The translations under genes were made by a program, and so were the position numbers. Positions 1-64,000 of a stretch of 64,000 bases of DNA are shown in pieces (position 1 is the first letter of the stretch; each line of letters opens with the position of its first letter). The notes beneath the pieces were generated by a model, which was not told the DNA's origin, did not search any database, and saw nothing but the letters and a program-made list of their open reading frames with translations. The stretch covers positions 56,727-120,726 of the IMG/VR virus record IMGVR_UViG_3300025581_000001, one strand, 5' to 3'. The stretch is from a virus.

Positions 1-1
1 C

Positions 2-3000
2 GCCGAGGAGAAGGCGCTGCTGGCTCTGTTGCAGACTAAACTTAAGGTCAATGCTATCACTCCGCAGGCGTTTCAGACTCAGAGTTCAATTCTCAATGCG
101 CAGATGGGGATGCAGCGCACGGCAGTAGAGAATGCCAGCAGCCGCCAGCTGCTCATGTTCAACAGGCAGCAGCCTCAACTACGTGGAGGAAAAGGAGAAG
201 AGGGCAGCTTGCTGCGCGGTATGGGCATGGGCATTACCCGCAGCTTGGGTGGTGGACTTGTCGGCTCGATAGCGACCGGTCTGATGTTTGGTGGTGGTAC
301 CTTGATGGTGTTCGATCAAGCAGCTCGCGGCATCGAGCACATGATGCACTCGATGAAGGAGTTCATCCTGGCGTCCGGCCCCATGCAGCAGGTGAATGCG
401 CAGTTCCAGACGCTGGCCAAGGGAGCGGGCATTGATGCTCCAGCATTCATGGATAAGCTGCGCGCATCGACCCACGGGCTTGTCGACCACATGGATTTGA
501 TGCGGGTCGCTACCGGAGCACTGCGCAGCAATCTGAAGCTTTCCGATACAGATATTCTGCGGCTGGTCAAGGACACGACTGAGTTGGCCCGCGTGCAGGG
601 CAAGTCAGTGCCACAGGCCATGCATATGCTTGACACCGCTTTGCAGACTGGGCAGATGCGTGGCGTTGCAAGGTTTCTTGGTCTCAATCAGCGCGAGTTG
701 ATGATGAATGTTGCTCCACGTGGCGCAACGATACAGCAGCGTGAACAGCTGCAGATGACACAGGTGCGAGGAGCGATGGAGTCACGGCTGGCCAAGACTG
801 GTATCGCACCTGAGACCATGACCGAGAGCTTCCAGAAGTTGAAGCAGGCACAATCTGAATTTTGGGAGGACTTCGGGCAAGGGATGGCGACGTCTACCGG
901 AGCAAGGGCATTCATAGCGTCACTCAGCAAGATGGCTGACGGTATCGGTGGCCTGAGTGGTATGGCGAAGAAGTTGGGGGAAACGCTGGGAGAAGCGTTC
1001 GCATTTGTAGGACGCGTACTACTCAGTGTTATAGAGGACTTCGGAAGTCTTGCAAAAATCATAGGTTTAGTGGTTAGTCAGGGAGTTGCCGGAATCACAT
1101 CTCTTGGCGGAGCAGTTGGAGGATTGCAGGGGCAACTGACTGGCATGAAGTCTGTGTTCAGCTTCATGTTCGAAGTTTTTAACCAGATGGAGCTGGGGGC
1201 GAAGAAGTTGGGCTCTGTGTTCGTACTGCTTGCCGAAGTACGTAACCCTTGGATTAAATTTGGGGATGCGGTCGACCACTACAACGCGTCGGTCGGCAAA
1301 GCCGATGAGCACGCGACCAGTCAGACGTTTGAGATGAACAAGGCGTTGGTCGGGCCTCCGACTATTCCACTAGAGAAAGCAAAAGCTGACCTTACAGCTT
1401 ATCGGAAATTGCTGGAGACTGCTAATAAGGAAATTGCTGCTACAGGAGGTGTACCGAAGACAGGCCCCATCTCTACTGAGATGGCATCGCGGATTCAGAA
1501 GCGTGATGAGTATCAGAGGGGCATTACAACCATTCTCTTATCACGTCCAGAATTAACCTCTGCAGACACAAGTGGAGTGACAACTGGTGGAATTGACCCC
1601 GCTACTCGCGCGCAGAATATGCGCGATGCGCAAGCTGCGCTGAAGATTACCGAGCTGGTCGAGGACGAGAAGCTGAGTGTCGTCAAGCGGGGGCTCGAAG
1701 CGCAGCGCGACGCGCAGCAGCAGATGTTAAAGAGTGGTGAGACCGACCTCTTCAGCTACGTCCAGAAAATGAAGGGATACGTCGAGGCCGAGAAGAACGC
1801 GGAGCTTAGTCGTATCGATGCTGTAGAAAAAGCCAACAAAGAGATGCGGCAGGCTGAACTGGCTACGGGGGGTATCACTCAGAAAGACTACTTGAATGCA
1901 ACCGCTGTCGCTGCCAAGGAAGCGGCCAAGCAGAAGTCGGGGGTGGAAGAGGAAGCCGCCAAGAAGACGATGGCGCTTACTGACCAAGTCAACCAAGATA
2001 AGGTTGCTGCGGTAGCGGTTGCTGAGAATCGAGAAATTCAGATTCGCAAGGATGCTCTTGCTCTACAGCAGGAGATGATAAAAGACGCCTACGACAAGCA
2101 ACTGCTGAGTGTCAATACCTACCTTGCCAGTGAACGTGCTGCGATAGAGGAAACCTACAAGATCGAGGAAGATGCTGCTAGTGAAAAGTACTACCGTACC
2201 GAGCAAGGCCAGAAAGACTTGGAGCAGCTGGCTGCTGATTATACTGCTGCGCAGGCTAAGCGCGAGAAAAGTGTTACTACTCAAGCCAATAGCGAAGTAC
2301 AGAAACGTGTTGCACGTGCTCAGCAAGACTATGAGACCGTAGCTGGTTTTCTCCAAGCACGTCAGCAGTTGCAGGTAGCGCAACGTGGTGGGCAGGAGCT
2401 GCCGGTAGCGCAGCAGCGCGATGACTTGGCTACGCAGATTGCGGCCCTCAGCAAGGCCATTGCTACTATGGCGGCTGACATTGCGACTGCTCCGGCGGGA
2501 CAACGAATGCAGTTGGCTCCGCAGTTGATGGCGAAGCAGCAGGAGCTTATCCCGCTGCAGGTAAAGCAGGCGCAGCTGAATGAAGGGCCGATTCCTCTTT
2601 CCTCGGTGGGTGATTTGGCGTCCGCGCTTGGGCAACTTCCACAAGGCACGACTCGTGCTTTCAAGGGCGTGGGTGCGATACCGGAACTCATGCAGTGGAT
2701 GACCAAACAGCAGCAGGCACAGAAGGAAGGTGCTGTGCCAGGGATTATTTCTGGGCCAATGCAGAATCTTGGACTGCTGTTCCACGACTTGTTTACCAAT
2801 GCTCATGGCCTGCCTGACGCCTTCAGGAACCTAGAGCAGTCATTGCTCCCTGCTATTCAGGCCATTGCCAGCTTTGCTTCTGCCGTACAGCAAGGGCCAG
2901 TGGCGGGGGCCATCGCGGGTGCGGGCATGGGCAAGATGCTGTTCAGCGGTGGAGGAATGTTCAGTGGGATTGGTTCTTTATTGAGTGGGTTGCATGGTAA

Positions 3001-4306
3001 AAAACAGAGTGATGGGTCTGTACCTGGCCCAGGACAACCTGTTGAGTTTGTAGATAAAGGCGCTCCAACTGGAACTTCTGGAGTAGAAGGAGTGCCACCG
3101 GGAATGGGTTCTTCTGGGGTTACTTCCGAAGCGACTTCGGGTGCCTCCAGCGCTGTAGGTGGTGCTGTTAGTAGTATGGTTACAAAATTGGCCAGTAGCG
3201 TAGGTAGTTCGTTGCAAGGTCTCGGCGCGATGGCTGGGCCTATTGGTGCGGTTGCCGGTGCCGCTTTTGGTGCCATCCTTTCCAGCATTGTTGAGAAGAA
3301 GCAGCGGGCAACAGAGAAGTACCTGCTGCAGATGCAGCTGGATTTCCAACGGATAACCTTGTCGCTGCAGACCGGCCAGATAGGCATGAACGAGGCTATC
3401 ACCGAGGCCATTGCGCTGCGCAACGACGTGCAGGCGCAGATGAACAACTCCAGCAAGAAGAAGCGCAGCGCCTACATGCAGGAGTTGCAGGGGTTCAACC
3501 AACAAATCCAGCAGCTGCAGGCACAGCAGGTGCAGCAGGTGCAGCAGATGTACGAGCAGGTGAATACCGTTGGGGCATCGCCGCTGAACGCATTCACTCA
3601 GCAGCTGCAGCAGATCATCCAGCAGTATGCGCAGTTCGCCGGGGCGGCGCGGAACACGCAGGACTTGGCATCAGCGACCGAGTGGCTGACCAAGTCATTG
3701 CAAGGCTATGCGCAGACTCAGTTGACCGCAATGAACCAGGCTGAGACCGGAGCCATTCAAGATGCTATCCAGCTGAATGACTTGTACACCCAGCGCAACC
3801 AGCTGCTGCAGCAGGAAGCCAACACTGAGTACAACATCATGACTCAAGGCATCCTGACCCGGCAGCAGACCACGGCGCAGAGCAAGATGGAGCAGATTGC
3901 CCTGATGAAGCAGCAGGACGCTATCCAGCTGCAGAACCTGAACGAGCAGATCGGTGCCGCGCAATTCCGGGTGGATGCAGAGAAGAAAATTTTCAATCTA
4001 GCGACCACGCGAGTTGGACTGGAGATGCAGCTGTTGGCCATGCAGAATCAGTCGACCACCTTGCAGATGGCACAGGTTGCCGCTCTGCAGCAGGTGGTGA
4101 TGGCGATGCAGAGTGGGAACTTCCAGAACATCCTGACCGGCGGACTGAACGTTAATCAGAACGCTCCGGGATACCAGGCTTTCTGGAACCTGCTCAAGGC
4201 GCTAGGCATGCAGCCTTCCGACTTGATGAACCAGTTCCTCAAGCAGTTCAACGACATGAGTGGTTATGGCTTTGGTGGATTCTCTATCGTATCAGGTGGC
4301 GGATAA
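2..4306 (+). CDS. Tail tape measure protein (5' truncated by window edge)
   Basis: Frame is open from base 2. More than 1400 aa, A/Q/G/L-rich and helical/coiled-coil, with TMP-like segments (MDKLRASTHGLVDHMDLMR; GPIGAVAGAAFGAIL). Lies directly upstream of tail genes. Confidence 0.85.
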   Translation, partial: AEEKALLALLQTKLKVNAITPQAFQTQSSILNAQMGMQRTAVENASSRQLLMFNRQQPQLRGGKGEEGSLLRGMGMGITRSLGGGLVGSIATGLMFGGGTLMVFDQAARGIEHMMHSMKEFILASGPMQQVNAQFQTLAKGAGIDAPAFMDKLRASTHGLVDHMDLMRVATGALRSNLKLSDTDILRLVKDTTELARVQGKSVPQAMHMLDTALQTGQMRGVARFLGLNQRELMMNVAPRGATIQQREQLQMTQVRGAMESRLAKTGIAPETMTESFQKLKQAQSEFWEDFGQGMATSTGARAFIASLSKMADGIGGLSGMAKKLGETLGEAFAFVGRVLLSVIEDFGSLAKIIGLVVSQGVAGITSLGGAVGGLQGQLTGMKSVFSFMFEVFNQMELGAKKLGSVFVLLAEVRNPWIKFGDAVDHYNASVGKADEHATSQTFEMNKALVGPPTIPLEKAKADLTAYRKLLETANKEIAATGGVPKTGPISTEMASRIQKRDEYQRGITTILLSRPELTSADTSGVTTGGIDPATRAQNMRDAQAALKITELVEDEKLSVVKRGLEAQRDAQQQMLKSGETDLFSYVQKMKGYVEAEKNAELSRIDAVEKANKEMRQAELATGGITQKDYLNATAVAAKEAAKQKSGVEEEAAKKTMALTDQVNQDKVAAVAVAENREIQIRKDALALQQEMIKDAYDKQLLSVNTYLASERAAIEETYKIEEDAASEKYYRTEQGQKDLEQLAADYTAAQAKREKSVTTQANSEVQKRVARAQQDYETVAGFLQARQQLQVAQRGGQELPVAQQRDDLATQIAALSKAIATMAADIATAPAGQRMQLAPQLMAKQQELIPLQVKQAQLNEGPIPLSSVGDLASALGQLPQGTTRAFKGVGAIPELMQWMTKQQQAQKEGAVPGIISGPMQNLGLLFHDLFTNAHGLPDAFRNLEQSLLPAIQAIASFASAVQQGPVAGAIAGAGMGKMLFSGGGMFSGIGSLLSGLHGKKQSDGSVPGPGQPVEFVDKGAPTGTSGVEGVPPGMGSSGVTSEATSGASSAVGGAVSSMVTKLASSVGSSLQGLGAMAGPIGAVAGAAFGAILSSIVEKKQRATEKYLLQMQLDFQRITLSLQTGQIGMNEAITEAIALRNDVQAQMNNSSKKKRSAYMQELQGFNQQIQQLQAQQVQQVQQMYEQVNTVGASPLNAFTQQLQQIIQQYAQFAGAARNTQDLASATEWLTKSLQGYAQTQLTAMNQAETGAIQDAIQLNDLYTQRNQLLQQEANTEYNIMTQGILTRQQTTAQSKMEQIALMKQQDAIQLQNLNEQIGAAQFRVDAEKKIFNLATTRVGLEMQLLAMQNQSTTLQMAQVAALQQVVMAMQSGNFQNILTGGLNVNQNAPGYQAFWNLLKALGMQPSDLMNQFLKQFNDMSGYGFGGFSIVSGGG

Positions 4307-7300
4307 TGTTCAGAATCTTAATCGACAACCAAGACGGTAGCCCAGCAGTGGACTACGCACGCTATGTAGCCCCCAGCTCTATCGTGGTGCAGGACAAGCT
4401 TAACCAGCCCAGTACTATCCAGATGGTCTTACGTAACATCGACGATGCCTTTGTGACGCCGGTGCGTGAAGCCTACGTGCGTATCTATTCGACCCGCTTT
4501 GGAAGGGTGCTGGCCACCGGCTTCGTTGCCCAGATACCGACGCAGACTTTCACCGGGCTGAACCACAATACTCCATCGACTGCATGGCAGAGCTTCGATT
4601 ATGCAATCACTGTGCAGTCCGACGACTACCTGTTGAACGCTAAGGCTAGTGAGTTCTTTCCGGCAGAGGTCGGACTGGGTGATGGCCAGATCATGGCAGT
4701 GCTGGCTAATCGGCTGGCCCCTGGATTCTTCGACTGCACCTCTGATTCGGTGACCGGCGACTTGATACCATACTTCGCATACGACCCCAGCAAGAACTGG
4801 GGGCAGTACGCCAAGCAGTTCGCCGACGCTGCTCGTTATCGCGTGGGCATCCGCAATAAGCGCATGTTCTTCGCACCCTACGGTGACCAGCCGCTGGGCA
4901 TCGCCTACGACGAGAGTCGACCACAGAAGACATTTAAGACTAGTGGGTTGAACACCGCGCTGATGAATACTCAGTTGGCCAACGATTGCATCGTGATTGG
5001 TGCGGAGGAGCCAGGCAACAATCACGACGACTACTTCTGTGGTGATGGTTTCACTGGCAACTTCGGGCTGCGCCACTTACTGTTTGAGGGCACATCGACC
5101 GACTTGATTAATGAGCCGTGGACGGGAAGTGCTATCGACTCTAAGCTGTGGGCGGTGGTCGACCCTACCGACGCGTTCTTCATGGCAGGCACGCTGAACG
5201 TGGTCGGCGGGCCGGGGCAGTATGTCAGTGGCAGCGACGTGTGGGGCTCGTCCTACATCTTGTCCAACAGCGCCATTGAGCTGGGAGGCAAGCTGGTCAT
5301 CGAGCACGGAGAAGTTGTTCCTATCGACTCGACGCGGGCGTTGATCGGTGGTCTGTATGAGAAGACCAGCTCGCGGATGCCAACGGTTAACCTGTTGAAT
5401 TTTGGGGACAATTTTACCGAAGCGAGCTGGAGTGTTTCTGGTGGCAGCGTTAGTGGAAGCAACATCGTGACGTTTGATCATGCTAGCAGCGTTGTGGAGC
5501 AGGTTGTCGGCCCACTTGCGACCTACGCTGAAACTTTCACCATTTCCTTCTCAGCATCATCGCTGTCGCCACCTACACCTGAGTTACAGGTTAGTGTTGT
5601 GGACATAGAGACCGGTGCTGAGGTTATTAACAGCGTTGCGGTATTACACAGTGATGTGTCGTTCTTTAGCTTTAGTGGCCAGTTTCCTTTTGGACTTGGG
5701 TCTGCTGTTCCTATACCCGGAGATCATCTGAGGGTTAGATTTTCTAATCGTGGTTCGAGTTCGATCACCGTCGATATTCAAAACACGCAGTTGGAATACG
5801 GTGGCGAGTCGACTCCATATGTTGACACTCAAGATGAAGCGAATTGGGCAATGACCGATGTTTTCCTCCCTTACGAGGGTTGCATTGCGGGGTTCGACTT
5901 GCGGGACGGCCCGTCGGGAGTAATTCCGTCGGTGTCCGGTGCAGAAGGCGTGGCCATTCAGCCGGTGTTCAATGGGGCGCTGGTCGCCGGAGTGCCTGTT
6001 CTGGCGATGGATGTTTCACAGGTGCAGGTGTTTAGTGGGACAAACTCGCAAGTCGAGGTGACGCTGGGAGCTAACTGCCCGTTCATCGTTGGTCAATGGA
6101 TTACTTTCGAGGAGCTTGAAGGCTACACCCGATTGAACGGCAGAAGTTACCAGCTGACCTCAACTGACGGCCCTACTGGGCCTCACTTTTGGTTCTATTT
6201 GGGGTACTCCGCCCCAGCATATGGCCCTACTGTCGATACCGGAAGCGTTAGCGCGTTGGGCGCAAATTTCCCGCTGCTGACCAAGATCAATCATAACTAT
6301 ACGTTGCGCACGATAGTTAGCTGCTACAACCAGAGCCGTTATGACACCGTCTATCGGACTCTGGCCGGGACTCCATATGGTGGCAACAACACGGTGGCGC
6401 TGGCCGATATCACCTGGGTGATCGACGACCTCGACCTGACTTACCCGTGGGCTAATCCGGTGGAGTACCGGCTCACTATCAAAAAGGTGCCGGTGCCGTC
6501 GTTCGTGCGCTACGCACCAATCAACAACTACGACGGCAACATGACTCTCAGCTATACCTCGGCGTATTTCCCGCCGCAAGGATCAGCGCAGGTGCAGTCG
6601 TTCTACAAATTTGTGAATGCAGCATCGCAGGCTCCATTGGCCGGATTCCCGTGGCCACCGTCTTACGACATGGTCGCGTCGCTGCCGCTGCTCGACTACG
6701 AGATGGGTTTCGGAATCTATGGAGCGAAGGCGTCGATTCAGAGCGCACAACAGGGAGCCGATAGCAGTCAGCTGGCGTTTTACTCCAACAACCTGCCTTC
6801 GCTGGGATCACGCATCCGCTTCCAGTCATGGGAGGCGCAGGCGGCTGTAGCTCGTGTGCAGAGTATTGCGTCGATCACTGCGCAGGCGGCGATTGTGGGC
6901 GATGATGGTGACCGCATGACAGTGTTCACTGACTTCAATCCCCCGCCACGCACCAGCGAGGAGTGTGAGCTGGCAGGGGCGCAGGCCATCGCCGACCGAG
7001 TAGACCCGACCTACCAAGGGTCATACACGCTGGAGCATACTTTCTTCGACTTCCTTAACTACGATTATCCGCGCTCCGGTAGGCTGCTGAACATCAACGC
7101 GCCGGAGCGCGACATTGTTTATCGCGACTTTATCGTGAATGAAGTGCAGTTCACCATCACCGAGTTGTTCGAGGAGCAGATGATGGTGCAGCTAACCTTC
7201 TCGCCGTCGAAGTACCTGCCGACCTTGCTGCAGCAGTTCTTGCCTACTCCGGTCGGTGTGCTGACCGCGACCGATACCCTGAATCCGCCGACACCCATCG

Positions 7301-8139
7301 AGCTGGCGCAGATCGGGCTGGCGTTTGCACCAGACTTAGATAATCTGCGACTTGAAGCTCCGTGGGATGTGTCGGCAGCAGGCTTCGATGGAAGCAGGAT
7401 TTACGTTGCGATTAACGATCCAACTATCAATGCAATCGAAGTTAGACGAACTAACAATGGCTGGGGCACGAACAACCGAGACCTGATTGGAAGATTCACT
7501 ACTCAGAATTTTACACTGCCAAGGCTGACGTTCGAACAGTCTTGGTACATGCGAGCAATAAAGCTAGGGGTGCCCAGTTATGGGATAGATTCGCTTGGGT
7601 TTGGCTATCTGCCCCATGGTAACTACTATCTTGTGACTACGAGTGTAATCAATGGCGTCGAAGGGCCACCGTTTCTGGAGTTGCCGATTGCATTAACTGT
7701 TGGCAACGCGATAGACCTTGGGTTCTTGACGAGTACGACCAGGGCATATCTGACTGCCGGATTACCGGGGAGCGAGAGGTTCTACACTGAGTTTTCGGCT
7801 GGTCATGCGTATATCACGATTTTTCCCACTACACCAGGAACCCCGCCTTTACCACCGATGTCGCGCCGGGCCAAAGTAGTCCGGGTGTACGCTCCACTAA
7901 TTCCACAGCCACCGATTCTCGACCCGACGCAGCCGGTGAACCCCGACAACTACACGGTGCCTGACCAGATCAAGTTCTGGTTCGCCTTCAACGGCGATAT
8001 CAGGAATATCTATGGTATTGAGATTCGGGGTGCTGACGACCGTACCGTGCTGTTGCGGCAGCCAGTGGTATCGCCCTACGACTTGATCTGGACGTATTCC
8101 TTGCAGACCGCTGGGACGCTGGCGGGATCGGAGATGTAA
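4306..8139 (+). CDS. Large minor tail / central tail (hub-tip) protein with inserted carbohydrate-binding-like domains
   Basis: Follows TMP with TAATG overlap; beta-rich, 1277 aa. Inserted NLL..NF..ASWS CBM-like module and a VTLGANCPFIVGQWITFEELEGYTRLNGRSYQL segment typical of phage tail proteins. Confidence 0.75.
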   Translation: MFRILIDNQDGSPAVDYARYVAPSSIVVQDKLNQPSTIQMVLRNIDDAFVTPVREAYVRIYSTRFGRVLATGFVAQIPTQTFTGLNHNTPSTAWQSFDYAITVQSDDYLLNAKASEFFPAEVGLGDGQIMAVLANRLAPGFFDCTSDSVTGDLIPYFAYDPSKNWGQYAKQFADAARYRVGIRNKRMFFAPYGDQPLGIAYDESRPQKTFKTSGLNTALMNTQLANDCIVIGAEEPGNNHDDYFCGDGFTGNFGLRHLLFEGTSTDLINEPWTGSAIDSKLWAVVDPTDAFFMAGTLNVVGGPGQYVSGSDVWGSSYILSNSAIELGGKLVIEHGEVVPIDSTRALIGGLYEKTSSRMPTVNLLNFGDNFTEASWSVSGGSVSGSNIVTFDHASSVVEQVVGPLATYAETFTISFSASSLSPPTPELQVSVVDIETGAEVINSVAVLHSDVSFFSFSGQFPFGLGSAVPIPGDHLRVRFSNRGSSSITVDIQNTQLEYGGESTPYVDTQDEANWAMTDVFLPYEGCIAGFDLRDGPSGVIPSVSGAEGVAIQPVFNGALVAGVPVLAMDVSQVQVFSGTNSQVEVTLGANCPFIVGQWITFEELEGYTRLNGRSYQLTSTDGPTGPHFWFYLGYSAPAYGPTVDTGSVSALGANFPLLTKINHNYTLRTIVSCYNQSRYDTVYRTLAGTPYGGNNTVALADITWVIDDLDLTYPWANPVEYRLTIKKVPVPSFVRYAPINNYDGNMTLSYTSAYFPPQGSAQVQSFYKFVNAASQAPLAGFPWPPSYDMVASLPLLDYEMGFGIYGAKASIQSAQQGADSSQLAFYSNNLPSLGSRIRFQSWEAQAAVARVQSIASITAQAAIVGDDGDRMTVFTDFNPPPRTSEECELAGAQAIADRVDPTYQGSYTLEHTFFDFLNYDYPRSGRLLNINAPERDIVYRDFIVNEVQFTITELFEEQMMVQLTFSPSKYLPTLLQQFLPTPVGVLTATDTLNPPTPIELAQIGLAFAPDLDNLRLEAPWDVSAAGFDGSRIYVAINDPTINAIEVRRTNNGWGTNNRDLIGRFTTQNFTLPRLTFEQSWYMRAIKLGVPSYGIDSLGFGYLPHGNYYLVTTSVINGVEGPPFLELPIALTVGNAIDLGFLTSTTRAYLTAGLPGSERFYTEFSAGHAYITIFPTTPGTPPLPPMSRRAKVVRVYAPLIPQPPILDPTQPVNPDNYTVPDQIKFWFAFNGDIRNIYGIEIRGADDRTVLLRQPVVSPYDLIWTYSLQTAGTLAGSEM

Positions 8140-8951
8140 TGGCACATAATCCTCATGTAGCGCTTGTGACGATAGAGAACATGATGAACCAGTTACTCGT
8201 GCTGGCTGCGGCGGGTGGGTTCATTAGCATCTACACTGGAGCGCGTCCGGGTGTGGCAGGCGGAGGGCTGAACGAGAGCAATGTGCTGTTGGTTACTCTA
8301 GCGATGGCGAATCCCGCGTTCGGCTATAGCTCCTCTGGAGTGTCGACTGCGAATCCGATTACAGATGGTACTGCTGCGGCTAAAGGGGTGCCGACTTGGT
8401 TTCGCATGTTTGAGGCTGACGGGGTTACTCCAGTTATGGATGGCTCGGCAGGGCATGATAGCAGCTACGACTTAAGCCTGAGTGTATCTGAAATCGATCC
8501 GGGCATTGTGGTGTCGATTACCTCATTCGTAGTTCGCCAGCCAATTGGTAGTCCCTTTGTGGATGTTGCTCCGGGAGTTGCGAATCTGATGCTCAACTGG
8601 ATTGCGAACTATGCGAATAACGGATTCATAAAGGTGTACAGTGGCACGCAGGCAGCAAGCGCGGATGACGCGGTGCCGGGAGGCGATGTGCTGCTGGCTA
8701 CGCTTGACTTGGGCAATCCCGCCGTCGACTCGATAGTTGATGGTGAGATGGCGTTCTCACCGATTGCGCCTGGTTATGGACTTGTCAATGAGACGCCTAC
8801 ATGGTTCCGCATGTATCAGTCGAACGGGACGACGGTGTTGCTCGATGGCTCTGCAGGGTTCGGCGGAGAGTTCGATCTGCTGCTGGGCAGCGCGGTGATT
8901 TCAATCGGCCAGGAAGTACAAGTCGCATCTCTGGTGATGATTCAGAACTAG
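8139..8951 (+). CDS. Virion structural protein with two tandem homologous domains
   Basis: Internal duplication: GFISIYTG..LLVTLAMANPAF..PTWFRMFEADGVTPVMDGSAG versus GFIKVYSG..LLATLDLGNPAV..PTWFRMYQSNGTTVLLDGSAG. Confidence 0.7.
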   Translation: MAHNPHVALVTIENMMNQLLVLAAAGGFISIYTGARPGVAGGGLNESNVLLVTLAMANPAFGYSSSGVSTANPITDGTAAAKGVPTWFRMFEADGVTPVMDGSAGHDSSYDLSLSVSEIDPGIVVSITSFVVRQPIGSPFVDVAPGVANLMLNWIANYANNGFIKVYSGTQAASADDAVPGGDVLLATLDLGNPAVDSIVDGEMAFSPIAPGYGLVNETPTWFRMYQSNGTTVLLDGSAGFGGEFDLLLGSAVISIGQEVQVASLVMIQN

Positions 8952-8960
8952 GTAAAAATT

Positions 8961-11372
8961 ATGAGCTTTCCTGCTACACTTCCCGGCTTTGTCGCCTTCG
9001 ATCCGGCTGGCTACACGCATAGCCAAGTTACCTGCATCAACACCAGTGGCGTGGCGGCTGGCAACTGTTCCGATAGCAGCTACAACTCTAAAGGCTTTGT
9101 GCGTGCTGCCGATGGGACGATCACAATCTTTGGCCCATCCACCTATGGCACCCAGCCCACCTGCATCAACGATGCTGGCGTGATTGGTGGGTACTACGTA
9201 GACAGCGGCGGTGCGCAGCGTCTATTCGTTATTGGTCCACCCTATGGTTCAGGCGACTTTACGTCGATTAGCCCCGCAGGGTGGGAGACGAGTGGCGATC
9301 CCAATACGATGGAGATCAGGGGGATTAATAGCAGCGGCACGGTGTGTGGCTTCTTCTATCTGCATTCAGGAGGAGGGGAACACGGTTTCGTTCTGGCACC
9401 GCCTTACACTGCCAGTCCGACCATTCTGAATGATCCAAGTGGCCATACCTATGTTTTCGGTATTAACGACAGCGGAATGGTTACAGGTCAGTCGACTCAT
9501 GGCCCGTCGAGCATGTATTCTCATGGTTTCGTCGCATCTTCACCTTACTCAAGTTTTACAGACTTTGATGTGACTGGTGGTTCTATTACTGGTTCCACTT
9601 GTGGCTATGCTATCAACAATTCTGGGGTGGTGGTAGGCGCTGGAGTCTATGGTTCCCCGTCTCTGCCTTGTTTTGTTCGTGCCGCCGACGGCACCATCAC
9701 CACCTTCGATCCTTCGGTGGGAGCGGGATACCAATGTTTAGGTTTATGCATAAATTCGTCTGGAGTGGTTGCTGGTGGTTGGCGTGGCACCCCGTGGAAG
9801 GGATTTATCGCTGTTGCGCCCTATGGTCCAACCAATATCACGGCTGTGCCTGACCCTCCAGGGACTTATGAGGGTACAGGTAATGGCACGGTAGTTTTTG
9901 CTATCAATGCAGGTGGAGTCCCGGCTGGGGACTACAGTACTGGTAGTTTCATATTTCACAGCTTCATCGGGTGGTATACACCCCCTCCGCCGTCTATTTC
10001 TGGCACCGCCAACGTCTACTTGCTGCCACTGTTTATCGGAGGGCTAGACGCTAGAGTGCAGCAGTTTGGTATTCGCTACATCAGTACGATGGGTGACTAC
10101 TCCGATCCGTTGCATGTGACAGTAACTACGCCACCGCCCGACCCACCGGAGTTAACTTTAGGGGCTAAGATGGCGACTCACGTTGTACTACAGTTGTCTC
10201 CAGCAAACTACGACACGGGGCCGTTCGCCAATCAAGCGCGCAAGGACATTCTGTCGACTACTCTTCAGTACTCGCATGATTCAGCTTTTGTTACTGGTGT
10301 ATTCTCTCTTTCAGCGGCAGGCAACATCACCGAGGCCAACTTTGTGGTGCCAGACTCTATTGCCGATTGGTACGTGCAGGGTCAGCGCGCCGATGGCTTT
10401 GGTAACGGTGGGTGGGGGCCGACGCTCACCGTGCCGTTGGTCAACATTATCGACAGTGGATTTATGCGTGGGCAGGGTTCGATTATCCCTGCGCTTGACA
10501 GCTTAGTTACTGCGCTATTCACGTATACCGCGACCTCGATTGGTGGAGGAGGCCCGAATACCGGCGAGATCGTAGTGATCTGGCCTACCTTTGAGATTGA
10601 ATACGCCGACACTTCCATGCAAGTGCTCGTCTCTGGCGGCCTGGACTCAGGAGCAACGCTTGCGGCTTCCGGTAGTGGGCCGACTAACTACAACTTGTTT
10701 CCCAAGGTAGCCCCGATAAATGGCTCACCTGTAGAATTCGATAATCCTAGCGGCGTTCCTGGTGGCTGGTGCATACCAGACAGCTCTGCCGATCTAGTCA
10801 CTGCCGCTGCCGATGTGCAAAGGGACGGTGAGGTCAGCTTAGGGGGTTCCGACCTGTCGTTCGTCGCTATCGTCCCGGCAGCTGGAGGTGGGGGAGGAGG
10901 TGGTGGCAGTGGGGGCGGCGGCGGCGGAGGTCACCAGTGCATCGTGTTCGGAGAGAAAGTTGTGGTCGCTGCACGTGGCGAGACTCCGGTCGAGTTACTG
11001 GCGGTGGGCGATCTGGTATTGGGGGCCGACCCAGAGACAGGACTAGAACAGTGGAACGCAGTCGAGAGCCTAGCCTTCGGCGAAGCAGATTGCGTAGCCC
11101 TGAGCATTAAAGAAGATAAGTGTGTTAAGCTTTCCAAGTCCGCCCTTTGTCCGGTACGTGACGACTTGGCCGTGGCGCATAAGCTTGTCCGAGCGGGAGT
11201 CGTTAATGGAAGGCATAGCATGTTCCGTCGTGGGGTTTCATACTGGCAGCAAGTTTCTGGCCTCGTTGACTTAGGGCCACTGCGGGTGGTGCAGGTCAAG
11301 TTGCGGCCTCGTCCTTGGATGTTGGTGAATGGAATACTGTTGCACAACTCGCTTAAGATACAGACCAACTGA
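8961..11372 (+). CDS. Tail tip/receptor-binding protein: 7 HAF-like repeats (beta-propeller), FN3-like region, poly-Gly linker, C-terminal Hint domain
   Basis: Seven xIN(S/D/N/T/A)xGxxxG repeats in the first ~335 aa; GGGGGGGGSGGGGGGG linker; then CIVFGEKV...VGDLVLG...LVNGILLHN-S. Confidence 0.75.
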   Translation: MSFPATLPGFVAFDPAGYTHSQVTCINTSGVAAGNCSDSSYNSKGFVRAADGTITIFGPSTYGTQPTCINDAGVIGGYYVDSGGAQRLFVIGPPYGSGDFTSISPAGWETSGDPNTMEIRGINSSGTVCGFFYLHSGGGEHGFVLAPPYTASPTILNDPSGHTYVFGINDSGMVTGQSTHGPSSMYSHGFVASSPYSSFTDFDVTGGSITGSTCGYAINNSGVVVGAGVYGSPSLPCFVRAADGTITTFDPSVGAGYQCLGLCINSSGVVAGGWRGTPWKGFIAVAPYGPTNITAVPDPPGTYEGTGNGTVVFAINAGGVPAGDYSTGSFIFHSFIGWYTPPPPSISGTANVYLLPLFIGGLDARVQQFGIRYISTMGDYSDPLHVTVTTPPPDPPELTLGAKMATHVVLQLSPANYDTGPFANQARKDILSTTLQYSHDSAFVTGVFSLSAAGNITEANFVVPDSIADWYVQGQRADGFGNGGWGPTLTVPLVNIIDSGFMRGQGSIIPALDSLVTALFTYTATSIGGGGPNTGEIVVIWPTFEIEYADTSMQVLVSGGLDSGATLAASGSGPTNYNLFPKVAPINGSPVEFDNPSGVPGGWCIPDSSADLVTAAADVQRDGEVSLGGSDLSFVAIVPAAGGGGGGGGSGGGGGGGHQCIVFGEKVVVAARGETPVELLAVGDLVLGADPETGLEQWNAVESLAFGEADCVALSIKEDKCVKLSKSALCPVRDDLAVAHKLVRAGVVNGRHSMFRRGVSYWQQVSGLVDLGPLRVVQVKLRPRPWMLVNGILLHNSLKIQTN
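10938..11348 (+). other. Hint (intein-like) domain, 137 aa, inside the tail tip protein
   Basis: Begins with Cys (tgc at 10938), has the block A pattern C....T.V..L.VGD.VL and ends His-Asn followed by Ser (11343-11351). No endonuclease domain. Confidence 0.8.
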
Positions 11373-11379
11373 GTGAACT

Positions 11380-11733
11380 ATGAAAATGCGATACTACGTC
11401 GAGCACCTGCCTGCACATTCCAATCCGCACGATCTTTCACAGCGGTCGCTGGTAGCTCCGCACTGCCATCAGCACCATTGGCTGCGAATCGACGAAGATA
11501 CAATCGTGGGCATCGGCCACTTCAGTAGTGCTGGCATGGTTAACGCTAAGGCAGCGTCGGGGATTACAGTGTTGCCACACCTGCACGACGCTACGCCGGT
11601 CAAGGCACTGCTGCCCGCCGACAAGCATGCCAAGCTCAAGTCTAAGCTTAATCTGAACGATGCCGATTCGACTTCCGACTTCATTGGCAAGCTGCTGGCA
11701 GCAGGCCATGCACAATTCGAACCTCCCATCTAA
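11380..11733 (+). CDS. Hypothetical His-rich protein
   Basis: 117 aa ORF continuing the tail operon with typical codon usage. Confidence 0.55.
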   Translation: MKMRYYVEHLPAHSNPHDLSQRSLVAPHCHQHHWLRIDEDTIVGIGHFSSAGMVNAKAASGITVLPHLHDATPVKALLPADKHAKLKSKLNLNDADSTSDFIGKLLAAGHAQFEPPI

Positions 11734-12048
11734 AAGAAACGTAAAGTATATGCATAACTAGCACCATTTGAAAATTATGTATGGCGTCGTTCCCGACTAG
11801 CATTAATGCGGCCTATGCGCTGCGCCCGCAAGAAATGCGCCTGCCAGCTAATTTAGACGTTGCTACCGATGCGCCGGTCATGTAGCATGTGAATCGTTCC
11901 CCAGATATTTGAAAGTTGCAGTCAACCGTAGATGGTTCCAGTTACTGTCGATGGCGGTGGTGGTCACCCCGGCCACAAGCAAGAAGTTAGTCTAGGGTGA
12001 AACTGGATGTCTTTACCGAAGGCGACGGGGTACTATATTTAAGCTCGC

Positions 12049-13497
12049 ATGAAAGTCCCGATCATCAACGTAAGTATCGAAGGCAAGTCGGCGTTCTTGG
12101 GCTTGGACGAGAAAACTTACCAAGCCCTGGAACCGCTCTACCGCTACCATCCACCGGGATACCAGTACAGCCCCAAGTTCAAGCTGTGGAAGCAAATCAT
12201 CGACGAAGGCCTCGACATCGAGGAGTTCGATCCGGCCAGCTACTGGGATGGCTGGGTGCGGATGCTCAAGGAGACCGGCTGGTGCCCGGCGCAGCTGTTC
12301 CGCGCATCACAGTCGATGGTCGAGAAGAAAGTTCCCTGCAAGTTCAAGATCATCAATGAGGACTGCAAGCCAGTGCTGTTCAAGGCGCTGGGCAAGCAGT
12401 CCGACCGCAGCTACCAGAACGAGTGTGTGAACAAGATGCTGGTCGCATCGGCGCACGGTGGTGGTTTGATACTTGCGGCAACCGGCAGTGGTAAAACCTA
12501 CACCTTAGCCGTCTACTTCAGCTACCTCGAAGGTAACGCGGTGTTCATCGTGGACGAGTTGGCCTTGATGAAGCAGGCGCAGATGGAGTTGGAGAAGGGG
12601 CTGAACGAGCCAGTCGGCATCATCGGCAACTCGCGCTTCGAGCCCCGCCGCATTACCGTAGCTACGGTGCAGAGTCTTTACAAGCACAGCAAGCGCGCCG
12701 ATTTCAGGAAGTGGCGCGACGGCATCGACGTGGCGGTTGTCGACGAGCTGCACAAGGCGCTCAACCGCCGCCACTTCTCGGTGGTGCGCAGCATACCGGC
12801 AGGCGCGGTGTTCGGGCTCACCGCCACCTTGCGGATGGGCAAGATGCACACCCGCATGCAGGCGTACGCGCTGTGTGGCCCGGTGGTGTTCCAATACCCC
12901 ATCGAGCAGGGCACGCAAGAAGGATTCCTCACGCGAGGCCGAGTCATCCAGGTTGAGCATCGCCAGTTACATGAATCCAGAAAGCGCGACCTGCGTGCAT
13001 ACCAGCTGGACTACGACTGGCTGATCGTGCAGTCGGAGAGCCGCAATGAACTCATCGCTGATATCGTCCGCCAGTTGATTGCTAAGGGCAAGTACGTAGT
13101 GGTGCTGGTGGAGCGCATCCACCACCTCAAGACCCTCTCCGACATGTTCCGCAAAATCCCGCACCGCGTCATCTTCGGCAAGGTCAAGGGAGAAGAAAGG
13201 CTAGACGCGGTGCGGGAGTTCGAACGCGACGACTTCCGGCTGATACTAGCGAACGTGGTGTTCAACAAGGGCATCGACATTAAGCGTCTGGACGCTATCG
13301 TCAATGGTGCAGCCAAGCGCAACCCCGACGATGCCCTGCAAGCGTACGGGCGCGGGGTGCGCCTGCACAAGGACAAGAAGATGCTGCTGTACTACGATGT
13401 GGCCGACAGGGGTAACCGCTTCGAGGCAGCAGCTAATGAGCGCAAGCGGGCGTTCGAGAAGGCAGGTATCGAAGTGCGAATCAGAAAGGTAGCGTAG
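12049..13497 (+). CDS. SF2 DNA helicase (UvsW/DEAD-like)
   Basis: Walker A ATGSGKT, DELH (motif II), TAT (III), QAYGRGVR (VI). Confidence 0.9.
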   Translation: MKVPIINVSIEGKSAFLGLDEKTYQALEPLYRYHPPGYQYSPKFKLWKQIIDEGLDIEEFDPASYWDGWVRMLKETGWCPAQLFRASQSMVEKKVPCKFKIINEDCKPVLFKALGKQSDRSYQNECVNKMLVASAHGGGLILAATGSGKTYTLAVYFSYLEGNAVFIVDELALMKQAQMELEKGLNEPVGIIGNSRFEPRRITVATVQSLYKHSKRADFRKWRDGIDVAVVDELHKALNRRHFSVVRSIPAGAVFGLTATLRMGKMHTRMQAYALCGPVVFQYPIEQGTQEGFLTRGRVIQVEHRQLHESRKRDLRAYQLDYDWLIVQSESRNELIADIVRQLIAKGKYVVVLVERIHHLKTLSDMFRKIPHRVIFGKVKGEERLDAVREFERDDFRLILANVVFNKGIDIKRLDAIVNGAAKRNPDDALQAYGRGVRLHKDKKMLLYYDVADRGNRFEAAANERKRAFEKAGIEVRIRKVA

Positions 13498-13501
13498 AAA
13501 A

Positions 13502-13714
13502 ATGCGAAAGGTACTAGACGTGAAGAAAGTCCGTAGGGCAGAGCATGTTATCGCTTTTTGCGGACGTACAATGCACGTGCTGAAGAGCCGCAGTCGGCTT
13601 CCAGACAAACTTGACAATTTCCCCATGCCCGAGCTGGTTATCGGTTACTTTCCACGGCCCAAACCACATACTGAAGTAATCGAATTTATTCCGTGCCTCA
13701 AAAAGGAGAAGTGA
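13502..13714 (+). CDS. Hypothetical protein
   Basis: 70 aa ORF immediately after the helicase. Confidence 0.45.
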   Translation: MRKVLDVKKVRRAEHVIAFCGRTMHVLKSRSRLPDKLDNFPMPELVIGYFPRPKPHTEVIEFIPCLKKEK

Positions 13715-13715
13715 T

Positions 13716-13883
13716 ATGGACTGGTGGTGCTCAACTTGCGGCGCTGTCGACTTGGACGTGCATGGGCGCTGCGCGTGCTGCGGCAGCGATAACGTAGCTC
13801 CGGTAGGCACGGTTAAGGTCATCGTAGGACGTGTGGAACGTCCTCGTGAAAAGACCGGAATCGAGCGCTATTATGAAGTATGA
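13716..13883 (+). CDS. Small zinc-ribbon protein (55 aa, not in ORF track)
   Basis: MDWWCSTCGAVDLDVHGRCACCGSDNV...; two CxxC motifs; AAGGAG RBS upstream. Confidence 0.6.
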   Translation: MDWWCSTCGAVDLDVHGRCACCGSDNVAPVGTVKVIVGRVERPREKTGIERYYEV

Positions 13884-14253
13884 AAAACGCGCTGCGGTGT
13901 ACCTAAATTGGCCCAAACGTAGCCAACCACCACCGCAGGGGCGTTCGCCGTTTGTAGCGCAACGTGGCACGAATTTCGCGCTATCCTGTGGCCTATCACT
14001 AGTGGCATTCGGGGCTGGATTCGGCTACTTAGCGGCGGGTTGGGTTCTGGCTGGCTTAAAAGCCACCGCGTTGCCATGCTGAGTGCACTCAAGAAAAGCG
14101 CTGTTCCTTCTACGTAGTAGAAGGAATGCAGACAGTAGTTAAGTCTACGTATTGTATACACATGTACAATTGTGATCTGTAGTCTGCAGATCATAGTAGG
14201 TAAAGAGCAAAGGTGTAAACTGCCGAAAACTACTTAAGAAGGAGAGAAAGCGA

Positions 14254-14469
14254 ATGGCAAAAACGAAAGTGAAAAAGGCAATGGTGGAGTTTCCTAACGA
14301 GGTTTTCGTGACTCGTGAGGACGATGATGATGATTCACTCTCAGTATGGACAAACGTGAAGCAAATCACCGAAGGCAAGATTGCCGTTTACCGGCTGCTG
14401 GAAGTGATTGGCAAACGAACTGTTGATGAGGTCAAGCGGAAAGGTTCAGATTGGGAGCGTGCCGAGTGA
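14254..14469 (+). CDS. Hypothetical protein
   Basis: AAGGAG RBS; first of a coupled chain of small ORFs. Confidence 0.6.
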   Translation: MAKTKVKKAMVEFPNEVFVTREDDDDDSLSVWTNVKQITEGKIAVYRLLEVIGKRTVDEVKRKGSDWERAE

Positions 14470-14693
14470 AGAAGGCTGAAAACCCGGAAGACTTGAAAGC
14501 TCGAATCGCCGCCGCACGCTTTCCTCAGCGGGTGGCTATGCGCTGGGTTCAGCTCGGCAACCGCAAGGCAGTCGAAGAGGTGACCTTCGAGCGGTACGCA
14601 GAAATGCATGACGACGAGTTGATCGCCATCTATGACATCGTGGGTGTCGGTGAGCGGCGCACCATGAAACTAAAAAAGGAGAAAGTGCAATGA
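14466..14693 (+). CDS. Hypothetical protein (weak paralog of the preceding gene)
   Basis: GTGA overlap; shares an FP..V...IA(V/I)Y....(I/V)G.R pattern with 14254-14469. Confidence 0.5.
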   Translation: MKKAENPEDLKARIAAARFPQRVAMRWVQLGNRKAVEEVTFERYAEMHDDELIAIYDIVGVGERRTMKLKKEKVQ

Positions 14694-14863
14694 GGAAGTA
14701 CGTGATAATCCAACAATCTGCTGACGACAGAGGAGTACACCAGCTGGAAGATGAAGTTAATACCGCTGTGGCACAAGGCTACAAGATGGCCGCTGCCTAC
14801 GGTCTTAGCATGAATATCCAAGCGGTGAATGTCGTCTGGATGGTCAAGGAGGATGCCAAATGA
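14690..14863 (+). CDS. Small hypothetical protein (57 aa, not in ORF track)
   Basis: ATGA overlaps at both ends; AAGGAG RBS; MRKYVIIQ...LEDEVNTAVAQGYK. Confidence 0.55.
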   Translation: MRKYVIIQQSADDRGVHQLEDEVNTAVAQGYKMAAAYGLSMNIQAVNVVWMVKEDAK

Positions 14864-15090
14864 AGAAAGTCGACTGTCAGGTGATTGGCCAGATTGCGGA
14901 GATGCTGCTGGACGGCGAGCCGGTGTTCCTGCTGCGGGCGCAGGATGTTGCTTCGGTGCCCACACTATTGCGCTACTTGGAAGAGTCGGCGAAGGCGGGT
15001 GGTACGAACCAGATTCGCTGCCACGCTCAGATGCAGCGCTTCAAGGCGTGGCAGCTGCAGCACAAGGACAGAGTGCGGGCGGCGGACTGA
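14860..15090 (+). CDS. Conserved phage hypothetical protein (EPVFLLRAQD motif)
   Basis: RBS AAGGAGG; motif DGEPVFLLRAQD recalled as common in phage proteins. Confidence 0.6.
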   Translation: MKKVDCQVIGQIAEMLLDGEPVFLLRAQDVASVPTLLRYLEESAKAGGTNQIRCHAQMQRFKAWQLQHKDRVRAAD

Positions 15091-15091
15091 T

Positions 15092-15370
15092 ATGAAAGAC
15101 GACCCATCAGCAAAGCGCTGTTACGACATCGTCAAGAAGTGGCAGAAGCGGCAGAAGGAACACGCCCGCACCTGGTCACACGATAAAGAGATGTCAATGC
15201 AGTTCTATCGCGAATCTCAAATGCTGGGATGGGTAGCTATGGACATTTACCGTAATCTGCTGTGCGAGAGCGCGGAAAGGTACAGGAATGCAAGGAAAGA
15301 AAAAAATAGAGCGCGAAGGACTGCCACGCAAGGCGAGGATAATCTTCTGCGGCGACCGCAATTGGACTGA
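15092..15370 (+). CDS. Hypothetical protein
   Basis: ATG 1 nt after the previous stop; overlaps the next gene. Confidence 0.45.
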   Translation: MKDDPSAKRCYDIVKKWQKRQKEHARTWSHDKEMSMQFYRESQMLGWVAMDIYRNLLCESAERYRNARKEKNRARRTATQGEDNLLRRPQLD

Positions 15371-15764
15371 TGGAGACTCGATAGTCCACGTGGTATCTGC
15401 ATTGCGCAGCAACCTCGGGCCATTTGTCATCATCGAGGGTGAAGCGCGAGGCGCAGACAAACTTTCACGCAAAGCGTGCTTTGTGGTGGATGGAGTCTCC
15501 TACATGCCTTTCCCTGCCCATTGGGACGAGTACGGACGGGCGGCGGGGCCGATACGCAACCGCCAGATGCTCGACAAGGGCTGGGCCGATGCGGTGGTTG
15601 CGTTCCACTTGAACCTCGACGAGTCGAAGGGCACCGCTGACATGGTAAGGGAAGCGCGCAAGCGTGGCCTGCCAGTGTGGGTGTGCACCGACGGGCCGGA
15701 TGCGCTGGCCGAGTTCATCATTCGAGTGCGAAGGCTGGTGAAAGACGGAGTGAATGCACAATGA
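15288..15764 (+). CDS. SLOG-family (DUF2493/YspA-like) protein
   Basis: IIFCGDRNW..., IIEGEARGAD, FPAHWDEYGRAAGPIRNRQML, SKGTADMV. Confidence 0.85.
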   Translation: MQGKKKIEREGLPRKARIIFCGDRNWTDGDSIVHVVSALRSNLGPFVIIEGEARGADKLSRKACFVVDGVSYMPFPAHWDEYGRAAGPIRNRQMLDKGWADAVVAFHLNLDESKGTADMVREARKRGLPVWVCTDGPDALAEFIIRVRRLVKDGVNAQ

Positions 15765-15925
15765 CGAAAGTAACTGAGCTGTGTCCTATCTGTCGCAAGC
15801 TGACAACGCCGCGCAGACAGACGACCATCGAGGACGGCATCAAGCACGTTGAGTTCTACTGTACGAGCTGCAACTCGTTCATCCGCGCCGAGCGCAGCGC
15901 GTCGACCAAGAGCAAGCATGACTGA
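15761..15925 (+). CDS. Small zinc-ribbon protein
   Basis: MTKVTELCPIC...FYCTSC; ATG overlaps the previous stop. Confidence 0.55.
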   Translation: MTKVTELCPICRKLTTPRRQTTIEDGIKHVEFYCTSCNSFIRAERSASTKSKHD

Positions 15926-16286
15926 GAAAGGTAAACGCATGAATAGTGTTGAGTTTAAGCAGAAGACTCTCGATATTTTGCGGGACGAATCAGCGGAGCC
16001 CGAAGACTGGTGGTACCTTTCGTTTGCGGATGATACCTTTCGCGAGGCTGTGATAGTGCGCGCCAAAGGTTTGCTCCACGCTGTGACAGCAGCAAATATG
16101 CTGGGCATCAATCCCGGTGGCGAAGTTGTCGGCGCTCCGATGACCGGCTTTACGGAATTGCCTGCGGAGGAGTTCCGCAACCGGCTGCTGACCCGCGAAG
16201 ATGTGCTGGCGATATGGCCGGATGCAAAGAGCGCTCGTGAATGGGATGAGGAAGAATCCAAATGCAACCCGACGCCAAGTACGTAA
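15918..16286 (+). CDS. Hypothetical protein
   Basis: WWYLSFAD...LGINPGGEV motif; operon position. Confidence 0.55.
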   Translation: MTEKGKRMNSVEFKQKTLDILRDESAEPEDWWYLSFADDTFREAVIVRAKGLLHAVTAANMLGINPGGEVVGAPMTGFTELPAEEFRNRLLTREDVLAIWPDAKSAREWDEEESKCNPTPST

Positions 16287-16858
16287 AGTGCAAGTTCCTG
16301 AATGCGGAGGTCGACCGCACCGAGCGTCGCATCACTCTGGTGAGGCGTCTGGTGGACGAGGCGCTGTTGGAGCAAGGGCGGCACCTGTATGCGCTGAAGC
16401 GGGCCGACGAGCTTCGTCTGCTGGTGCTGTTCAACTGGCGCGACAAGCACGGCGTCGGCGTGTTGTGGATGCTGCGCAAGCTGCTGCCCATCTGGCATCG
16501 CAAGTTCTCGCGGTTCAGGAAGAATGCAGCGCTGGGCTGTACGGTGCCAGTGCTGGTGGGCCGCAAGTCGGAGGAGATTATTCAGGAGTGCATAGCACGG
16601 GAGTTCCCAGCGGGTGAGAATCAGCGGGAGCAACGCGAGCGGCAACGGCAGCGCATCGAGCGTCTGTTCCTGCCACAGGGAAGCAAAATGCATGCACGCT
16701 ACAAGTCACCACTGGACGCTATCAACGTGGACGACTTCGTGGCGACTTACGAGAAGGAGCTGAAGCAATGGAGCCGATCAAGGTCAACGACCGCCGCCGT
16801 TTCGCAGGACTTGCGGACGCTGCAGCGGATGCCGTTTCGCGGAAACCCCTTTCGGTAG
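16262..16858 (+). CDS. Hypothetical protein (replication module)
   Basis: 198 aa ORF with typical codon usage upstream of the helicase. Confidence 0.55.
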   Translation: MQPDAKYVKCKFLNAEVDRTERRITLVRRLVDEALLEQGRHLYALKRADELRLLVLFNWRDKHGVGVLWMLRKLLPIWHRKFSRFRKNAALGCTVPVLVGRKSEEIIQECIAREFPAGENQREQRERQRQRIERLFLPQGSKMHARYKSPLDAINVDDFVATYEKELKQWSRSRSTTAAVSQDLRTLQRMPFRGNPFR

Positions 16859-17331
16859 AGGAAGAGGTAGAGGAAATCTTCTGTGATCTGGCAGAACGGT
16901 ACGAGCTGCCACCGGAGGATGTGGATGGTGCTAGGGCCAACATCCGCCAGCAGCTTCTGCAGCAGCGGGTGATGTACCGCGCCATGCTGCAGCGGGCACA
17001 GGCCGAGCTACAGCGAGTTAGCTTCAAGCAGCTGCGGGCTGCTGAGCTGAAGACGGTGGGCGGAGTGCGCAATAAGTTCATCCTGACCCTTGGCAAGTTT
17101 GTGTATGGGCGCGAGGAGACTTGGCTGTTCGAGGTGAACAATGCCGAGATGCTTGAGAAGGCGTTGCGCTTCTCGCGGATGAAGGACGCCAGCAACAAGG
17201 GGCTGCTGGTGCATAAGCAGCTCATGAAGACTTGCGAGTTCGACGAGGACGGCAAGGTCATCGCTGAATGGTGGAAAACTGGTATGGCTGATAATATCGC
17301 GCAGGAGCTGGCTGCGCTGGAGGTGGAATAG
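16768..17331 (+). CDS. Hypothetical protein
   Basis: AAGGAG RBS 8 nt upstream; 91-nt overlap with the previous ORF. Confidence 0.5.
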   Translation: MEPIKVNDRRRFAGLADAAADAVSRKPLSVEEEVEEIFCDLAERYELPPEDVDGARANIRQQLLQQRVMYRAMLQRAQAELQRVSFKQLRAAELKTVGGVRNKFILTLGKFVYGREETWLFEVNNAEMLEKALRFSRMKDASNKGLLVHKQLMKTCEFDEDGKVIAEWWKTGMADNIAQELAALEVE

Positions 17332-17336
17332 TGGTC

Positions 17337-17462
17337 ATGTTGAGAACAAGAATCCTGTGGTGGGGTTGGGATATGTGTCCAGAGTGGTTGCGACTATGGT
17401 GGCAGCGCAATGGTATTCAGTTGATTAAAGATTGGTATGCGCGGGACGGTAACCACGGATGA
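17337..17462 (+). CDS. Trp-rich micro-protein (41 aa, not in ORF track)
   Basis: GGAGGTGG RBS; fills the gap to the dnaB-like gene with an ATGA overlap. Confidence 0.4.
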   Translation: MLRTRILWWGWDMCPEWLRLWWQRNGIQLIKDWYARDGNHG

Positions 17463-18826
17463 ACCTTCTCCGCGACGAAGAGTTCCGGCGCATATTGCTC
17501 AGATTCCTGATCAAGGACAGGAACTTTCTGAAGACCTGTGGCCACCTGTTATCGGCGGAGGACTTCAAGCCCACGGCGCAGTCGGACGGTAACGAGACCT
17601 GGCTGATCGCATCGTGGGCGCTCGACTACTACCGCGAGCGTGGCGAGCCTATTGGTGGGCTGCTGCGCACCGAGGCGATGGAGAAGGCCGACACCCTGCG
17701 CTTCGGCTCTAAGCAGACGGCGCGGCTGCTGGCGGCGGTCAAGGAGTTGCAGAACCCGGCGACCGACGTTATCGCTGCTGATGCGGTGCAGGAGAAGGTG
17801 GTCGCCTTCAAGAAGAGCCGGGCCAAGCAGCGGGCGATGGAGAAGTTGGTTGAACTGCAAGAGCGCGGTGAACTTACTGATGAAAGGTGGTATGAAGTGA
17901 CGACGGAAGCTAACCGGATGTTCGAGATGGGCTACAAGATTACCGACTTCATGTCGGATGACGAGTTTAAGAAGCGAGCACTGCGGAGGGCCGACGAGCA
18001 GCGTAAACATCGGCGACCGTTTTTGCTCATTGACGAGATCGACCGGATGTACCCGACTGGCTTTATAGGGCGGGGAATGTTGGGTGTGATACTCGGCTAT
18101 CTTAAGGCTGGCAAATCGCTGGCACTGGATTGGGTGACACTCTCTTTGGCTTGGCAGGGGATGAACGTGCTGCACTTTGCCTTGGAAGACCCGGCCAATG
18201 AAGTCGAAGACCGGCTGGACGCCGCCATTACCCACCTACCGATAAACCGGCTGGGCATGACGCCTATCAAGTTGCGCAAGCGCTTCGAGCGGATGCGGCA
18301 TACGATGCACGGTCGTCTGAAGGTTATCGACGGCACTGAAGGTGGCATGTCGGTGCAGCGCATGGATGAGATTTATGAGCGAGAGCGTAACCTGGGATTC
18401 TACGCAGATGCGATAGTGTGTGACTACGACGACGAAGTCGAGCCACCGCGCAAGCAGAAAGACCGGCGCTTCGAGTTTGCTGACATCTACCGCGACTACC
18501 GTCGTCTTGTGGCCAAGCGCTCGCTGTTTGGGTGGATGGGGGCGCAGACCAACACCAAGGCCGAGGGCAAGCGAGTCATCACCGCGAGCAATTCGGCGGA
18601 GGACATCAGTAAGATACGCAAGGCAACCATAACCCTCGGCATCGGCGACGGCGAGTGGGGGGACGATTCGAAGTACCTGTCCATCGTGGCCAGTAAGATC
18701 GGGAGGCAGAAGATTGGCTGCAATATTATGACCAAGTACGAGCAGGGGTTGTTCTACGACCGCGATGCAACGCTGGAGCGTATGGCACAGGAGGAAGGCG
18801 GCAGGCCGACTAGGAGCAGGGGATGA
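17459..18826 (+). CDS. dnaB: DnaB-like (SF4) replicative helicase
   Basis: Walker A GYLKAGKS, VLHFALED (H1a), IVCDYDD (H2), AQTN (H3), AEDISK. Confidence 0.85.
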   Translation: MNLLRDEEFRRILLRFLIKDRNFLKTCGHLLSAEDFKPTAQSDGNETWLIASWALDYYRERGEPIGGLLRTEAMEKADTLRFGSKQTARLLAAVKELQNPATDVIAADAVQEKVVAFKKSRAKQRAMEKLVELQERGELTDERWYEVTTEANRMFEMGYKITDFMSDDEFKKRALRRADEQRKHRRPFLLIDEIDRMYPTGFIGRGMLGVILGYLKAGKSLALDWVTLSLAWQGMNVLHFALEDPANEVEDRLDAAITHLPINRLGMTPIKLRKRFERMRHTMHGRLKVIDGTEGGMSVQRMDEIYERERNLGFYADAIVCDYDDEVEPPRKQKDRRFEFADIYRDYRRLVAKRSLFGWMGAQTNTKAEGKRVITASNSAEDISKIRKATITLGIGDGEWGDDSKYLSIVASKIGRQKIGCNIMTKYEQGLFYDRDATLERMAQEEGGRPTRSRG

Positions 18827-19056
18827 GCGTCAACTTCGAAGACAGGTTCGACGAGACCGGGATGTACCGCCACCGAGAGAACAGGTGGATGGCTCCGACG
18901 CGGCACAAGCGTGGGCCGAACAAGACGCAGACGCACTGGCTGGGCAGCAAGGTGCTGTGCGAGACGCATGGGGTGCGGCAGGTGGTCGGCTTCCCGAATC
19001 ACAAGTTGATGGTGCTGGAGTGCGGCTGCAAGCGGGGGCTGGAACAGTTGAAATGA
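18823..19056 (+). CDS. Hypothetical protein, possible Zn-binding
   Basis: CETHG...LECGC; ATGA overlap. Confidence 0.5.
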   Translation: MSVNFEDRFDETGMYRHRENRWMAPTRHKRGPNKTQTHWLGSKVLCETHGVRQVVGFPNHKLMVLECGCKRGLEQLK

Positions 19057-19065
19057 GAGGGGAAT

Positions 19066-19284
19066 ATGAAAGTGAATCTGGATGAGTTAGAACGTAGATT
19101 GAAGCGACGGACGATATTGAATATTGTAGGAATAGCATCAGCTACTATTCTAGCGATGAATGTGCCGCTCTACTTTGTATTTCGAGATGCTGCTTGGCGG
19201 CACGGAGCAGCGCAGCTTGGCTTGGCGATTGCTGGAGCACTTGGGTTGGTCGCTACTCTAATCTACGCAAGAAAGACACGATGA
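19066..19284 (+). CDS. Small two-TM membrane protein
   Basis: Two hydrophobic segments; GAGAGGGG RBS. Confidence 0.55.
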   Translation: MKVNLDELERRLKRRTILNIVGIASATILAMNVPLYFVFRDAAWRHGAAQLGLAIAGALGLVATLIYARKTR

Positions 19285-20228
19285 CCTTCGAGCAGATACT
19301 TGACAGCAAGGGCATCCACCACGAGCAGGGCTCACCGGGGTGGATAAACATACTCTGTCCTTTCTGTGAGATCCGAGGCAAGCAGCAGGGCAGTCGTCCG
19401 TTGCTTGGCGTGCATGTATCGAATGACTGCGCCTATTGTCTGCACTGTCAATGGAGCTGCAAGAATGGTGGAGTGCAGAAGGTGCTGGATGCACTGCGTA
19501 TCGTCGAGCAGGTCAGCGGCAGAGAGAAGCCTGCTGATGTTGAGGAAGCCGAGGCCAAGCTGCCCGACGAGTACGTGCGATTGATTCCGATTCCGAAAGG
19601 CGACATGCTGCGCGAAGCCTACAACTACTTGCGCCATCGCGGAGTGTCAGACGCGCAGATTACTAAGAAGCGGGTCGGGGTGTGCCTGAGTGGGCGCTAC
19701 GCCTACCGTGTGATCTTTCCGGTGATTACCGAGCACGAGCTGCGAGGCTTTGTAGCCCGCGACTTCACCGACAGGCAGAAGGTGCCATACCTGAATAGTG
19801 TGGGTACCAAGGCGGTGTACAACTTGAAAGGCAGACGGCAGAACGTGGCACTGCTGTTCGAGGGCATCCTGAAGTGCTTGGCGGCGGAGCGGGTGCTGGG
19901 TGAGGATGCAGATTGCCTCGCGGTGCTGGGCAAGTCGATCACCGACGAGCAGGTCGAGTTGCTGCGTGGCTACAAGCGAGTGGTGTTGGTGCCCGATAAT
20001 GATGGGCCAGGGCTGCGGGGCACGCTGAAGATGGCGCAGAAGTTGTGCACCGAAGGATTCAATGTTGGCATTACTCGGTTGCCAGTTGAGTTTAAGGATT
20101 GCGATGATGCCTACGTTGCCGGAGACTTCGGTTGCATACGTGAATTGCTGACCTATGCCAGACCATACAACGAGGTAACCGAAACTAAGACACGCATCGA
20201 AGCAGCGTGGGATTTTCGGAGTCGCTGA
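19281..20228 (+). CDS. dnaG: DNA primase (Zn finger + TOPRIM)
   Basis: CPFC...CLHC zinc finger; RVIFP...FVAR; FEG and PDND TOPRIM motifs; KDCDD. Confidence 0.88.
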   Translation: MTFEQILDSKGIHHEQGSPGWINILCPFCEIRGKQQGSRPLLGVHVSNDCAYCLHCQWSCKNGGVQKVLDALRIVEQVSGREKPADVEEAEAKLPDEYVRLIPIPKGDMLREAYNYLRHRGVSDAQITKKRVGVCLSGRYAYRVIFPVITEHELRGFVARDFTDRQKVPYLNSVGTKAVYNLKGRRQNVALLFEGILKCLAAERVLGEDADCLAVLGKSITDEQVELLRGYKRVVLVPDNDGPGLRGTLKMAQKLCTEGFNVGITRLPVEFKDCDDAYVAGDFGCIRELLTYARPYNEVTETKTRIEAAWDFRSR

Positions 20229-20242
20229 AAAGGAGAGAAATC

Positions 20243-20524
20243 ATGAAGGTTGGAGAGTTGATTGAACAGCTAAAACAAGTGCCTGCAGAACTGCGAGTGG
20301 TTGTTCGTGGTTATGAAGATGGCGTCGATGATGTCAATGTGTGCGAACGCGTATCGATATCAGTTGATGGCTTATCAGGCTACGATTACTATGGCATGCA
20401 TGCTCTGGCGTCTGAAGGAAAAGAGAGGCACATTCAAGACACAAAAGGAACCGGGATTGTTCCTGCGCTTTACATAAGAAGCGGGCGTGGTGGAGATCCA
20501 TCGCAGTCGGATGATGACGAATGA
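20243..20524 (+). CDS. Conserved phage hypothetical protein (MKVGELIEQL...VVVRGYEDG)
   Basis: AAGGAG RBS; familiar phage motif. Confidence 0.6.
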   Translation: MKVGELIEQLKQVPAELRVVVRGYEDGVDDVNVCERVSISVDGLSGYDYYGMHALASEGKERHIQDTKGTGIVPALYIRSGRGGDPSQSDDDE

Positions 20525-21462
20525 ATCAAGTTCTCATTATCGATGCAAACAACTTGTCACATCGAGCGCATTGGAGCCGACGTGGTCTGAGTAGCCGTGG
20601 CCGACCGACTTCGGTGCTGGCGGGTGTGTTGTCGATGCTGGCGACCATTGCACGGAAGATGCCTGACACTCCAATGGTCTGGGTGTGGGACGGCGGAGGA
20701 ACAACGTGGCGGCACAAGCTGCTGGCCAAGCGAGGCACATATAAGGGCGGGCGGCGGACAACCAACCAAGCCGACTACGAGTCGGTCGAGAAGCAGATGC
20801 CGGTGCTGCGCAGCTTCCTGAAAAACGTGATGGGCTTCAGGAACGTCTTGATACCAGGCGTTGAGGCCGACGACGTGATCGGTGTGCTGTCGCAGGCGCT
20901 GCCACAGCACGTGGTCATCTACAGTGGCGACCGTGATTTCTTTCAGCTTATCTCTGACAAGGTCGATGTGTGGCGTCCTAAGACGGGAGAGAAGCGACCG
21001 ACGCTGGTGACCGACAAGGCGGTGCGTCGCGAGTTCAAGGTCGGCGTTCGGCAGTGGATTAAGTACCGGGCGCTGTGTGGCGATGCCAGCGACAAGATTC
21101 CGAATGCCTGCAAGGGGGTGGGGCCGAAGACGGCGGCGCTGCTGGTGAAGATTGGGGTGGACGCGAGCGCGGTCGAGTTCCGCAGTATGCCGTTGATGGT
21201 GAAGGTGCATCCAAGGGTCGTGTTGTTGCAGAATCACTGGCGGAACATCCACGAGAACTACGAGTTGTGCAAGATTCCGACCGAGTTCGATGAACGGATG
21301 ACAGTTGCTACTCGCCAAGAGTTGATTTTGGATGTAGCAATGCTTCAGAACTATGGCGTTGGACGAAGGTGTGGTTCGTACCATGCGATGCTGAAGTTCC
21401 TCGCCGACTATGAGCTGGCTGATGCATATGAGCGGAGAGAGACGTTGTGGAGGATTCCGTGA
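20521..21462 (+). CDS. 5'-3' exonuclease / flap endonuclease
   Basis: LIIDANN, WVWD, YKGGR, EADDVIG, SGDRDFFQL, LCGDASDKIP..KGVGPKTA (H3TH). Confidence 0.92.
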   Translation: MNQVLIIDANNLSHRAHWSRRGLSSRGRPTSVLAGVLSMLATIARKMPDTPMVWVWDGGGTTWRHKLLAKRGTYKGGRRTTNQADYESVEKQMPVLRSFLKNVMGFRNVLIPGVEADDVIGVLSQALPQHVVIYSGDRDFFQLISDKVDVWRPKTGEKRPTLVTDKAVRREFKVGVRQWIKYRALCGDASDKIPNACKGVGPKTAALLVKIGVDASAVEFRSMPLMVKVHPRVVLLQNHWRNIHENYELCKIPTEFDERMTVATRQELILDVAMLQNYGVGRRCGSYHAMLKFLADYELADAYERRETLWRIP

Positions 21463-21668
21463 ACGAAGCTGAATGGAAAGAAAAGCTTGATAAGGTAACG
21501 ATTGAACTTTTCAAGCCCGATTCGTATGAAGACCCTTATTGTTGTACTCCTACACGTATGGATGTTGTGAATAGGATTCGAGAAGAGTTTGGATTGGATG
21601 CGATTCCAACCGAGGGAAAGCAATACCTAACACCTCCTCAGATATTGAGAAAGATATTCAAGCGGTAA
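21459..21668 (+). CDS. Hypothetical protein
   Basis: GTGA overlap with the exonuclease stop; GGAGG RBS. Confidence 0.45.
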   Translation: MNEAEWKEKLDKVTIELFKPDSYEDPYCCTPTRMDVVNRIREEFGLDAIPTEGKQYLTPPQILRKIFKR

Positions 21669-21679
21669 GTGAGGTCAAG

Positions 21680-22297
21680 ATGGTAAGACCGGAAGACGTG
21701 GAAGGCTACAAGCGGATGGTGGCGGCGCACGCCCTGCTGGCGTGGCGCTACCTGCCACCGCAGGTCAGGGCGACGACCGACGTCGACGACCTGATTCAGG
21801 ACGGGCTGATGTTCGCCCGCTTCGGGCTGGCACCGAAGTGGAGGCCTGAATGGGGCAAGTTCACGACCTTGTTGCACGCCTCGCTGCCGCACTTCTACAT
21901 GAACAAGATAATGGCGAACGGCGGGCCACGCAAGGCGCAGCGCATTACGCTGGGCGCGGTGTCGATAGAGGACATCTGGATAGACCTGTGTCCCTACTTG
22001 CACGAGCAGCCGGTGGACAATGCGATGTGCGACCATGTGGTGCGGGCGTTCGAGCGCATCTACTGCGATGGCAGCCTTCCTTTGCGGGAGAGCCTGCGGC
22101 GCTGGTTCCTGAATGCTGGAGTTAATGCTCACAAGCATGGTGCGCGCTTTGAAAGAGACCGGCAGGAGTTCTTGCGGCTGGCGAGCAGGTACAACGTGGA
22201 CAAGACCGACTGCCAGATACTTATGGCGAGTGATCGTTGCCAACAGCGGCTTGCGAGTCTATTGCCCGAACAGCACTTTGTGCCGGTGACGTTGTGA
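21680..22297 (+). CDS. Sigma-70 region 2-like protein (putative phage sigma factor)
   Basis: DVDDLIQDGLMFA...KWRPEWGKFTTLL resembles the sigma region 2 consensus DLIQEG.IGL....FDP.RG.KFSTYA. Confidence 0.55.
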   Translation: MVRPEDVEGYKRMVAAHALLAWRYLPPQVRATTDVDDLIQDGLMFARFGLAPKWRPEWGKFTTLLHASLPHFYMNKIMANGGPRKAQRITLGAVSIEDIWIDLCPYLHEQPVDNAMCDHVVRAFERIYCDGSLPLRESLRRWFLNAGVNAHKHGARFERDRQEFLRLASRYNVDKTDCQILMASDRCQQRLASLLPEQHFVPVTL

Positions 22298-23046
22298 ACG
22301 GCTGCGGAAGACAAATCGGGGCTTTCGATTGCTGCACGGTGGTGCAGGGCGATTGTCTGAAGTTGATTCGGCAACTGCCAATGGGTGGCGTCAGCCTGTG
22401 CGCGACTGACCCTCCGTATGGAATCGACTACCAGTCGAACATGCGGACGCGAAGCGACAAGTTCAGGAAACTGGCCAACGACGCCAATGACTCGCGCTTT
22501 GAGATGTACCACCAGCTGCGGCGGGTGCTGGCGATGAACTCAGTCTTGGTCAGCTTCTGCAGCTGGAAGAACTACGCGGTGGACTACGTGGAGTTGCAAA
22601 AGTGGTTCACGGTGCGCAATGCCATCGTGTGGAACAAGGGAGGTGGAGGCATCGGCGACTTGAAGCACAGCCTAGCCACCGACTACGAGATGGCAATCGT
22701 GGCCCACTGGGGCAAATGCAAGCTGCGGGGCAAGCGCGACGGCAGCGTGTGGACGGTGGGCAAGATTAACCCCAACGCGATGGAGCACGCCACCGAGAAG
22801 CCGGTGGCGCTGTTCGAGAAGATCATCGCCAAGTTCTCCGACCCTGGTGCGTTGGTGCTCGACCCGTACTGCGGCGGGGGCAGCTGCCTGATTGCGGCGC
22901 GCAGGCTGGGGCGTCACTTCCTTGGATTCGAGCTGGATGAGAAGTACTGCCGAATGGCGGCTAAGCGGGTAGCGCGAGTGGAGCCCATGCCGCAGATGCA
23001 AACCAAGGGGAGCAAGTCGTTCGAGTACTTCAACGTGCTGCGATGA
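22294..23046 (+). CDS. Orphan amino-DNA methyltransferase 1 (beta class)
   Basis: TDPPYG precedes HATEKP and DPYCGGGS; start GTG overlaps the previous stop. Confidence 0.9.
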   Translation: MNGCGRQIGAFDCCTVVQGDCLKLIRQLPMGGVSLCATDPPYGIDYQSNMRTRSDKFRKLANDANDSRFEMYHQLRRVLAMNSVLVSFCSWKNYAVDYVELQKWFTVRNAIVWNKGGGGIGDLKHSLATDYEMAIVAHWGKCKLRGKRDGSVWTVGKINPNAMEHATEKPVALFEKIIAKFSDPGALVLDPYCGGGSCLIAARRLGRHFLGFELDEKYCRMAAKRVARVEPMPQMQTKGSKSFEYFNVLR

Positions 23047-23294
23047 GAATAAAGCCGGGTAGCGTATTCGTTTGTCAGCGATGTGAACGCCGCTTCACCG
23101 AGGAGGACTTCGGCAAGCTGCGCTTCTTCCCGTCGACCGGCATCTGCCGCGTCTGCTACATCGAGGCGATGGGCGACGGTAGCGTGTGCTTCGGCAAACG
23201 CGAGTACCTGGATGTTGAGAAGACGGCGTGCAAGCGGGTCTGTCCAGATAGATTTGTGTGCAGACTTTTCGTGAAGCTAGAGGAGTTGCTGTGA
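23043..23294 (+). CDS. Cys-rich zinc-finger protein
   Basis: CQRC, CRVC, CFG, CKRVC...C. Confidence 0.55.
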   Translation: MRIKPGSVFVCQRCERRFTEEDFGKLRFFPSTGICRVCYIEAMGDGSVCFGKREYLDVEKTACKRVCPDRFVCRLFVKLEELL

Positions 23295-23557
23295 GTGTTT
23301 TTGTAGACAATATGGAGGCTCCATTTGGCCGCATGATAATGTGCCACATGATTGCGGACTCGACAGAAGAGCTTTGCTTGATGGCCTGCAAGATTGGCGT
23401 TGCTCGGAAGTGGATTCAGAAGAAGGGGACTGTCTACGAGCACTTTGACATCTGCCAATCAAAGCGTAATAAGGCTATTGCGATGGGTGCGGTAGAGACT
23501 ACTAAAAAGGACTTGGTCCGAATGCTGCACGACCGCAGAAAGAAGGCGTCAAAGTGA
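23291..23557 (+). CDS. DUF4031-family protein
   Basis: VFVDNM....GRMIMCHMIADSTEEL...IGVARKWIQ....EHFDI...KR..AI..GA. Confidence 0.85.
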   Translation: MSVFVDNMEAPFGRMIMCHMIADSTEELCLMACKIGVARKWIQKKGTVYEHFDICQSKRNKAIAMGAVETTKKDLVRMLHDRRKKASK

Positions 23558-23901
23558 ACCCGTTCCGCAATCCCGGCTCGCTGGCTCACCAAGCTTTCAA
23601 GATGGCGCTGCAAGGCACCAGTTTCGATGCGCTGCAAGCCTTGGCGAAGAAGAAGGGTGGTGATGCCTACCATTTGTTCGCGCACCTGCGCGCAGGCAAG
23701 CACAAGAACTTCGAATGGGACGTGGACGAGCGGGATGGCAAGTTTGCAATCAGGAGGGTAAGACAGAGTGACATGAATGGGGGTGGTAGCAGTGAAGAAG
23801 AGAGCCGAGGACGCGATGGTGCGCCAACTACTGAAGGGAGTGGCCCTGGTGGAGCGACGCAAGGAACCACGCAAGGGCAAGCAGTACCGGAGGAAGAATG
23901 A
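23554..23901 (+). CDS. Hypothetical protein (3' end uncertain)
   Basis: Ordered N-terminal ~70 aa; the C-terminal part overlaps an alternative ORF at 23782-23920. Confidence 0.45.
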   Translation: MNPFRNPGSLAHQAFKMALQGTSFDALQALAKKKGGDAYHLFAHLRAGKHKNFEWDVDERDGKFAIRRVRQSDMNGGGSSEEESRGRDGAPTTEGSGPGGATQGTTQGQAVPEEE

Positions 23902-24668
23902 AGACCGCAAAGCGGCGTGAGGGTTGTGGTCACAAGATTGGTGACTATGATTGCTGCACTGTGGTGTGTGGTGACTCCCTGAAGCTGCTGAAGCAGTTGC
24001 CTGTGAAGTCTATCGGTGCGGTGGTGACCGATCCGCCGTATGGCACGCAGAACCTCTGCGGCGGGTACGGGATGCGGCAACTGTATCCCGGCGGAACTGG
24101 ACGTCGCATCCTCAACGATGAAGATCTGTCCATGATAAGCGGCGCTGTGCCGATGCTCTACCGAGCGCTAAGGAAAGACAGCTGGATGATGTCGTTCTGC
24201 GGAGCGCGCACCATGCTGGAGATGGGAGACTTGATTCGCGGGGTCGGGTTCAAGTCGGTCGGGGAGTTCGTATGGGACAAGGGGCACGGGCTGGGCTACG
24301 GCCCGATTCGCTACATGCACGAGTCGATACTGGTCTTTTCCAAGGGTAAGCCATCGGCTACGACGAGGTGCAGCATAAGCATCATACGTGCATGCCCACC
24401 TAATCAGGACGCGAGACACCGGCATCCACATGAGAAGCCATTGCGGGTGACACTGCGGCTGGTGTCCATCGTTCAGGGAGTGGTGCTCGACCCATTTTGC
24501 GGAACTGGTTCAGTGGTGGTTGCTGCGAAGATGCAGGGCAAGCACTTTCTCGGATTCGAGCTGGATGCGTCCTATGCAGCGGAGGCTCGCAGCAGGCTTG
24601 CTAAATGTTCGGTGATGCCGGTAGCAGGCCGGAAGAATGACGGCGCGTTTTTGTATCATGAAATGTGA
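23898..24668 (+). CDS. Orphan amino-DNA methyltransferase 2 (beta class)
   Basis: VTDPPYG, HPHEKP, DPFCGTGS. Confidence 0.9.
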   Translation: MKTAKRREGCGHKIGDYDCCTVVCGDSLKLLKQLPVKSIGAVVTDPPYGTQNLCGGYGMRQLYPGGTGRRILNDEDLSMISGAVPMLYRALRKDSWMMSFCGARTMLEMGDLIRGVGFKSVGEFVWDKGHGLGYGPIRYMHESILVFSKGKPSATTRCSISIIRACPPNQDARHRHPHEKPLRVTLRLVSIVQGVVLDPFCGTGSVVVAAKMQGKHFLGFELDASYAAEARSRLAKCSVMPVAGRKNDGAFLYHEM

Positions 24669-25029
24669 AGCTCTGGTGGTCATCCAAGACGTGCCGCAGA
24701 TGCAGCTATGCCAAGTGTGCCCGGAGCCGGGGCACTGCTGCCACGAGATAGTGCTCTATGAGGACGGCGGAGTCGTTCCGTTCAAGTACAAGCGGGAGAC
24801 GTGGCGGGCGGATGCCGCCGCCGACATGGAGAGGCAGGGCTTCCCGTTCGTGCCGGTCGCAATCGAGGAGGACTTGGGCGGCGGCATGGTTTCCGTCAAG
24901 CTTGCCTGCCCGAAGCTGTCGGCGGATGGGCGCTGCACGATCTACACAAGCAGGCCGCAGCTGTGCCGAGATTATGTTCCGGGCGGCGGTGGTATCTGCG
25001 TGTTCGACTTTGAGAAGGAGAGTGAATGA
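24658..25029 (+). CDS. YkgJ-family CxxCxxCC Zn/Fe-chelating protein
   Basis: CQVCPEPGHCC...CPKL...GRCTIY.SRPQLCRDY. Confidence 0.8.
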   Translation: MKCEALVVIQDVPQMQLCQVCPEPGHCCHEIVLYEDGGVVPFKYKRETWRADAAADMERQGFPFVPVAIEEDLGGGMVSVKLACPKLSADGRCTIYTSRPQLCRDYVPGGGGICVFDFEKESE

Positions 25030-26177
25030 AACAAGCGACAGAAGAGTGTGTGGTGAAGAAGGAGCGTCTGCTGGATGCGCTGGAGATGCTCGACCAGATT
25101 CCGGTGCGAACCAGCCTCCCGACATCGGTGTACGTGAAGGCTACGCCTGTCGGAGGAAGCAAGTTGAGATTCGTGCGCTTGTACTTGTCGGCTGAGGTCG
25201 CAGGCTATGTGGATATAGCACCATATGCTGGATTGTGGCCGTTTGACCATACGGTCTACCTCGACCGTCGATTGTTGTTTTCATTCTGCTTGGCGGCGCG
25301 AACTATCAAGTCGAAGTCGGACTTCAAGTTCAAGGTGCAGAACGGCGAGCTGCTGGTGACCAGTGGTACTCGTAAGCTGAAGCTGGCGTGTGCGGTCGAG
25401 ACTGCCGGATACGCGCAGGCTCCGGTTGGCGGCAGCAGGGTGGAAGTCGAGCCAGAGCTGGTGGCCATGTTGCAGCGGGCGAAGCAATGCACGCAGGGGG
25501 AGTGGGCCAAAGCTGAGCTAGAGACCGTGATGCTGAACCCCGAGGACGGAGGCATCGCGCTGTATGCGACTACTGGAATGCTGCACTTCCGCGCTCAAGT
25601 ACCCAGCGAGTTGAAGCTGAAACGTCCGACGCCATTCCCGCTGATGCTCATCGACATGCTGAAGGCCAAGGTGCTGGCTGGGCTGGAGGTCACCGACAAG
25701 GAAGTCGTGCTGGTCTACCGGCACGGCAAACTGTGGCAGTCGATGAATGCGGTAGCCCGCAAGGAGTTCCCACTGGTCAATTTCTCGAAGATGGTGGCCA
25801 AGCTGCGTCAGAGTTCGAAGCCATCGTTCACCCTCTATTCGACGGCGCTGTCGGCATCGGTGCAACGGTTGGTGAGTTATCTGGCGTCGGTGCGCAAGCT
25901 GGACTGGATAGTGACGCTCAGCGGCAAGAAGGAGGACAGCAGCCGACTGGGGATGGTGGTCAAGATTAGCGGCGCGCTGTTTCGCGAGCAGGTGAAGTTG
26001 AAGTCATCACTGACTAACGACGTGGATGTTGACTGGCCACTGGATAAAGTGGCGGGTCTGTTGGTGGATGTTGCTGAGAAGGGGCGAGTCATGGCGGTGT
26101 CGCTCGACCAGCAGGGCCGGGCGTATGTGAAAGTGGGCAGTGATATCGAGTTGGTGGTACCGCGTCGTCTTAGGTAG
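25026..26177 (+). CDS. DnaN-like sliding clamp (beta subunit-like)
   Basis: 383 aa, matching beta-clamp size. N-terminal KERLLDALEMLDQIPVRTSLP parallels DnaN; LYATTG and EFP sit at DnaN-like positions. Located between replication genes, with a clamp loader nearby. Confidence 0.55.
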   Translation: MKQATEECVVKKERLLDALEMLDQIPVRTSLPTSVYVKATPVGGSKLRFVRLYLSAEVAGYVDIAPYAGLWPFDHTVYLDRRLLFSFCLAARTIKSKSDFKFKVQNGELLVTSGTRKLKLACAVETAGYAQAPVGGSRVEVEPELVAMLQRAKQCTQGEWAKAELETVMLNPEDGGIALYATTGMLHFRAQVPSELKLKRPTPFPLMLIDMLKAKVLAGLEVTDKEVVLVYRHGKLWQSMNAVARKEFPLVNFSKMVAKLRQSSKPSFTLYSTALSASVQRLVSYLASVRKLDWIVTLSGKKEDSSRLGMVVKISGALFREQVKLKSSLTNDVDVDWPLDKVAGLLVDVAEKGRVMAVSLDQQGRAYVKVGSDIELVVPRRLR

Positions 26178-26183
26178 CCGAAA

Positions 26184-26846
26184 ATGGGGAAAGTAACAAA
26201 TGAAACCGGCAAGCGCTACGGAAGATTGACGGTTATTCGTCGGTCTGACAAAGCGACGTATCGAGGAGCCTCTTGGCTTTGTCGATGTGATTGTGGAATG
26301 AAAACCGTGGTTGCAAGTTGCCATCTTCGTAAGGGGGATACTAGAAGTTGCGGGTGCCTGCGAGTTGACGTTGGCAGAGAACTTCTCACTACGCATGGGC
26401 TTTACTACGAACGGATGTCAGAGTACTGGACTTGGAACGACATGATTCGTCGTTGCTATAGCCCGAAACGTAAACGGTATCCAGATTACGGTGGTCGTGG
26501 AATTCGAGTCTGCAAGCGTTGGCGGGAATCATTTGCTAACTTTTTCGCTGATATGGGGCCACGCCCAAAGAGGCTGACGCTGGAGCGCAAGAACAACGAT
26601 GGCAACTACACTCCGAAGAACTGCTGCTGGGCTACCCGAAAGCAGCAGGTTCACAACCGTCGTGATCTTGTTGCTACGCACAGAAAGCTAACCAGAGAGC
26701 AAGCTTACTTCATTCGAGATGCTTATAACGCTGGTGGGGTGACACAGCAGCAACTTGCCGATAAATTCAAAGTGCATGTCACGAACATAAGTATGATCAC
26801 ACGAAATAAGATTTGGATGCCTGTACCATCACGAGGTGTTCTGTGA
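26184..26846 (+). CDS. Free-standing HNH homing endonuclease with C-terminal HTH
   Basis: GKRYGRLTV, WLCRCDCG, SCGC, YGGRGIRVCKRW, LERKNNDGNYTPKNCCWAT; C-terminal TQQQLADKFKV. Confidence 0.88.
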   Translation: MGKVTNETGKRYGRLTVIRRSDKATYRGASWLCRCDCGMKTVVASCHLRKGDTRSCGCLRVDVGRELLTTHGLYYERMSEYWTWNDMIRRCYSPKRKRYPDYGGRGIRVCKRWRESFANFFADMGPRPKRLTLERKNNDGNYTPKNCCWATRKQQVHNRRDLVATHRKLTREQAYFIRDAYNAGGVTQQQLADKFKVHVTNISMITRNKIWMPVPSRGVL

Positions 26847-26856
26847 GGCGGCTGCG

Positions 26857-27928
26857 GTGAAGGGCTGCGGAAGAAAAATCGGGCCTTACAAGTGCTGCAC
26901 CGTAGTGCAAGGTGACTGGATGGACGTGCTTCGCAGGTTGCCAAGCGAGAGCGTGCAGTGCGTGGTGACCAGTCCGCCTTATTGGGGCTTGCGTGATTAT
27001 GGAACGGCGGTTTGGGAAGGAGGCGACCCGAAATGCAAACATCGTGGAAGTGTAGTACTTGCCGACCGCGCGAGCGCTAAAAGTCATAAGCAGAGAAGCA
27101 ACAAAAGGTGCGAACAGTGTGTTCGCAGGTGACTGTCGATGTGGTGCTCGTCGCGTAGATAATCAGCTCGGTCTGGAGCGAACGCCGGAAGAGTACGTGG
27201 CCAAGATAGTCGCAGGCTTTCACAAGGTGCGACGGGTGCTGCGCAGCGATGGGACGTGCTGGTTGAACTTGGGTGATAGCTACTACAACTACCGGCCGGG
27301 AGCGACTGCTTATGTTGCGCAGAGTCTTTCCAAGAAGAACCTGCGAGACATGCCCAGTCAGTGCGCGAAGCGCTCGGAGCAAATTGTTGGACTCAAGGAA
27401 AAAGACCTTGTTGGCATTCCGTGGATGACAGTCTTTGCCTTGCGCGCCGAAGGTTGGTATTTGCGGCAGGACATCATCTGGTCAAAGCCTGCGCCTATGC
27501 CAGAAAGCGTTCGTGATCGTTGTACTAAGGCGCATGAGTATATTTTCCATTTGACAAAATCGAGGAAGTACTTCTGCAATATGGGAGCGATTGCAGAACC
27601 CCTGCGAAATCGACGTTCTGTATGGACGATAGATACCAAGGGTTATAATGAAGCGCACTTTGCTACGTTTCCGCCAGAGCTTCCGACGCTTTGTATTAAG
27701 GCCGGTACTGAAAGGAAGGGACTAGTGCTTGATCCATTTGCCGGAGCAGGAACCACCTTGCTTATGGCGAAGAAATTGGGCCGACACTTCCTTGGAATTG
27801 AACTTAGTGAAGAGTACTGCCGGATGTTAACCAAGCGGCTGGCGAAGGTTGAGCCGATGCCCCACATGAAGAATCCACGCAAGCCCAACAACAGCCAGTT
27901 CGAGTACTTCAACGTGTTGGAGGACTAA
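26857..27928 (+). pseudogene. N4-cytosine-type DNA methyltransferase 3, split by a +1 frameshift near 27103-27106
   Basis: First frame has VTSPPYWGLRDYG; second frame has QLGLERTPEEYV, HFATFP, DPFAGAGTT. Removing one A from ACAAAAG joins them as KQRSNK-GANSVF. Confidence 0.8.
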
Positions 27929-30786
27929 TGCCACAGTTTGAAAACCTCCTCGGAATTGAACCACCCAAGTCACAGAAGCTGACCGGCGAGCACCGGGGCT
28001 GCGACTACTGCCCGGCGCGCAAGACGTGGCCGTACGGTATCAAGCCAGTGATGGGCACAGTCACTGGCACCAAAGACATCATGTGCATCGCGCAGAACCC
28101 CGGCAAGGATGAGAACGAGGAGGGGCGTGAACTTGTCGGGCCAAGTGGTAAGTTCTGGTGGGATGCACTGCGCAAGGTCGGTATCAAGCGCAGCGACTGC
28201 GATATCCAGAACGCGGTGCGCTGCTGGGTGGTGGAAAAGGACGAGGATGGACATCTGGTAGGCAAGAGTCTGAAAGCTACCGACAAGGAAGTGCACTGCT
28301 GTTCGGTCTACACCGAAGATGCGCTGAAGAAGTCACGGGCCAAGCTGTACCTGATAATCGGGCAGGTCGCCGCCAAGCAGGTGCTGGGCAATGAATGGAC
28401 AAAGGGCAGGCCGCAGTTGTTCTACTCTGACAAGTTGGGAGCGAGAGTAGCAATACTTGACCATCCAGCATACTTCCTGCGAGGTGGTGGCTGGGGCCAG
28501 CGGCGCAAGCAGTTCCACAAGATGCTGCGGGTGGTTGCCCACGAGTTGAAACATCCGGCACCCAAGGGGCTGGAGCGGTTCCACATACTCGGCCAGCAGG
28601 AATACATCAAGGTGCAGAGCTACGCGCAAGCGCTGCAAGCCAAGAAGGAACTAGAGCATGCACCCGGACGAGTGTCGTGCGACGCTGAATGGGACGACGG
28701 CAAGATGCTGGTCTATGGCTTCTGCCCCAAGCCGGGCCGCAGCTTGGTGTTCGTGCTCGACCACAAGGAAAACCTGAAGAATCCCGACCGTGACGCGGTG
28801 CGCGAAGTCGTCTGCGAAATCCTGCTGAATCCGAAAATCAGGAAAATCTTCGCACACGGCTCCGGCGACGTGAACGAGACCAAGAAGATGCTGGGGGTCA
28901 AGGTCAAGGGCTACGACTTCGATGCCGAGTACGCGGCCTACTTCTACGATTCCAGCATGAACTCGTTTGCTGTGGATACCTGGGCGGCAATGTGGTGGCC
29001 AGAGTTTACCGGCTACAAAGAGGTGGTGATGCCCGAGGCTGCTCCCGAGGGCATGGATTATAAGCGCGGGCGCAAGACCGGCAAGCTGCGCTACGGCAAC
29101 GTGCCACTGTCCAAGCTGGTGCCCTACAATGGCGCGGACTGCGACATTCCCAAGCGGGTTGAGCTGAAGGTCAGGAAGCACATACCGATGCCGCTGCTGC
29201 GGGTGTACATGGATGCGGCGTTCGTGGTCGACCGCATGGAGAAGGACGGCCCACTGCTCGACCGCAAGCACGTCGAGGTGATGAAGAAGATCTTCCCGGT
29301 GCGCTGGAACCACTACCGTGAGCAGTTGCGGCAGATGGCTGCCGACCCGAACTTCAATCCCAACTCACCTAAGCAGCTGAAGCCGATGTTGTATGAGCAC
29401 TTCAAGTTTGACTGCCCAGTCGAGCTGGAGCGGGGCCGCGAGGTCAAGCGCTGGTCGACCGACCAGGACACCGTGAAGTGGATAATTAGTGAGACCAATC
29501 ATGAGTTCCCCAAGACGCTGCAGCTGTTCAAGGCGGCGAACACGATTGTGTCGAAGTCGCTTAACAGCTATGAGAACTCTGCCAACAAGCACGGCGGGGC
29601 GCTGCAGACCATCTGGTGGCTGACCGGGGCCATCACCGGGCGCTTGCGCTCCGGTTCCGGCATCATGGGTGCGGCCAAAGAGAACGGCATTGTTAACCTG
29701 CAGAACGTCGACCTCGACCCCATTGTGCAGAACATGCTGATTAGCGACCCACGTTGGTATGACCTGTTCGAGGAGTGGAAGCGCTCGCTGCAGTATGAAT
29801 GGAAGTGGAATAAAGTCTTTGCTAAAGACCCTAAGACCAAAGGCTATACCGCTGATGCGGTGGAGCTGCAGGAACTATTGCTGCGCAAGGAACGATTTAA
29901 CGCCAACGACTTCGACGACTTGGAAGTCTACTTGGCGCTCGATCACGGACAACTAGAAGTGCGAGTGCTGGGGCAGATGTCGCAAGACCCGGTCTATCAG
30001 CGCATCTTCGAGTCGGGCAAGGACGTGCACGTGATGTTCGGCGCGGAGCTGACCGGCTGGGCACCAGAGCGAATAGCCCACGACAAAGACACCCGCGTGG
30101 CAGTCAAGGGAGTGCACTTTGCAATCATCTATGGTAAGCAGCCTCGTGGGGTGTGGCAGCAGCTGAAAGAGAAGGGTGTGAAGATTACGCTGGCACGAGT
30201 CGAGGACTTGTTCAATGCATATTGGAGCAAGTTCAAGCGTGCACGGGCGCTGCTGGAGTCATTCAAGGAGGAGGCCGAGACCAAGCACTACGTGACCAAT
30301 CTGTTTGGCTTCCGACGTCCCATTGGTGGAGACGAGAAGCGGAGTACGTTCTCAGAAAATCAAGCCGTGAACTCGCCAATCCAAGGGACGGCTGGGCAGC
30401 TGCTGGTGATTGCGATGGCGCTGATGCAGCGCAAGCGCAAGACCTACAAGCTGCTGCAACGGCTGCGGCTGGAGATTCACGACAACAACACGTGGAGCAA
30501 CAAGCTGAAGCATGTGGGTGCGATGCTGCCGCTGGCCAATAAGCTGCTGTGCGGCGACACCCTGGATGTGGTGCACAATGAGTTTGGCATCAACTGGAAC
30601 GTGCCTCTGGTGTCGGAGGCGTCGGCGGGGTTCCGCATGGGCACCATGATCGACCTTAAGGGTGACGAGTTCAACAGGGATGACTTCGTAGGCCGCTGGT
30701 GCCTGAAGTGCCTCGACAACAACCTCGCGGTGGAGCGAGAACTTAAGAGTGTAGAGAAATTCGGTGGCGCGGCGTTTGTGGTCTGA
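27928..30786 (+). CDS. polA: Family A DNA polymerase with N-terminal family-4 UDG-like domain and 3'-5' exonuclease
   Basis: UDG: CDYC, AQNPG..E...GRELVGPSG, NAVRC, HPAY. Exo: CDAE, YNGAD. Pol: TGRL, NLQN, DHGQLEVR (A), RVAVKGVHFAIIYG (B), NSPIQGTA, IHD (C). Confidence 0.93.
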   Translation: MPQFENLLGIEPPKSQKLTGEHRGCDYCPARKTWPYGIKPVMGTVTGTKDIMCIAQNPGKDENEEGRELVGPSGKFWWDALRKVGIKRSDCDIQNAVRCWVVEKDEDGHLVGKSLKATDKEVHCCSVYTEDALKKSRAKLYLIIGQVAAKQVLGNEWTKGRPQLFYSDKLGARVAILDHPAYFLRGGGWGQRRKQFHKMLRVVAHELKHPAPKGLERFHILGQQEYIKVQSYAQALQAKKELEHAPGRVSCDAEWDDGKMLVYGFCPKPGRSLVFVLDHKENLKNPDRDAVREVVCEILLNPKIRKIFAHGSGDVNETKKMLGVKVKGYDFDAEYAAYFYDSSMNSFAVDTWAAMWWPEFTGYKEVVMPEAAPEGMDYKRGRKTGKLRYGNVPLSKLVPYNGADCDIPKRVELKVRKHIPMPLLRVYMDAAFVVDRMEKDGPLLDRKHVEVMKKIFPVRWNHYREQLRQMAADPNFNPNSPKQLKPMLYEHFKFDCPVELERGREVKRWSTDQDTVKWIISETNHEFPKTLQLFKAANTIVSKSLNSYENSANKHGGALQTIWWLTGAITGRLRSGSGIMGAAKENGIVNLQNVDLDPIVQNMLISDPRWYDLFEEWKRSLQYEWKWNKVFAKDPKTKGYTADAVELQELLLRKERFNANDFDDLEVYLALDHGQLEVRVLGQMSQDPVYQRIFESGKDVHVMFGAELTGWAPERIAHDKDTRVAVKGVHFAIIYGKQPRGVWQQLKEKGVKITLARVEDLFNAYWSKFKRARALLESFKEEAETKHYVTNLFGFRRPIGGDEKRSTFSENQAVNSPIQGTAGQLLVIAMALMQRKRKTYKLLQRLRLEIHDNNTWSNKLKHVGAMLPLANKLLCGDTLDVVHNEFGINWNVPLVSEASAGFRMGTMIDLKGDEFNRDDFVGRWCLKCLDNNLAVERELKSVEKFGGAAFVV

Positions 30787-30828
30787 AAATGCGGTAGCGG
30801 AATTTGTATCATGTAGTAGAGGAAGAAA

Positions 30829-31485
30829 ATGGCAAGAATGACGACAGCGGACTTGAAGGGCGACACTGCTCGCGGTGCTGCTTATAACTCACGACGCATG
30901 TTTAAGTTTGTCGACAAACAACATCGGACATCTGAGCAAGCGAAGCGTCGGCTTGAGCCACCAGCAGAAGATCGAGACTACGACATCGAGCTGCGCGACT
31001 ACCTGAAGCAGCCGGTGGACGTGTTGGCGCTCATCAAGAAGTTGGATTTCTCCGAGGAGGACTTCGAAGGTGCGGCGATGGAGCAGCCTGCGCTCTACTT
31101 GGATGCCGCACGGCTGCGGGTGCAGAAGATGCGCAAGCGGGCGCAGGCCAAGATTGCATCCGAGACCGAGAAGGCGCAGGCTCGCATCCGCATCCAAGGC
31201 ACGATTCAGGAGAAGAACGACCGCACGACGTTGAAGAAGACGGTGCGCATGGCGGAGCGGGCCTACGAGTACGCGCTGAGCGTCGAGGAGTTCTGCAAGG
31301 GTTTGATGCGGGCTTTTGAGGAGCGCGACAAGGCGATTGCGATTATCAAGGATGCGCGCTGGGCAGAGGCGGGCAACGTGGTGCGGCGGGTGAAGGAGAA
31401 GGAGGGCCGCGACTTGGCGCGGCGTGCGCAGCAGGACGTGCGGCAGCGGTACAGCAAGCTGCGGGAGGACGACGATGAAGATTGA
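30829..31485 (+). CDS. Helical protein, possibly a UvsY-like recombination mediator
   Basis: Coiled-coil composition; located between the polymerase and SSB. Confidence 0.4.
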   Translation: MARMTTADLKGDTARGAAYNSRRMFKFVDKQHRTSEQAKRRLEPPAEDRDYDIELRDYLKQPVDVLALIKKLDFSEEDFEGAAMEQPALYLDAARLRVQKMRKRAQAKIASETEKAQARIRIQGTIQEKNDRTTLKKTVRMAERAYEYALSVEEFCKGLMRAFEERDKAIAIIKDARWAEAGNVVRRVKEKEGRDLARRAQQDVRQRYSKLREDDDED

Positions 31486-31705
31486 AGAACTGAAAAGTGA
31501 ACTTCACAATTTGGTGGGAGTAGGTTTGGACGATGCACAACTTGCAGAAATTAAGGACAACGTGCAGTACATACTTGTGCTCCCCTCGTTGAGCAATTCG
31601 CAACTGAATGGGCTGCGCGATCGCATGGGCAAGACCTTTCCACGCATGGCGTTCTTGGCGCTTGCTGACCCCGAGAATGTGAAGTTGTTTGAGGTGAAGG
31701 AGTGA
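31475..31705 (+). CDS. Hypothetical protein
   Basis: MKIEELKSEL...; GGAGG RBS. Confidence 0.5.
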   Translation: MKIEELKSELHNLVGVGLDDAQLAEIKDNVQYILVLPSLSNSQLNGLRDRMGKTFPRMAFLALADPENVKLFEVKE

Positions 31706-31893
31706 CTCGGGAGATTGTCTACGGCATTTTCATATTGCTCGTGATGGCATGGGCATACGTACTGGTCGGCGCGCTTATCGAGGCGTCGCTGCGTGCGACT
31801 GGGACGCTGGTCGTCACGTACTACAAAGCAAAGCAAGAGTGGTTAACCGCACTGGACGTTTCGACGTCCAGAATAACTAAGGAGAAGGAATAA
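31702..31893 (+). CDS. Small membrane protein
   Basis: One TM helix; AAGGAG just upstream and GTGA overlap. Confidence 0.5.
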   Translation: MTREIVYGIFILLVMAWAYVLVGALIEASLRATGTLVVTYYKAKQEWLTALDVSTSRITKEKE

Positions 31894-33137
31894 TGAGTTG
31901 GAAAGACACAGCAAAGCAACAGATGGTGAAAGCAGGCACGGGCAAGCGGTTCAAGTTGCAGAAGGGTGACAACAACCTGCGCGTGCTGCCGACCAAAGAT
32001 CACAAGGGCGACGAGGAGCCATCGGTATTCCACCCCTTCAATGTCCACCCCAACGTGGGGCCGGAGAAGCGCTGGCCGACCTGCGGCAAGGACGCCAATG
32101 GCAAGGGCCGTTGCTACACCTGCGACAAGAAGATTCCCAAGCTGGAAGCATCCAGCAGCCGCTCCGACCGCAAGCGGGCCGAGGACTCCAAGCCCATCGA
32201 GCAGCTGAAAATCCAGGTGGCCAGCTACAACCCCGAGGCCGAGAAGTTCAGCGGGCCGTTCCCGCTCGACCTGAAGGGCGGCGGTGCGGACTCGATCAGC
32301 TTCCGCATCCTGAAGGCGCTGCAGAACCCCAAGAAGGATTGCGTCGACCCCCGCCACGGTCACAACATCGGCATCGAGGCCACAGGCGACAACCTGTCGC
32401 GCCGCTACTCATCGCCGGTCATTGACGACGACGAGACGATAGTGCCCAAGAGCATCTTGCTCGCCATGAAGACGTTCGACGAGCTGATTCCCAAGTACTC
32501 GGAGCAGGCACACATTGACGCGTGGTCGACCCGCGCCCGCGACGAGGAAGAGGACTACGACGAGCCGGAAGAGGACGAGGAAGAGGAAGAAGAACGTCCC
32601 AAGAAGAAGGGCAAAGCTGTCGTCGAAGACGGTGATGAAGTGGAAGAAGTCGACGAGGAAGAAGACGAGCCTGCTCCCAAGAAGAAGCGCAAGGTCGTCG
32701 AGGACGAGGACGAAGAGGACGCCGAGGAAGAGGAACCGGCTCCCAAGAAGAAGAAGCGTCTAGCACCCGTCGAGGACGAGGACGAAGAGGAAGTCGAAGA
32801 AGAAGATGAAGAAGAGGAGCCAGCTCCCAAGAAGAAAGCCAAGGTCGTCGCTGAGGACGATGATGAGATCGATCCCGAATATGACAACATGGATGAGGAA
32901 GATGAGTCTGCGTCGAAGAAGAAGCGCAAGGTAGTCGAAGAAGAAGATGAAGAAGAGGAGCCCGCTCCCAAGAAGAAAGCCAAGAAGCCTCCGGTCGAGG
33001 AAGACGATGAAGAGGACGAGCCGGAAGACGACCCCGACCTGCCCGAGGAAGATGATGTGCCGGAAGACGAGGAAGAGGAACCAGCTCCCAAGAAGGTGAC
33101 TAAGAAGTCTGCGCTCAAGAAGAAAGTGCGGCGCTAA
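31893..33137 (+). CDS. Single-stranded DNA-binding protein (gp32-like) with a very long acidic/basic repeat tail
   Basis: FKLQKGDNNLRVLP, H...C...CYTC zinc ligands, DPRHGHNI; C-terminal ~200 aa of EEEEPAPKKK repeats. Confidence 0.75.
   Translation: MSWKDTAKQQMVKAGTGKRFKLQKGDNNLRVLPTKDHKGDEEPSVFHPFNVHPNVGPEKRWPTCGKDANGKGRCYTCDKKIPKLEASSSRSDRKRAEDSKPIEQLKIQVASYNPEAEKFSGPFPLDLKGGGADSISFRILKALQNPKKDCVDPRHGHNIGIEATGDNLSRRYSSPVIDDDETIVPKSILLAMKTFDELIPKYSEQAHIDAWSTRARDEEEDYDEPEEDEEEEEERPKKKGKAVVEDGDEVEEVDEEEDEPAPKKKRKVVEDEDEEDAEEEEPAPKKKKRLAPVEDEDEEEVEEEDEEEEPAPKKKAKVVAEDDDEIDPEYDNMDEEDESASKKKRKVVEEEDEEEEPAPKKKAKKPPVEEDDEEDEPEDDPDLPEEDDVPEDEEEEPAPKKVTKKSALKKKVRR
32540..33125 (+). repeat. Coding tandem repeats encoding (D/E)n-PAPKKK
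   Basis: GCTCCCAAGAAG recurs five times, plus degenerate copies (RPKKK, SASKKK). Confidence 0.85.
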
Positions 33138-33240
33138 CGAAGGTTCGTGCGACTGCGACATGATACCTGAAGTGCTATCAGATTCTGGGCGCGAAGAGAA
33201 ATGCTGAGAGACTCGCCTCGTTAGCCCTTCAGTCGCACGA
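33133..33240 (+). ncRNA. Candidate structured RNA/pseudoknot after the SSB gene
   Basis: 11-bp perfect pairing 33145-55/33230-40, crossing 8-bp pairing 33133-40/33218-25, and an internal TGATA/TATCA hairpin. Confidence 0.4.
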
Positions 33241-33253
33241 TTAAGGTTGCCCT

Positions 33254-33556
33254 ATGGAAACATGCAAAACAGAACGTAAGTACTATTATAAGGACGTGCC
33301 GGGGCTGGGCAACGTGGCGGTCAGCCGCCATGCCCAGTTCCGCATGGACGAGCAGGGCATCCCCGAGACATCATTTGAGCGGGCGCTGCTGACCCCGGTG
33401 GGTGGCGACACGCCTGATGGCATCGGGATACGCTGGCGTGAGCGCGACGGGGTGCGGCTGGTCATCATGGAGAGGCCGGAGCCGTGGCGCGGTGCGATGC
33501 TGGTGAAGACAGTGCACCGCGTGCTGGCAGCATTTGAACTGAAAGGGAAGGCATGA
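33254..33556 (+). CDS. DUF4258-like (RelE/BrnT-like fold) protein
   Basis: VSRHAQFRMDEQGI...LVKTV pattern. Confidence 0.55.
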   Translation: METCKTERKYYYKDVPGLGNVAVSRHAQFRMDEQGIPETSFERALLTPVGGDTPDGIGIRWRERDGVRLVIMERPEPWRGAMLVKTVHRVLAAFELKGKA

Positions 33557-33822
33557 ACCTGCAAGGTACGCATATTCTATTTATTGAATCTGGGCCTACT
33601 GGGAAGAAGACAGAAAGGTGGAATGTGTTTTCTAAATACGAGATAACTGAGAATGACTCGTTCGCTGGGCTTCTCGGTCAAGTGAAGTGGTTTGGCAGGT
33701 GGAGAAAGTACAGCTTCTTCCCGGTAATGGGTGCAATCTTCGAGGAGATTTGTTTGCGGGATATTGCTCAGTTTTGCGTCGACGCTACCAAAGAGCATCG
33801 CCAACGGAAGAAGGCTGCATGA
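33553..33822 (+). CDS. Conserved phage hypothetical protein
   Basis: KTERWNV...LGQVKWFGRWRKYSFFP.....FEEICLRDIA. Confidence 0.6.
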   Translation: MNLQGTHILFIESGPTGKKTERWNVFSKYEITENDSFAGLLGQVKWFGRWRKYSFFPVMGAIFEEICLRDIAQFCVDATKEHRQRKKAA

Positions 33823-34862
33823 TCACCAAGAAGAAAATCCGCAAGCTGACTCCGCAGCAGGAAGTCAAACTGTTGCAAAAAGCTCTTGGCTATGTTTGCT
33901 TTCAGGAAGATGAGACCTCGGTCTATGAGCATCTCGACTTGGGCAATCCCGACGCTAACGAACTGCTGGGCGACCGTGAGTTGGGTATGCGATGGGGTTG
34001 TATCGTTGAGTTGCACGGGCCGAACTCCTCTGGCAAGACGTGGTTGGCTACACGGATATCCGCCATCGCGCAGCAGCAGGACGAGCACGTGTACGTGGCC
34101 AAGGCCGACCTCGAAGGCAGCAACGACGACCGCTTCAATGAGAAGGTAGGCATCGACCTGCAGCGCTTCTACTTGTTCAAGGCGTCATTGGCGGTCTCGG
34201 TACAGGAGCTGGCCAAGATAGACGCCCTGCGTAAGAAGAAGGCGGAAGGCGGTAAGCTGACGACGTTGCAGGAAGAGAAGCTGGCCACGCCTCCCGAAGC
34301 CTACGAGCAGTCGGCGGAGCAGGTCTGTGATGAGATCGAGGCGTGGATAAAGTTCCGCCACGTCCGTGACCCGCGAGCCAAGATTGTGCTCATCATCGAC
34401 AGCGTGACTGGCATGCTGGTGTCGGAGGAGGACGAGGGCCATCTGTCCGACCAGAACATGCGCACCAAGGTTAGCCTTGCGTCGTTCCTGTCGTTGTTGT
34501 GCCGTCGTTGGGTGCGGCTGGCGTCGAACTACAAGGTCATCATGCTGTTCATCAACCAGGAGCGCGAGGCTCCGGGCGTGATGTACGGCAGCCCCATCCG
34601 CACTAGTGGTGGTAATGCACTGAAGTTTTATGCGGTGGTACGGGTGCGCATCCGGCGCTCTGGCAATGGCCGCATTTTGAAAGACAAGAAGATGATCGGG
34701 CTGCGCAGTATCCTGCTGAATGAGAAGAACAAGGTCGGAGGCCGCGAAGGTGGGGAGCTGGCCTTCAAGGGTTATCCACGCACAGGAAAGTGGTCGTGGA
34801 TAAGCAAAGAGCAGGCTGACAAGGAAAGTGCGGCTGGCAGGAAAGCGAAGGTGAAGAAATGA
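33819..34862 (+). CDS. recA: RecA/UvsX recombinase
   Basis: IVELHGPNSSGKT, LIIDSV, FINQ.RE.PGVMYGSP..TSGGNALKFYA.VR, KNKV. Confidence 0.92.
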   Translation: MITKKKIRKLTPQQEVKLLQKALGYVCFQEDETSVYEHLDLGNPDANELLGDRELGMRWGCIVELHGPNSSGKTWLATRISAIAQQQDEHVYVAKADLEGSNDDRFNEKVGIDLQRFYLFKASLAVSVQELAKIDALRKKKAEGGKLTTLQEEKLATPPEAYEQSAEQVCDEIEAWIKFRHVRDPRAKIVLIIDSVTGMLVSEEDEGHLSDQNMRTKVSLASFLSLLCRRWVRLASNYKVIMLFINQEREAPGVMYGSPIRTSGGNALKFYAVVRVRIRRSGNGRILKDKKMIGLRSILLNEKNKVGGREGGELAFKGYPRTGKWSWISKEQADKESAAGRKAKVKK

Positions 34863-35140
34863 TGTCAGTTTGGAAGTTTGAGTTTGAGATTAAAGACGGG
34901 CCGCAAGCTGTTGTGATGCCGATGGGCGCGCATCTGCTGTCGGTCGGAATGCAGCGAGATACGCTTTGCCTGTGGGCGTTTGTTGATACCGCAGCTGTGA
35001 CGGAGAAGCGATTCTTCGTTGTGCATGGAACCGGGCACCCAATTAAGTTGGGTGAGACCTATGTAGGTACTGCAATGCACGGTGCCTTGGTTTGGCACTT
35101 GTTTATGAGTTTGGGCTTAAAGGAGGCCAAGAATGGCTGA
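34859..35140 (+). CDS. Conserved phage hypothetical protein
   Basis: VWKF...MPMGAHLLSVGMQ...LWAFVD...HGTGH...YVGT...LVWHLF. Confidence 0.65.
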   Translation: MMSVWKFEFEIKDGPQAVVMPMGAHLLSVGMQRDTLCLWAFVDTAAVTEKRFFVVHGTGHPIKLGETYVGTAMHGALVWHLFMSLGLKEAKNG

Positions 35141-35200
35141 ACAGCAGAAACAGCAAGGCAAGGGGCGTCCGGCAGCGTCGGATGCGCCTACGGATGTGAT

Positions 35201-35687
35201 ATGAAGTGTCAGTTCTGTAAATGTCAGTTTTCACCTAAGACAAACTGGCAGAAGTTTTGTTCTCGTGCTTGCCGAAATGATGTTACGAAGCAAGCACGAG
35301 TTTGGAACGGCCAACGACGTTCAGAAGTTTTGCCTCAACTGTGTTCTTCTGCAGCAGGAGCAGTGAAACGAGTTAATTGTGGCGACTGACTTGATGCTGC
35401 GAGGTTACGATGTTTTTCACGCGATGAGTCCAAGTAGCTCCTGTGACTTGGTGGTAGTTATTAGTAAAAGCAGTATTAGAATTCAAGTGAGATCAGCTTA
35501 CATGAAAGCTGGTGGGCTACTCGGAGGCTTAAAGCCTCTTCCGAAGGATGCAGATAGGCAAGATGTCTTTGCTCATGTTTTTGGAGATAGTATTTATTAT
35601 GACCCTCCAATTTCAACGTGGGCTGACTTGAACAAGCAACATAAAGAGAAGGAGCAAAATGATGGCAAGCAAAAAAGAAATCATTAA
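35201..35687 (+). pseudogene. Zn-finger + PD-(D/E)XK homing-type endonuclease split by a +1 frameshift near 35366-35368
   Basis: CQFC...QKFCSRAC N-terminus. Removing one A from GTGAAACG gives GAVNELIVATDLMLRGYDVF...CDLVV...IRIQVRS. The region looks AT-richer than its flanks. Confidence 0.65.
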
Positions 35688-36036
35688 CAACGACCAATCA
35701 AACCAAAGTAGCGACGTAGCGCAGACAAACGTGCCTGTGGAAGGCACTAACGATGTGGAAACGGGCTGGAAACGAGGCCCAGATTTACATTTTACACCAC
35801 TGACGCCTACTGACCGTGCCAAGACTTTGGTACAAGATGGTCTGGGACTATTCGATGCTGACGAGCCAAGCGTCTCGCGGCAAGTCGTGTCACTGGTGGC
35901 CTCAGCAGTAAGCAATTGTCCGAAAGAAGAACGGGTGGCGTTCCGCGTCGAGGGCAAGCTGCGGTGCGAGCGGCTGAAGCAGTTTAGCGAGATGCTTTTC
36001 AACGAGTTCATCTACCAGACGGCGACGCTCAAGTAA
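35659..36036 (+). CDS. Hypothetical protein
   Basis: AAGGAG RBS. Confidence 0.55.
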   Translation: MMASKKEIINNDQSNQSSDVAQTNVPVEGTNDVETGWKRGPDLHFTPLTPTDRAKTLVQDGLGLFDADEPSVSRQVVSLVASAVSNCPKEERVAFRVEGKLRCERLKQFSEMLFNEFIYQTATLK

Positions 36037-36042
36037 GGAGGA

Positions 36043-36342
36043 ATGATGAAGAAAAAGGATGACGCTGTGGTGGTTGTTCATTCTGAGAAGGTTCATGATG
36101 AACGTCAGGTTCCTGTATATCTTGGTGACAGCTTTCGCGAGTTGGTTCGCGACCGTGTTGGAGTTCAGGGGCTGCTTCAATACGCCGAGCGGCGCTTTCG
36201 GGAACTCGGGGTTATGGGAGAAGCAATCTGGAATAAGATTTTCCTTGAATGCGGGGTGACGCGGGGAACCGACGACCGATGGGAGTATGACCAGCAACAT
36301 AACGTAATTCGGTTGGTGAAGAAAGCTGCGCCGAAGAAATGA
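36043..36342 (+). CDS. Hypothetical protein
   Basis: AAGGAGG RBS. Confidence 0.55.
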   Translation: MMKKKDDAVVVVHSEKVHDERQVPVYLGDSFRELVRDRVGVQGLLQYAERRFRELGVMGEAIWNKIFLECGVTRGTDDRWEYDQQHNVIRLVKKAAPKK

Positions 36343-37343
36343 AGAAGCAACAACTATCGCTCAGCCTGCGGCCCAAGAGCTTCACCGAGCTGGTCGGTCA
36401 GCAGGCTGTGGTCAAGAGTATCGAGAAGCATGTCGCAGGCGAGCGGCTGGCGACCGCGTGGCTGTTTACCGGAGCCCCCGGCACTGGCAAGACCAGCATT
36501 GCCCGCATCATTGCACTGTCGTTGCAGTGCACCCATGCACCGTTCGGATACCCTTGCATTGAGTGCCGACGCAACCGCAGTAGCTTCGACATTAAAGAGG
36601 AGAAGGCTGCGACTCTAACATCTGGCGAGACACACGGCGAGGCATTGGAAGTATGGCTCAATGACCGGAACTTTCTTCCGTCGGAAGGTTCGCAACGACG
36701 GGTCTACATCCTCGATGAGCCACAGACGATTTCCGGTAAGGGACAGGATTTCCTGCTCGACGCATTGGAGCCGAAGAACCAGGTCGAGACATCGGTGCTC
36801 ATCCTGTGCACGTCGCAGCCGAGTAGATTGAACAAGGCAATGCGCCGCCGCTGCGTGAACTACCACATGCGAACGCTCAACGAGGACGAGGTCGAGCAGT
36901 ATGTAACGTGGGCTTTGCAGAAGGCAGGCAGCAAGCTTCCAGCCAAGCCTTTATCGGATGCGCTGGTTGCGAAGGAGGTCAGCGCGCCCGGCTTCCTGGT
37001 GATGGCCTGTGAACGCTATCTGACCGGGATGCCAGCGAAGGAAGCGGCGCAGGTGGACGCCGACTTCGGCTATGATCATCGGGTGCTGACGCGGGCCATT
37101 TTCCGGGGTGATTGGGAAGCAGCTCGTACCGAATTGCAGAAGGCGACGCCGGAGGATGCTGGGTCAATCCAGATGGGGGTCGCTGGCTACTTGCGGGCAG
37201 TGCTGCTGAACAGTGATGCCGGGGAGCAGGCGGCTGCGGTGTCCAAGGGCATCAAGATGCTGTCGACGAATTCGCCGGATAGGTTGATGCTGAGCATTAT
37301 TTCGGCAGTTAGCTACGACCTTTGTCGAACTTTTAAGAGGTAA
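36339..37343 (+). CDS. dnaX: Clamp loader AAA+ ATPase (DnaX gamma/tau-like)
   Basis: RPKSFTELVGQ, LFTGAPGTGKTS, C....PCIEC zinc module, VYILDE, RRRC (SRC motif). Confidence 0.88.
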   Translation: MKKQQLSLSLRPKSFTELVGQQAVVKSIEKHVAGERLATAWLFTGAPGTGKTSIARIIALSLQCTHAPFGYPCIECRRNRSSFDIKEEKAATLTSGETHGEALEVWLNDRNFLPSEGSQRRVYILDEPQTISGKGQDFLLDALEPKNQVETSVLILCTSQPSRLNKAMRRRCVNYHMRTLNEDEVEQYVTWALQKAGSKLPAKPLSDALVAKEVSAPGFLVMACERYLTGMPAKEAAQVDADFGYDHRVLTRAIFRGDWEAARTELQKATPEDAGSIQMGVAGYLRAVLLNSDAGEQAAAVSKGIKMLSTNSPDRLMLSIISAVSYDLCRTFKR

Positions 37344-37628
37344 ATGAAAATGCCATTGTGCAGGACTCCAATTGAACTGGGCCACAGCGTTGTGGTTTAC
37401 TGCGTCCTCAAGGAGAAGCATCAAGGGCGCTGCTTGCCGGAGAAGGTGCCATGCCAGAAATGTGTGGCGTTGGCGCGGTGGTGGAAGGAGCACGGTGGAG
37501 CGCCTGTGGTTGCCAGCGAGCCGAACATGTGCGTTGAGATAAGCCCGCATGACAAACAGCCTTGTGGCTTTCCGGCAGGGCATAACTATCAGCACGGTAG
37601 CGGAGTGCTGCGACGGACTTGGGAATGA
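37344..37628 (+). CDS. Cys/His-rich protein
   Basis: C...CVLKEKHQGRC, CQKC, C...CGFPAGHNYQH. Confidence 0.45.
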   Translation: MKMPLCRTPIELGHSVVVYCVLKEKHQGRCLPEKVPCQKCVALARWWKEHGGAPVVASEPNMCVEISPHDKQPCGFPAGHNYQHGSGVLRRTWE

Positions 37629-40393
37629 GAATTCTTGTCACCGCCGACGTGCAGGCTGAGTGGTCGTGCTTGCCACAGTGCCGCCAAGCGCTGTGTCAGA
37701 TCAAACTCTTGGTCAAGCAGTACGACTTGGATGCAGTGGTGGTTGCAGGCGATTTGAAAGCAGCCTACGACCCGGTGCAGGTGCGGGTCATACAGTTTTG
37801 GCAAGGTGCGATTCACCAGCTGCGCAAGTTAGGAGTCAGGGTTCTTGTGCTCTTGGGCAACCACGACCGCATCGGCATGTACAGCGACGCTCAGAACTGG
37901 CTGTCGATACTGCGGCGTGCCGGGGCCGAGACCTTCGACACCGCCGAGGTGGTGGACGTGGGCAATGGCACAATAGCGATGCTGCCGTTTACCACCTCGG
38001 TAAGTTTGCTGCGCAAGCGGGCGGCGCGGTTGGCGAAGCAGGGGGCTGACGTGTTGGTGTTCCATGCCGACGTGCGCGAGTGCCGCTACAACGCGTTGGG
38101 AGAGAAGTCGCATGCTCGGGTGTCGGTTGCCGAGTTGCACCCGGAGATGTATAAGCTGGTGGTGGGCGGGCACATCCACATGCCACAGAAGTACTATGTG
38201 GGCAGCCCGTTCTGCACCGAGTGGGGCGAGGCCAACCAGCGCAAACGGTTCCTGCTGTGGCTGGACGGCAAGACGTTAAGTATAGACTCGGAGATACCAG
38301 GTTGGTTCGATGAGTCGTGGCCGGGCTTCAAGAAGCCTGCGAGTTGGGAGGGAACGCATGTACGAGTCCATGTGGACTGTGAAAGCAGTAACTACCTCAG
38401 GAGAATGCAGGCCGCTGCATCTCTCAGCAATAAACGCTTCCGAGGGGCAAGTATTAGCATTTTGCCTAAGTTTGGAAATGCTGGAGTCATACGAGATACA
38501 AGCGTTGGAGTTGGTGCTTCCGACGAAGCAAACATTGCTCAGTACGTTGCTGAGACATTGCCTGCAAGACTGGACGCCAAGCAGGTGGTGGGGTTCTTAT
38601 CGCACAAGGTCGACGCCGTAGCTCGACGCCGCCGTGTTGAAGGGGCGCAGATACGCATCACGGGGGTCGAAGCGCAGAACGTCCTCAGCTTCAAGAAGGT
38701 CGAGTGCAGATTCGACCAGCCTGGCATCACCTGTGTCGAGGGGGTCAACCACGACTGGAACGGGCAGAGCAATGGCGCGGGTAAGACCTCGCTGCTCAGT
38801 CTTATCTCGGTGGCATGGAGTGGTACGACATTCAAAGGGCAGAAGTTCGACGGCTGGGCTCGGCAGGGAACTAAGCGACCAGCATGGGTGAAGCTGCACT
38901 TGCAGGACGCAGTGGGCACCAAGCTGGACATGGTGCGTGGGCGCAGGCCGGTAAAGCTGCAGTTGTGGGTGAATGGACACGATCAGTCGGCGGGCATGAA
39001 CCGTAGCGCCAAGGACGGCACCCAAGCGCTCATCGAGCAGGTCACAGGCTTCACGTGGCAGACGCTGGCCAACAGCGTCTACATTGACCGTGCCACTACC
39101 GACGCCTTCCTGCGAGGCACCAAGAAGGACAGGGCCGACCTGCTATACCGCTTCCAGAATCTGGAGCGCTTCGAGAAGGCGCTGCTGCTGGTGCGCGACG
39201 ACACCCGCAAGCACGGCGTTGCGATCGAGCAGGCGCAGGCGGCGGTCGACATGCTGGATGGACAAGTGGTGTCTGCCAAGGAGCATTTGCAGCAAGCGAG
39301 AGATGAAGCGCAGTATGTCACCACGCATCAACACGAGCAATATCGTAATGGTCTGACAATATGGAAGGCATTGCATCAGCGCGAGTTGGCGACTGAGAAA
39401 TTGTCGTATCGTACGCAGCGGGTGCTGGAGCCGAAGTACAAGAAGCTGAATGCAACACTGTCAATTTGCGAAGGCAAACTCGACAGCAAACGTATTTCCT
39501 TGGCAGCAATGCAGCGGGTGCTGGATAGGAATGAAGCGCTGCCACAAGGTGGAAAATGCCCCATGTGCGGCTCTACCGTCGATGCCAAACGATTAGGCCG
39601 CGACAGCGCAAACGTGCGCAGAGAGATGGCATCTGTTGCGGCATATGTACCGCGATTGGAGTCTAATTACAGCCTTTTGCGATGCCGCAGTGCGGAATTG
39701 GAAGCCAAGATTGATACCGCAAAGCTTGCGTGGGCCGAAGCGAAATCGAAAGCCGGTCTAGAGTATGACCGCCTGCGATTCATCAAGCGCCAGTTGAGTG
39801 AGCAGCGCGACCGCGAGCGCAAGTCGGTGGCTGACGCCAGGAAGAACTACCTGCGGGTGAAGGAGCAGTTGATTGAATATAAGGCATACGTGGTGTCGCT
39901 GCAGTCCGAAGAAGGCTTTTACGCTTACTGTGAGCACGCGCTATCCCGAGACGGCCTACCTGCCTTCCTCATTGCTCAGCTCGCTGTTCCGCTTACAAAA
40001 GCGGCTGAGGATTACGCAGCTCTGTTTGCAGACGGAGAGATACAAGTACGGTTTGAGGCTGAGGGTGGAGGAGTCGAGCCTCGGATCATCAATGCCCACG
40101 GCGGTGGCACACTGGGTGATCAGTCGCTGGGTGAATCTGCTGTGGGAGCACTTATTGCTGCGTTCGCTCTACGAGAAATAGCGCCCCGGACGAACCTGCT
40201 GATACTGGACGAGCCGGGGCTGGGCATGACCGCGCACAACCTGCGGATGCTGGCGCGTGGGCTGGTGAAGCTGAAGCGGAGGTTCCCGAGCATCTTCGTG
40301 ATTACCCATAGCCCGTTCCTTGCCGGTGAGCTGGCGGGCGAACGAGTGATGCGAGTGGAAAAACGCGATGGAATATCGAGGTTGGTGCAATGA
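37625..40393 (+). CDS. SbcD-SbcC (Mre11-Rad50) fusion nuclease/ATPase
   Basis: Metallophosphoesterase motifs TADVQ, AGD, GNHD, FH, GHIH; then SNGAGKT, CPMCG zinc hook, SLGE signature, LLILDEP, ITH. Confidence 0.9.
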   Translation: MRILVTADVQAEWSCLPQCRQALCQIKLLVKQYDLDAVVVAGDLKAAYDPVQVRVIQFWQGAIHQLRKLGVRVLVLLGNHDRIGMYSDAQNWLSILRRAGAETFDTAEVVDVGNGTIAMLPFTTSVSLLRKRAARLAKQGADVLVFHADVRECRYNALGEKSHARVSVAELHPEMYKLVVGGHIHMPQKYYVGSPFCTEWGEANQRKRFLLWLDGKTLSIDSEIPGWFDESWPGFKKPASWEGTHVRVHVDCESSNYLRRMQAAASLSNKRFRGASISILPKFGNAGVIRDTSVGVGASDEANIAQYVAETLPARLDAKQVVGFLSHKVDAVARRRRVEGAQIRITGVEAQNVLSFKKVECRFDQPGITCVEGVNHDWNGQSNGAGKTSLLSLISVAWSGTTFKGQKFDGWARQGTKRPAWVKLHLQDAVGTKLDMVRGRRPVKLQLWVNGHDQSAGMNRSAKDGTQALIEQVTGFTWQTLANSVYIDRATTDAFLRGTKKDRADLLYRFQNLERFEKALLLVRDDTRKHGVAIEQAQAAVDMLDGQVVSAKEHLQQARDEAQYVTTHQHEQYRNGLTIWKALHQRELATEKLSYRTQRVLEPKYKKLNATLSICEGKLDSKRISLAAMQRVLDRNEALPQGGKCPMCGSTVDAKRLGRDSANVRREMASVAAYVPRLESNYSLLRCRSAELEAKIDTAKLAWAEAKSKAGLEYDRLRFIKRQLSEQRDRERKSVADARKNYLRVKEQLIEYKAYVVSLQSEEGFYAYCEHALSRDGLPAFLIAQLAVPLTKAAEDYAALFADGEIQVRFEAEGGGVEPRIINAHGGGTLGDQSLGESAVGALIAAFALREIAPRTNLLILDEPGLGMTAHNLRMLARGLVKLKRRFPSIFVITHSPFLAGELAGERVMRVEKRDGISRLVQ

Positions 40394-41208
40394 AAATAGT
40401 AAGACCGTACATGCGGATGTTGACGAGTGGTGCGGTGGTAGACCCTCAAGATGGTCTTGGCATATCTGAGGAGTGTCGTTATGACATGCCTTTGGATTTT
40501 ATCAACTGGTGTGCACGCATTTCACATCGCGCCGAGGATGCAGAGAATCAGGATGTTGAGCGATTCCTGCGCAGCGTGGTGCTTCAGCATGGCGATTGGT
40601 CAGTTACCGAGCACGTGAGCATCTCGGTGGATGCATATGTCGACCGTGGCATCACGCATGAGATCGTGCGCCATCGGCTGGGCGCGTACACTCAGGAGAG
40701 CACGCGCTTCGTGAACTATGCGAAGAAGATGCTACCGAGCTTTATTTATCCGATTGTGGGTGTCGAGTGCGAGCGCTGTTTGGGTGGCGATGAGGTTTTG
40801 TTTAATCGCAAAGAGCAAATACTAATGCATCAAGTTTCCGGCAGTACAGCAGATGGCAATGATTTGTGGAAACCATGCTGCTATGAGCAAGCTTGGCTTC
40901 AGGCTATTCACGGCAGCGAATCGTCTTATAAAGTTCTGCTGCTTTCAAATCAAGAGTATGGCAGTGGTTGGCGACCGCAGGAAGCCCGCTCGGTGTTTCC
41001 CAATGCGCTGGCGTCGAGAATTATCATTACTTACAATTTAAGGCAATGGAGACTTTTTTTTCTTATGCGAACTAGTGCTGAAGCACACCCGCAGATGCGG
41101 CAGGTGACCATTCCCCTGCTTGAGGACTTCAAGAAGGCGGTGCCGGTGCTCTACGAGGACATCGAGCCCAACGCCAAGCAGTCGGACAATTTGAAAAAAG
41201 CACGATAA
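40390..41208 (+). CDS. thyX: FAD-dependent thymidylate synthase
   Basis: SVTEH, RGITHEIVRHRLGAYTQESTRF, QEARSVFP, NLRQW..F..MR....AHPQMR. Confidence 0.93.
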   Translation: MKIVRPYMRMLTSGAVVDPQDGLGISEECRYDMPLDFINWCARISHRAEDAENQDVERFLRSVVLQHGDWSVTEHVSISVDAYVDRGITHEIVRHRLGAYTQESTRFVNYAKKMLPSFIYPIVGVECERCLGGDEVLFNRKEQILMHQVSGSTADGNDLWKPCCYEQAWLQAIHGSESSYKVLLLSNQEYGSGWRPQEARSVFPNALASRIIITYNLRQWRLFFLMRTSAEAHPQMRQVTIPLLEDFKKAVPVLYEDIEPNAKQSDNLKKAR

Positions 41209-41226
41209 CTAAAGGGAGGAACTAAA

Positions 41227-41469
41227 TTGGCAGACGAAAAGGTACGAGAACAAGGAGTAGTTGATTGGTTCAATGCGGCCAAGGGCTACGGTTTCATCAA
41301 GCGCGAGGGCGGCGACGACGTGTTCGTGCACTACTCGGCGATACGCGGCGAGGGCTTCCGCGAGTTGCAGCCGGGCGACAAGGTCGAGTTCGGTGTCATT
41401 GACGGCAAGAAGGGCAAGCAGGCCGAGGACGTCGAGGTGCTTGCGCCAGCAAAAGAGGTGACGCCATGA
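41227..41469 (+). CDS. cspA: Cold-shock protein
   Basis: [15 protein letters not shown] (RNP1), DVFVHYSAI (RNP2); GGGAGG RBS with TTG start. Confidence 0.93.
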
Positions 41470-41654
41470 CCGATGAGGATTGGTCAGCACGCTACAAGGC
41501 GCGACTGATAGCAGGCAGTAGAGTGGATGAGGACACAGCGCAGGATTGCCTCGACGCTTGCCCGTTGGATGAGTTGAAGGATAGCTTCGAGGACGATCCC
41601 GAGGGTGCAGCTAACGAAGAAATGTCCTACTGGGAACTGGACGAGGAGGACTAA
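41466..41654 (+). CDS. Small acidic protein
   Basis: [14 protein letters not shown] motif; GAGGTG RBS. Confidence 0.55.
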
Positions 41655-42041
41655 ATGTTCGCAGTGATCGTGGGTGATATGTCGCTGGAAAAGCCAGCCG
41701 ACCGACAGCGGGTATTCGACTTGGTCGACGAGCTGGGCCGCAAGTACGCTGATTTGGTTATCGTTAGTGCGGGCTGTGACCGGGGCATCGGGAGGTTCGT
41801 GCGCGAGCGCTGTATCAAGGGCAAGCGCGACGTGGGCTTTGTCGAGTATGCGGTGTATCCGTGGGCCAGCATGTCGAGCGTGCGGTTGGCGCAGGTCTAC
41901 ATCGCTAAGAACGCGACCTTGGTGGAGGTGGGCGAGGAGTTTCATGTGTTTGTGGCAATGGGCCGGGAGCACGGGCACATCCAGGACTTAGTGGAACGTG
42001 TACGTAGTGCTAAACACCAACCGCCACTGACAATTTATTAA
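41655..42041 (+). CDS. Hypothetical protein, possible SLOG-like fold
   Basis: VIVG...IVSAGCDRGIG...KNATLV. Confidence 0.5.
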   Translation: MFAVIVGDMSLEKPADRQRVFDLVDELGRKYADLVIVSAGCDRGIGRFVRERCIKGKRDVGFVEYAVYPWASMSSVRLAQVYIAKNATLVEVGEEFHVFVAMGREHGHIQDLVERVRSAKHQPPLTIY

Positions 42042-42369
42042 GGAGTCTGAGTCACCGTGGTGCTCGCTGCCTAGTCTCAATCGAGAACGTGTGCGAGGCG
42101 CTAGGAGCGTGGGAGAAACGAATGCCTGATTGGACATTAGTGGTTGCTTCATTCGTTCTTGGGTTATTTACGGGGGCCTGGTTGATGCAGGCGTTCCGAG
42201 ATTGGCTTGAACGTGAGCGCAAGGTGCTGAAAGCGTGGCCCAAATGAACGCATTATTTCACAGCAAGCATAGTTATAGTTGGAGGCTGTTTAGGTATCCT
42301 AGCCATCAAATACGTGGTTCGCCCAGTGTTTGTATGGCTAGACCGCAAAGTAGATGGAGCGTGGCCCAA

Positions 42370-42564
42370 ATGAACATCGTTATCACCATCACGACCAACC
42401 GCGCTGACGCAGAGAGCATGAATCGCTTGGCCGCTGCCTGGCATGACGCGGGTCGGGATGCTGGAGACTGGGCGAAGATCATCCAAGGCGTAACGAATCT
42501 GTTGGGTAATCCAGACAACGCAATAAGCCTGGAGTTGGAGAAGTCGAAGAAAGGATGCAAGTGA
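42370..42564 (+). CDS. Small hypothetical protein
   Basis: MNIVITITTNRADAE...; start uncertain. Confidence 0.4.
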   Translation: MNIVITITTNRADAESMNRLAAAWHDAGRDAGDWAKIIQGVTNLLGNPDNAISLELEKSKKGCK

Positions 42565-42704
42565 TGAGCCGATACCCGGCACAGCCGATGATTAGATTTT
42601 ATCTTGGACGATTCAATTTTAACGGATGGGCCTTGGAAGTGTGGTGTTCTTACGAAGTACCATTTATTACAAACATCTATTGAGGCGTTGCGCAAGGAGA
42701 AACC

Positions 42705-43124
42705 ATGAACATCACAGAGCAGTTGATGCGGGATGAGGGGCTAAGGCTGAAGCCCTACCGGGATTCAGTTGGCAAGCTGACCATCGGTGTTGGCCGTAAC
42801 TTGGATGACGTGGGGATCAGTGAGTCAGAGGCGATGACGCTGCTTTGGCATGATGTGCAGGATGCCAACACCGAATTGATCGCTGCATTGCCGTGGGCGT
42901 TTTCGCTGCGAGCTAACGAACCAATCCGATTCTTTGTGTTAGTCAATATGGCCTTCAACATGGGCATCTCTGGCCTGTTGCAGTTCCACAACACACTTTC
43001 TCACGTACAGGCCGGAAACTACCTAACAGCAGCCGATGACATGCTGTTGAGCAAGTGGGCCACGCAGGTAGGGGATCGAGCGCAACGACTGGCAGAGCAG
43101 ATGCGAACAGGGGTGTGGCAATGA
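42705..43124 (+). CDS. Endolysin, T4-lysozyme-like (GH24)
   Basis: DEGLRLKPYRDSVGKLTIGVG (E-8x-D-5x-T triad), NMAFNMG, SKWATQVGDRA. Confidence 0.92.
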   Translation: MNITEQLMRDEGLRLKPYRDSVGKLTIGVGRNLDDVGISESEAMTLLWHDVQDANTELIAALPWAFSLRANEPIRFFVLVNMAFNMGISGLLQFHNTLSHVQAGNYLTAADDMLLSKWATQVGDRAQRLAEQMRTGVWQ

Positions 43125-44812
43125 GCACAAGTGAACCGATGAGCGCGGAACGGTGGCAGCAATGCAAGCAAGCACTAATGAGCTATACAGACAAGACAAT
43201 ATGGGCTTGCGACTTAATTTGTGAGATGAACCGCCTGCGTTCGGCTCCCGCACAGCAACTAACTGGAGACGATGATTCCGTGGCTCATGCACGGAATACG
43301 GTGCCGGTGGATGTTGTGGCTGATGTGGATCGCGGGATTGCTCCACTCGTCGCTGCGCTCAATAAGATTCCCGGCGTCCGGACGTTTGCAAGCTGCGAGG
43401 GGCATCCCCACAGCACAGCTGGAAATACCAGCCCTTACGTCATGCTCTACGTTGGCGACGTAAAACAGGTGGCTATTGTGGCTGAGGCGATTGAAGCGGC
43501 GGTAAGTTCGGCTCCCGCACAGCCTGAACTTGATTCTTTGGAGAGGGAGTACAAGGGTGCACAGCCTGAGCAACCCCGTAATCAGACCCTAGAACGAGCG
43601 CGAGAAATCGCCAAAGAGCACGAACACGATTGGAGATTTCCGCAACCCTGTATGAGCGGCGGTAAGCAGTATTGTGGTATCTGCAACATTCTCAGGGAAG
43701 ATGCAATTCGTAACGATGAAATTCGTCGTCTAACACAGCCTGAGCATGGCGACGTGGAAGCGGCGCAAGGGGTTCTAACATGCCTGTTTTGCGGTGAACC
43801 AGCGGATCACAAATGCGGCGATGACCATGATTGCGGGAATTGCTGCGGGATGCGTGGAGGATTAGCTCACCAAGACGCGAGAACTTACAAGTGGCTACAT
43901 GACATTGTTCGCCCCCATCTCAAAAAACTGAAGGACGCCGCCTCCGTAACCGCCGCGCTGCGGGCCGAACTGGCCGAGCGCGATGCTGACGATGAAGCCT
44001 GCATCAACTGCAACAACGAGATTCTAGAGAAATACGAGGCCGATTTGGACGCGCTGCGGGCCGAGTTAGAAGATGAACGCGATGCTAAAGACGCGCTTGG
44101 AGTCGAGAACGAGCGGCTCAAAGAGCAAGCAGCCGAGCACACCAGATGGGTTCTGCTTAACGCTGTAGACAAGTTTGAGAACGAGCGGCTGCAAGGCGAA
44201 CTGGCTGAGTGGAAAGCCAAACAAGCGGAATCGTTCGCATTCTATGAAGATGCGGTTCGCCAACTAGAGGCTTGTCGTGGCGAACTGGCGCAGATGAGGG
44301 AGGCGTTGCGAGAATGTCTCCACTGGTGCCCAGACTGCGAAGGTGATATGGAAAAGCCATGTGATTTTTGTACAAAGCAGCGGAACGCAATTTCCTCCAC
44401 CACATCCAGCAGCGCATGGCTGGCCCAGCACGACCGCGAGGTTGCAGCGGGAGCAGTCCTGCGTACTCCGCCAGCATCAGAAGAGCAGGAAAAATATGGC
44501 ATTGCGTGCCTGAAAACTATCCGCATGGAACCAGCACATCCCCCTGATTTCTCTAAATTTCCTCCTGAGATCGTGCTGTTTGTTAAGAGTGCGCAGTTTG
44601 CGTGGGATATTTGGCAAGAATCGGGGGCTGACGATGGAACGCTGGCCGACATACAGTGGTGGTTAGCTGCTGCTATCCAAGAGTACGCAGCCTCTAACGA
44701 CAGCGAGGTTGCGGCCAAGGCGCTGCGAGATGCGGCAGATGCAGATTTTATAAGACTACAGCCATCATGGGAACAGGTGGCTGAATGGCTCCGTAAGGGA
44801 AAATGCAAATGA
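43121..44812 (+). CDS. Mosaic accessory protein (TYW3-like segment, Cys clusters, coiled coils)
   Basis: DVDRGIAPLVAALNKIPGVRTFASCEGH; several CxxC clusters; paired short repeats. Confidence 0.6.
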   Translation: MSTSEPMSAERWQQCKQALMSYTDKTIWACDLICEMNRLRSAPAQQLTGDDDSVAHARNTVPVDVVADVDRGIAPLVAALNKIPGVRTFASCEGHPHSTAGNTSPYVMLYVGDVKQVAIVAEAIEAAVSSAPAQPELDSLEREYKGAQPEQPRNQTLERAREIAKEHEHDWRFPQPCMSGGKQYCGICNILREDAIRNDEIRRLTQPEHGDVEAAQGVLTCLFCGEPADHKCGDDHDCGNCCGMRGGLAHQDARTYKWLHDIVRPHLKKLKDAASVTAALRAELAERDADDEACINCNNEILEKYEADLDALRAELEDERDAKDALGVENERLKEQAAEHTRWVLLNAVDKFENERLQGELAEWKAKQAESFAFYEDAVRQLEACRGELAQMREALRECLHWCPDCEGDMEKPCDFCTKQRNAISSTTSSSAWLAQHDREVAAGAVLRTPPASEEQEKYGIACLKTIRMEPAHPPDFSKFPPEIVLFVKSAQFAWDIWQESGADDGTLADIQWWLAAAIQEYAASNDSEVAAKALRDAADADFIRLQPSWEQVAEWLRKGKCK

Positions 44813-45009
44813 AGCGGCGGTAAACATTCGCCTGATTGCTGGCTTGGAAATCTGCTCTCCTCCATCGCCTCCAGCAGGCTTGAAAATGGTGATAACAAAT
44901 GATGAAGCTGATTATAGTTAGAAGCCATCTGCGATTCTTGCGCACTGCGCTTTCACCTAGCGTTTATGCACTTGCAACGCATCGCAAGCATGTGTGGTAC
45001 AGCAGGCTC

Positions 45010-45037
45010 TTGACACCCGGCTAATCGTTCGTACAAT
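45010..45037 (+). promoter_or_regulatory. Sigma-70-type promoter
   Basis: TTGACA-16 nt-TACAAT upstream of an AAGGAG RBS and ATG at 45095. Confidence 0.65.
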
Positions 45038-45094
45038 GAACGCAGTGTGGACACCCGTACTTTGAGCACAACCTACCAAAAGGAGTTAAGGCAA

Positions 45095-45274
45095 ATGGCA
45101 GATAAGACACCGGCTCAGCCGAGTACACCAGCAAGAGGAACCTCGCCTAGCAAGGGCGTAGACCGCGCCGCCAAGACCAGCTGGGATTCGTGGCACCAGC
45201 ACGGCAACCAGAACCCCGGCGAGGCCATCGCCGACTCGCCGCAGAAGAATCCCATCCAGCCAGGAAAACTTTAA
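45095..45274 (+). CDS. Small disordered protein
   Basis: AAGGAG RBS; P/Q/S/K-rich. Confidence 0.55.
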   Translation: MADKTPAQPSTPARGTSPSKGVDRAAKTSWDSWHQHGNQNPGEAIADSPQKNPIQPGKL

Positions 45275-45477
45275 TGGAAGAGATACGCGAGCCCCACTCC
45301 ACGGTACAAGCGCGCCGTCGCAATGCCGCTAAGGGTGGGCTGAAGACCGCCGCTACTTATCCGCTGGAAGTGCGCCGCGAGTGGGGCCGCAAGGGCGGGC
45401 TGGGTACGCAAGAACGCTACTCGAACGAGTTCTTCAAGCACATCCGTGGGCTAAGAAGGGATACATGCGGCGACTAA
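45274..45477 (+). CDS. KGG-motif (stress-induced repeat) protein
   Basis: AAKGGLKT...EWGRKGG...EFFKHI. Confidence 0.65.
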   Translation: MEEIREPHSTVQARRRNAAKGGLKTAATYPLEVRREWGRKGGLGTQERYSNEFFKHIRGLRRDTCGD

Positions 45478-45557
45478 AGTTCAAGTGCGGATTCTGCTAC
45501 TTGCGCTTCAAGTCGCTGCGCCTGCGGTTTAAACACGCGAAGGATTGCAAGAGGTAA
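45465..45557 (+). CDS. 30-aa C2HC zinc-finger micro-protein (not in ORF track)
   Basis: MRRLKFKCGFCYLRFKSLRLRFKHAKDCKR = F-x-C-x2-C-x12-H-x3-C; AAGGGA RBS. Confidence 0.5.
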   Translation: MRRLKFKCGFCYLRFKSLRLRFKHAKDCKR

Positions 45558-45561
45558 GAAA

Positions 45562-45963
45562 ATGACACTCGACGAAGCAGTTGAGAGACTTGAATGCAGA
45601 TCAGGTTTCGGTGCGTTCCTCGGATTGGCAAGCACCGAGGTTACGGAAATCCTTTCTGCAGCAGTCTTGGAAGTGAAGGAGCAGCGGCAGGAAATCGCTA
45701 AGCTGCGCGTCTTGCTGGAGCACGAGGAGACGGTGCGCAGCAAGAAGTTGCATCGCGAGACGCCGGTCAAGTCGCAGTCGTTCCTGCGTGGCAACACATT
45801 GCATAGAGGTGACCGGATGCGGGTGACGGCAGAGAAGGCGACAGGCACAGTTGATCATGTTGATGGCGGGCGCGTGAAGCTGGTGTTCGTGACATCCAAG
45901 GACGGCGAGTATGCGCGCTGGTACAAGCGAACCGAACTGGAACGCGTAGCCAGCGTCGCCTAG
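45562..45963 (+). CDS. Hypothetical protein with C-terminal KOW/SH3-like segment
   Basis: LHRGDRMRV....TGTV..V...RVKLVF; GAGG RBS. Confidence 0.55.
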   Translation: MTLDEAVERLECRSGFGAFLGLASTEVTEILSAAVLEVKEQRQEIAKLRVLLEHEETVRSKKLHRETPVKSQSFLRGNTLHRGDRMRVTAEKATGTVDHVDGGRVKLVFVTSKDGEYARWYKRTELERVASVA

Positions 45964-46067
45964 AGTTTATGCACAAGGCCAGGTGTTGAAGCATTGTGTT
46001 TTGCGGGCGTAATCGCATGCAAACAGAATAAAAGCCAAACAACCAATGTTGATGGCCGCTTAAACAC

Positions 46068-46113
46068 CGGGGAGGCTGGGGAAATGCGCTCCGGCCTCCC
46101 TGTTGTTAACTTT
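46068..46113 (+). terminator. GC-rich hairpin, putative intrinsic terminator
   Basis: GGGAGGCTGGGG-loop-CTCCGGCCTCCC followed by TGTTGTTAACTTT. Confidence 0.55.
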
Positions 46114-46159
46114 GATTGAGTGAAAGCCGGTAAGCGCACACAAATCCCAGGAGCAATCA

Positions 46160-46642
46160 GTGGCAGCGCTGGCCGACTTTGCCGTACCGATCATTGCGCA
46201 AGCACTAAGCTGCCCGTATTCGCCTGATCAAGCGTTAGCGCTCACCCGCTTGCAAGAGTTGAAGCTCTACCCAGAACAGAAGCACGAGGAGTTCGACGCA
46301 GTCTATACCCCGCTGCAATGGACACCCTCGATAAGTATCGAGCATCTTAAGTTCAAAATCAGTGATTCTACTCAAGACGTAAGTACGATATTTACCAGCC
46401 AGCGTTATGTCTACCGCAGTAAACTCAAGTGGTACATCCTGCACCCCGAACAAATAGAAATCCTGCAGCTGCATCAGAGTAAATACTGGTGGCGCGCAAG
46501 CATCTTCTGCGTGGATGGAGTGTGTTTCGTGGGCAATGGAAACCATAGAGTGTGTGCGGCTTTGCTGTTGGGTTGGAAGCAGATGCGGGTAAGACTATTG
46601 GAGCCAATAGCGCAGCAGATGCGAACTGGACAATGGATGTAG
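46160..46642 (+). CDS. ParB/Srx-like domain protein
   Basis: FVGNGNHRVCAALLLG..QMRVRL resembles the ParB-N DGxHR motif; TSQ upstream. Confidence 0.55.
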   Translation: MAALADFAVPIIAQALSCPYSPDQALALTRLQELKLYPEQKHEEFDAVYTPLQWTPSISIEHLKFKISDSTQDVSTIFTSQRYVYRSKLKWYILHPEQIEILQLHQSKYWWRASIFCVDGVCFVGNGNHRVCAALLLGWKQMRVRLLEPIAQQMRTGQWM

Positions 46643-46730
46643 GCTCACGACGTTGTAAGGCACACAAAGGAGCGTGGAGGCCAGAGCAACAACGTCGCGA
46701 GCCTGCTTTGAATGCAAGAAGGAGGAGAAC

Positions 46731-47144
46731 ATGACCAGAAAAAGAATCATCCTGGTGTTGGCGATAGTGCTGTCGTTTGGACTGGGTTGTGCTAAGGCAC
46801 CACCTACAATTGTTCCGTCAGCACCACCGCCCATTGGCTCGCTCAACTGTGCGGTCGTCGGGCAAGTGGCATGCACGTTTGACGTTGATACTAACGCTAC
46901 TCTTGCGGCTGCGCACGCCATTGTGCTGCGCGTGGTAACCGACAACAATGCTGGGAACTTCGTTCTGACCGCTTCGCAGAAAAGTCTGCTAAACCAGATT
47001 GTCGATGACCTCAACCTTGCTGATGCTATTTTTCAGGCATGGCACAATGCAGGCGGCTCGGGTTCGACCGTTCCAGTGCAGTCAGCGGTAGCGAAGGTGC
47101 AAGCTGACCAGAATGCATTGAATGCAGTAGTCGGAGGCAAGTAA
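46731..47144 (+). CDS. Lipoprotein (possible spanin component)
   Basis: MTRKRIILVLAIVLSFGLG-C lipobox; AAGGAGG RBS. Confidence 0.7.
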   Translation: MTRKRIILVLAIVLSFGLGCAKAPPTIVPSAPPPIGSLNCAVVGQVACTFDVDTNATLAAAHAIVLRVVTDNNAGNFVLTASQKSLLNQIVDDLNLADAIFQAWHNAGGSGSTVPVQSAVAKVQADQNALNAVVGGK

Positions 47145-47515
47145 TGGGAGCAGCGACCATTCTCGGACTTGTAGCCAGCATTGTCGTTGGCCTGAAGAAC
47201 TCGCAGGGCCAGCCGCTCGTCGGCTCCATGCTTGCCAGCATCATTCCAGCAGCACAGAGCGTCGTGACTTCGGTGGTGGCTGATATTGCAACGGCGAAGA
47301 CGGTGCCGCAGACTTCGGCGACTATCGAGCTGGAAGCGTTGCAAGCATTGGCTGCGTTACTGGTTGTGCTCAAAGGCACCACTGGATTATCAGCGAATAC
47401 GTTGGCTGAAATCGACACGTTGGACAAGGCGCTGCAGGAGGGTTTGGCAGCGTATGCAGCAGCGAAGGTCAAGACCGACCCGAGCCTGCTGACAGTAATT
47501 CCAAAGGCGGTGTGA
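47144..47515 (+). CDS. Hydrophobic Ala-rich protein
   Basis: TAATG coupling; amphipathic helices. Confidence 0.55.
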   Translation: MGAATILGLVASIVVGLKNSQGQPLVGSMLASIIPAAQSVVTSVVADIATAKTVPQTSATIELEALQALAALLVVLKGTTGLSANTLAEIDTLDKALQEGLAAYAAAKVKTDPSLLTVIPKAV

Positions 47516-47946
47516 TGAACACCTTGGCGCAGTTCCTCAAGCCTGAAGTCGTTGCCATGCTGCTGGCCATCGTTGCAGTCCTCGTGCTTGCGTTGTATGG
47601 CAAGCTGCCGACGGTGGCCAGCTTCGTGACCTTCTGCAATGCCATCAACACACGGGGTGGCAACATCGTGTTGTTGTCCTTCATGGTGTTCCTGTTAGTC
47701 ACCATGTCGATGAAGTACGTGTACTTCCTCGTTGGGCTTGAGATTACTGGCAAGCTGACCAAAGAGTCGGCGCTGGCCATGAACGGCTTCACCTTCATTA
47801 CCGGAGGCGTGACCGGCCTGATCACCGGCGCGTTCCTCAAGGCATTGTCGCCGCAGGACATGCCGACGCCAGGGAGCACCACCGCGAGTACGTCGAGTAC
47901 GGTTACTCCTATTCCTGAGCTACCGAAGGAAGAGGTCAAGCTATGA
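47512..47946 (+). CDS. Three-TM membrane protein, holin candidate
   Basis: Three hydrophobic helices and a polar C-terminal tail; next to the lipoprotein gene. Confidence 0.5.
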   Translation: MMNTLAQFLKPEVVAMLLAIVAVLVLALYGKLPTVASFVTFCNAINTRGGNIVLLSFMVFLLVTMSMKYVYFLVGLEITGKLTKESALAMNGFTFITGGVTGLITGAFLKALSPQDMPTPGSTTASTSSTVTPIPELPKEEVKL

Positions 47947-48158
47947 ACCTTGACACTTTGCTGAGCATAAGTGAATCGATGGCAGCTTCCAGTATGCGCA
48001 GCATGAAGGCGGCGTGCCACGGTGCGAACTGCGGACGCAAGGGCAAGAAGGGTGATGCCAAGCCACTGCGCTCCTACATGACCAAGCAGGAGAGCGACAC
48101 ATTGAACTCCAAGGCACTGAAAGTGAAGTCACGCCGCAAGGCGAGAAAGAAGTACTGA
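47943..48158 (+). CDS. Small basic protein with MNL...MKA leader
   Basis: K/R-rich after MKA|ACHGANCGRK. Confidence 0.55.
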   Translation: MNLDTLLSISESMAASSMRSMKAACHGANCGRKGKKGDAKPLRSYMTKQESDTLNSKALKVKSRRKARKKY

Positions 48159-48159
48159 T

Positions 48160-48426
48160 ATGAGCAAGTGTGCAGCACAAATTTTTGATGGTATCACCCC
48201 TGAGCAGTACGCCTGCCTTACTGCCAAGGCCACCGTGCAGGGTATAAGCATCACCGGCCCTAGTGGTCAGGCAACAGCGCACGGCATCACAATCAGTTGG
48301 CTGTATGACGCCACTGCACAAGAGTTGACGCTGCAATGCTTGTCGGCACCTTGGATTATAAGTGGAGGCACGATCAATCACCACATCCACGATCTGGTGG
48401 ACAGTTGTGCGAGTGCTGCGCAATGA
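48160..48426 (+). CDS. Hypothetical protein
   Basis: 88 aa beta-rich ORF in operon. Confidence 0.55.
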   Translation: MSKCAAQIFDGITPEQYACLTAKATVQGISITGPSGQATAHGITISWLYDATAQELTLQCLSAPWIISGGTINHHIHDLVDSCASAAQ

Positions 48427-48590
48427 ACCTGCTCGACTACATCAAGCAGAATGACCAAGGCTTGGGTGACACCATCAAGCGGGCCACCGAGAAGGTCGGC
48501 ATCAAGCCCTGCGGTGGCTGCAAGCAGCGGCAGGAGAAGTTGAACCAGATGTTCACATATCAAAAAGGAGAGAAATCAAATGGCAAATGA
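48423..48590 (+). CDS. Conserved phage small protein (GLGDTI...CGGCKQRQEKLN)
   Basis: Motif recalled as widespread in phage genomes. Confidence 0.65.
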   Translation: MNLLDYIKQNDQGLGDTIKRATEKVGIKPCGGCKQRQEKLNQMFTYQKGEKSNGK

Positions 48591-48738
48591 ATCATCAGGA
48601 ACCGACCGAGAGTTAAGGATTGAGGCATTGCGGCAAGCGGTTATATGTAAAGCTCCGATCCCCGATCTGAAAGCAATCGCTGATTGTGCTCAAGTGTTTT
48701 ACGAATTCCTGAGCAATCGGGCAGCAAAGGACAAGTAG
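48580..48738 (+). CDS. Small hypothetical protein (52 aa, not in ORF track)
   Basis: AAGGAG RBS; ELRIEALRQA...AQVFYEFL. Confidence 0.55.
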   Translation: MANESSGTDRELRIEALRQAVICKAPIPDLKAIADCAQVFYEFLSNRAAKDK

Positions 48739-49799
48739 TGGACGCTAACTTACAGAAGAAGGTCAAGCAGGCACAGCCCAGCAAGGCGAGTGGCAAGCAG
48801 CGCTATGCGCAGGCGACTAAGGCGCTGCATCGCCAGCCGAGCAAGCGCTTCGCCAAGAACGACCCGCGCAGCGAGGAAGAACAGATATTCTTCTCCATAG
48901 CGTGGGACGACGCGTGGCGTCAGTTCCTGGAGCGTGATCCAGACGGCACTTTCAAGTACAAGACAGCGAAGAACCTGACTCATGCGTTGGCGGTAGGCAT
49001 CGACGCTGCGACCAAGATGCAGCGTGGCAACTATTTGTATAAGGCGGTCGGTCCGGCTTCGAACGCCGACAAGACCAAGAAGATTCCCTACCTTGGCGAC
49101 TGGGACATATTGCGCTCGCAGACGTTCCTGGGCGAGATGCGTCACGACAACGCTTTGTTCGGCACTCCTCGCATGAAGGTGATGCGCGAGGCGTTGCGCG
49201 AGCACATCGACGTCACCCATACCGCCAAGGACATGGCTGAGCAGTTGCTGGGCTGGCTGGCGCGAGTGGAGACCTGGACGCGGCAGGTGGATGAGTTTTT
49301 CGAGTACAAGGCATTCGACAAGAAGCTGTCTTTGGAAAATAATGAGAAGCGCTTCAACAGGTACATGGCGGTGCAGACGACATTGCGTGTTTCTACTGAA
49401 GGTTTGGTAGAGAGAATATTGGCTTGCTACGGCGTGGGCAAGGGAGGCATGGACGTGCTGGCCCAGTTGATTGTGGCCAGCAGGCTGCAGGGCGCGGCAG
49501 GCGACCGGGCGCACGAAATGATCTTGCAGGGGCTCAGCGGGGTGGAGACGTTGGATGGCAATGCGACCGGAGGTGGAGTAAATGATCTGCCTGCAGCGGA
49601 AGATGCGCAGCACAATAAGGCGTTGCAATTGATGGTGGCGTCGTTTACCGACAAGGCGATCACCTACAAGATGCCGCACCCCGAGCTGCACATTCCCGGC
49701 GTGCCCGACGTCGACGACCAAGAGTCGCCGCGCCAGCATATCAAGAAGACGGTCGAGGGCATGCTGCCTGCTAACGGCAGTGGGAAGAAGGTGAACTGA
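48738..49799 (+). CDS. Hypothetical helical protein
   Basis: ~350 aa ORF; no motif recognised. Confidence 0.55.
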   Translation: MDANLQKKVKQAQPSKASGKQRYAQATKALHRQPSKRFAKNDPRSEEEQIFFSIAWDDAWRQFLERDPDGTFKYKTAKNLTHALAVGIDAATKMQRGNYLYKAVGPASNADKTKKIPYLGDWDILRSQTFLGEMRHDNALFGTPRMKVMREALREHIDVTHTAKDMAEQLLGWLARVETWTRQVDEFFEYKAFDKKLSLENNEKRFNRYMAVQTTLRVSTEGLVERILACYGVGKGGMDVLAQLIVASRLQGAAGDRAHEMILQGLSGVETLDGNATGGGVNDLPAAEDAQHNKALQLMVASFTDKAITYKMPHPELHIPGVPDVDDQESPRQHIKKTVEGMLPANGSGKKVN

Positions 49800-49984
49800 T
49801 GAAGTGTGAATGCGGGCAGGAAATGAAATGTTTGGGAAATGTTTCGGGCCTGGTTATGACTTCTAACCCGGTGCAGTGGACGGCTACATATGTGTGTGAT
49901 ACCTGCAAGATTAGGAAAGATATTCGTATGCATGGAGTAGCTATACCTCCTGCTCCCGACTTGTCAGGGTACAGAAACATATGA
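49799..49984 (+). CDS. Small zinc-ribbon protein
   Basis: CECG...CDTC. Confidence 0.55.
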   Translation: MKCECGQEMKCLGNVSGLVMTSNPVQWTATYVCDTCKIRKDIRMHGVAIPPAPDLSGYRNI

Positions 49985-51996
49985 GCCAAGGGCAGCGTAA
50001 CAAGCGAGGTGGGAAAATGACGAATTGGCGGTCACACAACGGGGCCAAACGCGCTGGATTTCGCGCCACGTTTAGCCACAAACGGCGAACGGCATCACGG
50101 TCGTGGTTAGCGACGTGGCTGCAAAAGCTATCGCCGTGGAGCGCGATTCTATTACTTACCATGCTGGCGACCGGGGCGCTGGCGCAAGGGCCTCCCGTGG
50201 GTTCAACCCCGCCGCCGCAAGCAATGGCTGCATTGTCGCCTGGTGGAATTTGGACGTACTTGAGACTCGACCCCAGCGGCAATCTCTACACTTCTGGTTC
50301 GCCTGCGATGGGGCCTGCGGTGGGAGCGACTCCATCACCTGTGGCATTGGTTGGATTCAATCCGACGACTGGGCGATGGGAGTACCTGACCCTCGACGCC
50401 AGTGGCAACCTAAACGTGACCGGAGGTGGTGGAGGCGGAAGTATGACTTACCCGTCCGGCACTGGCATTCCCGAAGTTACGAGTGGAGCATCTTGGGGAT
50501 CGACGTACAATGCGAGTAATCCGATCCCTACGAACTTCTTAACTCTACCTTCAGCATTGCCACCGAATGGTTCAGCGAGTGGTGATTTGAGTGGGAGCTA
50601 TCCCAGTCCAACCGTGGCTAAGATTAACGGGACTTCATTTCCTACTTCAGCGGCAGTGGTTGGTAGCGATGGCAGTGCTAAACCTGTGGCAGCTACAGTG
50701 CATGCTCTGTCTTTGATTCCACAGTGCATATCAGCTTCGGGCTCGGGCTCAGCATATACGTGCTCAACTTCCCCGACGTTTGTTCCCGCCGAAGGTGACT
50801 ACATTTGGTTCAAGGCAGATCTTGCAAGTACTGGCACTGCGACCCTGAAGGTGAACGGACAAGCAGGCACGCCCAATATCCACAAGGTTGGTGGGACGGT
50901 AAACATCGTTGCTAACGATCTGCGGGCTTTGCAGTGGACACTCATGCTATTTGACGGCAGCGCTTGGGACATGCAAGGGCAGCTTGGAAATGCTCCGCAA
51001 GCCGCACTTGGATATACGCCAGAAGACGTCGCCAACAAAGATACGACGACCACGTTGGGAACATCCGACACGAAGTATCCAAGTCAGAATGCAGCCAAGA
51101 CATATGTTGATACGTCGGTCAGTAATGCCATTGCGGGAGTTAATCCGGCGGTGGCGGTTCTTTTAGCTACCACGGCGGCTGGCGATACGAGTGGGTTGAC
51201 CTATGTGAGCGGTGTGTTCACGGGTTCAGTGAACACTCCCATTACCATTGACGGAACTGTGCTCACTGCCGTGGGCCAGCGTGTGCTGGTCAAGAATGAC
51301 ACGCAGAGTCCGTCTGGCGCGTTCAACGGCGTCTATTCCATGACTCAAGTCCAGACTGTTGCGCTTCCTCCTGTTCTAACTCGCGCTACGGACTACAACG
51401 CCCCAAGCGATATCAACAGCACTGGAGCGATCCCGGTACAAAGTGGGACGGTCAATACTACTACAAGCTGGCTGCTGACTTCTCAGGTTGTAACGGTAGG
51501 GACTAGTCCACTGACTTACGTGAAGTTCAGCCTTGCCCCAAGCACGATTCTTTATACAACGTCTGCTCCGACAGCGAACGGTGTTCTGTACGGTGCGGGA
51601 ACGCAGATCCCCAGCGTGGTGACTCCCCCCACCGTCAATGGACGCTACTCGGTAGGTTACACGGTCACAGGATCGGTAGCAGTTGCACCAACGGCTGTTC
51701 TCAGCACTATTCTAATTGCTAGCGGTGCTCAAGCGCTAGGCACTCCTACCGTCACGACGGGTACTTGTTCATCGGCTGTTACCGCAACCGCCACAGGCAC
51801 CTTGACTTCAGATGTAATCATTGCTACGCCTGCGGTTGACCCGACAGGCGTTACTGGCTACGCGCCTTCGGCCACAGGCAGTCTCTACATTCAAGCCTAC
51901 CCAACAACGGATACGGCGAACTTCAAGGTGTGCAATAACACTAGCGGTAGTCTCACACCATCGGCCATGACGATGAACTGGAGGGTGGTGAGATGA
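49981..51996 (+). CDS. Virion fibre/decoration-like protein with N-terminal signal peptide-like segment
   Basis: AILLLTMLATGALA-Q; phage fibre motifs SGDLSGSYPSPTV, GYTPEDVANK...YPSQNAAKTYVD, IDG...GQRVLVKN...NGVY...LTRATDYN. Confidence 0.7.
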   Translation: MSQGQRNKRGGKMTNWRSHNGAKRAGFRATFSHKRRTASRSWLATWLQKLSPWSAILLLTMLATGALAQGPPVGSTPPPQAMAALSPGGIWTYLRLDPSGNLYTSGSPAMGPAVGATPSPVALVGFNPTTGRWEYLTLDASGNLNVTGGGGGGSMTYPSGTGIPEVTSGASWGSTYNASNPIPTNFLTLPSALPPNGSASGDLSGSYPSPTVAKINGTSFPTSAAVVGSDGSAKPVAATVHALSLIPQCISASGSGSAYTCSTSPTFVPAEGDYIWFKADLASTGTATLKVNGQAGTPNIHKVGGTVNIVANDLRALQWTLMLFDGSAWDMQGQLGNAPQAALGYTPEDVANKDTTTTLGTSDTKYPSQNAAKTYVDTSVSNAIAGVNPAVAVLLATTAAGDTSGLTYVSGVFTGSVNTPITIDGTVLTAVGQRVLVKNDTQSPSGAFNGVYSMTQVQTVALPPVLTRATDYNAPSDINSTGAIPVQSGTVNTTTSWLLTSQVVTVGTSPLTYVKFSLAPSTILYTTSAPTANGVLYGAGTQIPSVVTPPTVNGRYSVGYTVTGSVAVAPTAVLSTILIASGAQALGTPTVTTGTCSSAVTATATGTLTSDVIIATPAVDPTGVTGYAPSATGSLYIQAYPTTDTANFKVCNNTSGSLTPSAMTMNWRVVR

Positions 51997-53459
51997 GGAA
52001 GCTTCTTGCGCTATTACTTATCCTTTCGGCTTCTTGCTGGGCGCAGCAGGTTATGCCAACTATGGGATCAAATTGGCAAGGAGCAGCAGCTATCGGCACG
52101 TTTACCGTAGTACAGACTGGACATTGCTCCCCTGGTAGCGCATCTAATACCTGCAACATCACACTTTCGCAAGCCTTGGTTGCGGGGAATCTTTATGGTT
52201 GGCTGCTTTACAGCAATAGCATAACCGTGCCGCTTCCGCTGTTGACCAGCACCAATGCCGGCGGAACTCTTGTAAAGCCTGTAAGTTGTGCAGTGGGTGC
52301 TGAGGTCGGCCCTTATCAGCCTTCCTGTGGATACATACTTCCAAGCACGAGCACAGGAACGAGCGGCACGACACTTACCACGACCATGACGCAGAACTGC
52401 GGAAGCAGTCAGTGTCAGATTTACTTTGCAGAACTATACCCCAGTGCGGCTCCTAGCAATGTCGCTCTGGATGGTGTTGGTGCTCTCTACAACGCTGCAA
52501 GCACCAGTATCGTCGGGCCATCATTTACATTTTCCGGCACTGGCGACGCAGTATTTCAAGGTGAAGCGACGAGTGGGACGGGGCCAAGTTCGGTTACTTC
52601 TCCTTATAATACGAACGCCTATTTAGCAGCGCGAGAAGGATTGTCGGTGGCCATTCCGAGCAACGGGACAACGCCGACGTGGACGATTGGCAGTTCTACT
52701 CCTGCTACTGCTATAGCAATGGCGTTTGGTTGGAATACGACCGCTTGCGTGGAAAACAGCTTTCAGGATTTCGAGGGCGGGGTTAGCGGAAACTCAGTCA
52801 CTGTGCCGCTGCTTCATGCTAGTCAGCATGGTTGGAATGGTGGTGTTTGGACGATTACCGGAGCACCAAAGTACAGTTCAACGCAAGCTCACGGCTTAAC
52901 TAATGCCACCCGCTTATGTGGGGATGGTGTGACTTATTCTAGCGGAGCGGGCACGTTGGGCCTTAGCGTAACAGGTACGGGGAGTGCCGTTGCCGATGGT
53001 CTTACCTACAGTTTCGGAATATCCATGATCCCCTCAATGACCTTGGGATTCTGGTATTACAACTCGCTTGCCGCTAACGATACCTCCCTCATTGATTGCG
53101 GGTCTATAACTGCCGGGGCCGGTGGACAAGATTACTCTTCAGCGAACTGCTATGGCGACGGAGCCACCCGATATGTAGTGATTGAAACCAACGGCGGCGG
53201 GGGTTCTCACGTCAACATGCCGAGCGTGGGCTGGTACTTCATCGAGGTTGACTACAATGCAGGAGGAACGCACGCGGTCAAGCTTTATGATTCGACCCAC
53301 AGTTTAATCGGAACATCAACCCACGCTGCAACTGGAACCTATTATCCGACCCTTTTCAACATAGGGCATAACAACGCTTCATCTATTACGAATGGAGCCG
53401 TAGTTTACTGGGACAGTGCAACCTTGTCCCTTACGGGGCAGACTCCGATTGGATGGTGA
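51993..53459 (+). CDS. Secreted beta-rich adhesin-like protein (C-terminal ConA/LamG-like domain)
   Basis: Signal peptide MRKLLALLLILSASCWA-Q; T/S/G-rich with Cys pairs; GWYFIEV...VYWD. Confidence 0.6.
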   Translation: MRKLLALLLILSASCWAQQVMPTMGSNWQGAAAIGTFTVVQTGHCSPGSASNTCNITLSQALVAGNLYGWLLYSNSITVPLPLLTSTNAGGTLVKPVSCAVGAEVGPYQPSCGYILPSTSTGTSGTTLTTTMTQNCGSSQCQIYFAELYPSAAPSNVALDGVGALYNAASTSIVGPSFTFSGTGDAVFQGEATSGTGPSSVTSPYNTNAYLAAREGLSVAIPSNGTTPTWTIGSSTPATAIAMAFGWNTTACVENSFQDFEGGVSGNSVTVPLLHASQHGWNGGVWTITGAPKYSSTQAHGLTNATRLCGDGVTYSSGAGTLGLSVTGTGSAVADGLTYSFGISMIPSMTLGFWYYNSLAANDTSLIDCGSITAGAGGQDYSSANCYGDGATRYVVIETNGGGGSHVNMPSVGWYFIEVDYNAGGTHAVKLYDSTHSLIGTSTHAATGTYYPTLFNIGHNNASSITNGAVVYWDSATLSLTGQTPIGW

Positions 53460-53465
53460 TCTGTT

Positions 53466-53684
53466 GTGAGGTTAATTTTTAGCGGCACTAAAAACATTAC
53501 CGAGGACGGGAAGAAAGTGATCGAGATGATTGCACGAGGCGGGATGAACTCGGAGATTGCCGAGGAGTTTAGTACGACGGAACAAGTTGTTAAGAACGCG
53601 GTAGGGAAACTGTGTGATCGCTTCGGAGCGGTTAATCGAGCGAATTTGGTTGCACGCGCTTATAAGTGGGGGATTCTGAAATGA
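53466..53684 (+). CDS. LuxR-type HTH regulator
   Basis: T...KVIEMIARGGMNSEIAEEF.TTEQVVKN.V..LCDRFGAVNRANLV..A...GIL. Confidence 0.85.
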   Translation: MRLIFSGTKNITEDGKKVIEMIARGGMNSEIAEEFSTTEQVVKNAVGKLCDRFGAVNRANLVARAYKWGILK

Positions 53685-54019
53685 AACACTTACTCTTGAT
53701 TCTTGCGCTTCTAGTTTCCACGGCAGCATTTGCTGCGCCTCCGGGACAGATCCACGGTCTTATGTGGTCGTGGGTCCTATCGCCTAGCCAGGGGGTCATC
53801 TTACAAGACCTTTACTGTGGCACGGCTGCTGGGGGAGAGAACTACTCGACGCCGGTGGCTACGCTGTCAGCCACGGCAACATCATATCTCTATCAAGGCG
53901 GAGTCGCAGGCACGAAGTATTATTGCACCGTTACCGCTTCCAACACATTTTGGGAATCTGTGCCGAGCAACGAGGCGGCGGCTATTTATCCTTGTTCCCA
54001 CGGGAAACCTTGTAGGTAA
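53681..54019 (+). CDS. Secreted single FN3-like domain protein
   Basis: Signal peptide; LYCGTAAGGE...GTKYYCTVTA...ESVPSNE. Confidence 0.7.
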   Translation: MKHLLLILALLVSTAAFAAPPGQIHGLMWSWVLSPSQGVILQDLYCGTAAGGENYSTPVATLSATATSYLYQGGVAGTKYYCTVTASNTFWESVPSNEAAAIYPCSHGKPCR

Positions 54020-54025
54020 TCCACA

Positions 54026-55504
54026 ATGAGCATGAAACACTTACTCATATTTTGTGTATTGCTGGTTGCTTCTTACGTGGGCGCTCAAGCTGTGACTCCG
54101 GGCACGCTCTGCACTGCGAAATGGCATCCATACGGAGGGGCAATTAGTTCCGGCTCGAAGACATTTACTTCGAGTTACGCTGATTTCACAAAGGCTGGCG
54201 TTAAACTGCATCTCTTGGTTTCTGGTGCTGGCGCGTCGGGCGTGGACTTAATTACGACTTGCAGTACCCAGCGCGACGGAACTTGTATAACCAGCGATGC
54301 AGCTAGCACGCCCGTCACCAACGCCGCTTTCGTGTTCGGCGCAAGCGTAGACGATACTGTTGCTCTTAGGAAGGTTATCGCGGCAGGTGGTCGTATTGTC
54401 TTACCTGCTGGCGTTTGTCCTATCTCGTCTACGCTAACCATCAATTTGCCCGACGATAGCAGCGTTGGAATGGTAATCGAAGGCGGCGGAAATTTTGCCA
54501 GTACGACTCTCCTGTGGATAGGCGCAGCGGGTACAAGCGGAGCTACAGGCCCAAACATTATTGCGGTGGGGGACGGCTTGGCGGTCGGCCCTGGCCCCGT
54601 AAAGGTGGACGGAGTTCAGTTCACTTCTCTTGATGCGGCGCACAAGGCTGGCGGAGGATTGCGGTGGTTGAACGGCGGACTAGACGAAGTTACCAACAGC
54701 CTATTTGGTCTTTTGTCTGATGGTGTGAGTGCCAGCAATAACATGAAGTCGCGCATCGACTTTAACCATTTTGCTAGAACCACGCGAGATGCGATTGCTT
54801 TCGACGCAGGGCAAGGTGGCCCAGTCAATTCGACTTCTGTAATTTTCAATGAGTTCTATTACTGTGGGCGCTACTGCTTCGAGAACACCAGCGGTGGAAG
54901 TGGCGGGTCGAATGTCAACTGGGTCGCTTTCAATGATTTTGAAGGACAAATTGCCGATAAAACCTTGGGAATGTTTTACTCCATCGGTGCGCGAGAAGTA
55001 TATGCATTCAACCGCCACGAGGATGGTGTCCATTCTGCACCCACATATCGCACTGCAACCTTTGGAGCGCAGGCGCGAGTTCTAGGGAACGCCTTCAATC
55101 AAATCCCTACTGCAGACTACACGATAGAGTTCCTCGTTGGTGGTGAGAGCCACCTCAGCGCGAACACCTACAACGGCAGTAGCAGTCTCGGGGTAGCCGA
55201 ATTTGATGCTGGAGGGGCTTTTGGTTCTACCAGCTCCAGTGAGGAGTTGGCATACGGAGCAGTTGGAGGAACCTTCGGCCCATATGTTCAATTTGCTGTG
55301 AGTGGGAGGGGTTTAGTTGCGGGGAACTTAACGAAGGCCGTGGCTAATGGGGCATTGCCCCCAACACTAGGGGATGCTGGAATCTCGGCGGCAAATGTGG
55401 TTACTACCTGCGCCGGATCAAATGCGGTGGGTCACGCAACTTGCTGGAAGACCGGAACTACTGTTGGCTATGTGGCCCCGGACGGAACATGCGTATGCAA
55501 CTGA
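54026..55504 (+). CDS. Secreted right-handed beta-helix (pectate lyase/tailspike-like) protein
   Basis: Signal peptide; DDTVALRKVI...IVLPAGV..ISSTL...IEG pattern; N-rich beta-helix repeats. Confidence 0.75.
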   Translation: MSMKHLLIFCVLLVASYVGAQAVTPGTLCTAKWHPYGGAISSGSKTFTSSYADFTKAGVKLHLLVSGAGASGVDLITTCSTQRDGTCITSDAASTPVTNAAFVFGASVDDTVALRKVIAAGGRIVLPAGVCPISSTLTINLPDDSSVGMVIEGGGNFASTTLLWIGAAGTSGATGPNIIAVGDGLAVGPGPVKVDGVQFTSLDAAHKAGGGLRWLNGGLDEVTNSLFGLLSDGVSASNNMKSRIDFNHFARTTRDAIAFDAGQGGPVNSTSVIFNEFYYCGRYCFENTSGGSGGSNVNWVAFNDFEGQIADKTLGMFYSIGAREVYAFNRHEDGVHSAPTYRTATFGAQARVLGNAFNQIPTADYTIEFLVGGESHLSANTYNGSSSLGVAEFDAGGAFGSTSSSEELAYGAVGGTFGPYVQFAVSGRGLVAGNLTKAVANGALPPTLGDAGISAANVVTTCAGSNAVGHATCWKTGTTVGYVAPDGTCVCN

Positions 55505-55989
55505 TGCGCACGGGAATTCGAACAGTATGCGATTTTCTCTGGATTCACCGAGATCGCCTTCGCAGCGTGGCGGTCGATGAACTTCCGGATTCACTGGCTC
55601 AACGCCGTCTCTATCTCATCGGCAGCGGCGTTCCATGGTCAGCAGCGCTCCTTTGTCCGTGTGGTTGCGGCGAGGTGATCCAGCTCAGTCTGTTGCCCGA
55701 CGACTCACCAAGTTGGACGGTCAGCTTTGATCGCGACGGGTTGCCAACACTTTCTCCTTCGGTTTGGCGGACGAAGGGATGCCGTTCGCATTTCTTTTTG
55801 CGGCGTGGGGCGATCGTATGGCACCGGGGCAGAGAGGTCGTTCATCGGCACGCGCGTTAAGCATTTGTGCTGAGGCGCGCTGGTTCAGGCTTGGAACCCG
55901 GTCCCGGCCGCGGTGGCCGCGCTTTGCTGCCAGAGGTGTTGGCTATGTGGCCCCGGACGGAACATGCACCTGCAACTGATGAGCATGGG
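55462..55989. repeat. 53-bp imperfect direct repeat (55462-55514 and 55937-55989) flanking a DUF6527-like gene
   Basis: First 31 bp identical (TGTTGGCTATGTGGCCCCGGACGGAACATGC); 5 mismatches in total. Confidence 0.9.
55504..55860 (+). CDS. DUF6527-like protein
   Basis: LCPCGCGE.I.L...W.......PTLSPSV....GCRSHFFLRRG.IVW. Confidence 0.75.
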   Translation: MRTGIRTVCDFLWIHRDRLRSVAVDELPDSLAQRRLYLIGSGVPWSAALLCPCGCGEVIQLSLLPDDSPSWTVSFDRDGLPTLSPSVWRTKGCRSHFFLRRGAIVWHRGREVVHRHAR

Positions 55990-56016
55990 TAGGAAGAGCA
56001 TGACAAAGGAGTATAT

Positions 56017-58917
56017 ATGAAAATCTTTTTCAAGATCATCGCAGCCTTGGCGTTGTTGTCTCTGCCACTATGGGCGCAGATCACGAATGTCCAGTGCGGC
56101 AATGACGTCACTAATACATGGACCGCCTGCCCAGCCAATCCCCCGTATCCGCCGACTACGACAGTCGGAGGCATCGACACGACCCAGCCCAGCACTGGCG
56201 CATTTGTAGCCTTCAAGTGGCAGACTCCAACTTGCTCCTCGACGGTCTTGGTGTGGATTCGTGACATCAACCACGTTTCCGAGCGTTATTTTCAAGGCGA
56301 TGCTGGGGGAAACGACGGCTGTGCTCCCGGTTATGCGAAGAACCACAGCGTTCGCGCCGATCATTTGGTTCCTTCTTATGATGGACTGACGGTGCTTGGT
56401 AATCAGCTAAAACCGTTCAGTCTTAGTCAGCACGGTACGTTCTTCTATGTCGCATCTCAAGACCAGAATCACACTGGGGCGAATGATCTGTGGATTACTC
56501 TTGGTGGGCCGTGTATGGCTGATACGATGCACGGTTGCGCTCCCTATGGCGTGGCGCTCCCGATTCCCGATACCACCCAAAGTCCTGTGTGGGGTCTGTG
56601 GATTTACGGGGCACAGAACGTCTATCAGGGCGACGATCTGTGGCTGGCTCTATTTAATGTGCTCGCTCAAGGGCCGGGAGCAGGCTCTGTTGTCATGCCG
56701 TGGAGCAGTGTTCAGTGGACACGATTGACGATGCCGGACGGCTCGGCCTGTATGAGCAATTGTGCCGACGTTCAGGATGGGAGGGTTTTCAATCTCGACC
56801 TTCAGCTTGTCGATTCGCAAGCGTTCTCGGATTCTCCGGGTTCAGACTATACAACCTACATGATTGATAGTGCAAAGCACTGGGACTGGTCTTATGCTGG
56901 TAACTTCAGGGCGCTGACAGGTACTCAAGCCCTTCGCGTGAGATTGAACTGTAACGGCCACGGTTCGCAAGCAGCTTGCGGTCAGGCGGCTCCGACGCCG
57001 CTTGGCAGCTATAAGATGCAAGCGCAGTTTCAGCCCTTGGCTGGACGCGATACCGGAGCAGTAGTAGGACAGCCGATCACGCTGAGCTATACGTTCACGG
57101 TGAGTCCGATGCCGACGCCGTTTGTGGCTAATCCACCAGCGTGTCTTGCAGCAGGAAACTGTCCGCCTGTACCTTGTGAATTGAGCGGAAGTTGCGGTGG
57201 CTATAACTACGAAGACGAGATTAAGAATTGGGGAGTAATCAACTGCACTGGTGGCCCTCGCACATGGATGAGCCGCCTTAGTCGAGAATACACTTACTCG
57301 ATTGGCAACATGGATGTCAACGCTTATGGTGCGAACACTTCAACGGAGCTTGCTGGACAGTGGAACTACGACAACACGCGGGCTTATTTGGATGCAGCGG
57401 ATCGTGCTGACCTGAAAGGATGGGCTGTGCCAGCAGGAGCATCGCTGCAACCTAACGGCCAGCCTTATCCAAGCGCCGGAGCCTACTTCCGTCACTGCGC
57501 GTCGATATCAGGACAGGCGTACCGAGATTTCTACGCCGGAGTTGGAGCGGCAGGAACATTGTGGCCGGGCGGAACGCTGCGCGAATGGAACATTTTTCCG
57601 AACGGCGCGGCTATGCTTTCGGAGCGGACGGGCAGCATCGAGGCCAAGCAAGCGGTGCTTAACATGGGGTCGATGGGTGGAACTGGCGGGACGAAGCAAG
57701 GCAGCACAATCTATCGGTACTTCCCTCTTACAGCATATGACCAAGCACGGCAAACACCTTATCAGATGAATGCTATTCTAGCCGCTTGGCAAATCAACAA
57801 CTCAATTTCTGCAATGGATAGGTATCAGTTAAAGCGATTAGCCACGACGTTGATGGGAGGATTTGACCAGACTATCAACAATGACCCTTATGGTCGCAAC
57901 TACGGCAGCATCCAGCATCCTCAGACATGGCCTTTCGGTATGATAAACAGGAATTACATGTTGGGTGTTGGTATGGAAGCCCTGGCTGAATACTACGATT
58001 GGCAAGGTGTTGTAGGAGAACCGCAAGACCCACGCATACCTGTAGCGATCAAGGCCATGCTAGATTATATGTGGAACCGCATGTGGGCAGTGAATTCCAG
58101 TGGCTATCATGCTTTCTACTATGACGGTTACGATCTTCCACACGGCCCCAGCATTGACAACGATGGTTTTACTTTGTTGAACAACATTGTGTGTTCATCC
58201 TTCGCGTGGTACTGGGCTAAGTCAGGTGACGACACCTATCGAACACGGGGTGACGACTGCTGGCAGAACGGAGTTGGACAGTCTGCTCAAGGACAGATTT
58301 ACTTCACTGGTAAAGACTTCGGGCAGATGAACAAAGCGGCTGCGGATTACATCGGTTACCGTTCCAAAGCTGGATTCCTGTCTTCTACTTTTCCTGCAAG
58401 CAATCCTCCGGTGCCGGGTGGAGTCCCGGATACGGTTCCACCTGTTTCGCGTCCGATGGTGATGACGAATACGACGACGACGGATTCACCTGTAGATCAA
58501 TTTACTGGAGTGAAACCAGTAACAGCCATCACTAGCTCATCGGTGAAGCTAACATGGAGCACCTACAAGCAACTGCAAAGAGTTGAAGTGGACTACGGTT
58601 CAACTGCCAACTACGGTTCAGTCGCTCTTGGAGTTAGCACTTCATGCACTGCGATCAATGAGTGCCACATAGGTTGCAGCACGGTGGTTGGCTCAATCGG
58701 GCAGTCGATCTGCAACGAGTCCTATTGGAACACGGTAACGATCAGCGGGTTGCTACCAAGTAGCACCTATCATTTCCGTGTGCTTGGCAAGGACATGTTT
58801 GGGAACATAGCCGTATCGAACACATTTCCCGGAACAACCGGGTCGAACAAGGACTTCACATTTGTGACGGCAGCGGGTGGCTCCAAGCCTCCAGCTCCGC
58901 AACTGACGGTGCAATAA
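56017..58917 (+). CDS. Large secreted Cys-rich protein with FN3-like ends and a helical (alpha/alpha-toroid, glycosidase-like) core
   Basis: Signal peptide MKIFFKIIAALALLSLPLWA-Q; C-terminal TSSSVKLTWST...VDYG...ISGLLPSSTYHFRV; central WYWAKSGDDTYR. Confidence 0.65.
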   Translation: MKIFFKIIAALALLSLPLWAQITNVQCGNDVTNTWTACPANPPYPPTTTVGGIDTTQPSTGAFVAFKWQTPTCSSTVLVWIRDINHVSERYFQGDAGGNDGCAPGYAKNHSVRADHLVPSYDGLTVLGNQLKPFSLSQHGTFFYVASQDQNHTGANDLWITLGGPCMADTMHGCAPYGVALPIPDTTQSPVWGLWIYGAQNVYQGDDLWLALFNVLAQGPGAGSVVMPWSSVQWTRLTMPDGSACMSNCADVQDGRVFNLDLQLVDSQAFSDSPGSDYTTYMIDSAKHWDWSYAGNFRALTGTQALRVRLNCNGHGSQAACGQAAPTPLGSYKMQAQFQPLAGRDTGAVVGQPITLSYTFTVSPMPTPFVANPPACLAAGNCPPVPCELSGSCGGYNYEDEIKNWGVINCTGGPRTWMSRLSREYTYSIGNMDVNAYGANTSTELAGQWNYDNTRAYLDAADRADLKGWAVPAGASLQPNGQPYPSAGAYFRHCASISGQAYRDFYAGVGAAGTLWPGGTLREWNIFPNGAAMLSERTGSIEAKQAVLNMGSMGGTGGTKQGSTIYRYFPLTAYDQARQTPYQMNAILAAWQINNSISAMDRYQLKRLATTLMGGFDQTINNDPYGRNYGSIQHPQTWPFGMINRNYMLGVGMEALAEYYDWQGVVGEPQDPRIPVAIKAMLDYMWNRMWAVNSSGYHAFYYDGYDLPHGPSIDNDGFTLLNNIVCSSFAWYWAKSGDDTYRTRGDDCWQNGVGQSAQGQIYFTGKDFGQMNKAAADYIGYRSKAGFLSSTFPASNPPVPGGVPDTVPPVSRPMVMTNTTTTDSPVDQFTGVKPVTAITSSSVKLTWSTYKQLQRVEVDYGSTANYGSVALGVSTSCTAINECHIGCSTVVGSIGQSICNESYWNTVTISGLLPSSTYHFRVLGKDMFGNIAVSNTFPGTTGSNKDFTFVTAAGGSKPPAPQLTVQ

Positions 58918-58928
58918 GGAGAATCATT

Positions 58929-59324
58929 ATGAAAAAGATTGGTTTGCTTCTCGTGCTGGTATTCACGATGTCGGCGATCACCGTTTCGCAAGAGCGAGCG
59001 ATAACCCAAGGGCCAGTTAAGTCATCCCCTGCAACGCCCGGACAGATCCAAGGCCCCAAGTTGTCATGGTCGGACACACAGAGCTGCGATAGCTTTAATA
59101 TCTACCGGGGAACAGCACCGGGCGGCGAAGGGACGGTGCCGTATATGTCGTTTCCGGGAACCATCCTTAGCTACCAGGACAGTGCTGTAACTTGTACAAG
59201 TCCGCCGACGACTTATTACTATGTGGCAACGTGTGTGGCTGGTGGCAACGAATCCCCTGTCTCAAATGAGGGCAGCAAGCAGGTTGTCTGTCCCACACCT
59301 CCGAAGTTGAACCCGGTGCAGTAG
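58929..59324 (+). CDS. Secreted single FN3-like domain protein (paralog of 53681-54019)
   Basis: Signal peptide; PGQIQG..LSW...FNIYRGTAPGGE...TYYYVAT...ESPVSNE. Confidence 0.7.
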   Translation: MKKIGLLLVLVFTMSAITVSQERAITQGPVKSSPATPGQIQGPKLSWSDTQSCDSFNIYRGTAPGGEGTVPYMSFPGTILSYQDSAVTCTSPPTTYYYVATCVAGGNESPVSNEGSKQVVCPTPPKLNPVQ

Positions 59325-59327
59325 GCG

Positions 59328-61388
59328 ATGAATCTTGCAAGCGCAGTCGCGATAGTCGCCGGTGGGCCGGGCTCAGGTCGCAAGCCAGAGTTCGGTTCAC
59401 CGCAGTCTAAGAAGGCTGCGTGGCTCGATAAGCGACAGACGTCGATCTTCGGCCCCAAGCATGCCGAGGAGATACAGAAGAACGCCAAGCTGAAGAAGGA
59501 TCTGGATGCGTTCGGCACTGCCACTGGAGTGACCAAGGCGTGGGACACGCGAGGGCGCGGTCGGACTGGTGAGTTAGACTCACTGCGCGACTTGCACGAT
59601 GGCATTAAACAAATGCTGCTAAGTGGCAACCATGAAGAGATGTTTCAGGCGCAGCGTTCCAAGATGGCAGCATTGGTAGACGGTGCGAGAAAAGTTGCGT
59701 CCGATGCGCCGATGATTAAGATGGCGAGTCAGCAGATGGCGCGAGCCAATAGCTTCGCTCGTCAGGGCGACCACAAAATGGCGCTGGCCTATCAGGACTC
59801 TGCGCTGACGGCGGTGCACCACTGGTTGAATGGGCGACAAGGAACCCTGAACGCGAGTAGTGGTTGGATAGGCTTCGACTTCGACGGCACGCTGGCCGAT
59901 GCGGTGATTCCGTTCGATCCGGCCAAGACCGGCAGGCCGATCAAGAAGATGCTCGACCTGCTCAAGGCGTACCTGAAGCAGGGCACTGAGGTGAGGATAT
60001 TCTCTGCTCGCGTGGGCAATGACCCTGTGGGCCGCGATGCGATAGACAAGTGGTGTTTGAAGTACGTCGGGCGCAAGCTGCCCATCACCGACAAGAAAGA
60101 CCACCTGATGATGAAGCTTTATGATGACAAGGCGGTGAACCCCAAGGACTTGAGTGCGGGCGGGCCGGGCAGTGGTAGGCATAAGGAAGTATGGGATATG
60201 ACTCGTTCGGAGTTTGCTGGAACAAAAGCATTTGGACATCCGATGGGTACCAAAGGTGGGCAGTCAATTGCGGAGACATTTCAGAAAGTGGGGGATGCGA
60301 CTCAGGGGCGTGATAATGCAATACGAAATGCTCTTGCAAAGTTCCCCGATGGAACTGAGATAAAAGGTTGGAAGAAAATCACAACCGGGGGCGATGTATT
60401 TTGGCAGAAGGGTAGTAGAGTGGTGTTCAATTTACATAAAGAGATTGGAACCGATGCTGCTCATCAAGCGGTTCTGAAAGTTAAAGACCTCAAAGCCTAC
60501 GGCACATCCGAAGGCGTGACCAAGTCGTGGGACATCCGTGGCCGCTCGCGAGCACGCGTAGGTGAACTGCTGAAGCAGGGTGGATGGAAGACCAAGTACG
60601 CGTCGACGGAGTGGGCGCAATTCCACCGGCCCGGACAGCCGGGGGTGCTGATAGTGAATCGCTACTTCGACAGGTGGCAGCACAAGGACGACGCAGGCAA
60701 GCGACTGGCGTCGGGTGATAGCTTGGCGTCGCTGGCCGACTATATGGAGAAGCTGCACGGCAAGCAGATGCAAGCTTCCGGTACAAGTGAAGGTGCGAAG
60801 AAGGCGTGGGACACCCGAGGACGTGGCAAGAACACCATGCCAGAGCGCGAGCAGAAAGTGCGGGCCAAGAAGACAGTGCTGCTGCCGTCGGGTGCTATGG
60901 TTTACGTGGGCCGACCGCACGCACCGCAGGACAGGCCACTGACGCCGCCCAAGCAGGGCGTCTACCCGGTCGGCAAGCACGGAGGCTACGGTGGCGTGAA
61001 AGTTTCCAAGGGGCGGCTGTGGCCGGAGCAGGCATACTGGCGCAATGGAGTGCCCGATGCTGGTTTGCATCCTTTGAAGGACAAGTTTACTGAAGCCAAC
61101 CGGCAGTTGAATCCGAAGGACTACACTATCGAGAAGCGCAATGCATACTTGAGTGATCAGTCGACGCAAGTCTACGCAGCGCTCGACCATGCAGGCGATA
61201 GAGGCGCGACTGTGTTCGTCGAGCCTGGCAGGGTTGTCGAGTTCAATCACGACTCGGCAGGCCGCTTGCAGTACGGGCGCAAGCTGCTGCCGTCGCTGGG
61301 CGACACGCAGGTGGTGCGCTTCAACAGCGGACGGGCGCAGTCGACGTTCCTGCGGCAGCGATACGGAATTGAAAAGAAGGAGGAGTAG
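59328..61388 (+). CDS. Modular putative internal-virion polyprotein including a HAD phosphatase domain
   Basis: Repeated GGPGSGR and xGT(S/A)(E/T)GxxK(A/S)WDxRGR motifs; HAD motifs DFDGT, FSAR, LYDD. Confidence 0.7.
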   Translation: MNLASAVAIVAGGPGSGRKPEFGSPQSKKAAWLDKRQTSIFGPKHAEEIQKNAKLKKDLDAFGTATGVTKAWDTRGRGRTGELDSLRDLHDGIKQMLLSGNHEEMFQAQRSKMAALVDGARKVASDAPMIKMASQQMARANSFARQGDHKMALAYQDSALTAVHHWLNGRQGTLNASSGWIGFDFDGTLADAVIPFDPAKTGRPIKKMLDLLKAYLKQGTEVRIFSARVGNDPVGRDAIDKWCLKYVGRKLPITDKKDHLMMKLYDDKAVNPKDLSAGGPGSGRHKEVWDMTRSEFAGTKAFGHPMGTKGGQSIAETFQKVGDATQGRDNAIRNALAKFPDGTEIKGWKKITTGGDVFWQKGSRVVFNLHKEIGTDAAHQAVLKVKDLKAYGTSEGVTKSWDIRGRSRARVGELLKQGGWKTKYASTEWAQFHRPGQPGVLIVNRYFDRWQHKDDAGKRLASGDSLASLADYMEKLHGKQMQASGTSEGAKKAWDTRGRGKNTMPEREQKVRAKKTVLLPSGAMVYVGRPHAPQDRPLTPPKQGVYPVGKHGGYGGVKVSKGRLWPEQAYWRNGVPDAGLHPLKDKFTEANRQLNPKDYTIEKRNAYLSDQSTQVYAALDHAGDRGATVFVEPGRVVEFNHDSAGRLQYGRKLLPSLGDTQVVRFNSGRAQSTFLRQRYGIEKKEE

Positions 61389-61435
61389 CTGGTGGTAGCG
61401 AACGTAGAAAATGAATCCTTGGAAGGGGATACTCG

Positions 61436-61804
61436 ATGACCAACAGCGCTACCAACAGCGCACCAGGCAGCAACGGCAATGGCAATATTAAAGGCTTCTG
61501 GCGTGATCTTAGTATGCGCGAGGTTTTTCTATTGTTCCTTGCTCTTGGCCCGTCGCTTTTATTTATTGGTGGAGCTACGTGGCAGTTGCACTCGATTCAG
61601 ACCAACTATGTTACAAAGACCGAATTGCTACTTATGAGCTTAAATAGCCCGCAGGGGGTCACAGCAGAGCAGATTAAGGAACTGACCGATCAGCTTAAGT
61701 CGACATCGCAAGAGGTAGAAGCGTTACGCCAGATTGAAGAAAAGCATACGGCAGAACTGCAAAGGCAGAACGATGCATTACTCAGACAGGAGGGAAGGCG
61801 ATGA
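61436..61804 (+). CDS. Membrane-anchored coiled-coil protein
   Basis: One TM helix followed by heptad repeats. Confidence 0.55.
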   Translation: MTNSATNSAPGSNGNGNIKGFWRDLSMREVFLLFLALGPSLLFIGGATWQLHSIQTNYVTKTELLLMSLNSPQGVTAEQIKELTDQLKSTSQEVEALRQIEEKHTAELQRQNDALLRQEGRR

Positions 61805-62325
61805 TACATAGATTGGTCGTAGTGGCTATGTTGTGTTTGCCGTTGTTGGCCAGCGATAAGATTAACGACAAGGACAAGATCACGAAGCTGATAGCTTTTA
61901 GGAAGGATTTTGTCGCTAACATCGTTGCTCTACAGGGAGCGGAGACCGAATTGTATGAGCAGCGAGTTCCTGCTGTTCAGAAGGCAAGCGGCGCGTGCTG
62001 GGTCTGCCTGCCACCTTATCTTGCTACAGGGAAAGACGAGAAAGGAGTGTTGGTTTGTAAGGCTGGCGCGATTAGCCCATCAGAACATAAGAGTCTGTCA
62101 TTGCTCATTTCACAGCTGCTTATCACTGAGCGATCTATGCAAGATGCGATCAATGCTGGCAATGCGAAGGTCGCGGTTACCAGGATAGATGTCAGCGACG
62201 TAGCTATGCAGCAGTTGCTCGACAGAATTAAGCTGGTCAAGAATTCGACCAGTAGAGCACAGTTACAGTCTTTAGCGTTGCCAGCAAAGACCACGCTGGT
62301 AACGGCGAAGGCGATTTTGCAGTAA
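61801..62325 (+). CDS. Secreted helical protein
   Basis: Signal peptide MIHRLVVVAMLCLPLLA. Confidence 0.55.
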   Translation: MIHRLVVVAMLCLPLLASDKINDKDKITKLIAFRKDFVANIVALQGAETELYEQRVPAVQKASGACWVCLPPYLATGKDEKGVLVCKAGAISPSEHKSLSLLISQLLITERSMQDAINAGNAKVAVTRIDVSDVAMQQLLDRIKLVKNSTSRAQLQSLALPAKTTLVTAKAILQ

Positions 62326-62347
62326 GACAAATGAAAAAGGAGACAAA

Positions 62348-62944
62348 ATGAAATTACGAATCCTGATTGCAGCAGTTATCTTGACCGCCGTGTGCGCGGC
62401 CCAAACCTTAACGCCGGTGGAGCCACCCAAGTTCGAGTTCTTTGCTGGCTATAGTCGGTATATGCCGAGCGTTCATGTCACTGACATGTCATCGCTCCAG
62501 AGCACCGTTATCGGTGGTCTGAATGGTGGCAACGCCAGTCTGGACTTTAACCTGGGGCAGTCGCGCACCTTCGGGATCAAGGCTGACATCAGTGGCTACA
62601 CTACGTCGCACACCTTCCAAGGTATCAGTGGGAGTCCGAACACGTATATGTTCCTCGTCGGCCCGCAGATCAAGAAGCATTCTGGGCGGTTCAACCCGTT
62701 CGCTGAAGCACTGTTTGGTGTAGCTCGCCAGAACTCAGGCTTCACATTCAAAGGTGGATCGGATGCATTTGCTTTGAAATTCGGTGGCGGCATCGACTGG
62801 CAGGTAGCGCACCACTTCTTCATTCGACCTATTCAGGTTGATGGCGTGCTTACTACGTTTGGGAGTGGGACGGCAAACAGTTTCAGCTTCCACAACCGCG
62901 CGATCAGCGCTTCTGTTGGAGCTGGGCTGGGATTCACATTCTGA
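62348..62944 (+). CDS. Outer-membrane 8-stranded beta-barrel protein (OmpA/Ail/Lom-like)
   Basis: Signal peptide, alternating amphipathic strands (FEFFAGYS, FGGGIDW), C-terminal Phe (GLGFTF). Confidence 0.85.
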   Translation: MKLRILIAAVILTAVCAAQTLTPVEPPKFEFFAGYSRYMPSVHVTDMSSLQSTVIGGLNGGNASLDFNLGQSRTFGIKADISGYTTSHTFQGISGSPNTYMFLVGPQIKKHSGRFNPFAEALFGVARQNSGFTFKGGSDAFALKFGGGIDWQVAHHFFIRPIQVDGVLTTFGSGTANSFSFHNRAISASVGAGLGFTF

Positions 62945-62956
62945 AAGGTGGCTCCA

Positions 62957-63538
62957 ATGAGTCCAATTGCATACGAGCCGTCGCGGACTGAGCATCCCCA
63001 GCGGGTGCTCAGTATCCCGTCGCCTTTGGCGGGGACGTCGTGGGCAGGCAACGAAAGCATCATCGCTGACCTGCTCGACCGCTTTCACGTGGGCCGCAAG
63101 GTCGCATTGGAGTTCGGTGTTGAATTTGGTTACTCGGCGGTTGCGCTGTCGAACTTCTTCGACAAGGTGATTGGAGTCGACACCTTCCTTGGCGACGAGC
63201 ATTCGAACTTTCGGCCCGACTACTCTGATGACGCACGTCGTCTGTGTGCTCCCTATGACAACATCGAGCTGGTGCAGTCATCGTGGGAGGACTGGACGGC
63301 CAATGCAAGCCCGAAAGTAAAGTACGACTTTATCCACATCGACATCGTGCACAACTACCAGCCGACTTTCGACTGTGGGTTGTGGGCGGTCAAGCACGCG
63401 CCGGTCGTCATCTTTCATGACACCCTGAGCTTTCAAGACGTGATGCAGGCCTGTGAAGACTTGGCGGTGCAGTACGAGATGGACTTCTACAACTACGAGC
63501 AGAGCTATGGACTGGGGATTCTGGTTGGTGGCGTATGA
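62957..63538 (+). CDS. Class I SAM-dependent methyltransferase (Methyltransf_24-like)
   Basis: LEFGVEFGYS, GVDTF.GD, YDFIHIDIVHNY, IFHD. Confidence 0.85.
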   Translation: MSPIAYEPSRTEHPQRVLSIPSPLAGTSWAGNESIIADLLDRFHVGRKVALEFGVEFGYSAVALSNFFDKVIGVDTFLGDEHSNFRPDYSDDARRLCAPYDNIELVQSSWEDWTANASPKVKYDFIHIDIVHNYQPTFDCGLWAVKHAPVVIFHDTLSFQDVMQACEDLAVQYEMDFYNYEQSYGLGILVGGV

Positions 63539-64000
63539 GCTTCAGCGTCGTAATCTCGGCTGGCAACCCCAGCAACTTGGTGGCCTGCGTTAGAGCAGTT
63601 ATGGATTGCGAACCTGCTCTCGATCCGCAGAAGATCATCGCGGTGCATGACGGTGCGAGGGTGGGGGCTGAAGCTATGCTTCCGCCAGAGGTCACGTGGC
63701 TGGACGCCCCGCTGCCCTTCATCTTCGCACGCAATCTGAACATTGGAATCCGGGCGTGCAGCGACGATGTTGTCATTATGGAGGACGATGGGCTCCTGCA
63801 GACCCCGTCGGGGCTGTCCCTTCTTTCAAGGCACAGCGCCGGATATGGACTGCTGGCCAGCTCTACGAACTACGGGTGCAATCAGCGGCAGTACAGGCAG
63901 CCTGGCGGCGCGATAAGGGAAGAGCCGGGGATGGTGATATGGGTCTGTATCTACGTCCCACGCTCTACGATTGACCTGATTGGGCTGATGGACGAGCGTT
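63535..64000 (+). CDS. Glycosyltransferase family 2 (3' truncated; not in ORF track)
   Basis: MSFSVVI...IIAVHDG...FIFARNLNIGI...DVVIMEDD...IGLMDER; ATGA overlap with the methyltransferase. Confidence 0.8.
   Translation, partial: MSFSVVISAGNPSNLVACVRAVMDCEPALDPQKIIAVHDGARVGAEAMLPPEVTWLDAPLPFIFARNLNIGIRACSDDVVIMEDDGLLQTPSGLSLLSRHSAGYGLLASSTNYGCNQRQYRQPGGAIREEPGMVIWVCIYVPRSTIDLIGLMDER

What the first reader, a model, noticed from the sequence alone, without database searches (positions are those of the whole stretch)
22294..27928. Three orphan DNA methyltransferases with divergent cores but shared N- and C-terminal caps, clustered around the clamp gene
Seen: N-caps are NGCGRQIGAFDCCTVVQGD, EGCGHKIGDYDCCTVVCGD and KGCGRKIGPYKCCTVVQGD. 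C-tails are RVARVEPMP...SFEYFNVLR, RLAKCSVMP...AFLYHEM and RLAKVEPMP...QFEYFNVLED. The cores differ (DPPY, DPPY, SPPY). MTases 1 and 3 are also near-identical in DNA at both ends (GTGAAsGGCTGCGGAAGAmAAATCGGG; TTCGAGTACTTCAACGTG). The polymerase starts MPQFENLL, resembling QFEYF. Inference: (a) the aromatic tail is a docking peptide for the phage clamp, giving replication-coupled methylation analogous to DNMT1-PCNA, and/or (b) the conserved ends are recombination arms for swapping MTase specificities against host restriction.
Basis: partly seen in the sequence, partly recalled or inferred. Interest (0 to 1): 0.8.

Follow-up and report, generated by a model that had tools for sequence, protein, structure and literature searches.

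The report
Clamp-hooked mosaic phage DNA methyltransferases
Three DNA methyltransferase genes of an uncultured peat phage share a small cysteine-rich head and a floppy aromatic tail that most likely hooks them onto the phage's own DNA sliding clamp, so that new DNA is methylated as it is copied, although binding has only been modelled.

Summary
Three PF01555 methyltransferase genes flank a gene that I show is a DnaN-type sliding clamp (fold TM about 0.8 to solved beta clamps). All quoted caps, tails and DNA matches are present.

The tails [S/Q]FEYFNVL (M1, M3) and FLYHEM (M2) sit on disordered C-termini and are kept in orthologs while their linkers vary. In one complex model the M1 tail docks in the canonical peptide cleft of the phage clamp (score 0.68, best control 0.00). 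Uncapped relatives often end in QxxLF-like motifs instead.

The cap C-x8-CC is not tied to this clamp. Nine other viral records carry it on methyltransferases with unrelated middles and QPSLF...EQLSL tails, and none of the nine has this clamp.

The ends and the middles have different nearest relatives, so the genes are mosaics. M1 and M3 also share identical codons over their first 14 codons, which points to recent exchange.

Reading (a), clamp docking, is supported by modelling only. Reading (b), recombination arms, is partly supported as history, not as function. This scan has noted clamp-docking tails on phage methyltransferases in other genomes. I found no paper on it.

The parts
22294..23046 (+). 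M1, beta-class DNA methyltransferase (DPPY), 250 aa from GTG
   Evidence: PF01555 scores 100.4 bits. The AF2 model has pLDDT 87.4, and its best PDB folds are CcrM and M.BceJIV.
22294..22353 (+). M1 N-cap VNGCGRQIGAFDCCTVVQGD (C-x8-CC hairpin plus first strand)
   Evidence: In the model, residues 1-20 have pLDDT 85-96 and strands at 7-8 and 11-12.
22978..23043 (+). M1 disordered tail VEPMPQMQTKGSKSFEYFNVLR; aromatic core FEYFNVL at 23020-23040
   Evidence: pLDDT is about 55 and 48 for residues 231-250. Residues 241-250 form the modelled interface with the clamp.
23898..24668 (+). M2, beta-class DNA methyltransferase (DPPY), 256 aa; cap at 23922-23975, tail FLYHEM at 24648-24665
   Evidence: PF01555 scores 73.8 bits. 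Orthologs P0374, P0375 and P0385 keep FLY[HY]E[ML].
25026..26177 (+). Phage-encoded DnaN-type (three-domain) beta sliding clamp, 383 aa
   Evidence: AF2 pLDDT is 94.8. Foldseek gives E 4e-20 and TM 0.76-0.83 to E. coli and Pseudomonas beta clamps. The profile hits 6dj8 at E 3e-4.
26184..26846 (+). HNH homing-endonuclease-like gene, ends 10 nt before M3
   Evidence: PHROG 374 HNH endonuclease, E 4.9e-59.
26857..27105 (+). M3 N-part in frame 1: cap, SPPY, start of the Cys-rich insert (frame 1 runs on to a stop at 27130-27132)
   Evidence: KQRSNK matches KQYTNV of homolog P0123.
27103..27108 (+). Frameshift site AAA-AGG: reading must move +1 here to continue the methyltransferase
   Evidence: Frame 1 fits homologs up to KQRSNK, and frame 2 fits them from GANSVFAGDCRCGA. 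The site is identical in two further assemblies.
27107..27928 (+). M3 C-part in the +1 frame; tail QFEYFNVLED at 27896-27925
   Evidence: PF01555 scores 137.4 bits. Translation confirmed.
27928..30786 (+). Family A DNA polymerase with N-terminal family-4-like UDG domain; starts MPQFENLL (27928-27951)
   Evidence: PF00476 at 1.1e-47 and PF03167 at 7.6e-14. Translation confirmed.
36339..37343 (+). DnaX-like clamp-loader AAA+ subunit (context: the phage has clamp-loading capacity)
   Evidence: PF13177 at 1.5e-14. TIGR02397 dnaX_nterm at 5.3e-35, below its cut-off.

Best explanation
The three genes are beta-class (PF01555) DNA methyltransferases. They belong to a mosaic 'capped' group found in several uncultured phages.

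Each has an end module and a middle module. The end module is an N-terminal Cys-rich hairpin (C-x8-CC) that leads into the first strand, plus the C-terminal AdoMet-binding half (..LDPxxGxG..KLGRHFLGFE..YCxIA..R), plus a flexible tail. The middle is a catalytic and target-recognition region drawn from different methyltransferase clades.

The tail is a short linear motif that docks the enzyme in the peptide cleft of a sliding clamp. In phages without a clamp of their own it reads QPxLF...EQLxL, like the bacterial clamp-binding motif. In this phage, which encodes a divergent DnaN-type clamp and a DnaX-like loader, it has become aromatic: [S/Q]FEYFNVL in M1 and M3, and FLYHEM in M2.

The enzymes would ride the clamps left on newly made phage DNA and methylate it before host restriction enzymes can cut. 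This would work like DNMT1 on PCNA.

Shown: gene identities, the clamp fold, the distribution of cap and tail, mosaicism, and the frameshift.
Modelled only: tail-clamp contact.
Inferred: replication-coupled methylation, the co-evolved aromatic motif, and a structural (possibly metal-binding) role for the cap.

M3 needs a +1 shift at AAA-AGG to be made whole. It is either a recent pseudogene or a recoded gene.
For: Clamp:
- AF2 pLDDT 94.8, and a Foldseek TM of about 0.8 to solved DnaN clamps.
- A DnaX-like loader lies at 36339-37343.

Tail:
- It is disordered in the M1 model.
- The motif is kept while the linkers change. M1 orthologs have SFEYFDVLR, KYDYFDMVGE and KFEYFDMVSE. M2 orthologs have AFLYHEM.., SFLYYEL and KFLYYEL.
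- In the phage's own ORF set, a terminal [FYW]x[YF][FYHW] motif occurs on the three methyltransferases and on only one other ORF.

Complex model:
- Score 0.68, 0.68 and 0.69 in three runs; best of 3 controls 0.00. The tool reports that this mark was reached by 58 of 80 solved complexes and 2 of 110 mismatched pairs.
- The runs share at least 67% of their contacts. Partner pLDDT is 43.
- The interface is M1 residues 241-250 with clamp residues 162, 182, 184-187, 249, 252-253, 256, 338, 363-365, 377 and 379-382.
- These follow in order the E. coli pocket residues 152, 172, 174-177, 242, 246-247, 320/323, 344 and 360-365 listed in PMC11139829 (passages read).

Relatives:
- Tails with Qxx[LMI][FL] or Qxx[LMI]x[FL] occur in 36 of 80 M1 homologs, 16 of 76 M3 homologs and 30 of 59 M2 homologs that have a recognisable C-end. 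Body rates are 0.81, 0.04 and 0.85 per 1000 aa.
- Of the 8 full-length capped viral methyltransferases read, 7 carry a Q..LF element after the last helix, and 5 of those continue with EQLxL/F (QLEF, QLSL twice, QLTL).

Mosaic:
- The M1 middle is 54-65% identical to uncapped proteins whose ends are 29-47% identical to M1's.
- Capped proteins share 49-65% identity in the ends but 6-29% in the middles.
- 524 uncapped pairs at the same middle identity have N 49.6 (sd 10.3) and C 51.8 (sd 8.6). M1 against uncapped proteins gives 34.0 and 38.5.
Against: - No binding has been measured. Only one model job was run, on M1 alone. Clamp-peptide complexes are abundant in the PDB, so the pass may come from likeness. 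The partner's own fold confidence is low (pLDDT 43).
- The aromatic motif does not meet the published canonical definition Q-aliphatic-x-[L/M]-[F/L]. M1 lacks Gln, and M2 (FLYHEM) is further away and was not modelled.
- Co-occurrence of the aromatic tail with this clamp family could not be tested.
- The homolog sets are related sequences, so the enrichment counts are not independent events. Endings such as RLRQxxLF could be a structural family feature.
- Family A polymerases often work without a clamp, so the clamp's main client in this phage is unknown.
- M3 is broken, so at most two enzymes are certainly made.
Confidence: 0.55

Rival explanations
1. Cassette exchange. The conserved ends exist chiefly as homology arms, so that middles (specificities) can be swapped between paralogs or co-infecting phages to keep up with host restriction systems. 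On this reading the tails and caps are carried along.
For: - Ends and middles have different nearest relatives.
- M1 and M3 share identical codons in the first 14 codons (9 of 9) and over FEYFNV (6 of 7), while the rest of the genes are at random expectation.
- Other capped genes use other codons for the same cap residues, so the identity is recent exchange and not a general RNA-level constraint.
- A homing-type HNH endonuclease ends 10 nt upstream of M3, and a RecA-like recombinase lies at 33687-34862.
- Motif-coding DNA (DPPY, LDPxxG) gives 21-22-nt stretches that are 86% identical between paralogs.
Against: - The identical tracts are very short (about 27-42 nt and 22 nt). Beyond them the ends are only 66-75% identical in DNA.
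- M2's cap uses different codons throughout, so its conservation is at the protein level.
- Protein-level conservation of cap and tail across distant phages calls for a protein function.
- No polymorphic swapped forms were seen; the two other assemblies are identical.
Confidence: 0.2
2. Host-clamp hook. The tails dock on the host's beta clamp, not on the phage clamp, and the neighbouring phage clamp gene is a coincidence of the replication module.
For: - Capped methyltransferases with near-canonical QPxLF...EQLxL tails occur in 9 viral records, none of which holds this clamp. Three of the nine are complete. The same profile does find the clamp in the own genome.
- Many uncapped homologs end in QxxLF-type motifs.
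Against: - In this phage lineage the canonical motif is replaced by FxY[FYH]. That change is easier to explain by a different, phage-encoded receptor.
- The model accepts the tail in the phage clamp's cleft.
- The host is unknown, so its clamp could not be modelled.
Confidence: 0.15
3. Ordinary family features. Cap and tail are neutral or purely structural extensions of one methyltransferase subfamily. The similarity of the ends is ordinary conservation of motifs IV and I-III against a fast-evolving target-recognition middle.
For: - N- and C-terminal motif regions are the conserved parts of all PF01555 enzymes.
- The cap is confidently packed on the domain.
- The cap co-varies with a His in RHFLGFE: 16 of 16 capped against 17 of 204 uncapped. 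This suggests a structural role.
Against: - The tails are disordered, yet their cores are conserved through variable linkers.
- The M1 and M3 middles are 52-65% identical to clades that lack cap and tail, so the pattern is not simply a fast middle.
- Q-motif enrichment in tails is far above the body rate.
Confidence: 0.1

Closest known systems
Bacterial beta-clamp-binding motif (CBM) clients: Pol II, Pol IV, Pol III alpha, Hda, MutS/MutL (review PMC11139829, passages read)
   Same: A short motif on a disordered terminus. In the model it occupies the same two-subsite cleft between domains II and III of a DnaN-type clamp. Relatives carry QxxLF-type tails.
   Different: The client is a DNA methyltransferase. 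The word 'methyl' does not occur in that review. The motif here is aromatic ([S/Q]FEYF, FLYH), not Q-aliphatic-x-[L/M]-[F/L]. The clamp is phage-encoded and has no Pfam or NCBIfam hit.
DNMT1-PCNA (eukaryotic maintenance methylation at the fork; as described in PMC9690074, passages read)
   Same: The proposed logic is the same: a methyltransferase is tethered to the replication clamp, so that new DNA is methylated promptly.
   Different: The clamp family is unrelated (PCNA trimer against DnaN dimer). The motif differs (PIP box), as do the enzyme class (C5 against beta-class N6/N4) and the purpose (epigenetic maintenance against probable anti-restriction). This is an analogy only.
CcrM / M.BceJIV / M.MboIIA / M.RsrI beta-class methyltransferases (solved structures)
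   Same: The M1 model matches them at Foldseek E 3e-19 to 1e-13, TM 0.66-0.73. The motif order is the same: IV ... I.
   Different: None of the 120+119+119 listed homologs other than close relatives has the C-x8-CC cap; 3, 0 and 3 have it outside the window's own proteins. CcrM's C-terminal part is a folded domain (recalled), not a short tail.
Earlier notes of this scan on clamp-docking tails of phage methyltransferases in other genomes
   Same: The same idea appears there: methyltransferases ending in the peptide type that holds the sliding clamp, some in phages with their own clamp, one with a mirrored motif at the polymerase start.
   Different: Those report LF-, LW- or T4 gp45-type tails. 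Here the tail is FxY[FYH], it comes with a shared N-cap and a mosaic build, and one gene is frameshifted. They are AI notes, not independent evidence.

Membership tests
PF01555 beta-class N6/N4 DNA methyltransferase | Pfam model over its gathering score | tested here: met
   M1 100.4, M2 73.8 and M3 C-part 137.4 bits against a cut-off of 26.7.
PF01555 beta-class N6/N4 DNA methyltransferase | Motif IV (D/S)PP(Y/F) N-terminal to motif I FxGxG (permuted beta order) | tested here: met
   DPPY, DPPY and SPPY come first, then LDPYCGGGS, LDPFCGTGS and LDPFAGAGT.
PF01555 beta-class N6/N4 DNA methyltransferase | Uninterrupted reading frame | tested here: not met
   This holds for M3 only. Motif IV and motif I are in different frames, with the break at 27103-27108. 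The break is reproduced in two other assemblies. M1 and M2 are intact.
DnaN beta sliding clamp | Three-domain clamp fold of about 370 aa | tested here: met
   The model has pLDDT 94.8 and Foldseek TM 0.76-0.83 over about 395 columns to E. coli, Pseudomonas, Caulobacter and Thermotoga DnaN.
DnaN beta sliding clamp | Sequence-family membership (Pfam or NCBIfam DnaN models) | tested here: not met
   No Pfam, PHROG or NCBIfam hit. The only signal is a profile hit to 6dj8 at E 3e-4.
DnaN beta sliding clamp | Head-to-tail dimer ring loaded by a clamp loader | not tested
   No dimer was modelled. A DnaX-like AAA+ subunit is encoded at 36339-37343.
Beta-clamp-binding motif client | Canonical motif Q-aliphatic-x-[L/M]-[F/L] or Q-aliphatic-x-[L/M]-x-[F/L] (PMC11139829) | tested here: not met
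   M3 has QFEYF (Phe at position 2, Tyr at 4). M1 has SFEYF (no Gln). M2 has AFLYH. So these are filed as working like a CBM, not as canonical members.
Beta-clamp-binding motif client | Motif lies in a disordered terminus or loop | tested here: met
   M1 residues 231-250 have pLDDT of about 55 and 48, and the segments 236-242 and 248-250 are under 50.
Beta-clamp-binding motif client | Binds the cleft between domains II and III | tested here: inconclusive
   Model only: score 0.68 against a best control of 0.00, with interface residues that map in order onto the E. coli pocket. No measurement.
Programmed +1 ribosomal frameshift (prfB/Ty1-like) | P-site codon whose tRNA can re-pair in +1, followed by a slow A-site codon | tested here: met
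   In AAA-AGG, Lys AAA re-pairs with AAA in the +1 frame. AGG is 9% of Arg codons, at 5.8 per 1000 codons.
Programmed +1 ribosomal frameshift (prfB/Ty1-like) | Stimulator, avoidance of the site in other genes, or conservation of the shift in relatives | tested here: inconclusive
   I saw no SD-like element upstream by eye. In-frame AAA-AGG occurs 3 times against 1.7 expected, so it is not avoided. No close M3 relative was found to compare; the best is 58% identical.

The most novel reading that the evidence does not exclude
This phage runs a private clamp code. Its divergent DnaN-type clamp has co-evolved with an aromatic FxY[FYH] docking peptide that replaces the bacterial QLxLF motif on all its DNA methyltransferases, and perhaps as QFENLL on its polymerase. 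Phage enzymes, and not host clamp clients, would then populate the clamps on phage DNA, and methylation would be coupled to synthesis. More widely, C-terminal clamp hooks would be a general, unreported feature of small orphan beta-class methyltransferases of phages. The shared Cys3 cap plus the co-varying His would form a metal site that ties the two ends of a swappable scaffold together.
Probability: 0.3. Interest if true: 0.75.

Novelty: new variant of a known kind. Interest (0 to 1): 0.62.

Why it matters
If the tails do hold the clamp, bacteria-infecting viruses have a counterpart of DNMT1-PCNA. Methylation would be delivered at the fork, which would explain how orphan phage methyltransferases protect DNA fast enough to beat host restriction. 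The known beta-clamp interactome, as listed in a 2024 review, contains no methyltransferase.

A phage clamp with an altered peptide preference would also be a natural example of an orthogonal clamp-client pair. That would be useful for understanding clamp specificity and possibly as a tool.

The mosaic build (a common end scaffold around different specificity modules) bears on how phages diversify methylation specificities.

Tried and rejected
- Close relatives with genomic context. The search for related loci in viral contigs returned nothing usable with the clamp, the M3 C-part (18), P0241 (56), P0002 (57) or P0243 (90).
- The metagenome scan with the M1-ortholog alignment kept 80 loci. A strict cap regex over their ORFs found none. 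The 20 loci whose matches reached the query's N-end were read by eye and are ParB-fused or ordinary uncapped enzymes.
- tblastn of the clamp against 50,697 phage records gave no match. blastn of the region against phages gave only short matches of 3-4% of the query, to methyltransferase and DUF4031 genes.
- The DNA pattern for an aromatic tail downstream of HFLGFE gave 18 IMG/VR hits. All are chance, with a stop before the tail or no methyltransferase.
- A tree of the middle region (68 of 69 rows of A7, P0003 left out) was unusable for the distant capped proteins: end branches were up to 10 changes per column and long branches met. Its AU test did not finish and was not repeated, so I rely on the per-segment identities instead.
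- I considered that the clamp loader's N-terminal QLSLSL is a clamp-binding motif and set this aside. The DnaX model aligns from residue 4, so it may be the ordinary DnaX N-terminus.
- I considered an assembly error for the M3 frameshift and rejected it.
- I considered a shift at the stop AGG-TGA-C or at the first A4 run (27079-27082). Both fit the homologs worse than 27103-27108.
- Supplements of papers were not consulted.
- Literature searches for a bacterial or phage methyltransferase that binds a sliding clamp found none (one search searched phage-encoded clamps). Only listings and abstracts were seen, except for passages of PMC9690074 and PMC11139829.

Full report
**What the window is.** The window is the second half of a complete 120,726-bp viral record with direct terminal repeats. 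Matching runs are peat metagenomes. The region 17-45 kb is a replication module. It holds:
- a DnaB-like helicase
- a primase
- a 5'-3' exonuclease
- the three methyltransferases
- a clamp
- an HNH endonuclease
- a family A polymerase with an N-terminal UDG-like domain
- a RecA-like protein
- a DnaX-like clamp-loader subunit
- an SbcCD-like protein
- ThyX

**Observation.** M1 (22294-23046), M2 (23898-24668) and M3 (26857-27928) are the only PF01555 genes in the genome. M1 and M3 share 75% DNA identity over the first 88 nt and 21 of 22 nt over FEYFNVL.

Codon analysis shows that synonymous sites between the paralogs are saturated overall: 15 same codons against 13.2 expected, and 34 against 29.4. 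In the first 14 codons of M1 and M3, however, all 9 identical residues use the same codon, including the rare GGA and AGA. My hand estimate from the phage's codon usage is about 3e-4. Eight capped genes from other phages, and M2, use other codons for the same residues. The identity is therefore recent exchange within this genome, not an RNA-level constraint.

**The missed frameshift.** M3's cap and SPPY lie in one frame, and the rest lies in the +1 frame. Homologs such as P0123 (..CDHRG..GAGKQYTNVGSNRVYSGDCRCGAKR..) fit frame 1 through KQRSNK and frame 2 from GANSVFAGDCRCGARR. This places the shift at AAC-AAA-AGG (27103-27108).

The same sequence is present with 0 differences in a separate assembly at depth 65 (possibly the source sample) and in a 262-nt contig of another sample and study. 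It is therefore not an assembly error.

AAA can re-pair in the +1 frame, and AGG is rare at 5.8 per 1000 codons. A programmed +1 shift is therefore possible. The dicodon is not avoided elsewhere (3 found against 1.7 expected), I saw no stimulator, and no close relative exists for comparison. I leave it as pseudogene or recoding.

**The clamp.** The 383-aa product of 25026-26177 has no Pfam, PHROG or NCBIfam hit and no phage homolog by tblastn. It does have 132 metagenomic homologs of about 370 aa. A profile of 76 of them touches a solved beta clamp at E 3e-4. The AF2 model (pLDDT 94.8) matches E. coli, Pseudomonas, Caulobacter and Thermotoga DnaN with TM 0.76-0.83. It is a DnaN-type clamp.

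**The tails.**
- In the M1 model the last 20 residues are disordered.
- Orthologs keep the aromatic core while the linkers vary. M1-type orthologs have SFEYFDVLR, KYDYFDMVGE and KFEYFDMVSE. M2-type orthologs have AFLYHEMGANE, SFLYYEL and KFLYYEL.
- Among the phage's own ORFs this kind of terminal motif is found on the three methyltransferases and one other ORF.
- The single complex job (clamp alignment plus M1 residues 206-250) scored 0.68, 0.68 and 0.69, with a best control of 0.00 among 3. The tool reports that this mark was reached by 58 of 80 solved complexes and 2 of 110 mismatched pairs. At least 67% of contacts are shared between runs, and partner pLDDT is 43.
- The contacts are M1 241-250 with clamp 162, 182, 184-187, 249, 252-253, 256, 338, 363-365, 377 and 379-382. 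These run parallel to the E. coli pocket residues 152, 172, 174-177, 242, 246-247, 320/323, 344 and 360-365 (PMC11139829).
- Many clamp-peptide complexes are solved, so this shows likeness to them. It does not show binding.

**Relatives.**
- Among 118 M1 homologs of 150 aa or more, 48 end in Qxx[LMI][FL]-type motifs within the last 10 residues, against 14 of 2720 body windows.
- With tails defined from the last helix, the counts are 36 of 80, 16 of 76 and 30 of 59 for the M1, M3 and M2 homolog sets.
- These sequences are related to each other, so the counts are not independent events.
- The canonical motif as defined in the review is Q-aliphatic-x-[L/M]-[F/L]. The window's tails do not meet it, so I say they work like a clamp-binding motif, not that they are canonical members.

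**The cap.**
- Only 3 of 120 M1 homologs, 0 of 119 M3 homologs and 4 of 120 M2 homologs (one of these being M2 itself) have it.
- A degenerate DNA pattern for it found 9 IMG/VR records. All 9 are PF01555-type genes with the cap, different sequences after DPPY, and tails such as VEAQPSLFEPKPEQLTLGDD and IDAQPSLFEQKAEQLSL.
- None of the 9 records encodes the phage clamp family, and three of them are complete. The same profile finds the clamp in the own genome.
- The cap is therefore a feature of a wider phage methyltransferase group and is independent of this clamp.
- In the M1 model it is a confident small hairpin that leads into the first strand.
- It co-varies with the His of RHFLGFE: 16 of 16 capped against 17 of 204 uncapped. 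This suggests, without showing, a Cys3-His site that links the two ends.

**Mosaic build.** Per-segment identities show that M1's middle groups with uncapped enzymes (54-65% identity), whose ends are only 29-47% identical to M1's. Capped enzymes share 49-65% identity in the ends but 6-29% in the middles. M3 behaves likewise (middle 52-61% to uncapped relatives), although only its first 15 or so residues and its C-end look grafted. In 524 uncapped pairs matched for middle identity, the ends average 49.6 and 51.8%, against M1's 34.0 and 38.5%.

Together with the short identical-codon tracts and the HNH gene 10 nt upstream of M3, this supports recombination as history. It does not show that the ends are selected as arms.

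**Verdict.** The most likely reading is clamp-tethered, replication-coupled methylation by mosaic enzymes, with an aromatic variant of the hook matched to the phage's own clamp. I give it about 0.55. The recombination-arm reading is a partial and compatible rival.

The scan's own earlier notes report similar clamp-docking tails on phage methyltransferases in other genomes. These are leads, not evidence. My literature searches found no paper describing a bacterial or phage methyltransferase that binds a sliding clamp. The 2024 beta-clamp review does not contain the word 'methyl'.

Noticed in passing
window 27103-27108 (within 26857-27928): M3 needs a +1 shift at AAA-AGG to be read whole. The break is identical in two other assemblies. 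It could be a recent pseudogene or a programmed +1 frameshift (Lys tRNA re-pairs, and AGG is rare).
   Followed up: partly
window 26184-26846: An HNH homing-endonuclease-like gene (PHROG 374, E 5e-59) sits between the clamp gene and M3, ending 10 nt before M3's start. It may be linked to the short gene-conversion tract at M3's 5' end.
   Followed up: no
window 36339-37343: A DnaX-like clamp-loader subunit begins MKKQQLSLSLRPKS. QLSLSL looks like a hexameric clamp-binding motif, but it may simply be the conserved DnaX N-terminus, since the model aligns from residue 4.
   Followed up: partly
window 27928-30786: A family A DNA polymerase is fused to an N-terminal family-4-like uracil-DNA-glycosylase domain. 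Its first residues, MPQFENLL, resemble the M3 tail QFEYFNVL. Docking was not tested.
   Followed up: no
homolog sets P0002-P0120, P0122-P0240, P0374-P0492: Many small orphan PF01555 methyltransferases from metagenomes end in RLRQxxLF, QLKLF, QPxLF...QxxLF and the like. These are clamp-binding-motif-like C-termini, far above the rate in the protein bodies.
   Followed up: partly
M1 residue H208 (window 22915-22917) and equivalents: The His in ..GRHFLGFE.. is present in 16 of 16 capped methyltransferases but in 17 of 204 uncapped ones. With the three invariant cap cysteines it could form a Cys3-His metal site.
   Followed up: partly
window 24637-25029 and 23258-23557: Small genes lie between the methyltransferases: a CxxCxxCC (YkgJ-like, PF03692) putative Zn/Fe-binding protein that overlaps M2's end, and a DUF4031 protein that is 73-74% identical in DNA to Pseudomonas phage D3 orf63.5.
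   Followed up: no
window 31893-33137: A 414-aa protein whose C-terminal two thirds is a run of acidic stretches punctuated by EEPAPKKK(A/R)K repeats. It has no Pfam hit.
   Followed up: no
L099 (G003) and L104 (G006): Two of the capped-methyltransferase viral records hold a second PF01555 gene (239 and 275 aa). I did not inspect their ends.
   Followed up: no
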